From the NCBI GenBank assembly GCA_035498555.1, contig DATKAB010000127.1, positions 1 through 25,360 on the forward strand: a stretch of DNA of 25,360 nt. The letters run 5' to 3'. Every line of letters starts with the position of its first letter. Positions within the stretch are counted from its first letter, which is position 1. The notes beneath the pieces are model-generated. The model had not been told where the DNA came from, searched no databases, and was given only the letters and a program-made list of their open reading frames with translations. Source of the stretch: Candidatus Sulfotelmatobacter sp. (GTDB lineage Bacteria > Eisenbacteria > RBG-16-71-46). Below are positions 1 to 25,360 of the stretch, piece after piece. Made by a program: the position numbers and the translations under genes.

Positions 1-200
1 GGAAGCGCTGCGACGCGCGGCACGGGCTGGAGTTCGATCACGTGATTCCGGTGGCCCGCGGGGGTGAATCAACCGTGGCCAACGTGCGCCAGCTCTGCCG
101 CGCCCACAATCAGTACGTGGCCGAACGGGAATTCGGCCAGGACTTCATGAATGGCAAACGACAGGCGGCCGCCGAGGCGCGGGCCGCCGGCACGCCGTGA
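1..200 (+). CDS. HNH endonuclease, C-terminal fragment (5' end outside window)
   Basis: Frame 3 reads ...KRCDARHGLEFDHVIPVARGGESTVANVRQLCRAHNQYVAEREFGQDFMNGKRQAAAEARAAGTP* with stop TGA at 198-200. The DH..N..HN spacing with flanking Cys fits the HNH motif. Partial, so the exact family is unknown. Confidence 0.55.
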   Translation, partial: KRCDARHGLEFDHVIPVARGGESTVANVRQLCRAHNQYVAEREFGQDFMNGKRQAAAEARAAGTP

Positions 201-211
201 TCCGGCGTCGT

Positions 212-1393
212 CTAGACGCGCTCCACCAGCACCGCCATTCCCTGTCCGCCGCTGACGCAGAGCGTCGCGATGCCATAGCGGCCCTTCACGCGCTCGAGCT
301 CGTGGAGAAGCGTCACCAGGATGCGCGTGCCGCTGCAGCCGGTGGGATGGCCGAGCGCGATGCCGCCGCCATTCACGTTGAGGCGCTCGCGGTCGAAGTG
401 CAGATCCCGATCGCAGGCCAGCACCTGCGAAGCGAACGCCTCGTTCAGCTCGACGAGATCGACGTCCTCGAGCCTCAGCGATTGCTTCTCGAGAAGCTTT
501 TTCACCGCGGGCACCGGGCCGATCCCCATCCGCGCCGGATCCACGCCCACGCTCACCGCGCCGAGCATCGCGGCCTGCGCGGTCACCCCATGCCGCCGCG
601 CCGCCTCCTCGCTCATCACCAGGATCGCGGCCGCGCCGTCGGTGATCGCGGACGCATTGCCGGCGGTGATCGAGCCGGAGCTACTAAAAACCGGCCTAAG
701 CTTCGCCATCTCGTCGAGCGAGGCGTCGGCGCGAAAATGCTCGTCGCGCTCGACCGTGACCGCCCGCTTTCCCTCGCCGACCGTGATCGGCACGACTTCG
801 CGAGCGAATCGGCCCTCGTTCCACGCGCGGGCGGCGCGGCGATTGGACTCGAGCGCATAGCGATCCTGCTCCTCGCGCGAGATCCGGTATTCGATCGCCA
901 GTGTCTCGCTGGTCTCTCCCATTAATAGATTACAAAGTGGGCAGAGATAGCCGTCGCGATACATCGCGTCGAGCAGCGGCTCGTCACCCAGCTTCTTCCC
1001 CCAGCGCACGTCCATCGCCAGAAAGGGAATGCTCGACATGTGCTCGGTGCCGGCCGCCAGCACCACCTGCGAATCGCCGAGCCGCACGCTCTGCGCGGCC
1101 GACACCGCCGCCTGCAGGCCCGAGGCGCACGCCTTGTTGATCGTGAACGCCGGGACCGAGTCGGCGAGGCCCGCGCGACGCCCCACCTGCCGGGCGAGGT
1201 TGGGGCCATTTCCAGCCTGGCGCGCGTGGCCGACGATCACCTCGTCGATCGCGCCCGCGGGTACTCCGGCGCGCTCGAGCGCCGCGGCGGCCATGCGACC
1301 GCCCAGCTCGGCGGCGGAAGAACCGGCCAGCCCGCCGCCGAAGTTGCCGATTGGCGTGCGCACGCCGCCGGCGAGAACGACGCGCCCGCTCAC
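212..1393 (-). CDS. acetyl-CoA C-acetyltransferase (thiolase II)
   Basis: C-terminal 393 aa of the 622-aa track ORF 212..2080. Thiolase signatures VVLAGGVRTPIGNFGG, INKACASGLQA (active-site Cys) and NGGGIALGHPTGCSG. I trimmed the start to the GTG at 1393-1391, which gives a canonical thiolase N-terminus and overlaps the upstream gene's TGA (GTGA). The extra 229 N-terminal residues in the track ORF are low-complexity and overlap the VOC gene. Confidence 0.88.
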   Translation of the reverse strand: MSGRVVLAGGVRTPIGNFGGGLAGSSAAELGGRMAAAALERAGVPAGAIDEVIVGHARQAGNGPNLARQVGRRAGLADSVPAFTINKACASGLQAAVSAAQSVRLGDSQVVLAAGTEHMSSIPFLAMDVRWGKKLGDEPLLDAMYRDGYLCPLCNLLMGETSETLAIEYRISREEQDRYALESNRRAARAWNEGRFAREVVPITVGEGKRAVTVERDEHFRADASLDEMAKLRPVFSSSGSITAGNASAITDGAAAILVMSEEAARRHGVTAQAAMLGAVSVGVDPARMGIGPVPAVKKLLEKQSLRLEDVDLVELNEAFASQVLACDRDLHFDRERLNVNGGGIALGHPTGCSGTRILVTLLHELERVKGRYGIATLCVSGGQGMAVLVERV

Positions 1394-2535
1394 CGGCCGC
1401 GTCGCGGAGCGGCTCGCCGGCTCTTCGAGGCCGAACGCCGGGTGCGCGAAGCGTTCGCCGCAGCACGCTTCACCGGCTTGCGGCGGCTCGCGGCCGCGAC
1501 CGCGCGCTTCTTGCGCTCGAGCGTGCGCCGCTCGGCCTCGCGCAGATGTCCGGAGGCCGGGCGCAATCTCACGCGCTCGGGATCGTTGGAGCGCAGGGGC
1601 TTCCGGCGCGTTCCCGCAGGACCCTCGCCGCGAACCGTCGCGGTCTTGCGGCGCGCCTTCGCCGCACCGGCGCCGTTCGTGCCCGCCGACTTCTTCGGCT
1701 TGTACGCCGGCTTGATCGCCACGCGGCTGGTCGCGCGCGCGGCCTTGCGCGCCGGGCTGCGCATCGCGGCCTGATGCGGCGAGTCGTCCTCGTAGGACTC
1801 CGCCAGGTCTTCCGGTGCCGGAGCGTGGCGCGGGCCGCTCTCGCGGAACAGCACCACGTTTCCATCCGGATCTTCGATCTCGGCGAAGCGACCATACCGC
1901 TGCTCGACCGGCCCGCCGCTGAAATCGAGGCCGCGGCCGATCAGCTCGTGGTGCAGCTCCTCCAGGCTCGGCGCCGCCAGCCCGACTACGATCGGCTGCG
2001 CGTTGTGGCGAAGCTCGTCGGTCGCGGAGACGCGCGGATGCAGCGTGAGCCGGGTCGCGCCGGTGTCGAACTCCGTCCACCAGGTGGACTGGACGAGCGG
2101 CCTGAGTCCGAATCGATCGCGATAGAAGGTGGTGGCCGTCACCATGTCGCCCACGTTCAGGATCAGCGAATTGAGCGTGGGTCCGGCGCCGGATGGCGCG
2201 GGCGTCGAAGGCTGCAGCAGCGAGATCAGGTTGCCGTCGCCATCGAAGTAGCTGGCGGCGCGACCGAGATCGAAGTTCTCGATCTCCTCGGGGTCGAGGC
2301 CCTGCTCGTGAAGCTCGGCCAGCGCCTCCTCGAGATCTTCGGTTTCGAAGCGCCCGATGATTCCCTGGCGCTTGGGATCGTCGACCCGGCGAAGGGCGAG
2401 CGAGGCGCCGGCGGTGTCGAAGGCGATCCAGCCCCGCGAGGTGGCGCGAGCCGGAAGCCCGAGCCCGCGTTCATAGAACTCCCGCATGTCGTCGAAGCGG
2501 TCGGTGAATATCGCTACGTAAATCAGCCTGCGCAT
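1390..2535 (-). CDS. tandem VOC (glyoxalase/bleomycin-resistance/dioxygenase fold) protein with about 115-aa Lys/Arg/Ala/Pro-rich C-terminal tail
   Basis: Track ORF, 381 aa. Two VOC-like modules (MRRLIYVAIFTDRFDDMREFYERGLGL... and LNSLILNVGDMVTATTFYRDRFGL...DPDGNVVLF). They are followed by ...KAARATSRVAIKPAYKPKKSAGTNGAGAAKARRK...RRKPVKRAAANASRTRRSASKSRRAAPRRGR, a basic histone-H1/AlgP-like tail. The start lies 9 nt downstream of the ALDH stop. Confidence 0.75.
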   Translation of the reverse strand: MRRLIYVAIFTDRFDDMREFYERGLGLPARATSRGWIAFDTAGASLALRRVDDPKRQGIIGRFETEDLEEALAELHEQGLDPEEIENFDLGRAASYFDGDGNLISLLQPSTPAPSGAGPTLNSLILNVGDMVTATTFYRDRFGLRPLVQSTWWTEFDTGATRLTLHPRVSATDELRHNAQPIVVGLAAPSLEELHHELIGRGLDFSGGPVEQRYGRFAEIEDPDGNVVLFRESGPRHAPAPEDLAESYEDDSPHQAAMRSPARKAARATSRVAIKPAYKPKKSAGTNGAGAAKARRKTATVRGEGPAGTRRKPLRSNDPERVRLRPASGHLREAERRTLERKKRAVAAASRRKPVKRAAANASRTRRSASKSRRAAPRRGR

Positions 2536-2543
2536 GAAGGCAA

Positions 2544-4007
2544 TTACTCCAAATTCATCCAGACGCTCTTCACCTGCGTCACGTCGCGCAACGAGTCGGG
2601 GCCGAGATCGCGCCCGAATCCGGATTGCTTGAAACCCCCGAAAGGCATGCCGGGATCATAGAAATTGTAGAGATTCACCCACACCGTGCCGGCGTTGATC
2701 CGCCGCGCCACCTGGTGGGCCTTCTTCACGTCGCGGGTCCACACGCCGGAAGCGAGCCCGAACTCCACGTCGTTGCCCTTCTGGACCGCGTCGTCGACGT
2801 CGTCGAACGCGATCACCGCCAGCACCGGGCCGAAGATCTCCTCCTGCGCGACACGCATGGAGTTCTCGACGTGGTCGAGCACCGTTGCCTGCACGAACGC
2901 GCCCTTGCCGTTCACCGGCTGGCGCTCTCCGCCGGCGACCAGCTTCGCGCCTTCCTGGACCCCGATCTTCACGTAGTCGAGCACGCGATTCATCTGCTTC
3001 GCGCTGACCAGCGAGCCCAGCCGCGTCTTGGGGTCGAGCGGATCGGCCGGCACCAGCTTCCTCGCGCGCTCGGTCAGCTTCGCCACGAACTCGTCGCGGA
3101 TCGAGCGCTCGACCAGCACGCGGGAACCGGCGGCGCAGACTTCGCCCTTGCCGTAGAAGATGCCGGTGGTGGCGCCGCGCACCGCAGCCTCGAGATCGGC
3201 GTCGGCGAACACGATGTTGGGCGACTTGCCGCCCAGCTCGAGCGTGAGCTTCTTCACGCTCTCGGCGCCTTCCCGCATGATCAGCTTGCCGACCTCGGTC
3301 GACCCGGTGAACGAGATCTTGTCCACGCCCGCATGCCGCACCAGCGCCATGCCGACCACGCTGCCCGGACCGGGCACCACGTTGAGCACGCCCGGCGGCA
3401 GGCCGGCCTCGAGCGCCAGCTGGCCGATGCGGATCGCGGTGAGCGGCGTTTCGGCGGCCGGCTTCAGCACCACGCAGTTGCCGGCGGCCAGCGCGGGCGC
3501 GCACTTCCACCCCACCATGATCATCGGGAAGTTCCACGGAATGATCGCGCCGATCACGCCGATCGGTTCGCGCAGCGTGTAGGTGAACCAGCTCGGGCTC
3601 ACCGGAATGGTGTCACCGTAGAGCTTGGTGGCCCAGCCGGCGAAGTAGTGGAAGCAGCTCGCCACCATCGGCACGTCGATCTGGCGCGATTCGAAGATCG
3701 GCTTGCCGTTGTCGAGCGTTTCGAGCCGCGCGATCTCGTCGGCGTGCTCGAGGATCAGATCGCCGAGCTTCCACAGGATGCGCTGGCGTTCCGCCGGCCG
3801 CATGCGCGGCCAGGGTCCGCTCTCGAACGCCGCGCGGGCGGCGCGCACCGCGCGCTCGACATCCTCGATGCCGGCTTCCGCCACGGTGGTGATCACTTCC
3901 TCCGTGGCGGGATTGGTGGTGGTGAAGGTGCGGCCGGAGGCGGCGTCCACCGCTTCGCCGTTGATGATCAGTCGCGCGGGGGCCACCGGCGCGAGCGTGT
4001 CGGTCAT
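2544..4007 (-). CDS. NAD(P)-dependent aldehyde dehydrogenase
   Basis: Track ORF, 487 aa. ALDH hallmarks: ELGGKSP, catalytic Cys in GKGEVCAAGSR, and FGGFKQSGFGR. RBS GGAG sits about 8 nt upstream of the ATG at 4007. Confidence 0.93.
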   Translation of the reverse strand: MTDTLAPVAPARLIINGEAVDAASGRTFTTTNPATEEVITTVAEAGIEDVERAVRAARAAFESGPWPRMRPAERQRILWKLGDLILEHADEIARLETLDNGKPIFESRQIDVPMVASCFHYFAGWATKLYGDTIPVSPSWFTYTLREPIGVIGAIIPWNFPMIMVGWKCAPALAAGNCVVLKPAAETPLTAIRIGQLALEAGLPPGVLNVVPGPGSVVGMALVRHAGVDKISFTGSTEVGKLIMREGAESVKKLTLELGGKSPNIVFADADLEAAVRGATTGIFYGKGEVCAAGSRVLVERSIRDEFVAKLTERARKLVPADPLDPKTRLGSLVSAKQMNRVLDYVKIGVQEGAKLVAGGERQPVNGKGAFVQATVLDHVENSMRVAQEEIFGPVLAVIAFDDVDDAVQKGNDVEFGLASGVWTRDVKKAHQVARRINAGTVWVNLYNFYDPGMPFGGFKQSGFGRDLGPDSLRDVTQVKSVWMNLE

Positions 4008-4049
4008 GATTTTTTTCTCCAGAGAATCAAAGGCCTAAGACAGTCAAAC

Positions 4050-4568
4050 CTAAATCTTATTCGCGGCGCGCCAGCGCCGAATCGCGGCCGCGTGATGGCG
4101 ATCGTGCGCGTGCAGCGCTTCCATCATCCAGCCAAATGGATGCTCCGGTTGCCAGATCGTGGACGGCTCCTCGGGAACCGTGGCCAGCCGTTCCTGCAGC
4201 TCGCGGCGCGTGGCGTCGAGCAGCCCCAGCGCCTGCTCCCAACTGTGCGAGCGCAGCTCGCCGACTTCGCGCGCGTTGAGCTGCGCGTACTCCGGCGCCT
4301 CGTGGCCGCGCCAGCTCGGCTGCGCGCCGCTGATCGCCGCCTCCATCTCGCGCACCCGGGCGCGATCGCGCGCCACCAGATGGAGCACGGTCTCGCGCGC
4401 GTTCCACTTCCCCTGCCCCATCGGCCGTTCCGCGTCGCGTGGGGTGAGGCCGGCGATCGCGTCGAGCAGCTCGGCGCGCGCCGTGGCCAGCGCCGAGATC
4501 ACTCGCGCGCGCGTCCAGGGCTCGGCGGCGGGCTCACCGGCGGCGCGTGCGGCGATGTCGGACGGCAT
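4050..4568 (-). CDS. DinB-superfamily (DinB_2/YfiT-like) metal-dependent protein
   Basis: Track ORF, 172 aa. His-containing helices (HLVARD ... HAHDRHHAAAIRRW) are typical of the DinB/YfiT four-helix-bundle family. RBS GAGGAGG sits 5 nt upstream of the ATG. It is paralogous to the C-terminal domain of the next gene upstream. Confidence 0.65.
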   Translation of the reverse strand: MPSDIAARAAGEPAAEPWTRARVISALATARAELLDAIAGLTPRDAERPMGQGKWNARETVLHLVARDRARVREMEAAISGAQPSWRGHEAPEYAQLNAREVGELRSHSWEQALGLLDATRRELQERLATVPEEPSTIWQPEHPFGWMMEALHAHDRHHAAAIRRWRAANKI

Positions 4569-4582
4569 GGAAACCTCCTCGA

Positions 4583-5323
4583 TCAGGTGTGGGACGCGGT
4601 CTCGCTGGGCGTTCCGCCGGCGCGCGCCTGCTTGAGGCGCCCGGCGTGGTGACGATCGTGCTTCGAGAGAATGCGCACCAGCCAGCCGAGCGGATGTTCG
4701 GAAGTCCAGATCTCGGCCGGCTCCTCGGGCAGCGACTGAAGAGCCTCGATCAGCGCCTCGCGCGCCTGCTGCAACATCCGCTTCGCCGTTTCCCAGTCGT
4801 GTCCGGCGAGCTCGCGCTGCGACGATTCGTTCTCGGCCAGGATGTCGTCCATGGTGTGGGGCGGCCGGATCCCACGCTGATAGGTCTTTTCCACCCAGGG
4901 CAGCATCTCACGATCCCAGTAGTAGACGTGGAGCACGACCTGGCGGGGCGACCACTTGCCGTCGGCGATCGGGACCTCGGCCGAGGCGGCGGTCATGCCC
5001 TGGACGGCCGCCGAAAGCTCGACCCGTGCGCGCACCAGATCGAACAGGGCGAGATCCTTGGCGGTGGCCGTGGCGAGAGCGCCGGCGAATGGTTTCGCGG
5101 CCGGGCGCTTGCGCGCGCCCGCGCGTGCTTTCGCGGCGCGCGGCTTCGAGCGCCTCACGAGTTTGAGGGCGGGCTTCTTCTTCGGGGCGCGCTTCCCGCC
5201 CGGCCGTCTCGCAACCGGTCGCTTCGCGGCGGACTTCCTGGCCGCCGATCTCCTCGCGGCTGCTTGCTTCGAAGCGGATTTTCGGGCGGGCCGCTTCCCG
5301 GACGGCTTCTTCGCCGGGCTCAT
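4583..5323 (-). CDS. DinB-superfamily protein with about 85-aa Lys/Ala/Arg/Pro-rich N-terminal tail
   Basis: Within track ORF 4583..5647. I placed the start at the ATG at 5323, which overlaps the TGA of the upstream dehydrogenase (ATGA). N-terminus MSPAKKPSGKRPARKSASKQAAARRSAARKSAAKRPVARRPGGKRAPKKKPALKLVRRSKPRAAKARAGARKRPAAKP, then a DinB-like domain (GKWSPRQVVLHVYYWDREM ... KHDRHHAGRL). The upstream part of the track ORF overlaps the dehydrogenase gene and was discarded. Confidence 0.65.
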   Translation of the reverse strand: MSPAKKPSGKRPARKSASKQAAARRSAARKSAAKRPVARRPGGKRAPKKKPALKLVRRSKPRAAKARAGARKRPAAKPFAGALATATAKDLALFDLVRARVELSAAVQGMTAASAEVPIADGKWSPRQVVLHVYYWDREMLPWVEKTYQRGIRPPHTMDDILAENESSQRELAGHDWETAKRMLQQAREALIEALQSLPEEPAEIWTSEHPLGWLVRILSKHDRHHAGRLKQARAGGTPSETASHT

Positions 5324-6180
5324 GACGCGCCCTCGTACTCGTAGACTCCGCGGCCCACCTTGCGCCCGAGCCGGCCTGCCGCCACGTACTGCTCCATGAG
5401 CGGGCAGGGACGGAATTTCTCGCCCAGGCTCCGGTGCAGGAATCTGAGAATCGCGAGGCGCGTGTCGAGGCCCACCAGATCCACCAGCTCGAACGGCCCC
5501 ATCGGATGGTTGAGACCGAGCTTGAGAGCCTTGTCGATGTCGCGCGCCGAGGCCACGCCTTCCTGCAGCATGTAGAAGGCCTCGTTGCCGATCATGGCGT
5601 TGATGCGACTGGTCACGAACCCCGGAGACTCGCGCACCACTACGCACTCCTTCTGCATCGCCGCGCCGACTTCACAGGCGACGGCGAGGGTCTGGTCGCT
5701 GGTCTCGAGCGCGCGGACGATCTCGAGGAGCTTCATTCGCGGCACCGGATTGAAGAAGTGCATGCCGATCACGTGCCCGGGCCGGCGGGTGGCGGCGGCC
5801 ATCTCGGTGATCGAGAGCGACGAGGTGTTGGAGGCGAGGATCGCCTGCGGCGGCGCCGTGCGATCGAGCTGAGCGAACAGCTGCACCTTGAGCTCGATGT
5901 TCTCGGGCGCCGCCTCGATCACCAGATCGGCGCGACCCACCGCCTCGGCGAGTGCGCGCACCGTCTCGAGATTCTTCTGTGCGGCCGCGGCCGCCGGTCC
6001 TTCGACCTTGCCGATCGCCACGCCCTTCTCGAGATTGGCGGAGATGTCGGCCGTCGCACGCTCGAGCTGCGCTCCGTCGGGATCCTGCAGCAACGTGCGG
6101 AAGCCCCCGAGTGCCGACACGTAGGCGATGCCGCGACCCATGATGCCGGCACCCAGCACGGCGATGGTTCGCACGCTCAC
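5320..6180 (-). CDS. 3-hydroxyacyl-CoA (3-hydroxybutyryl-CoA) dehydrogenase
   Basis: C-terminal 286 aa of track ORF 5320..6363. Rossmann motif IAVLGAGIMGRGIA, then NTSSLSITE, HFFNPVP and an HBD C-terminal domain. Start set at the GTG near 6180 (VSVRTIAVLGAG); the GTG at 6174 is an alternative. The upstream in-frame extension is Pro/Arg low-complexity sequence. Confidence 0.88.
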   Translation of the reverse strand: MSVRTIAVLGAGIMGRGIAYVSALGGFRTLLQDPDGAQLERATADISANLEKGVAIGKVEGPAAAAAQKNLETVRALAEAVGRADLVIEAAPENIELKVQLFAQLDRTAPPQAILASNTSSLSITEMAAATRRPGHVIGMHFFNPVPRMKLLEIVRALETSDQTLAVACEVGAAMQKECVVVRESPGFVTSRINAMIGNEAFYMLQEGVASARDIDKALKLGLNHPMGPFELVDLVGLDTRLAILRFLHRSLGEKFRPCPLMEQYVAAGRLGRKVGRGVYEYEGAS

Positions 6181-6205
6181 CGCCCCGCCAACAACTCCGC
6201 TCGTG

Positions 6206-6793
6206 CTAGCCAAGCAGGCCGCCGTGACGCGCACCGCGCCACGCGGCCGGAAGGGCGAGCGCGGCGAGCGCGGCCTTGATCGCGTCCCCGGGCAGGAAGG
6301 GCAGCACGCCGGCGATCGCCACCTGCGACGCGGGCACGAAGCGCGAGAACCAGGAGGCGCCAAGCGCGAAGATGACCGAGCTGCCGATCAGCATGGCGAG
6401 AAACGTCGAGAGGAATCGGCGATCCCAGCCGCGCGACGCGAGCCAGCCGGTGAGTGCGGCGGCGAACGGGAAGGCGATGAGATAGCCGGCGGTCGGGCCC
6501 GCGAACACGATCGGGCCGCCGCTTAATCCGGCGAACACCGGCAGCCCGAGCGCTCCTTCCATGAGATAGAGCGCCTGCGCCAGGAATCCCCGGCGCGGGC
6601 CGAGCAGAGCGCCGCTCAACAGCACGGCAAAGGTCTGTCCCGTGATCGGAACCGGCGTCCAGGAGACGGGAATCGCGATTTGCGCGGCGAGCGCGGTGAG
6701 GATGCTCGCGACAACCACCAGCAGCGTGTTTTCGAGCGCGCCGGCTCCCGGCCACGCGACATCGGCGAGCGTGATGGTGCGAGTGCTGGACAT
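6206..6793 (-). CDS. bioY: BioY-family biotin transporter (ECF S-component)
   Basis: Within track ORF 6206..6892, start at ATG 6793 (MSSTRTITLADVAW...) with GAGG 6 nt upstream. BioY-like TM pattern: PITGQTFAVLLSGALLGPRRGFLAQALYLMEGALGLPVFAG ... GPTAGYLIAFPF. Confidence 0.8.
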   Translation of the reverse strand: MSSTRTITLADVAWPGAGALENTLLVVVASILTALAAQIAIPVSWTPVPITGQTFAVLLSGALLGPRRGFLAQALYLMEGALGLPVFAGLSGGPIVFAGPTAGYLIAFPFAAALTGWLASRGWDRRFLSTFLAMLIGSSVIFALGASWFSRFVPASQVAIAGVLPFLPGDAIKAALAALALPAAWRGARHGGLLG

Positions 6794-6881
6794 GGCAACC
6801 TCGATCGGAGAGCCCGCGGCCGGAAGCGCGTGAGCCCGAGCCGTGAGGCGGCAGGACCCATCGACAGCCGCGTGGACCGGC

Positions 6882-6930
6882 GAAACTAGCACGCGATTGC
6901 GGGTCCGGCAACCTCGCTATGCTAGGTTTC
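6882..6930. promoter_or_regulatory. imperfect inverted repeat GAAACTAGCA-N28-TGCTAG(G)TTTC in the bioY/atuA divergent intergenic region
   Basis: Read directly from the sequence. The right arm ends about 7 nt before the atuA ATG and contains its AGG Shine-Dalgarno. It is a candidate operator or an SD-sequestering RNA stem. Confidence 0.4.
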
Positions 6931-6937
6931 CGGCGCC

Positions 6938-8782
6938 ATGGCCGACAGCATTCGCATCGCCAACGCGGGTGGTTACTGGGGAGACGATCTCCGCCAGTTT
7001 CGGCGCCAGGTCGAGCTCGGTCCCGTCGATTACGTGACGCTCGATTTCCTTGCCGAGATCACCATGTCGATCATGCAAAAGCAGCGCGCGCGCGATCCGC
7101 GCGCCGGCTACGCGCGTGACTTCGTGGCGCAGGTGCGCGAGACGCTGCCGCTGCTGCTCGAACGCGGCGTGCGCGCGATCTCGAATGCCGGCGGCGTGAA
7201 CCCGCTCGCCTGTCGTGGCGCGCTGCTCGAGATGGCGCAGCTCGAAGGAAAGTCGCTCGACGTCGCCGCCGTGGTCGGCGACGATCTGATGGAGCGACTC
7301 GGCGAGCTGAACGCACTGGGCGTCTCGCTCGACGACATGGACACCGGTGCGAGGTTCTCCTCGATTCGCGATCGCGTGTCGTCGGCCAACGCTTACTTCG
7401 GCGCCTGGCCGGTGGTCGAAGCCCTGCGCGCCGGTGCGCAAGTCGTGGTCACCGGGCGCTGCACCGACACCGGCATCACCCTCGCGCCGATGATCCACGC
7501 CTTCGGCTGGGCGCCGGACGACTGGGACCGGCTGGCCGCCGGGATCGTCGCCGGCCACATCGTAGAGTGCGGGGCCCAGAGCACCGGCGGCAATTTCACC
7601 GACTGGCGGACGATCCCACGCCTGGCCGACATCGGCTATCCGCTGCTCGAGGTGTTCGCCGACGGTTCGTTCATCGTCACCAAGCACGCCGGCACCGGCG
7701 GTCGCGTGACGAAGCGCACCGTGAAGGAGCAGCTGGTCTACGAAATGGGAGATCCGCGCGCCTACATCACGCCCGACGTGGTCGCGGATTTCGGCACGAT
7801 TCGGCTCGAACAGGTCGGGCGCGACCGCGTGCGCGTATGGGGAGTCCGCGGGCGGCCGGCGCCGTCGATGCTCAAGGTGAGCGCCTCGTACTTCGACGGC
7901 TGGAAGGCGAGCGGCACGCTGATCCTGTGCGGGCCCGAGGCCGCCGCCAAGGCGCGCGCGTTCGCCGAGCTGTTCTGGAAGCGCCTCGACCTCCGCTTCG
8001 CCGCGACCCACACCGAGCTGGTCGGACTCTCGTCGTGCTGGGGCCCGCTGTCGCCGGCCACCGAGGCGCCGGAAATCCTGCTGCGGCTCTCGGTGCGCGA
8101 TCCCGATCGCGAGAGGGTCGAGCAGTTCTCGAAGATGGTGCCGGCCGTGATTCTCTCCGGGCCGCCGGGCGTGGCGGTCACGGGCGGCCGGCCGCAGGCG
8201 CAGGAAGTGGTGGCGTACTGGCCGGCGCTGGTGCCGCGCGATCACGTCAAGGCGCGGCTGGTCACGCGTGACGGCGAGCGCACGCTCGACTGGCCGACGC
8301 CGCTGCTGCCGCCGCAGCGACCGGCGCCACTGCGCGGCGAATCGTGGCCGCGCGCGCGGGGAGATCGCAAGCTCGTGAAGACACCGCTCTCGGCGCTCGC
8401 GCACGCGCGCAGCGGTGACAAGGGCGACACTGCGAACATCGGCCTGATCGCGAGAGCGCCCGAGATCTATCCGTGGCTGCGGAGCACCCTCACCGCCGCG
8501 GTGGTCAAACGGCGCTTCAAGGGCATCTGCCTGGGGCGCGTGGAACGCCACGAGGTCCCGAACCTCGGGGCGCTCAATTTCCTGCTCCACGAATCGCTCG
8601 GCGGCGGCGGCACGGTCTCGTTGCGCCTCGATGCCCAGGGCAAGACCTTGTCGCACGCACTGCTCGCCATGGAAGTGACGGCGCCGCGCGCGTTGCTCGA
8701 CGCCGCGAAGCGCGGCGATGCGGCCGACGGCTCGCGGGCGAAGGCGGCCGGCGCCGCGAAGCAGCGGCGCGGCCGGCGCTGA
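6938..8782 (+). CDS. atuA: AtuA-like protein (acyclic terpene utilisation family, DUF1446 plus C-terminal domain)
   Basis: Track ORF, 614 aa. N-terminus MADSIRIANAGGYWGDD... and overall length and organisation match AtuA/DUF1446 proteins. It is divergent from bioY and the beta-oxidation-like operon. Confidence 0.75.
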   Translation: MADSIRIANAGGYWGDDLRQFRRQVELGPVDYVTLDFLAEITMSIMQKQRARDPRAGYARDFVAQVRETLPLLLERGVRAISNAGGVNPLACRGALLEMAQLEGKSLDVAAVVGDDLMERLGELNALGVSLDDMDTGARFSSIRDRVSSANAYFGAWPVVEALRAGAQVVVTGRCTDTGITLAPMIHAFGWAPDDWDRLAAGIVAGHIVECGAQSTGGNFTDWRTIPRLADIGYPLLEVFADGSFIVTKHAGTGGRVTKRTVKEQLVYEMGDPRAYITPDVVADFGTIRLEQVGRDRVRVWGVRGRPAPSMLKVSASYFDGWKASGTLILCGPEAAAKARAFAELFWKRLDLRFAATHTELVGLSSCWGPLSPATEAPEILLRLSVRDPDRERVEQFSKMVPAVILSGPPGVAVTGGRPQAQEVVAYWPALVPRDHVKARLVTRDGERTLDWPTPLLPPQRPAPLRGESWPRARGDRKLVKTPLSALAHARSGDKGDTANIGLIARAPEIYPWLRSTLTAAVVKRRFKGICLGRVERHEVPNLGALNFLLHESLGGGGTVSLRLDAQGKTLSHALLAMEVTAPRALLDAAKRGDAADGSRAKAAGAAKQRRGRR

Positions 8783-8914
8783 GGCCCGCCCTTCCTCCCG
8801 CGCCACCCCCAGACTCTTGCGCATGCTCGCTCGGCCCTCGATACTCATCGCATCCCGAGCGACGCCCGCGGCGGAACGTTGCCGCGGTCACCGCTATTCG
8901 CAGGAGGAAGTGCC

Positions 8915-9436
8915 ATGATGACGAAGTCGAATCTGGACATGATCTGGGACCACATCCGGATCCTCAACGGCATCGCCGTCCGCTGTGTCGCGAACCTGCC
9001 CGCCGACAAGCTCGACGCGCATCCGATTCCAAGGATGCGCACGCCGAAGGAGCTGGTGGTCCACATGTACACGAGCTCGATGCGCTCGATGATGGAAGGG
9101 CTGCTGAGCGGCAACTACCAGGAGTACGACGAGAAATCCGCGTGCGAACGCATCCAGACCAAGGACGATCTGCTTCGTTTCTGTGACGAGAGCTGGAAGG
9201 CCAGCGACCGCGCCGAGCGTGCGGCCACCGACGCGCATCTCGCGGGAGAGGTGAAGACTCCCTGGGGCCACGCGATGCCGGGGCCGATGTGCGTTCAAGT
9301 GGTGCGCGACGAGCTTCTGCACCATCGCGGGCAGCTCTACGCCTACCTGCGCGCGCTCGGGCAGGAGGTTCCCGACATGTACGACTACGCCAACAACGCG
9401 CCGGAATTCCGCCGCCGGGAGCCCGCGCAGGCGTAA
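8915..9436 (+). CDS. DinB-family (damage-inducible protein DinB-like) protein
   Basis: Within track ORF 8879..9436, start at ATG 8915 (MMTKSNLDMIWDHIRIL...) preceded by AGGAGGA. Conserved His positions (HMYTS ... HHRGQLYAYL) fit the DinB/YfiT family. Confidence 0.65.
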   Translation: MMTKSNLDMIWDHIRILNGIAVRCVANLPADKLDAHPIPRMRTPKELVVHMYTSSMRSMMEGLLSGNYQEYDEKSACERIQTKDDLLRFCDESWKASDRAERAATDAHLAGEVKTPWGHAMPGPMCVQVVRDELLHHRGQLYAYLRALGQEVPDMYDYANNAPEFRRREPAQA

Positions 9437-9459
9437 CCCCCGCTGGAATCATCGCAGTC

Positions 9460-9502
9460 CCGAGGCCCGGGCCCATTCGCCCGGGCCTCGGCTTTTCCCC
9501 CC
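9460..9502 (+). terminator. rho-independent terminator
   Basis: Perfect 13-bp stem CCGAGGCCCGGGC / GCCCGGGCCTCGG with loop CCATTC, followed by CTTTTCCCCCC. It lies 24 nt after the DinB-family stop. Confidence 0.8.
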
Positions 9503-9531
9503 GGACTTCGCCCGAATCCTCCTGGCTCGCG

Positions 9532-9564
9532 TGACATCAGAATGATATCATAATGACATCAACG
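9532..9564. promoter_or_regulatory. three tandem 11-bp repeats TGACATCAgaa / TGATATCAtaa / TGACATCAacg (AT-rich operator/promoter)
   Basis: Read directly: gTGACATCAgaaTGATATCAtaaTGACATCAacgAGGAGGggccagATG. Each 8-mer is palindromic or near-palindromic, and the 11-bp period equals one helical turn. It sits immediately upstream of the SPFH gene's RBS. It is the most AT-rich stretch in the window. Confidence 0.6.
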
Positions 9565-9576
9565 AGGAGGGGCCAG

Positions 9577-10446
9577 ATGATTCGCGAAAAAGAAGTGAGC
9601 GCCCGGTCGGGCGGATTCATGTTCCTGGTGGTGCTGGCGCTGTTCTTCGGCTCGATCTGGGGGATCATTCACAATGCGTCGCACGGCTCGCCCCCGGGCG
9701 TGATCCTCTCGGTACTGGGGGTGGCGGTCGCGGTGCTGGGAGTGTTCGGACTCACGGTGGTCAATCCCAACCAGTCCCAGGTGGTTCAGCTGTTCGGCAG
9801 CTACAGCGGCACGCTTCACCAGCCCGGCTTCTGGTGGGTGAATCCTTTCACCACGCGGCGCAGGATCTCGGTGCGCGTCCGCAACTTCGAGAGCGCCAAG
9901 CTCAAGGTGAACGACCACGATGGCAATCCCATCGAGATCGCGGCGGTGGTGGTGTGGCGGGTGGTGGACACCGCCGAGGCGCTGTTCGAGGTCGACAATT
10001 ACGAGAACTTCGTCAAGGTCCAGACCGAGGCGGCGGTGCGCAATCTCGCCTCGACGCATCCGTACGACGCGCACGGCGATGGCCAGATGTCGCTACGCAG
10101 CAACATCCAGGAGGTGGCCGAGGACCTCAAGAAGGAGATCCAGGCCCGCCTCACCAAGGCCGGCGTGGAAGTGATCGAGGCGCGCATCAGCCACCTCGCC
10201 TACGCGCCCGAAATCGCCAGCGCCATGCTGCAGCGCCAGCAGGCGAGCGCGATCGTGGCGGCGCGCACCAAGATCGTCGAGGGCGCGGTGGGCATGGTCG
10301 AGATGGCGCTCGCGGAGCTGTCGCAGCGCCACGTCGTCGAGCTCGACGGCGAGCGGCGAGCGGCGATGGTGAGCAATCTGCTGGTGGTGCTGTGCAGCGA
10401 TCGCCACGCTCAGCCGGTCGTCAACGCCGGCACCATCTATCAATAG
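9577..10446 (+). CDS. SPFH/band-7 (stomatin/prohibitin-like) membrane protein
   Basis: Within track ORF 9553..10446, start at ATG 9577 (MIREKEV...) with GAGGAGG upstream. Two N-terminal TM helices, then an SPFH domain ([15 protein letters not shown]...; [21 protein letters not shown]; coiled-coil C-terminal part). Confidence 0.82.
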
Positions 10447-10467
10447 GCCGGCCGGAGCGAGGCGCAG

Positions 10468-10656
10468 GTGGCGGACCGGAAGCCCTTCCTGCTGAGGCTG
10501 GACCCCGCGGTGCTCGAAGCCCTGCAGCGCTGGGCCAACGATGATCTGCGGAGTCTCAACGGACAGATCGAATTCCTGTTGCGGCGCGCGCTCGCCGACA
10601 CCGGACGCGCGCCGCGTACTCCCGGCGAAAAATTGCAACGAAAGCCACGCTCATGA
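10468..10656 (+). CDS. Arc/MetJ-type ribbon-helix-helix DNA-binding protein
   Basis: Track ORF, 62 aa, GTG start. KPFLLRLDPAVLEALQRWANDDLRSLNGQIEFLLRRAL matches the Arc-family RHH pattern (beta-strand then two helices). GGAG/GAGG lie 5-10 nt upstream. Confidence 0.65.
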   Translation: MADRKPFLLRLDPAVLEALQRWANDDLRSLNGQIEFLLRRALADTGRAPRTPGEKLQRKPRS

Positions 10657-11195
10657 TCTCCGACGATTCGCAGAATCCCTCGCCCGCCGACTTCGCCGCC
10701 GTGGACTGGCGTCGGGTCGATACCCTCCAGTGGACGCAGCCGCGTCGGTTCGTGCGGCGCTGGGAGTTGAACGACGGCGATCAGCCGGTTGCCGCACTTC
10801 GCTGGCGCGGGCCGTGGCGGCCGGGCTTCGACGCGGTGACGCGCGGCGGGGCGTGGCAAATCGACAGGAGTTTCTGGCTCGGACTGGACCTCCGACGGCC
10901 GGGAGAAGAAGAGCCCGAGATCCGCGTGCGCGCCAGCTGGCTCGGCCGAGCGCGAATCGAGCGATCCCAGGGCGAGGCCGTCCGCTGGCGGAGGGACGGC
11001 TGGGGCTTCAGCCGGCGCCGCATCGAGACGGCCGAAGGAACTCCGCTGATCCATTTCCAGATGGACCCCGGGTTCTTCCGCCACGACGGCCAGATCGCGA
11101 TCGAGTCGGAAGCGCGCTCGCTCCCCGATCTCGAGCCCCTCATTCTGGTGGGCTGGGGGCTGCTGGTCTCGGCTCACCGCCAGCACGCGCACTAG
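10653..11195 (+). CDS. hypothetical protein (Trp/Arg-rich, internal repeat), translationally coupled to the RHH gene
   Basis: Track ORF, 180 aa. Its ATG overlaps the RHH TGA (ATGA). I found no recognisable family. There is a possible internal repeat: AALRWRGPWRPGF...GGAWQI versus AVRWRRDGWGFSRRRIETAEGTPLI. Confidence 0.55.
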   Translation: MISDDSQNPSPADFAAVDWRRVDTLQWTQPRRFVRRWELNDGDQPVAALRWRGPWRPGFDAVTRGGAWQIDRSFWLGLDLRRPGEEEPEIRVRASWLGRARIERSQGEAVRWRRDGWGFSRRRIETAEGTPLIHFQMDPGFFRHDGQIAIESEARSLPDLEPLILVGWGLLVSAHRQHAH

Positions 11196-11320
11196 GGGCC
11201 GGCGGGCGCTCCAGCTGGGTCCTCCGCCGAGTTTGGCGGTGTCAAACCCGAGCCGCGGCTCCCCCCTTTTCCAGCCGCGCTCGCATCACAAGTTGCATTC
11301 GACCCACCTGTCCTCCAGAG

Positions 11321-11341
11321 CGACCGCGATTCGCGGTCGCC
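11321..11341. other. perfect hairpin GCGACCGCG-att-CGCGGTCGC (9-bp stem) in the cupredoxin gene upstream region
   Basis: Read directly; about 75 nt upstream of ATG 11415. No U-tract follows. Confidence 0.4.
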
Positions 11342-11414
11342 GGAGCCAATCGGTCGGAGTGAAGCGACCGGGCCTCTCGGTGCCAGTACTCCCGGCTGTC
11401 GGAAGGAAGGAAAC

Positions 11415-11819
11415 ATGTCTCGTAGGACGGTTCTCGCGCTCCCGGTCGCGGTGGGCTTGATCGCCTTCGCGCTCTTTGCGCAATCCGGCTGCTCCAAGAG
11501 CAGCCCGACTTCGCCATACGGCGGCGGCGGAGGCGGTGGCGGCGGTGGTGGCGGCACGGTGGAGCCATTCTCCTCGGGGAATTTCACCTCGAGCAATGCG
11601 CAAGGGTTCGTGCATACCTTCACCAACACCGGCAGCTTCGGCTACACCTGCACAATCCACAACATGCCCGGCACGATCAACGTCGCGGCCAGCGGGCCGG
11701 ACTCGGTGACGGTCGACATCGTCAACTTCGCCTTCTCGCCGAATCCCGCGTCGGTGAAGACCGGAGGCTACGTGCACTGGATCAACACCGTGGCCACCGC
11801 GCACAACGTGACGCGATAG
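11415..11819 (+). CDS. cupredoxin-like (amicyanin/plastocyanin-type) lipoprotein with Gly13 linker; apparently circularly permuted
   Basis: Track ORF, 134 aa. Signal peptide plus lipobox-like FAQSGC, then GGGGGGGGGGGGG. Next comes GSFGYTCTIHNMPGTINV, resembling the C-terminal Cys-His-Met ligand loop of cupredoxins (compare GTYDYHCTPHPFM). After that, FSPNPASVKTGGYVHWINTVATAHNV resembles the N-terminal beta2-beta4 region with the first His ligand (compare FEPAELTVKVGDTVTWINREAMPHNV). AAGGAAGGAAAC precedes the ATG. Confidence 0.7.
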   Translation: MSRRTVLALPVAVGLIAFALFAQSGCSKSSPTSPYGGGGGGGGGGGGTVEPFSSGNFTSSNAQGFVHTFTNTGSFGYTCTIHNMPGTINVAASGPDSVTVDIVNFAFSPNPASVKTGGYVHWINTVATAHNVTR

Positions 11820-11839
11820 ATCGCGCGACGACTTCCCCG

Positions 11840-11876
11840 GCGGCCGGCGTTCGCACGACGAGCGCCGGCCGCTTTG
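11840..11876 (+). terminator. putative intrinsic terminator after cupredoxin gene
   Basis: 10-bp perfect GC stem GCGGCCGGCG / CGCCGGCCGC with a 13-nt loop, then TTTGCGTGGGCTTG (short U-tract). Confidence 0.5.
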
Positions 11877-11941
11877 CGTGGGCTTGAAGATAACGCTCCT
11901 CCACTCCGCGACGCTGTCGCGCGCACGCCACATCCCCGACC

Positions 11942-11980
11942 CGGAAATACCACGCAATTCCCGGACATTTCCGCGGAAAT
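11942..11980. promoter_or_regulatory. 14-bp perfect palindrome ATTTCCGCGGAAAT plus upstream half-site CGGAAAT
   Basis: Read directly: CGGAAAT-N19-ATTTCCGCGGAAAT, about 100-140 nt upstream of the 12081 ATG. The sequence is AT-containing in a GC-rich background. It is a candidate transcription-factor operator. Confidence 0.45.
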
Positions 11981-12080
11981 CGCGGCCCTGCCGAAGGTTC
12001 GCGAATCGGCCTGCCGGTGGCACGCGGACTGCTCAAGTGATCCCACGAACCCTGTCGCCCGCAGTCACGAGGAGGACGCC

Positions 12081-12551
12081 ATGAAGACCCTGAACGAACA
12101 TCGCCGCGTGATCTCGACGCTGATGATGAGTCTGGTCGCGGCCACACTTCTCGCGCAGACCGCGAGTGCGGGCAACGCGTGGGGACACTCGAAGCGCTGG
12201 AAGCCCGGCCCGCCGGCGCGCGAGATCGGCTGGGTCGCACCGCCCGCGCCCGTGTACGTGGTGCATCACTCCGACGCCGGCCCGATCTTCGCCGGACTGG
12301 TGGGCGGGCTGATCCTCGGCGCGGCGCTCGCCAACGCACACCCGGCGGTGCACGTCCAGTATTCGTACTGGGATCCGTACTGCCAGGAGAGCTTCTCGTC
12401 GCTCGCGGCCTACGACGCGCACTTGCGATACCACCATCATCCGCAGTTCGTGCGCGTGATCGACGCGTCGAATGGACGCTGCGTGCGGGAGCTGAGCTGG
12501 AGCGATCGCGGCTGGCAGCCGTGCGAGCACAGCGGCGAGTGGCACGACTAG
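12081..12551 (+). CDS. small secreted His/Cys-rich protein of unknown function
   Basis: Within track ORF 11874..12551, start at ATG 12081 (MKTLNEHRRVISTLMMSLVAATLLAQTASA...) with GAGGAGG 5 nt upstream. Signal peptide, then HHSD, HPAVHVQY, HLRYHHHPQF and paired Cys (PYCQ, GRCV, QPCEH). Confidence 0.6.
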   Translation: MKTLNEHRRVISTLMMSLVAATLLAQTASAGNAWGHSKRWKPGPPAREIGWVAPPAPVYVVHHSDAGPIFAGLVGGLILGAALANAHPAVHVQYSYWDPYCQESFSSLAAYDAHLRYHHHPQFVRVIDASNGRCVRELSWSDRGWQPCEHSGEWHD

Positions 12552-12752
12552 ACGTCTTCGCTGTGTGAGTCCCACCTGGCGCGGCTGGAACCGGGGAGCG
12601 TCCAGGGCTGCGCGGGTGGGCTCACCAAATCACGGCGGGCGGTGTCCAGCGACATCGCCCGCTCGTGCTTTGGGCCCGAAGACGTCGGCAGGGCCCGAGG
12701 GTCGCCGTCGTCCCACTCCTGCCGACCTCTACGGAGCCGTGGCGTTGCGGCG

Positions 12753-14219
12753 CTACGCCGCCAGCAGCTCGTTGGTCTTGTGAGTGTGCTCTTCGGGGCG
12801 CAGGACGCGCGCCACGCGCTCGCTCGGCGCCATCGGGTCCCAGAACTCGGGCGCGTCCTCGGCCGGCGCGCTGCCGTCCGGGCGGACGATGACGCGGCAG
12901 TGCGGGCGCACCAGGTCGTTCGGATTCGGGCTGACCGCGATCACCACGCAGCGTGACTCGGTGAGCAACACCGAGCCCGGCGGATAGAGCCCGGTGGTGC
13001 GGGCCAGCGCCCACAGCACCGCCGGATCGAATCCCACTCGCGCGGGGCCGAACAGATACTGCAGAGCCTCGAACGCGGTGCGCGGGCGCTTGGCGTAGAC
13101 GCGGTGCGCGGTCATCGCGTCGAAACAGTCGGCCACCGCGACGATGCGCGACATGGTGGACTGGCCCCATTCCGCCTGCACGTCGGGATAACCCGTGCGA
13201 TCGAAGTTCATGTGGTGTTCGAGGCAAACCCGCATCGTGTCTACCATCAGCGTGGACAACCCCGGCATGCGGATCATCGACTTGACGCCTTCGATCGGAT
13301 GCCGGCGCATCATCATCCATTCCTCGGCCGAGAGCGCCGCCGGCTTGCGGAGCACGTCGCCGGGCACCGCGATCTTGCCGAGGTCGTGCATCAGGCCCGC
13401 GACCCCGAGATCGGCCAGCGCCTGGCGCGGAAGTCCGAGCGCTTGCCCCATGCTCACCGACAGGATGCTCACGTTCACACAATGCGCGTAGGTGTATTCG
13501 TCGTGATCCTTGAGGGCGGTGAGGCCGACGATCGAATACTCGTGGTTCATGATGCCGTCCACGATCGGCTGGACCAGGCGTTTCGCGTGGCGGAGGTCGG
13601 GGCGCCCGGTCTGCATGGTGCGCACCACGATCTTCTTGGTGCCCAGCACCGCGCGCCAGAACACGCGCCGCGCGCGGCCACGCTCGGCCTCGGGCGTCTT
13701 CTCCCTGCTCTCCTCGAGGCTGCGCGTCAGCTCGTCGTCCTCCAGCTCGAGCGCCGGCACCGGCACGATGTGCTCAATGCTGGCCTCGCGAACCGCCTCG
13801 ACCAGCCGCTCGGAAATCGCGGGATCGTCGGCCGCCAGGAAGAGCTGGAAGAATCGCTCGAATTCCGCAGGCGTCGCGCCCTGGAGCACGCGCACGCCGC
13901 CGAGCGAGCGGCGCTCGAACTCCTGCATCAGCCCGTGATAGACGGTGAGCAGCGAGGCCTGCGCCTTGATACGCACGCCATTGAGATAGAAGTAGTCGGC
14001 CACCGCCACCAGCGCGACTTCGTCCTCGTGCTCGAGGATGCGGCTGAAGACCGAGATGCAATCGTGGAGCTGTTTCTGGAACGCCTGGTTCGCGATGTCG
14101 TAGGTGCGGCCGGTGCGCAGCAACGCCGACAGGCGCACCAGCAGCGACGGGCCGTGTTGCAGGGCGTCGTTTTCGTCGTCGCCCGAAAGGACCGGCGGGT
14201 TCGTGATCGGGTCAGCCAC
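12753..14219 (-). CDS. HD-GYP domain phosphohydrolase (c-di-GMP phosphodiesterase family) with about 230-aa uncharacterised N-terminal domain
   Basis: Track ORF, 488 aa. HD-GYP motifs: LMHDLGKIAVP ... RRHPIEG ... LEHHMNFDRTGYPD. The GTG start at 14219 overlaps the upstream gene's TGA by 8 nt. There is no receiver domain. Confidence 0.82.
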   Translation of the reverse strand: MADPITNPPVLSGDDENDALQHGPSLLVRLSALLRTGRTYDIANQAFQKQLHDCISVFSRILEHEDEVALVAVADYFYLNGVRIKAQASLLTVYHGLMQEFERRSLGGVRVLQGATPAEFERFFQLFLAADDPAISERLVEAVREASIEHIVPVPALELEDDELTRSLEESREKTPEAERGRARRVFWRAVLGTKKIVVRTMQTGRPDLRHAKRLVQPIVDGIMNHEYSIVGLTALKDHDEYTYAHCVNVSILSVSMGQALGLPRQALADLGVAGLMHDLGKIAVPGDVLRKPAALSAEEWMMMRRHPIEGVKSMIRMPGLSTLMVDTMRVCLEHHMNFDRTGYPDVQAEWGQSTMSRIVAVADCFDAMTAHRVYAKRPRTAFEALQYLFGPARVGFDPAVLWALARTTGLYPPGSVLLTESRCVVIAVSPNPNDLVRPHCRVIVRPDGSAPAEDAPEFWDPMAPSERVARVLRPEEHTHKTNELLAA

Positions 14220-15963
14220 GGGCGTGGAATCCCGCCAGCGCCTCTTCGCAGGCCTTGCGAAGTGGCAGGCGTTTGGAGGTGATGCCGCGCTCGAGGATCA
14301 GCCGGGCCGCCGGCGTGCCGACGCGCGCGATGGCGCGCGCGATCGCCTGGCGGTGGACCTCCTGGTTGCGCGAGAACCAGTTGCCCTTGTGCAGCTCGGC
14401 CTCGAGCTCGGGCAGATTGGGATTGTCGGCGGCGGCACCGAGGCACGTGTAGATGGCGCGCTTTTCCTCGGCCGGGCGCGCGTCGAAGTCCTCGGCTTGC
14501 ATGATGCGCATGACCACGCGCGCAACGCCGGTGTCGCGCGCAACCGAGAGCTGGTGCAGCGCCGCGAGCAGCAGGCGCGAATCCGCGCCGTCGATCATGC
14601 GCAGCAGCAGCGGCCGCGCGAGCCGCGGATCCACCTGGCCGAGCGCCGCCACCACCTCCTGCTTCACGCGCGGATCGGGATTGCGCAAGGCGGACTGAAG
14701 CAGTCCGACGATCGCCGGCGACCCGATCCAGCCCAGGATGTGAACGACGTTGCGCACCACGAACCAGCGCGGGTCGGCGATCCAGGGCGCGAGCCGCTCG
14801 GGATTGTCCTTGCAGCGCTCGGCGATCGCCTCCGCCAGCAACCGCCGAACCAGCCGGTTCTGGCTCTCGGCCAGCACGTGGTTGAAGACGTCCACGGCCG
14901 GCGGGCCGAATTCCGAGGCGAACGCCACGAATTCCGCCCCGGAAGCCTCGTGGGCGTCGAGCCGCTCGACCAGATTCGTCACCGAGATCGGCTGCAGCAG
15001 GTCCTGCACGAAGCGTTCGGGCGCCCACTCGTTGTTGGGACACTCCCGCAGCATCAGCAGCGCGGCGCGCGCCTCGAGCCAGTTGCCCTGCGCCACCGCC
15101 TGGCGCAGCAGGCGCGGCAGGAAGCGTCCCATCTCGAGGCGGTCATCGGCGTTCGCGCCGGCCGCCAGATACGCCTGGCTGATGGCGATCGACGCGGTGA
15201 GAATCGGCACCTGATGCTCGGCCTGGTATTCGTGCTGGAAGCGCTGGGTCTCCTGCTTGGAGAGCGCCTCGAGCTCCTCGAATCCCGCCTCGATCTCGAC
15301 GGTCTCGTCGCCGGCTGTCCAGTCGTCGGAGCGGTCCTCGCGCGAGCCGTTCTCCACGGTCTCGACGGTCGCCGCTTCGGCCGGAGCGGCATTGGGATCT
15401 TCGGCCGGCGGCGCCGGCCAGGGCAGCAGCGGCGCCTCCTCCTCCTGCGCCGGAGCGTCGGGCCCCGTGCCCACGTCGCCTTCGGTGGGCACGAAATCGA
15501 TCTCGATGTGCTGGAGCTGCGCTTCCCACAGCAGCGTGACCAGGTCATCTTCGGCCTGGGTCTGCGAGGTGACATGCATCACCGCGTCGAGCAGCGTGTC
15601 GACCTCGCTCGCCTGGAGGCCGGGTTGGAGCGTCAGGCCACGAACGCCGTCGCGGAAGAATGCCAGCGCCAGATTGTCGTCGCGCGATTTCGCCGGATAG
15701 AGCGACACCTCCTCGCACAGAACGTCCTCGGAGCTGAATCGCAGCCGCATCGGACCGTGCTCATCGAGCACGCGCGCGGCGGCGGCCGCCAGCTCGGATC
15801 GGAAGCGTACGACGGTCGGATTGTTCGCGTCGTACAGCCGGCAGGTCTTGAGCGTGCGCGCGAACTGGTTGATCCACACACCGGCGGCGCGTGCGGTCGC
15901 TTCCTGCTCGGGCGTGAGCGCGGCAGGCGGGTCCGCGCTCCGGGCGCGGACAGTCTCGTTCAT
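14212..15963 (-). CDS. HEAT-repeat (PBS-lyase-like) protein with uncharacterised N-terminal domain and acidic linker
   Basis: Within track ORF 14212..16149, start at ATG 15963 (MNETVRARS...) with GGAG about 10 nt upstream. C-terminal HEAT-like repeats (RNVVHILGWIGSPAIVGLLQSALRNPDPRVKQEVVAALGQVDP...). Acidic Pro/Glu/Asp-rich middle segment. N-terminal about 150 aa of unknown fold. Confidence 0.72.
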   Translation of the reverse strand: MNETVRARSADPPAALTPEQEATARAAGVWINQFARTLKTCRLYDANNPTVVRFRSELAAAAARVLDEHGPMRLRFSSEDVLCEEVSLYPAKSRDDNLALAFFRDGVRGLTLQPGLQASEVDTLLDAVMHVTSQTQAEDDLVTLLWEAQLQHIEIDFVPTEGDVGTGPDAPAQEEEAPLLPWPAPPAEDPNAAPAEAATVETVENGSREDRSDDWTAGDETVEIEAGFEELEALSKQETQRFQHEYQAEHQVPILTASIAISQAYLAAGANADDRLEMGRFLPRLLRQAVAQGNWLEARAALLMLRECPNNEWAPERFVQDLLQPISVTNLVERLDAHEASGAEFVAFASEFGPPAVDVFNHVLAESQNRLVRRLLAEAIAERCKDNPERLAPWIADPRWFVVRNVVHILGWIGSPAIVGLLQSALRNPDPRVKQEVVAALGQVDPRLARPLLLRMIDGADSRLLLAALHQLSVARDTGVARVVMRIMQAEDFDARPAEEKRAIYTCLGAAADNPNLPELEAELHKGNWFSRNQEVHRQAIARAIARVGTPAARLILERGITSKRLPLRKACEEALAGFHARG

Positions 15964-16258
15964 CGTCGAAGTACTCCGGTTCTTCGAGCCTGGCTGGTGC
16001 GGGAAGGAGTCGCGGAGGTTATCGGCGGCGCCCGAGCCCGCCTTGAGCCGCATCGGGGCCTGGCCGATCCGGCAACTCAAAGCCAGAACACGAGCTAGTG
16101 GTCGTGGCGCGCGAGGAGCGCCGGGGCTCGCGCCTGCCCCGCGGCGCATACGGAAGCCGGTTTGCCGCGCCGGGAAGCGCGAGCCTTGACCCGTCCCCAG
16201 TTCCCTGCAAACACTGGGCGGTTCTCCGTCTCCCCGCCGATTTGGAGGTTCCCCGAAG

Positions 16259-19558
<3,300 letters not shown>

Positions 19559-19581
19559 CTCGGAAGCGCAAGCGGCTCAGA

Positions 19582-19618
19582 CTGCGCCCGCGATCCCGCG
19601 GGCGCAGCTTCATTCTCC
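19582..19618. terminator. bidirectional terminator hairpin between convergent genes
   Basis: Perfect 11-bp stem CTGCGCCCGCG / CGCGGGCGCAG with loop ATCC, then CTTCATTCTCC. It lies 24 nt after the tricorn stop and abuts the stop of the minus-strand gene ending at 19610. Confidence 0.55.
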
Positions 19619-20494
19619 ACCCAGCAGCGCCAGCGCTCCGCCCACGTCGAGCGCGAGCCCGACGCGCAGCGACGCGCTGTCGGGGCCCGGGCGGCCGTCG
19701 GTGTCGAGCATCAGCTCGAGGAAGCCGCGCAGCGGCCGGCGGCCATCGCCCGCCGGAGTCGCGGCGGTCGCGGGCGTCGGTTTTGCTCCGGGCGGCGTGG
19801 GCGGCGGCGCGACTCGTGGGGCGGGGCCGATCCCCACGAACAGCGAGGTGCGGGCGCTCCAGCGCTTGGCGGCGGCATCCGGCCCGAAGACGTCGTTGTG
19901 GCCGTAACCGACGTCCATTTCGGAGCCATCGAATACGCCGCCCACGCGCCGGAATCCCATGTGCACCGCGGACGTCTGCAGGAAGCTCTCGCCGCTGCTG
20001 GCGGCGATCACCACGCCACCTTCGTAGCGCAGGCGGAACTCGGCGCCGCGTGATTTGTCGACGATGCCGAGCGGCACGGTGACGCCGATGCCGCCCACGA
20101 TGTCGAGCATGATCGAGCGCGCGGGCAGTCCCGAGACCGGCGGAGTTCCCACGCCCGGCACGTAGACGCGATCGAGCGCGGTGGCGCGCGTGAACACCCA
20201 CAGCGACGGCGGCTGCGGCTTCATCGGCATGTCCATCACGCGAAAATCGCAATCGAGCTGCCCGAGCACCGACTGCGTCACCGACAGCCCGAGGCTGTCG
20301 GCCTGCGGCGACTGGAAGCGCTCGGCCTGGCGGCCGAAACGGAAATCGAGATGGATGCGATCCTCGGCGGCCCGCGCGCGGGGCGCGAGGCCGAAGATCA
20401 GCGCGAGCGCCAGACCCAGCCCTGGGCCCAGGCGCGGGAACCCACGCCGGCATCCGTGCATGCGGGGGTTTTCGGCCGATCCGGCCGGGTCCAT
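19610..20494 (-). CDS. hypothetical secreted, beta-rich (possibly outer-membrane) protein
   Basis: Track ORF, 294 aa; alternative start M12 at 20461. N-terminal signal-like segment CRRGFPRLGPGLGLALALIFGLAPRARA. Alternating hydrophobic/polar stretches and a Pro/Ala/Thr-rich linker. No recognisable family. Confidence 0.5.
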   Translation of the reverse strand: MDPAGSAENPRMHGCRRGFPRLGPGLGLALALIFGLAPRARAAEDRIHLDFRFGRQAERFQSPQADSLGLSVTQSVLGQLDCDFRVMDMPMKPQPPSLWVFTRATALDRVYVPGVGTPPVSGLPARSIMLDIVGGIGVTVPLGIVDKSRGAEFRLRYEGGVVIAASSGESFLQTSAVHMGFRRVGGVFDGSEMDVGYGHNDVFGPDAAAKRWSARTSLFVGIGPAPRVAPPPTPPGAKPTPATAATPAGDGRRPLRGFLELMLDTDGRPGPDSASLRVGLALDVGGALALLGGE

Positions 20495-20502
20495 GAGCCC
20501 GG

Positions 20503-20754
20503 CTATCGGGGCAGGGAATCAACCTCAGCGTTCATCTGACTGGCGGACGCCGCGGCGCGATCCGACTCCTGGAGCGCCCGCGCCACCACGGGTGCCCCCA
20601 CCAGCTTGGACGCCCCGATCAGGCTGTCGCGTTCCCGCTCGGACAGCTCGCGCGTCATGGTGTCGTGCCTGGCGCAGCCCAGCACCACCATCGCGAACAT
20701 CGCGAGCGCGACCAGCGCACACAGGACCACGGTCTGTCGGTTGGATTCGTTCAT
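20503..20754 (-). CDS. small lipoprotein (83 aa)
   Basis: Within track ORF 20503..20820, start at ATG 20754 (MNESNRQTVVLCALVALAMFAMVVLGC...) with GGGAGG 7 nt upstream. Lipobox VVLGC. Its stop lies 9 nt before the start of the downstream hypothetical gene (operon). Confidence 0.55.
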   Translation of the reverse strand: MNESNRQTVVLCALVALAMFAMVVLGCARHDTMTRELSERERDSLIGASKLVGAPVVARALQESDRAAASASQMNAEVDSLPR

Positions 20755-20868
20755 GAGCGTTCCTCCCAGCGAGCCGGCGGGGCGCCGGCGCGCGCTCGTG
20801 CCCGAGCGTGGCGAGCGCATGCGCGTCCCGGCCGCGACCGGGGTATCGGCAGTTTGCGAGCGCCGGCT

Positions 20869-23277
20869 TTAGCGGAGCAGCACGGTGCGGAGCACCAGGG
20901 CCCCGTCCCGCACCGAGAGCCTCAGGAAGTAGATCCCGGGCGGTAGCGGCCGCCCGTCCGCCCCTCGGCCATCCCATTCCACCTGCTGCGGGCCCGCGGC
21001 CGAGAACCCGTCGAGCAGCGTGCGAACGCGCACTCCGTTCACGTCGTAGACCTCGAGTCGCACGCACGACGGCTCGGTCAGCGAGAACTGCACCGTGCTC
21101 GCGCCGCGAGAAGGATTCGGCATGCTTCGAAGCCCCGACGCCGGCGGCCCGCCGGAGACCGCGGATGATGGTCCGAGCGCGTGGACCGAGACGCTGGCGC
21201 GCGCCACCGAACCGTCGTCGTCGGTCACGCTCAGCAGCGCCGTGTAGCTCCCGGCGCTCGCGTACGTATACGTGGGGCTTCGATCAGCGCTGTGGCCGCC
21301 ATCGCCGAAGTCCCAGTGGTAGCCGACCACCACTCCGCGCGCGTTTGCGGCTCCGCCGCTGAAGCGAATGGTTAGCGGCGCGTTCCCGACCCAGCAGTCG
21401 GTGCCGGCGCTCGCGGTCAGCGGCTGATCCGCCGGCCGCGGTCCGTAGGCGGGCACCGGCTGCCCGGTTTCGTAGCAGCCCAGGTCGGGTGCCGCGCCGC
21501 CGAAGCCCTCGTCGATGTTGGCCAGCGGCACGCCGCGGTCGACCGGCGCGCTCCCGGGCGCCAGGCGCAGATCGTTGTCGTTCGGCCCGTACGGCGCGCC
21601 GTATCCATTGGTGTAATCCCACTCGGGATGATGCGGCAGCGTGGCGCTCACGAAGTCCGAGATCGACATCTCGATTCCGTGTGGCTCGTTGCCAGTGCCC
21701 GCATAGAAAGCCGGCAGATTCGCATAGCTGGTGCCCGAGAAGCGGATCAGCGTGGTGTAGTCGTTGACGCGATCGTAGCCATCGAAGTCGAAGTTCGCTC
21801 CCGGGTAGGTGTAGTTGGCCTGGAACGTCGGCGTGTTCGGGCGCGCGCCGAGGAGCAGATTGTTTCGAAACGTCCCGTGGTGCCAGATGCCCGACTCGTA
21901 CCAGCCGTTGCGATTGCTCACGCTGGTGTTGTGGAAGACCAGGAACCCGCTGGTCTCCTGCGTCCAGCCGTAGGAGGTCTCCTGATGGAATTTGTAGGGC
22001 TCGATGCGGGTGTTGTAGATCTCGTTGAACAGCACGTAACCGGGGCCGCCGAAGGCGGGCTGGAAGCTCACCGCCGAACCGGTGTTGAGCAGGCGATTGC
22101 GGAAGACCCGCACGTTCTGCTGTACCGCGTCGGCTTGCACCCCGTCGTCGCTGGCCCGATCCACGAAGTTTTCGTAGATGTCCACGTTGCTGGTGGTGGT
22201 CGCCGGCACCGCGGTTCCGGTCACCGGGATCGAGATCCCATCCCACGCCTCGATGACCGTGTTGTGGCAGACCACGTGCCCGGTGCCCTCGATCAGGATC
22301 CCGTAGCCGCCGGTGCCGTAGGTGCCGGTGCGGCCGATCGTCGCCCACTGCCCGCTCATCTGCACGACGTTGTTGGCGATGAACAGGTCACGGCTATAGG
22401 CGGCGCGAATCCCTTCGACGTAGAGCAGCTGGTTGATCGGCTGGATCGTGCAGCCGCGGATCACCACCCCGGTCGATGAGTCGGCGTTCACCGGACGGAG
22501 ACAATTCACCAGGCTCAGATTCTCGAGGAACACGTAGCGCCGGCCGACCAGGCTGACGCAATGGGAGCTCGAGGTGGTTCCGCCGTCGCCATCGAGCACG
22601 ACGGTGGTGCTGCTCGCCCCGCGATAGACGATCGGGTTGTCGGGTGCGCCATCGCGCGTGGCGCTGAACTTGCCGTGGAAGGTGCCGGGTTGAACCAGGA
22701 AGAGATCGCCGGGGCGCGCGGCGGCGTCGGCGGCCGCCAGTCCGCGGAAGGGATCGGCCTGCGTGCCGCTCCCGCCGCCCGAGCCAGGAATCACGTAGAG
22801 CGTTCGCAACGACGTCGCCTCGGGCGCGCCACGCGTGCTGAAGGCGACCACGCGCTGGTCCGAGCCTCCATCGGGATCGCTCAGCGTCAGTCGCGCTTCG
22901 TACGCGGTCGCCGGAGTCAGCGAGAAGAGGCTTCCGGCCAGCAGATTCCCGGGATCCTCGCCGTGCGTCCAGAGCCCGTGCTCGACGCGCAGCAGCGGCT
23001 GCGCCGGCTTCCAGAGGCCCTCACCCGCGCGCCGGTATTCGAGCGTCACGGCGCAATTGCCATTGTCGTCGCCGTCGATCCGCCACTCGAATCCGGCCGA
23101 GTTCAGCGTGGAATAGGCGGTGAGAGCGAGCGGCGTCGTCGCGTTGACGAGGACTTCGGCAGCGATCGGGCTTGCTCGCGCCGCGATCCATGCAGCACAC
23201 GAGAGCGCGACCATGGTCGCGAAATTGATGCCGAGGCGGGGCCCCTCGCGTCTGTCACGCCACCCAGCGGGCTTCAT
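20869..23277 (-). CDS. secreted right-handed beta-helix (pectate-lyase-fold) protein with PKD domain and T9SS-type C-terminal sorting (FlgD-Ig-like) domain
   Basis: Within track ORF 20869..23394, start at ATG 23277 (MKPAGWRDRREGPRLGINFATMVALSCAAWIAARA...). FN3-like N-terminal region, parallel beta-helix repeats (IANNVV.., CHNTVI.., FRNRLL..), PKD motif (WDFGDGGHS...YTYASAGSYTALLSVTDDDG). C-terminus PNPSRGASTVQFSLTEPSCVRLEVYDVNGVRVRTLLDG...PPGIYFLRL typical of T9SS CTD / FlgD-Ig domain. Confidence 0.78.
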   Translation of the reverse strand: MKPAGWRDRREGPRLGINFATMVALSCAAWIAARASPIAAEVLVNATTPLALTAYSTLNSAGFEWRIDGDDNGNCAVTLEYRRAGEGLWKPAQPLLRVEHGLWTHGEDPGNLLAGSLFSLTPATAYEARLTLSDPDGGSDQRVVAFSTRGAPEATSLRTLYVIPGSGGGSGTQADPFRGLAAADAAARPGDLFLVQPGTFHGKFSATRDGAPDNPIVYRGASSTTVVLDGDGGTTSSSHCVSLVGRRYVFLENLSLVNCLRPVNADSSTGVVIRGCTIQPINQLLYVEGIRAAYSRDLFIANNVVQMSGQWATIGRTGTYGTGGYGILIEGTGHVVCHNTVIEAWDGISIPVTGTAVPATTTSNVDIYENFVDRASDDGVQADAVQQNVRVFRNRLLNTGSAVSFQPAFGGPGYVLFNEIYNTRIEPYKFHQETSYGWTQETSGFLVFHNTSVSNRNGWYESGIWHHGTFRNNLLLGARPNTPTFQANYTYPGANFDFDGYDRVNDYTTLIRFSGTSYANLPAFYAGTGNEPHGIEMSISDFVSATLPHHPEWDYTNGYGAPYGPNDNDLRLAPGSAPVDRGVPLANIDEGFGGAAPDLGCYETGQPVPAYGPRPADQPLTASAGTDCWVGNAPLTIRFSGGAANARGVVVGYHWDFGDGGHSADRSPTYTYASAGSYTALLSVTDDDGSVARASVSVHALGPSSAVSGGPPASGLRSMPNPSRGASTVQFSLTEPSCVRLEVYDVNGVRVRTLLDGFSAAGPQQVEWDGRGADGRPLPPGIYFLRLSVRDGALVLRTVLLR

Positions 23278-23335
23278 CGGGCACCCGGGGACCAGTGTAC
23301 GCCCGCATCGACGTCGGGCCCAAGTCGGGCGCCAG

Positions 23336-23372
23336 TTGCCCCCGCGCGCGCCTTCGCGCATATTGCCGCGCC
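23336..23372 (+). promoter_or_regulatory. candidate sigma70-type promoter giving a near-leaderless doxX transcript
   Basis: TTGCCC - 17 nt - CATATT, ending about 8 nt before ATG 23373. No SD precedes that ATG. Confidence 0.3.
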
Positions 23373-23792
23373 ATGCCCGGCTCGAATTCCTCACCGGCGG
23401 CGTCGTTCGGACTCCTGCTCCTCCGGGTGGGCGCCGGCGGGATGCTGGCCGTCAACCACGGCTGGACCAAGCTGATGCATTTCTCCCAGCTCGCGCCCAA
23501 GTGGGCCGATCCGCTGCACATCGGCCACGACCGGAGCCTGATGCTGACCATCTTCGCCGAGGTCGGCTGCGCGGCGTTGGTGGCGCTGGGCTTTGCCACG
23601 CGTTTCGCCGCCGCGATCCTGGTGTTCATGTTCGGCATGATCGTGCTGGTGGTGCTGCGAGGGCATCCGTTCTCGGATCGCGAACTGGCAATCGTCTACG
23701 CGTTGCCGTTCCTGTGTCTGGTGTTCACGGGCGGCGGCGGCTACGCGCTGGACGCGAACTACGGCCCCAAGGTGAAGTTCGGCGGCAAGTAG
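23373..23792 (+). CDS. DoxX-family membrane protein
   Basis: Within track ORF 23295..23792, start at ATG 23373 (MPGSNSSPAASFGLLLLRVGAGGMLAVNHGWTKL...). Four predicted TM helices and the DoxX-like LLLR..G motif. Confidence 0.78.
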   Translation: MPGSNSSPAASFGLLLLRVGAGGMLAVNHGWTKLMHFSQLAPKWADPLHIGHDRSLMLTIFAEVGCAALVALGFATRFAAAILVFMFGMIVLVVLRGHPFSDRELAIVYALPFLCLVFTGGGGYALDANYGPKVKFGGK

Positions 23793-23855
23793 CTCGATCG
23801 GCGGCGGCGTGGCGCCACCGCGCCCGCGCCGCGCCCTCTGCTACGCTCCGCGCCC

Positions 23856-25360
23856 ATGCGTTTCGCGGCGCTGCTGCTGGCCCTGGCCTCGGCGCTCACG
23901 CTGTTCACCGGCCTCGATCGCGTCGGCTATCTCGACCAGCGCGAGGCCCGCGACGCCTGCATCGCCGGCGAGCAGCGGCTCTCGAGCGACCCGCTGACGC
24001 CGCACTACGACCGCCAGCCGTTCTTCGACCGGCCGCTGCTGGGCCTGCTGCCCGAGCTGCTGGGACATGGCCACGGGAGCGCGAATCCGCTTCCGTCACG
24101 CCTGATTCGCGCGGCGCTGGCACTGGCGCTGGTGCTGCTCACCTGGCGGATCGGCGCGCAACAATTCGGCGAACGCGCCGGGCTCGCTTCGGGGCTGGTG
24201 CTCGCCACCTGCATGGGGCTGCCGATGGCGGCGCGCGCCGACGGCGCGCAATTGCTGGCGTCGCTCGCCGCGTGGCTCGCGCTCTCGGTGTTTGCGCGCG
24301 CGGTGTTCTCGGAGCGCCGCGAGCCGTTCATCCCGCTCGCGCTCGCCCATCTTTCCCTGGGCGTCGCGCTGCTCACCGGCGGTCCGCTGCCGGCGCTGTG
24401 GCCAATCGCCGGCGTCGCGCTCTACGCGCGGCTGGCCGGGCGGCCGAAAGCACTCGCCGCGATTCGCCCGCTCGCGGCGCTGGCGATCGCCTCGGGCCTC
24501 GCGCTGCCGTGGTACGCCACCATGGCGATGCGGCACGGAGCGGCGTTCGGCGCGCGCGTGATGTGGATGCCCTACGGCCAGGGAAATCCGGGCCCGTGGT
24601 ACGCCGGCATCGTGTTCGCGGTTTCGTTCCTGGTGCTGGGCGGCTTCCCGTGGAGCGCGCTGCTGCCCGCGGCGTTCGCCCACGCCGCGATGCGCTGGCG
24701 GGCCGTGCGGTTCGCTTCGCGCGTCGGGCAGCGACCGGATTCGCCGTTCACGCCGCAGGATCTCGAGCTCCTGGCGCGCGAAGAGCGCGAGGAACGCATT
24801 GCGCACTTCCTGATCGCCGGGCTGGTGGCGGCGCTCGCTCCGCTCGCGTTCTATCCGTCGCCGCCGATGTCGGCGGCGCTCCCCGCTTTGCCGGCGATCG
24901 CGCTGCTGTGCGGGCGCTTCGTGGACCACCTGTTCGAGGATCCGGCGCGCCTGCAGGCGCCGTTCGCGCGCGCCACGCTGATGCTGGGGCTCACCGCCAC
25001 CGTGACCGCGGTGGCGCTGTCGATGGCGGGCACCAGCATCAATTCGCTGTTTCCCGCGATCCGCTGGCTCGCGCCATTCGCGCTGGTGTCGGGCTGGGCG
25101 CCGTTCTTGGCGCATTTCTTCCTGCGCCGGCCGCGCTGGGGCGCGGCGCTGATGGCGATGCCGGTGCTGGTCGGCGCGCCGCTGGTTTCGTGGCGGCTGC
25201 TGCCCGAGCTCGAGGACTTCCTGAGCACGCGCTCGGTCGCCGAAGCCATGAACGTGGCGTCGCCGCCCGACGCGACGCTGGCGCTGCTCGAGTCGGCGCC
25301 GCCGACGCTTCGGCTCTATCTGGAGCGGCGCACGCTGCAGGTGCGGGCGCCCGAGCAGGC
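23856..25360 (+). CDS. ArnT/PMT-like (GT39/GT83) membrane glycosyltransferase, 3' end outside window
   Basis: Open frame from ATG 23856 to the window end; no stop, so it is absent from the ORF track. MRFAALLLALASALTLFTGLDRVGYLDQREARDACIAGEQ... An N-terminal periplasmic-loop DExR-like motif and multiple TM helices are typical of ArnT-family undecaprenyl-phosphate-sugar transferases. Confidence 0.65.
   Translation, partial: MRFAALLLALASALTLFTGLDRVGYLDQREARDACIAGEQRLSSDPLTPHYDRQPFFDRPLLGLLPELLGHGHGSANPLPSRLIRAALALALVLLTWRIGAQQFGERAGLASGLVLATCMGLPMAARADGAQLLASLAAWLALSVFARAVFSERREPFIPLALAHLSLGVALLTGGPLPALWPIAGVALYARLAGRPKALAAIRPLAALAIASGLALPWYATMAMRHGAAFGARVMWMPYGQGNPGPWYAGIVFAVSFLVLGGFPWSALLPAAFAHAAMRWRAVRFASRVGQRPDSPFTPQDLELLAREEREERIAHFLIAGLVAALAPLAFYPSPPMSAALPALPAIALLCGRFVDHLFEDPARLQAPFARATLMLGLTATVTAVALSMAGTSINSLFPAIRWLAPFALVSGWAPFLAHFFLRRPRWGAALMAMPVLVGAPLVSWRLLPELEDFLSTRSVAEAMNVASPPDATLALLESAPPTLRLYLERRTLQVRAPEQ

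Follow-up and report, generated by a model that had tools for sequence, protein, structure and literature searches.

Directly ahead of an SPFH/Band 7 membrane protein gene, in a 25,360-nucleotide stretch of DNA from Candidatus Sulfotelmatobacter sp. (the whole of which is called the window here), lie three 8-bp boxes of the form TGAYATCA. The array was confirmed to be real and non-random; it accompanies the SPFH-RHH gene pair in more than 10 bacterial phyla and, from sequence comparison, is a deep phylogenetic footprint co-occurring with the RHH gene. The boxes are probably the operator of the SPFH-RHH(-ORF3) operon, merged with its promoter, to which the operon's own RHH protein would bind cooperatively and so repress transcription.

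The array, its operon and its predicted promoter

The left box (TGACATCA, 9532-9539), the central box (TGATATCA, 9543-9550) and the right box (TGACATCA, 9554-9561), none of them assigned to a strand, start at intervals of exactly 11 bp; the window from 9531 to 9579 reads gTGACATCAgaaTGATATCAtaaTGACATCAacgAGGAGGggccagATG. The central box is a perfect palindrome and the most conserved element of the array, and the TGACATCA of box 1 is 1 base away from the family consensus TGATATCA. Tandem Repeats Finder returned the interval 9532-9561 with a period of 11, 2.7 copies and a score of 46, so that the three TGAYATCA boxes at 11-bp spacing described in the initial annotation are confirmed both by their coordinates and by this program, as is the end of the annotated interval 12 nt ahead of the SPFH ATG at 9577. 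TGAYATCA has 4 strand-wise matches (3 sites) in the 25-kb window against 0.44 expected, and at least 4 matches were seen in none of 100 shuffles; the chance of three phased copies in 25 kb, estimated from base composition, is about 1e-11. No copy was found in the 25-kb window outside the three boxes, and copies with one mismatch elsewhere in the window were not enriched (8 found against 13.9 expected). The further claim that this is the most AT-rich stretch holds at a scale of about 30 nt, where it is the richest 30-mer of the window (21/30, with a tie at 33 nt), but fails at 40-50 nt, where the region 4006-4060 is more AT-rich.

The first gene of the operon (9577-10446, forward strand) encodes the SPFH/Band 7 protein of 289 aa (Pfam Band_7, E = 6e-31), whose product (MIREKE...) has an identical (100%) counterpart in a metagenome-assembled genome, annotated 'SPFH domain-containing protein', and 289-aa homologues at 66-91% identity. 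The second (10468-10656, forward strand, GTG start) encodes the Arc-like RHH protein of 62 aa that is the proposed repressor, and its stop is overlapped by 4 nt (ATGA) by ORF3 (10653-11195, forward strand, 180 aa), which has no match in Pfam, NCBIfam or PADLOC. ORF3 is kept as 178-180 aa in four related loci (L210-L213), with tblastn matches in two more (L216 and L229), and was not found in any of 80 wider loci; since it is kept only in the window's own clade, it was rejected as a conserved third component. An anti-phage defence system was also rejected, as PADLOC gave zero matches for the SPFH, RHH and ORF3 proteins, and the operon does not fit the type II toxin-antitoxin identity implied by HicB-type naming, the partner being an SPFH membrane protein and ORF3 being without a family.

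The upstream neighbour is a DinB-family gene (8912-9433, Pfam match), which is followed by its probable intrinsic terminator (9460-9496, forward strand), a 13-bp perfect G+C stem and then CUUUU. The fold has an energy of -37.1 kcal/mol (z = -3.6), with none of 200 shuffles equally stable; a simple terminator scan did not find it because the T run is short. This terminator is the probable 5' limit of the SPFH transcription unit, and downstream of it the sole intergenic space for a promoter is 9497-9576. A simple promoter scan of the window found a single implausible site, running into coding sequence, and the promoter was therefore assigned via the cross-species consensus. Across loci the central box has the form of an extended -10, TGnTATCAT, and the corresponding predicted element of the window is TGaTATCAT (9543-9551, forward strand), with the TG at 9543-9544 and the hexamer TATCAT at 9546-9551. 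The -35 position of the window is weak (TGGCTC, 9523-9528); TTGACA with at most one mismatch is present in 42 of 79 loci, in 25 of them 16-18 bp upstream of the central-box TATCAN, and 46 of the 79 have T at position +8. The Bacillus thuringiensis locus reads TTGCTT-N18-TATCAT with the TG correctly placed. The suggestion that the array overlaps a sigma70 promoter thus fits the consensus geometry in silico, and the array would overlap a sigma-70-type promoter of the operon.

The SPFH Shine-Dalgarno sequence AGGAGG (9565-9570, forward strand) follows box 3 by 3 nt, and GGAGG before the ATG is conserved in relatives. A longer SPFH reading frame, from an ATG at 9553, begins within box 3; this is probably not the real start, and the start at 9577 agrees with all homologues.

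The RHH protein and the conservation of the array

The 62-aa protein of the window scores 22.2 bits against Pfam RHH_5 (E = 1e-4), which does not reach the gathering score of 26; among its homologues RHH_5 is matched in 41 of 46 and Arc in 7 of 46 (E < 0.01). A family profile was needed for comparison with the PDB, in which the single sequence gave noise only; the profile matched pArc (E = 6.5e-4) and P22 Arc (E = 0.037), and hhalign of the family against Arc gave E = 8e-5 at a probability of 61%, a marginal similarity. The orthologues are named 'Arc family DNA-binding protein' or 'HicB family antitoxin' by NCBI; among those from cultured organisms are WP_001085171.1 (B. thuringiensis), WP_005854106.1 (Parabacteroides distasonis) and WP_114673202.1 (Deinococcus wulumuqiensis). 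R10, R28, S29 and N31 are invariant in 93 RHH sequences from many phyla, and in the alignment R10 corresponds to R13 of Arc and R28-S29-x-N31 to R31-S32-x-N34. In Arc the strand arginine contacts bases and the motif at the N-terminus of helix B contacts phosphate; the conserved strand arginine and helix-B N-terminal motif of an RHH protein are therefore both present. An AlphaFold2 monomer (pLDDT 81) consists of a short helix at 6-10 and one long helix at 13-44 with no strand, a monomer being unable to form the inter-subunit sheet, and a Foldseek search of this model against the PDB gave no match. Since the model is strandless and Foldseek was empty, it is the sequence profiles that carry the fold assignment, and on these the protein looks like an Arc-like RHH DNA binder.

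Conservation was assessed in 80 SPFH loci from Eisenbacteria, Acidobacteriota, Gemmatimonadota, Chloroflexota, Planctomycetota, Ignavibacteria, Actinomycetota and Gamma- and Alphaproteobacteria. An RHH gene follows the SPFH gene in 79 of the 80, nearly all with TGATATCA-type boxes upstream, and the boxes are also found in cultured Bacillus thuringiensis, Deinococcus, Qipengyuania, Prevotella, Parabacteroides, Nonomuraea and Bosea. Of 79 loci, 70 have an exact TGATATCA ahead of the SPFH gene; the 422 kb of locus DNA hold 73 copies, of which 72 lie at most 100 nt upstream of an SPFH start and one is a stray. Over 79 loci the central box holds 1.25-1.93 bits of information per position, with a near-invariant C as the fourth base of TATCAT, and the left and right boxes are conserved as well. 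Pairs of boxes peak at spacings of 11 bp (102 pairs) and 22 bp (37 pairs), against 0.17 per shuffle, which supports the helical-turn-phased RHH operator architecture originally proposed; at least two repeated (pseudo)palindromic subsites about one helical turn apart are indeed present. Relatives with 76-91% SPFH identity keep TGACATCA-N3-TGATATCA-N3-(T/C)GACATCAAC, with box 1 invariant, and the Shine-Dalgarno sequence, while their other intergenic DNA has diverged.

Because the RHH gene and the array are so constant with SPFH, the argument from co-occurrence hangs on a few discordant cases, namely four SPFH loci lacking RHH and a single further RHH family. All four SPFH homologues that lack an RHH gene (L080, D. 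proteolyticus, D. radiophilus and P. amygdali) lack the boxes too. A metagenome scan with a pattern of 23 specified bases gave 17 matches, 11 of them prokaryotic; nine of these 11 were SPFH operons, and the other two were one locus, in which an identical array precedes a stand-alone Arc/HicB-type RHH gene by 5 bp. This unrelated stand-alone family combines an RHH domain with a C-terminal SEC-C zinc motif (e.g. L224:11996-12292) and has the same TGACATCA-N3-TGATATCA-N3-TGACATCA array directly upstream of its own gene; it shares the L-R-[LI] strand and the RSLN motif with the window protein, at about 36% identity over 45 residues, but is found without SPFH, in mobile-element-like neighbourhoods with a zeta toxin nearby. 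Stand-alone homologues at 53-58% identity have in-phase three-box arrays in three loci (L234, L236 and L237) and one box in a fourth (L235); those at 40-42% identity, which lack the RSLN motif, have no boxes. No boxes were found within 2 kb of distant RHH homologues away from SPFH, on a Thermus plasmid and in Aminobacter, and this is uninformative or mildly negative for the link between RHH and boxes. With these two exceptions, the array is present where the RHH gene is and missing where it is missing. The autoregulation that was suggested by the RHH gene lying in the same operon therefore finds support in silico, the array tracking the RHH gene and being absent from RHH-less loci.

A putative operator and the competing explanations

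In the proposed mechanism each 8-bp (pseudo)palindrome would take one dimer of the 62-aa RHH protein. With their centres 11 bp apart, the three dimers would all sit on the same helix face and could bind cooperatively; the perfect central box probably nucleates, and the imperfect TGACATCA boxes 1 and 3 would fill afterwards. Since the central box would double as the extended -10, with box 1 in the promoter spacer and box 3 over the predicted transcription start region, an occupied operator would exclude RNA polymerase, giving negative autoregulation of SPFH and RHH. Binding by the RHH protein and its stoichiometry, the position of the promoter and the direction of the regulation are all inferred here from sequence.

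It is unlikely that the operator is real but bound by an unlinked factor, such as a global stress regulator, with the RHH protein serving for example as a partner or adaptor of SPFH. RHH and SPFH can hardly be told apart in their occurrence, being found together in 79 of 80 loci, and the two RHH homologues outside SPFH operons that lack boxes would fit such a factor; however, it would have had to persist in every one of these phyla with its specificity unchanged, no other gene is conserved near the array over more than 10 phyla, the boxes are missing at RHH-less SPFH loci, and the same array stands upstream of the stand-alone RHH family among entirely different neighbours. That the RHH protein binds the array without simple repression, as an activator, in a bistable switch or in a centromere/ParR-type nucleoprotein complex, appears quite unlikely. 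RHH proteins on 11-bp iterons can act as centromere binders: in parC of plasmid R1, 11-bp direct repeats within the system's own autoregulated promoter each bind an RHH ParR dimer, and the ten iterons form the centromere for the actin-like ATPase ParM (type II partition). In one viral locus, furthermore, the array precedes a ParA gene. The SPFH operons share the 11-bp period with parC but have only 1-3 boxes, no partition ATPase nearby and chromosomal, single-copy loci, and boxes placed over spacer, -10 and start site have the geometry of a repressor. A conserved promoter alone, with a strong extended -10 and adjoining sequence but no DNA-binding protein devoted to the site, would account for a TGnTATCAT central box at the correct spacing from TTGACA-like hexamers. 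It is nevertheless very unlikely, as the two outer boxes are also kept, each exactly 11 bp from the central one, and promoters do not conserve the spacer or positions +1 to +10. The near-invariant C at hexamer position 4 is no preference of a -10, and the -35-to-box distance differs by several bp among loci while the box-to-box distance is constant. In Bacteroidota, which have another promoter consensus, the boxes persist directly downstream of a TAnnTTTG element, which argues that they are not simply a -10.

Two further explanations are scarcely credible. A generic repeat (a REP-like element, replication iteron, minisatellite or mobile-element remnant) is brought to mind by long 11-bp minisatellites beside eukaryotic genes and by identical patterns in dozens of viral contigs, where a viral scan with the three-box pattern mostly matched unrelated phage iterons, with no SPFH or RHH homologue nearby. 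These iterons (L081-L200, in a lambda O-type arrangement) carry the same (T)GATATCA every 11 bp, 3-4 times, but inside the coding sequence of a replication-initiator/primosomal protein (PHROG matches) and followed by (AGAGAC)n; they are a different system with a similar word. As unrelated systems also use GATATCA arrays at 11-bp spacing, the box pattern alone is not diagnostic. Replication iterons were rejected for the window, with no replication gene nearby (the neighbours are DinB, SPFH, RHH and ORF3), and there is no dispersed repeat of the REP/BIME type in the window, in 422 kb of locus flanks or in a 127-kb AT-rich B. thuringiensis replicon, which has a single in-phase array. The search for further TGAYATCA copies proposed in the initial annotation thus speaks against a generic dispersed repeat, the array being unique in the window and single in the flanks. 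It is, in addition, always in the same place ahead of the SPFH start, with 1-3 boxes per locus and never more than about 3-4. An RNA-level element, be it a 5'-UTR structure, a riboswitch or a translational operator, could be suspected from the short distance between box 3 and the Shine-Dalgarno sequence of the window. This distance varies by 16-22 nt among close relatives, however, and that from the centre of the array to the ATG ranges from 24 to 95 nt across loci; the predicted -10 would leave box 3 alone transcribed. A known structured RNA was rejected, the best Rfam matches reaching 22 bits (gathering score 61) and 18 bits (gathering score 70) and the fold being no stabler than shuffles (z = -0.23).

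Relation to known systems and significance

Among proteins of solved structure, the one that the RHH family matches best in sequence is Arc of phage P22, a small RHH dimer to which Mnt is also comparable. The Arc operator has adjacent subsites about 11 bp apart, is bound cooperatively and overlaps a promoter. The operator proposed for the window differs in having three subsites to Arc's two, and the 8-bp palindrome TGATATCA is unrelated to the Arc half-sites; unlike Arc, the window system is chromosomal, occurs in many phyla and is coupled to an SPFH membrane protein, and its RHH protein is encoded by the second gene of the operon that it is proposed to control. MetJ binds 2-5 tandem 8-bp palindromes, the met boxes AGACGTCT, with one RHH dimer per box and dimer-dimer cooperativity; the met boxes abut (8-bp period) and the co-repressor of MetJ is S-adenosylmethionine, whereas the boxes of the window have 3-bp spacers (11-bp period) and no known ligand. 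CopG, in the copG-repB operon of pMV158, is an RHH protein co-transcribed with the gene it controls, and its cooperative promoter binding is described as excluding RNA polymerase (PMC2724298). The CopG element is 13-bp, pseudosymmetric and centred on the -35, unlike the boxes of the window, and similarity to CopG was rejected at an hhalign probability of 1.6% with the window RHH family. A Fur box was rejected too: no match to GATAATGATAATCATTATC with up to 3 mismatches was found in the window, and the array has a conserved core GATATC and an 11-bp rather than a 6-bp-based period. In the searchable literature we found no link of SPFH to an RHH or Arc protein and no TGATATCA operator of such a kind; a paper on SPFH evolution and one on the SPFH protein of P. 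aeruginosa mention no RHH-type partner.

Autorepression by an RHH protein through phased repeats is a conventional mechanism, and the notable feature of the array is its very wide conservation, since transcription factor-operator pairs with an unchanged recognition sequence over more than 10 phyla are rare. A bolder reading, which we consider doubtful, is that SPFH-RHH and its near-invariant TGATATCA operator form an undescribed module of most bacterial phyla, in which the SPFH assembly would control the availability of the RHH protein, for instance by sequestering it or setting it free, and the state of the membrane would in this way feed back on transcription; the cassette would then have been co-opted by mobile elements as RHH + SEC-C.

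Bacterial SPFH (stomatin/flotillin-like) proteins are widespread and poorly understood, and the outcome for one large subfamily of them is a precise, testable cis-element together with a candidate regulator. The ATG at 9553 in box 3 also exposes a trap for start-codon annotation. Orthologues in the cultivable Bacillus cereus group, Deinococcus, Parabacteroides, Prevotella, Luteibacter and Rhodanobacter offer an entry point to the conditions that induce the operon, and a likely function, as predicted from sequence, may now be proposed for thousands of small proteins labelled 'hypothetical', 'HicB antitoxin' or 'Arc family'.

The box array and its conservation

Directly upstream of the gene for an SPFH (Band 7) membrane protein the window reads, at 9531-9579, gTGACATCAgaaTGATATCAtaaTGACATCAacgAGGAGGggccagATG. 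This stretch contains three TGAYATCA 8-mers, box 1 (9532-9539), box 2 (9543-9550; central and a perfect palindrome) and box 3 (9554-9561), whose starts are exactly 11 bp apart; Tandem Repeats Finder gives a period of 11 with 2.7 copies (score 46). Three TGAYATCA sites were counted in the 25,360 bp against 0.44 expected, a number equalled in 0 of 100 shuffles; no copy lies outside the array in the window, and one-mismatch copies elsewhere in it are not enriched. The triple repeat of the initial annotation is thus borne out, while its description as the most AT-rich stretch holds for a 30-mer (21/30) but not at 40-50 nt, where 4006-4060 is richer. The latter stretch (33/50 A+T) lies between ORFs ending and starting near 4007 and 4050.

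An SPFH alignment yielded 80 loci, on contigs from one genome per species, that range over Eisenbacteria, several Acidobacteriota classes, Gemmatimonadota, Chloroflexota, Planctomycetota, Ignavibacteria, Acidimicrobiia and Gamma- and Alphaproteobacteria. A MAG protein labelled Candidatus Sulfotelmatobacter matches the SPFH protein of the window at 100% identity; the nearest relatives of the window's protein are from Eisenbacteria and Acidobacteriota. A homologue of the ribbon-helix-helix (RHH) gene follows SPFH in 79/80 loci, and boxes resembling TGATATCA occur in nearly all SPFH upstream regions. In an unbiased count over 422,146 bp there are 73 exact copies of TGATATCA, 72 of them within 100 nt upstream of an SPFH start; of the 79 loci whose upstream sequence is long enough, 70 have an exact box in this interval. 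When up to two mismatches are allowed, 102 box pairs are 11 bp apart and 37 are 22 bp apart, with at most 9 at any other distance and 0.17 pairs at 11 bp in shuffled sequences; by the same definition 29 loci have three boxes in register, 36 two adjacent boxes and 8 one. In an anchored frequency matrix the central box carries 1.25-1.93 bits per position and the boxes at -11 and +11 mostly 0.8-1.3 bits, a difference somewhat inflated since the anchoring prefers the best box as centre.

In the window's close relatives (L210-L213; 76-91% SPFH identity) the intergenic DNA cannot be aligned apart from the box block and the Shine-Dalgarno sequence, both of which are invariant, the former as TGACATCA-N3-TGATATCA-N3-(T/C)GACATCAAC; at the sequence level this is a textbook phylogenetic footprint. 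Box and SPFH-RHH architecture also recur in annotated records of cultured bacteria: B. thuringiensis has TGATATAAaagTGATATCAtttTTATATCAggagg, Deinococcus wulumuqiensis ttcaaagTGATATCActttgaa with TTGACT ahead, Qipengyuania citrea three boxes, Prevotella nigrescens and Parabacteroides distasonis two each, and Nonomuraea and Bosea one each.

Predicted promoter and operon organisation

The central box and the next base, TG-a-TATCAT, read as an extended -10 element. TTGACA, with at most one mismatch, is found upstream in 42 of the 79 loci and is separated from TATCAN by 16-18 bp in 25 of these 42; B. thuringiensis has TTGCTT-N18-TATCAT. This cross-locus geometry fits the proposed overlap of the array with the operon promoter: the spacer would hold box 1, and box 3 would cover the predicted transcription start. 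At the -35 position the window has a weak TGGCTC, a weakness that would fit an extended -10 promoter. Conservation of promoter elements only, which this overlap might suggest, is disfavoured: the distance from -35 to box shifts by a few bp while that from box to box is fixed, and in Bacteroidota the boxes lie directly downstream of a TAnnTTTG element, so the boxes appear to be separate from the promoter hexamers.

The DinB-family gene upstream (8912-9436) is followed at 9460-9496 by a 13-bp perfect G+C hairpin and CUUUU (z = -3.6); the SPFH operon would therefore need its own promoter within roughly 9497-9576. The SPFH gene (Band 7, E = 6e-31) has an ATG at 9577, 6 nt past AGGAGG, giving 289 aa with the MIREKE N-terminus found in all homologues. 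Another ATG (9553-9555), in frame and inside box 3, opens a 297-aa ORF that gene callers could choose wrongly; homologues and the Shine-Dalgarno position indicate 9577 as the start. A 62-aa RHH-like gene (10468-10656) lies downstream of SPFH, as the initial annotation had it, in the same operon. Its stop codon is overlapped by 4 nt (ATGA) by ORF3 (10653-11195, plus strand; 180 aa), which has no match in Pfam, NCBIfam or PADLOC, is kept as third gene only in close relatives of the window (L210-L213, L216, L229) and is found in 0/80 of the wider SPFH loci. Further on, at 11415-11819 (plus strand), is a small, secreted or lipoprotein-like cupredoxin (Pfam Copper-bind) with a run of about 11 glycines from a (CGG)12-type repeat (11519-11555); a similar gene lies downstream of the operon in related loci (L211).

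The RHH protein and its linkage to the boxes

The 62-aa protein scores 22.2 bits against Pfam RHH_5 (threshold 26), which matches 41/46 homologues. Against solved structures the family profile finds P22 Arc (E = 6.5e-4 and 0.037; hhalign E = 8e-5). In 93 sequences drawn from all sampled phyla, R10 (aligned to Arc R13) and R28-S29-x-N31 (aligned to RS-N at the beginning of Arc helix B) do not vary. An AlphaFold monomer has no strand and no PDB neighbour, as expected of an obligate intertwined dimer; the RHH fold is predicted from the sequence profiles. RefSeq naming of the 54-66-aa orthologues (L204, L205, L206 and other records) is inconsistent ('hypothetical protein', 'toxin-antitoxin system HicB family antitoxin', 'Arc family DNA-binding protein'), and those of Bosea and Nonomuraea have no annotation at all.

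A stronger argument for the RHH protein as the predicted binder than this protein-level evidence is genetic linkage. Boxes are found at 0/4 RHH-less SPFH homologues (L080, Deinococcus proteolyticus, D. radiophilus, Pseudomonas amygdali); Deinococcus wulumuqiensis has both RHH gene and box. On D. proteolyticus pDEIPR01 (L231:2221) a lone TGATATCT lies 25 nt past the SPFH stop, at the usual RHH start position, with an IS630 transposase after it; it may be what is left of an operon after rearrangement.

Of 17 loci that matched a clade-specific 23-base pattern in a metagenome scan, nine are SPFH operons: eight by SPFH tblastn matches (including L230, the window's own sequence) and the ninth, L226, truncated by its contig end, by a flank common with L221. 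Two are one locus (L224 = L215), with an identical three-box array that ends 5 bp before a stand-alone gene of 98 aa; its product scores above threshold with Pfam's Arc and HicB RHH models, has a C-terminal SEC-C motif and is 36% identical to the window's RHH family over 45 residues (E = 1.7e-4). Homologues of the 98-aa protein at 53-58% identity keep boxes by the gene start, as in-phase three-box arrays in L234, L236 and L237 and one box in L235; those at 40-42%, with LSLN in place of RSLN, have none. The sole feature common to the SPFH and stand-alone contexts is a predicted RHH protein of this type. Counter to this linkage, no boxes were found within 2 kb of RHH homologues without SPFH on a Thermus plasmid and in Aminobacter (family-profile scores 59.9 bits for L201 and 31.7 bits for L209, pMET1); the former, on T. 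thermophilus pTthSNM1-7c (74960-75151), ends an ABC-transporter operon.

The RHH + SEC-C family (Arc/HicB-type RHH, SEC-C zinc motif) comprises about 33 clusters. In L224 (11961-12292), L234, L236 and L237 the array is fused to TTGACA and ends 0-6 nt before the start codon; L224 has a zeta-toxin-like gene nearby. In 5/5 loci (L224, L234-L237) a GGGCTTGTCGNACAGGTAACAA block (GGTCTTGCCAAACAGGTAACAA in L224) precedes the boxes about 75-95 nt upstream of the start; the block might belong to the end of an upstream gene or mark a mobile-element site.

Similar arrays, alternative explanations and a model

Phased boxes also occur in other settings. A three-box scan of viral contigs gave at least 120 stretches (L081-L200), and more than half of the matches listed are from one phage family with the array inside a replication/primosomal protein gene, for example L113:2383-2407 inside ORF 2116-2826. 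There, (T)GATATCA recurs 3-4 times with a spacing of 11 bp and is followed by (AGAGAC)n, often with a second array about 194 bp off; the arrangement resembles that of the lambda origin, whose iterons lie within the initiator gene O. A ParA-like partition ATPase ORF (18-668) on viral contig L164 is immediately preceded by a three-box TGATATCA array (688, minus strand), which may be a partition-operon operator/centromere for a small ParG/ParR-like RHH protein encoded past the contig end. None of the viral matches listed has SPFH or RHH homologues. The other 6/17 metagenome loci are eukaryote-like 11-bp minisatellites, (TGACATCAnnn)n of 5-10 or more copies (L214/L219, L217/L220, L218, L227), by armadillo-repeat (importin-like) or chromodomain-retrotransposon genes; this DNA is apparently eukaryotic and fits the bacterial pattern through repeat expansion.

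The phage and ParA arrays indicate that 11-bp-phased GATATCA is a recurrent solution, so that the pattern alone is not diagnostic. For the SPFH operons a generic repeat or iteron is nevertheless disfavoured: the array is unique in the window, the boxes are not a dispersed repeat in the 422-kb locus flanks, and the 127-kb B. thuringiensis replicon (36% G+C) has its sole in-phase pair or triplet before the SPFH gene. An element working at the RNA level is likewise disfavoured, with no Rfam match, a fold z of -0.23 and a variable distance from box to Shine-Dalgarno sequence among relatives. Binding by an unlinked factor is disfavoured in the face of the linkage to RHH genes. A Fur box and an activating or structural role of the RHH protein are disfavoured too.

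The claim that the array is the operator of an autoregulating RHH protein is therefore supported in silico. One RHH dimer would bind per box, with its dyad at GAT|ATC, and three dimers would share one helix face; nucleation would probably occur at the perfect central box, after which the imperfect flanking boxes (TGACATCA) would be filled cooperatively. With the boxes occupied, neither the extended -10 nor the start site would be accessible, so that SPFH, RHH and, in the window's clade, ORF3 would be under negative autoregulation. We infer the stoichiometry, cooperativity and sign of regulation in this scheme, which follows the same logic as Arc, ParR, MetJ and CopG; that induction might be linked to a membrane state sensed by SPFH is speculation. 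No description of an SPFH protein with an RHH/Arc partner, or of this operator, was found in the part of the full-text literature that was searched. By type, the array is predicted to be a conventional RHH autoregulatory operator; the novelty lies in the family, in how tightly it is coupled to a single SPFH subfamily and in a recognition sequence that is near-invariant across more than 10 phyla.

Follow-up and report, generated by a model that had tools for sequence, protein, structure and literature searches.

A predicted lipid-anchored cupredoxin with swapped domain halves and its family in uncultured bacteria

The locus and its surroundings

The analysed window, a stretch of 25,360 nt with a GC content of 68.7%, carries on its forward strand a complete gene for a small exported protein composed of a predicted lipoprotein signal peptide, a flexible tether and one cupredoxin domain whose two halves stand in reverse order. 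The features of the gene and its downstream neighbour are as follows.

11401-11413, forward strand: purine-rich Shine-Dalgarno-like stretch GGAAGGAAGGAAA, just 5' of the ATG, read from the sequence
11415-11819, forward strand: complete CDS of the permuted cupredoxin, a predicted lipoprotein, with ATG start, 134 aa and TAG stop at 11817-11819
11415-11492, forward strand: predicted signal peptide, sequence MSRRTVLALPVAVGLIAFALFAQSGC, whose last residue is the lipobox Cys26 (codon 11490-11492)
11493-11555, forward strand: flexible tether Ser27-Gly47 (SKSSPTSPY plus Gly12), with the Gly12 run (residues 36-47) at 11520-11555
11556-11684, forward strand: equivalent of the C-terminal half of a cupredoxin (strands 5-8), placed by phmmer, alignment and model strands
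Within 11556-11684, forward strand: ligand-loop codons of Cys79 (11649-11651), His82 (11658-11660) and Met84 (11664-11666)
11685-11699, forward strand: five-residue connector Ala91-Pro95 (AASGP), joining what are the termini of a standard cupredoxin
11700-11816, forward strand: equivalent of the N-terminal half of a cupredoxin (strands 1-4), placed by phmmer, alignment and model strands
Within 11700-11816, forward strand: codon of the fourth ligand, His130 (11802-11804), four residues before the C-terminus
11839-11873, forward strand: GC-rich hairpin with a 15-bp stem and a 5-nt loop, followed by UUU; possible weak intrinsic terminator
12081-12551, forward strand: exported protein, the downstream neighbour, with a glycine zipper and a YWDPYC...H...HxHP motif, without a Pfam hit

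The signal peptide exhibits a basic n-region and a hydrophobic core, followed by Q-S-G-C26, in which Gln at lipobox position -3 is atypical. A Cys equivalent to Cys26 is kept in 116 of 118 homologues, mostly preceded by L/A-x-G/A/S. The tether of homologues, measured from this Cys to a conserved Phe (Phe52 in the window protein), spans 11-29 residues rich in Gly, Pro, Ser and Thr. In the window protein the glycine run counts 12 residues and not the 13 given in the earlier note, and the mature domain after the tether comprises 87 residues. No promoter consensus was found near the Shine-Dalgarno-like stretch.

The hairpin begins 20 nt past the stop codon, and the region 11817-11885 folds at -41.5 kcal/mol, with a z-score of -3.67 against shuffled sequences. 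The terminator hairpin proposed in the earlier note thus stands as a hairpin and is possibly a weak terminator; the consensus terminator scan did not call it, owing to a U-tract of only three residues. Beyond the stop at 11819, cupredoxin-like coding potential was absent from every frame. A hidden Markov model of the family scored 131 bits on the ORF and returned no other match, and thus no second cupredoxin, elsewhere in the window.

The gene lies in a gene order common to the window, to contigs of Candidatus Eisenbacteria metagenome-assembled genomes (MAGs) and to related metagenome contigs: Band_7, ribbon-helix-helix (RHH) protein, unknown protein, permuted cupredoxin, exported Cys/His-motif protein, HD-GYP and HEAT_2 (both on the minus strand), and Tricorn protease. 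The upstream block (9553-11195, forward strand) encodes a Band_7/SPFH protein, a 62-aa RHH protein and, starting in an overlap with the RHH stop, an unknown protein of 180 aa. The downstream block (12753-19558) contains the HD-GYP and HEAT-repeat proteins, which overlap by 8 nt on the minus strand, and the Tricorn-type protease. Loci L012, L014 and L020 show the gene order of the window block, and L012 carries between the Band_7 block and the permuted cupredoxin an insertion (1737-5833) that encodes a DtxR-type metal-dependent repressor and an ApbE flavin transferase, along with three further unknown genes, of which one has an Aq_1264_TM domain.

In L003, L012 and L014 the gene immediately after the permuted cupredoxin encodes a homologue of the exported neighbour at 12081-12551; in L020 the homologue comes two genes further on. 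The neighbour has a signal peptide, an RRYK-like basic patch and a glycine-zipper segment (AGPxxAGLIGGLILGA), and an alignment of its family (A5) reveals invariant Y, D, P, Y, C, S, H and P. Its motif YWDPYCxExFxSLxxYRAHxxxHxHP looks like a metal site by its residue pattern, and its link to the permuted cupredoxin is one of association only.

Other clades of the family occupy unrelated gene contexts. In the branch ending in HTVTS[ND] (L016 3780-6387, L017 764-3371, L018 3254-6402), the gene stands downstream of a divergent AraC-type regulator (Cupin_6 plus HTH_18), with a variable enzyme gene between the two: a methyltransferase in L016 and L017 and an FAD/BBE oxidase in L018. No linked redox partner, whether oxidase, reductase or cytochrome, was found in the 25-kb window or at eight homologous loci, and no methylamine-utilisation (mau-type) genes were found in the window.

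Order of the halves and predicted fold

Comparison of the window protein with PDB sequences by phmmer places its two parts on amicyanin in reverse order. Residues 61-83 match amicyanin 74-96, covering the strand and loop with Cys79 and His82, with Met84 next, while residues 94-132 match amicyanin 17-55, the N-terminal half whose first His corresponds to His130 and whose match ends in the first-His motif W-I-N-x4-H-N-V. The amicyanin N-terminal half had been quoted slightly wrongly in the earlier note; the PDB sequence reads ...KMKYETPELHVKVGDTVTWINREAMPHNV. The Pfam model PF00127 (Copper-bind) likewise recognises the protein as two swapped stretches, with 29.4 bits against a gathering cut-off of 21.2 bits.

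De-permutation in silico, in which residues 94-134 were placed before 48-93 without a linker, raised the PF00127 score to 33.2 bits in a single stretch covering positions 5-98 of 99. The de-permuted sequence also gives single-stretch matches to amicyanin 20-96, to plastocyanin 13-85 and to the C-terminal cupredoxin domain of a Cu nitrite reductase (9cck 337-408), with the artificial junction HNVTR/TVEPFSSG aligning gap-free to HTVTDNENSFDSG of 9cck. The window protein therefore holds exactly one cupredoxin domain's worth of sequence, matched end to end. Relative to a standard cupredoxin, the chain is opened in the loop between strands 4 and 5 and closed where the old termini were. The type-1 ligand set is complete, comprising Cys79, His82, Met84 and His130, and its order is Cys-His-Met...His where canonical cupredoxins have His...Cys-His-Met. 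All elements of the standard domain are present, none being duplicated or missing, which is the definition of a natural circular permutant. The swapped halves, the presence of all four type-1 ligands in swapped order and the Cys-x2-His-x-Met spacing had each been read from the DNA in the earlier note, and these readings hold.

Assignment to a named subfamily is not supported by NCBIfam, whose equivalog cut-offs lie well above the scores obtained: 26.9 against 110.2 for amicyanin (TIGR02657), 22.4 against 87.85 for plastocyanin (TIGR02656) and 15.2 against 109.85 for pseudoazurin, with halocyanin also far under its cut-off. The protein is thus a cupredoxin by sequence, ligands and predicted fold, and is not an amicyanin, plastocyanin or pseudoazurin by the NCBIfam thresholds.

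AlphaFold2, run on the 119-sequence family alignment, produced a model with a pLDDT of 95.3 and a pTM of 0.86. The confident model rests on this alignment, as a run on three sequences gave an unusable pLDDT of 50.4. The model is a predicted Greek-key beta-sandwich of nine strands (mature residues 6-10, 17-21, 26-32, 37-44, 50-56, 59-61, 65-68, 72-77 and 83-86), which correspond one-to-one, in this order, to cupredoxin strands 5, 6, 7, 8, 1, 2a, 2b, 3 and 4. The connector block (residues 41-50 of the model) reaches a pLDDT of 98. In the model the four ligands would converge on one site.

The best structural neighbour of the model is an engineered circularly permuted azurin, 5SYD, at 14% sequence identity, so that the cupredoxin-like fold anticipated in the earlier note is borne out by prediction. 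The match covers 73 of the 87 residues of the model, and not all of them, because the two chain openings are offset by one strand. A Foldseek search against the PDB gave no significant match (best E-value 1.7), with the permuted azurin 5yt7_C at rank 26; sequential structure aligners are expected to fail on a permuted topology.

By sequence, 5SYD (cpAz, or cpN42-azurin) consists of azurin residues 43-128, the pentapeptide GIPGG and azurin residues 1-39, its native termini being joined by five residues as in the natural family. In contrast to that family it is man-made and azurin-based, has 131 aa and retains the azurin helix insert; its chain is cut just before the strand of His46, keeping the ligand order His-Cys-His-Met, whereas in the natural family the chain opens immediately past the equivalent strand. 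A second engineered permuted azurin, cpAz3 or cpF114 (PDB 5YT7), is also among the closest known systems. Both of these, cpN42 and cpF114, are reported to remain close to the wild type in their structural characteristics (bioRxiv 10.1101/2025.10.10.681544).

Among natural proteins, the small amicyanin- and plastocyanin-like cupredoxins (PF00127) share with the window protein the ligand set, the motifs in both halves and export, and amicyanin has the short loop Cys-x2-His-x2-Met that is found in most of the permuted family. These proteins keep the standard order of halves, whereas the permuted family has it swapped, and the window offers neither a methylamine dehydrogenase nor a photosynthetic context.

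Family conservation and the ligand loop

A single-sequence, word-indexed search recovered only two homologues, both with the same order and the same stop, and a family-profile search extended the family to at least 117 clusters at 90% identity, of 107-158 aa. An exhaustive profile search over 1.84 billion representatives added the single-stretch small proteins P0080, P0116, P0128, P0132 and P0149. The resulting alignment A4, with 119 rows, is the basis of the family counts and was the AlphaFold2 input. Databases otherwise call these homologues "hypothetical protein", and the JGI label "plastocyanin" on some of them is a generic domain name.

The Cys-x2-His-xn-Met loop (at about 50-100) precedes the W...H-x-V segment (at about 95-146) in all 117 scorable small homologues, and in 110 of 117 the chain ends 4-5 residues past the second His (HTVTRP, HTVTSN/SD or HNVTR), the tail taking the form H-x-V-T-R(-P) or HTVTS[ND]. 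The swapped order is thus a family trait with a conserved stop, and in no scored homologue does the gene run on into a second domain, the arrangement that the earlier note had named as fatal to its reading. Across A4 the Cys, His and Met ligands and Trp122 are invariant (119/119), and the second His ligand, equivalent to His130, is retained in 117. Small residues are frequent in the connector between the two halves (last strand of one to first strand of the other), whose length is nearly fixed, with 5 residues in 96 sequences, 6 in 20 and 7 in 3. In P0170 and P0191 the strand-4 His is lost (His to Arg and His to Pro, respectively) and Cys, His and Met are kept; these may be three-coordinate or inactive variants.

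The gene occurs on the independent contigs L001, L002, L003, L012, L014, L016, L018, L019 and L020. Against the closest homologue, in L002 (81% identity over the mature part), the mature domain gives a dN/dS of 0.16, a ratio that indicates purifying selection at the sequence level. Only this pair was used, as saturation of synonymous sites in this 69% GC genome makes the values for more distant homologues (0.29-0.89) unreliable. A scan of a genome collection, whose narrow patterns say little on taxonomic range, returned one permuted homologue (L003, in a Candidatus Eisenbacteria MAG), its other eight loci being cupredoxins of standard order.

The number of residues between the His and Met ligands was counted by anchoring on the M-x-G-T motif, as counting to the first Met mis-scores loops of the HVSMGMTGT type. 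The spacer is 1 in six sequences, 2 in 66, P0132 being an example, 3 in seven, 4 in 33 and at least 6 in five. Spacer 1 occurs in the window loop, CTIHNMPGT, in P0001 and in four sequences with CRFHPM. A review (PMC6115626) describes the loop of amicyanin, with spacer 2, as the shortest natural type-1 loop, and an engineered loop one residue shorter as the minimum that can still bind a type-1 site. [quoted passage not shown] At this length the axial Met of the window protein may bind weakly or with altered geometry. P0262 and P0264 have an extra Cys within their long ligand loops (CTIHSTSCGNGM and CTIHSASCGTGM, respectively), which might alter the metal site.

Origin, probable function and alternative explanations

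The closest sequence relatives found are tandem-repeat cupredoxins. The top-scoring matches of the profile search are long tandem arrays, matched in as many as 16 stretches, and the query aligns to them over the junctions between domains. Against the two-domain P0114 the query shows 43% identity over 83 residues, and the aligned segment (P0114 108-185) runs from the C-terminal half of domain 1 across a 6-residue linker into the N-terminal half of domain 2; in P0003 it aligns across domain junctions repeatedly in the same manner, identities across the junctions ranging over 38-43%. Such junction-spanning alignments are the signature expected of permutation by duplication with loss of both outer half-domains, and by this sequence signature the most likely source of the family is a tandem cupredoxin, through duplication followed by loss of the first and last half-domains. 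The tandem proteins differ from the window protein in having complete standard-order domains (two in P0114, about ten in P0003) and variable, often Pro-rich linkers, where the window protein has one domain and a fixed five-residue connector. P0003 itself is a protein of 1154 aa with about ten tandem cupredoxin domains, Pro-rich linkers and a C-terminal membrane segment, in some repeats of which the Cys and His ligands are lost (e.g. GYHDRIVNGM).

The earlier note had offered circular permutation of a cupredoxin and a remnant of a tandem cupredoxin as two possible readings. The former is supported by the order in homologues, the one-domain content and the predicted fold. The latter appears apt as history, given the junction alignments, and fails as a description of a decayed fragment, the protein belonging to a conserved, selected, single-domain family. 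Although the sequence does resemble the middle of a tandem cupredoxin, a non-functional remnant or an artefact, such as a truncated or frameshifted two-domain gene or an assembly error, is extremely improbable: more than 100 distinct homologues from independent assemblies share the start architecture and the stop, the ligands are invariant, and the gene has its own signal peptide and putative lipobox, a Shine-Dalgarno-like site on its 5' side and a hairpin on its 3' side. Frameshift, assembly artefact and decay were rejected on the family conservation, the dN/dS of 0.16 and the lack of any cupredoxin-like continuation past the stop.

We hold with good confidence that the ORF encodes a lipid-anchored periplasmic type-1 (blue) copper protein with a single cupredoxin domain, a natural circular permutant for which copper binding is predicted. 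The signal peptide would direct export and Cys26 would be lipidated, the tether of about 21 residues, including Gly12, keeping the 87-residue domain at the membrane surface. The first part of the domain would supply the counterparts of strands 5-8 together with the ligand loop Cys79-x2-His82-x-Met84, after which the chain would cross the five-residue connector closing the old N- and C-termini and finish with strands 1-4, leaving His130 four residues from the new C-terminus. The new termini would lie in the strand 4/strand 5 loop of a complete domain, with nothing lost or duplicated. The folded sandwich would bind one Cu and shuttle single electrons between periplasmic or membrane redox partners. 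Judged from the encoded sequence, the protein most likely functions as a membrane-tethered periplasmic one-electron carrier, because the type-1 ligand set is intact and invariant and the cupredoxin sits on a predicted lipid anchor and a tether. The lipid-modified azurin Laz of Neisseria and the membrane-tethered auracyanins likewise combine an anchor, a flexible low-complexity tether and one periplasm-facing cupredoxin domain; they differ in having the standard strand order and in belonging to the azurin and auracyanin subfamilies.

The same sequence could also fold as a domain-swapped dimer or head-to-tail oligomer, in which the two halves go to different sandwiches and each Cu site is built from two chains. 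The resemblance to tandem cupredoxins at their junctions, which bring together halves of two different domains, is compatible with this arrangement, as is the similar length (6 residues) of the linker between the two domains of P0114, and the structure prediction was for the monomer only. Nevertheless, that monomer model is very confident, the connector included, and matches a single-chain engineered permutant; the connector has 5-6 residues in 116 of 119 sequences, the length that closes the azurin termini in 5SYD, whereas linker length in tandem arrays ranges between about 6 and more than 25 residues. Obligate dimerisation to form the site would also be less parsimonious in a lipid-anchored protein, and we judge this arrangement unlikely. 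A permuted cupredoxin might instead serve periplasmic copper sequestration or resistance, copper delivery or sensing, perhaps together with the 12081-12551 protein. The absence of a nearby cytochrome, oxidase or reductase fits such roles, as do the YWDPYC...H...HxHP neighbour that follows the gene at four related loci, the DtxR-type metal regulator inserted upstream at one homologous locus (L012), the minimal His-x-Met loop, which may perturb a classical type-1 site, and the loss of the second His in two family members. Set against these points, the complete type-1 ligand set is essentially invariant, as in electron carriers, the protein lacks His/Met-rich copper-trafficking motifs, and the neighbour is conserved within one clade only, the contexts of other clades being unrelated. 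Genes of electron-carrier cupredoxins are, moreover, often unlinked to those of their partners. Roles of this kind are accordingly quite unlikely, and electron transfer by a monomeric permutant remains the preferred reading.

Cupredoxins are among the best-studied metalloprotein folds and a standard system for the tuning of a metal site by its scaffold, and the permuted azurins 5SYD and 5YT7 were built to test how chain connectivity relates to the type-1 site and to folding. No description of a natural circularly permuted cupredoxin was found in open-access full text, and the family appears to be a natural equivalent of a rearrangement until now achieved only by protein engineering. As a natural, diverse and selected family with almost the same rearrangement, it can be regarded as the evolutionary counterpart of the permuted-azurin experiment. 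We lean, if only slightly, towards the joint proposal that no natural family of circularly permuted type-1 copper proteins was recognised before this one, which would be widespread and lipid-anchored in Candidatus Eisenbacteria as well as in other uncultured bacteria of soil and sediment, and derived from tandem cupredoxins by duplication and end trimming, with a Cys-x2-His-x1-Met loop in some members, the window protein among them, that is shorter than any natural type-1 loop described and equal to the engineered minimum. The family supplies dozens of sequences whose His and Met are separated by anything from 1 to 7 or more residues, as well as a ligand, His130, placed four residues before a free C-terminus. 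It also offers a clean case for the model of permutation by duplication, because the presumed tandem parents are still present in the databases. Standard domain models see the family only as two weak fragments.

Elsewhere in the window, two opposite-strand ORFs overlap, one of 643 aa at 6917-8848 on the minus strand, whose product has no Pfam hit, and one of 614 aa at 6938-8782 on the forward strand. The segment 212-6363 on the minus strand holds a fatty-acid or aldehyde catabolism cluster encoding a thiolase, an aldehyde dehydrogenase, a DinB_2 protein and a 3-hydroxyacyl-CoA dehydrogenase. The thiolase ORF has a 233-aa extension before Thiolase_N, and its true start probably lies further in.
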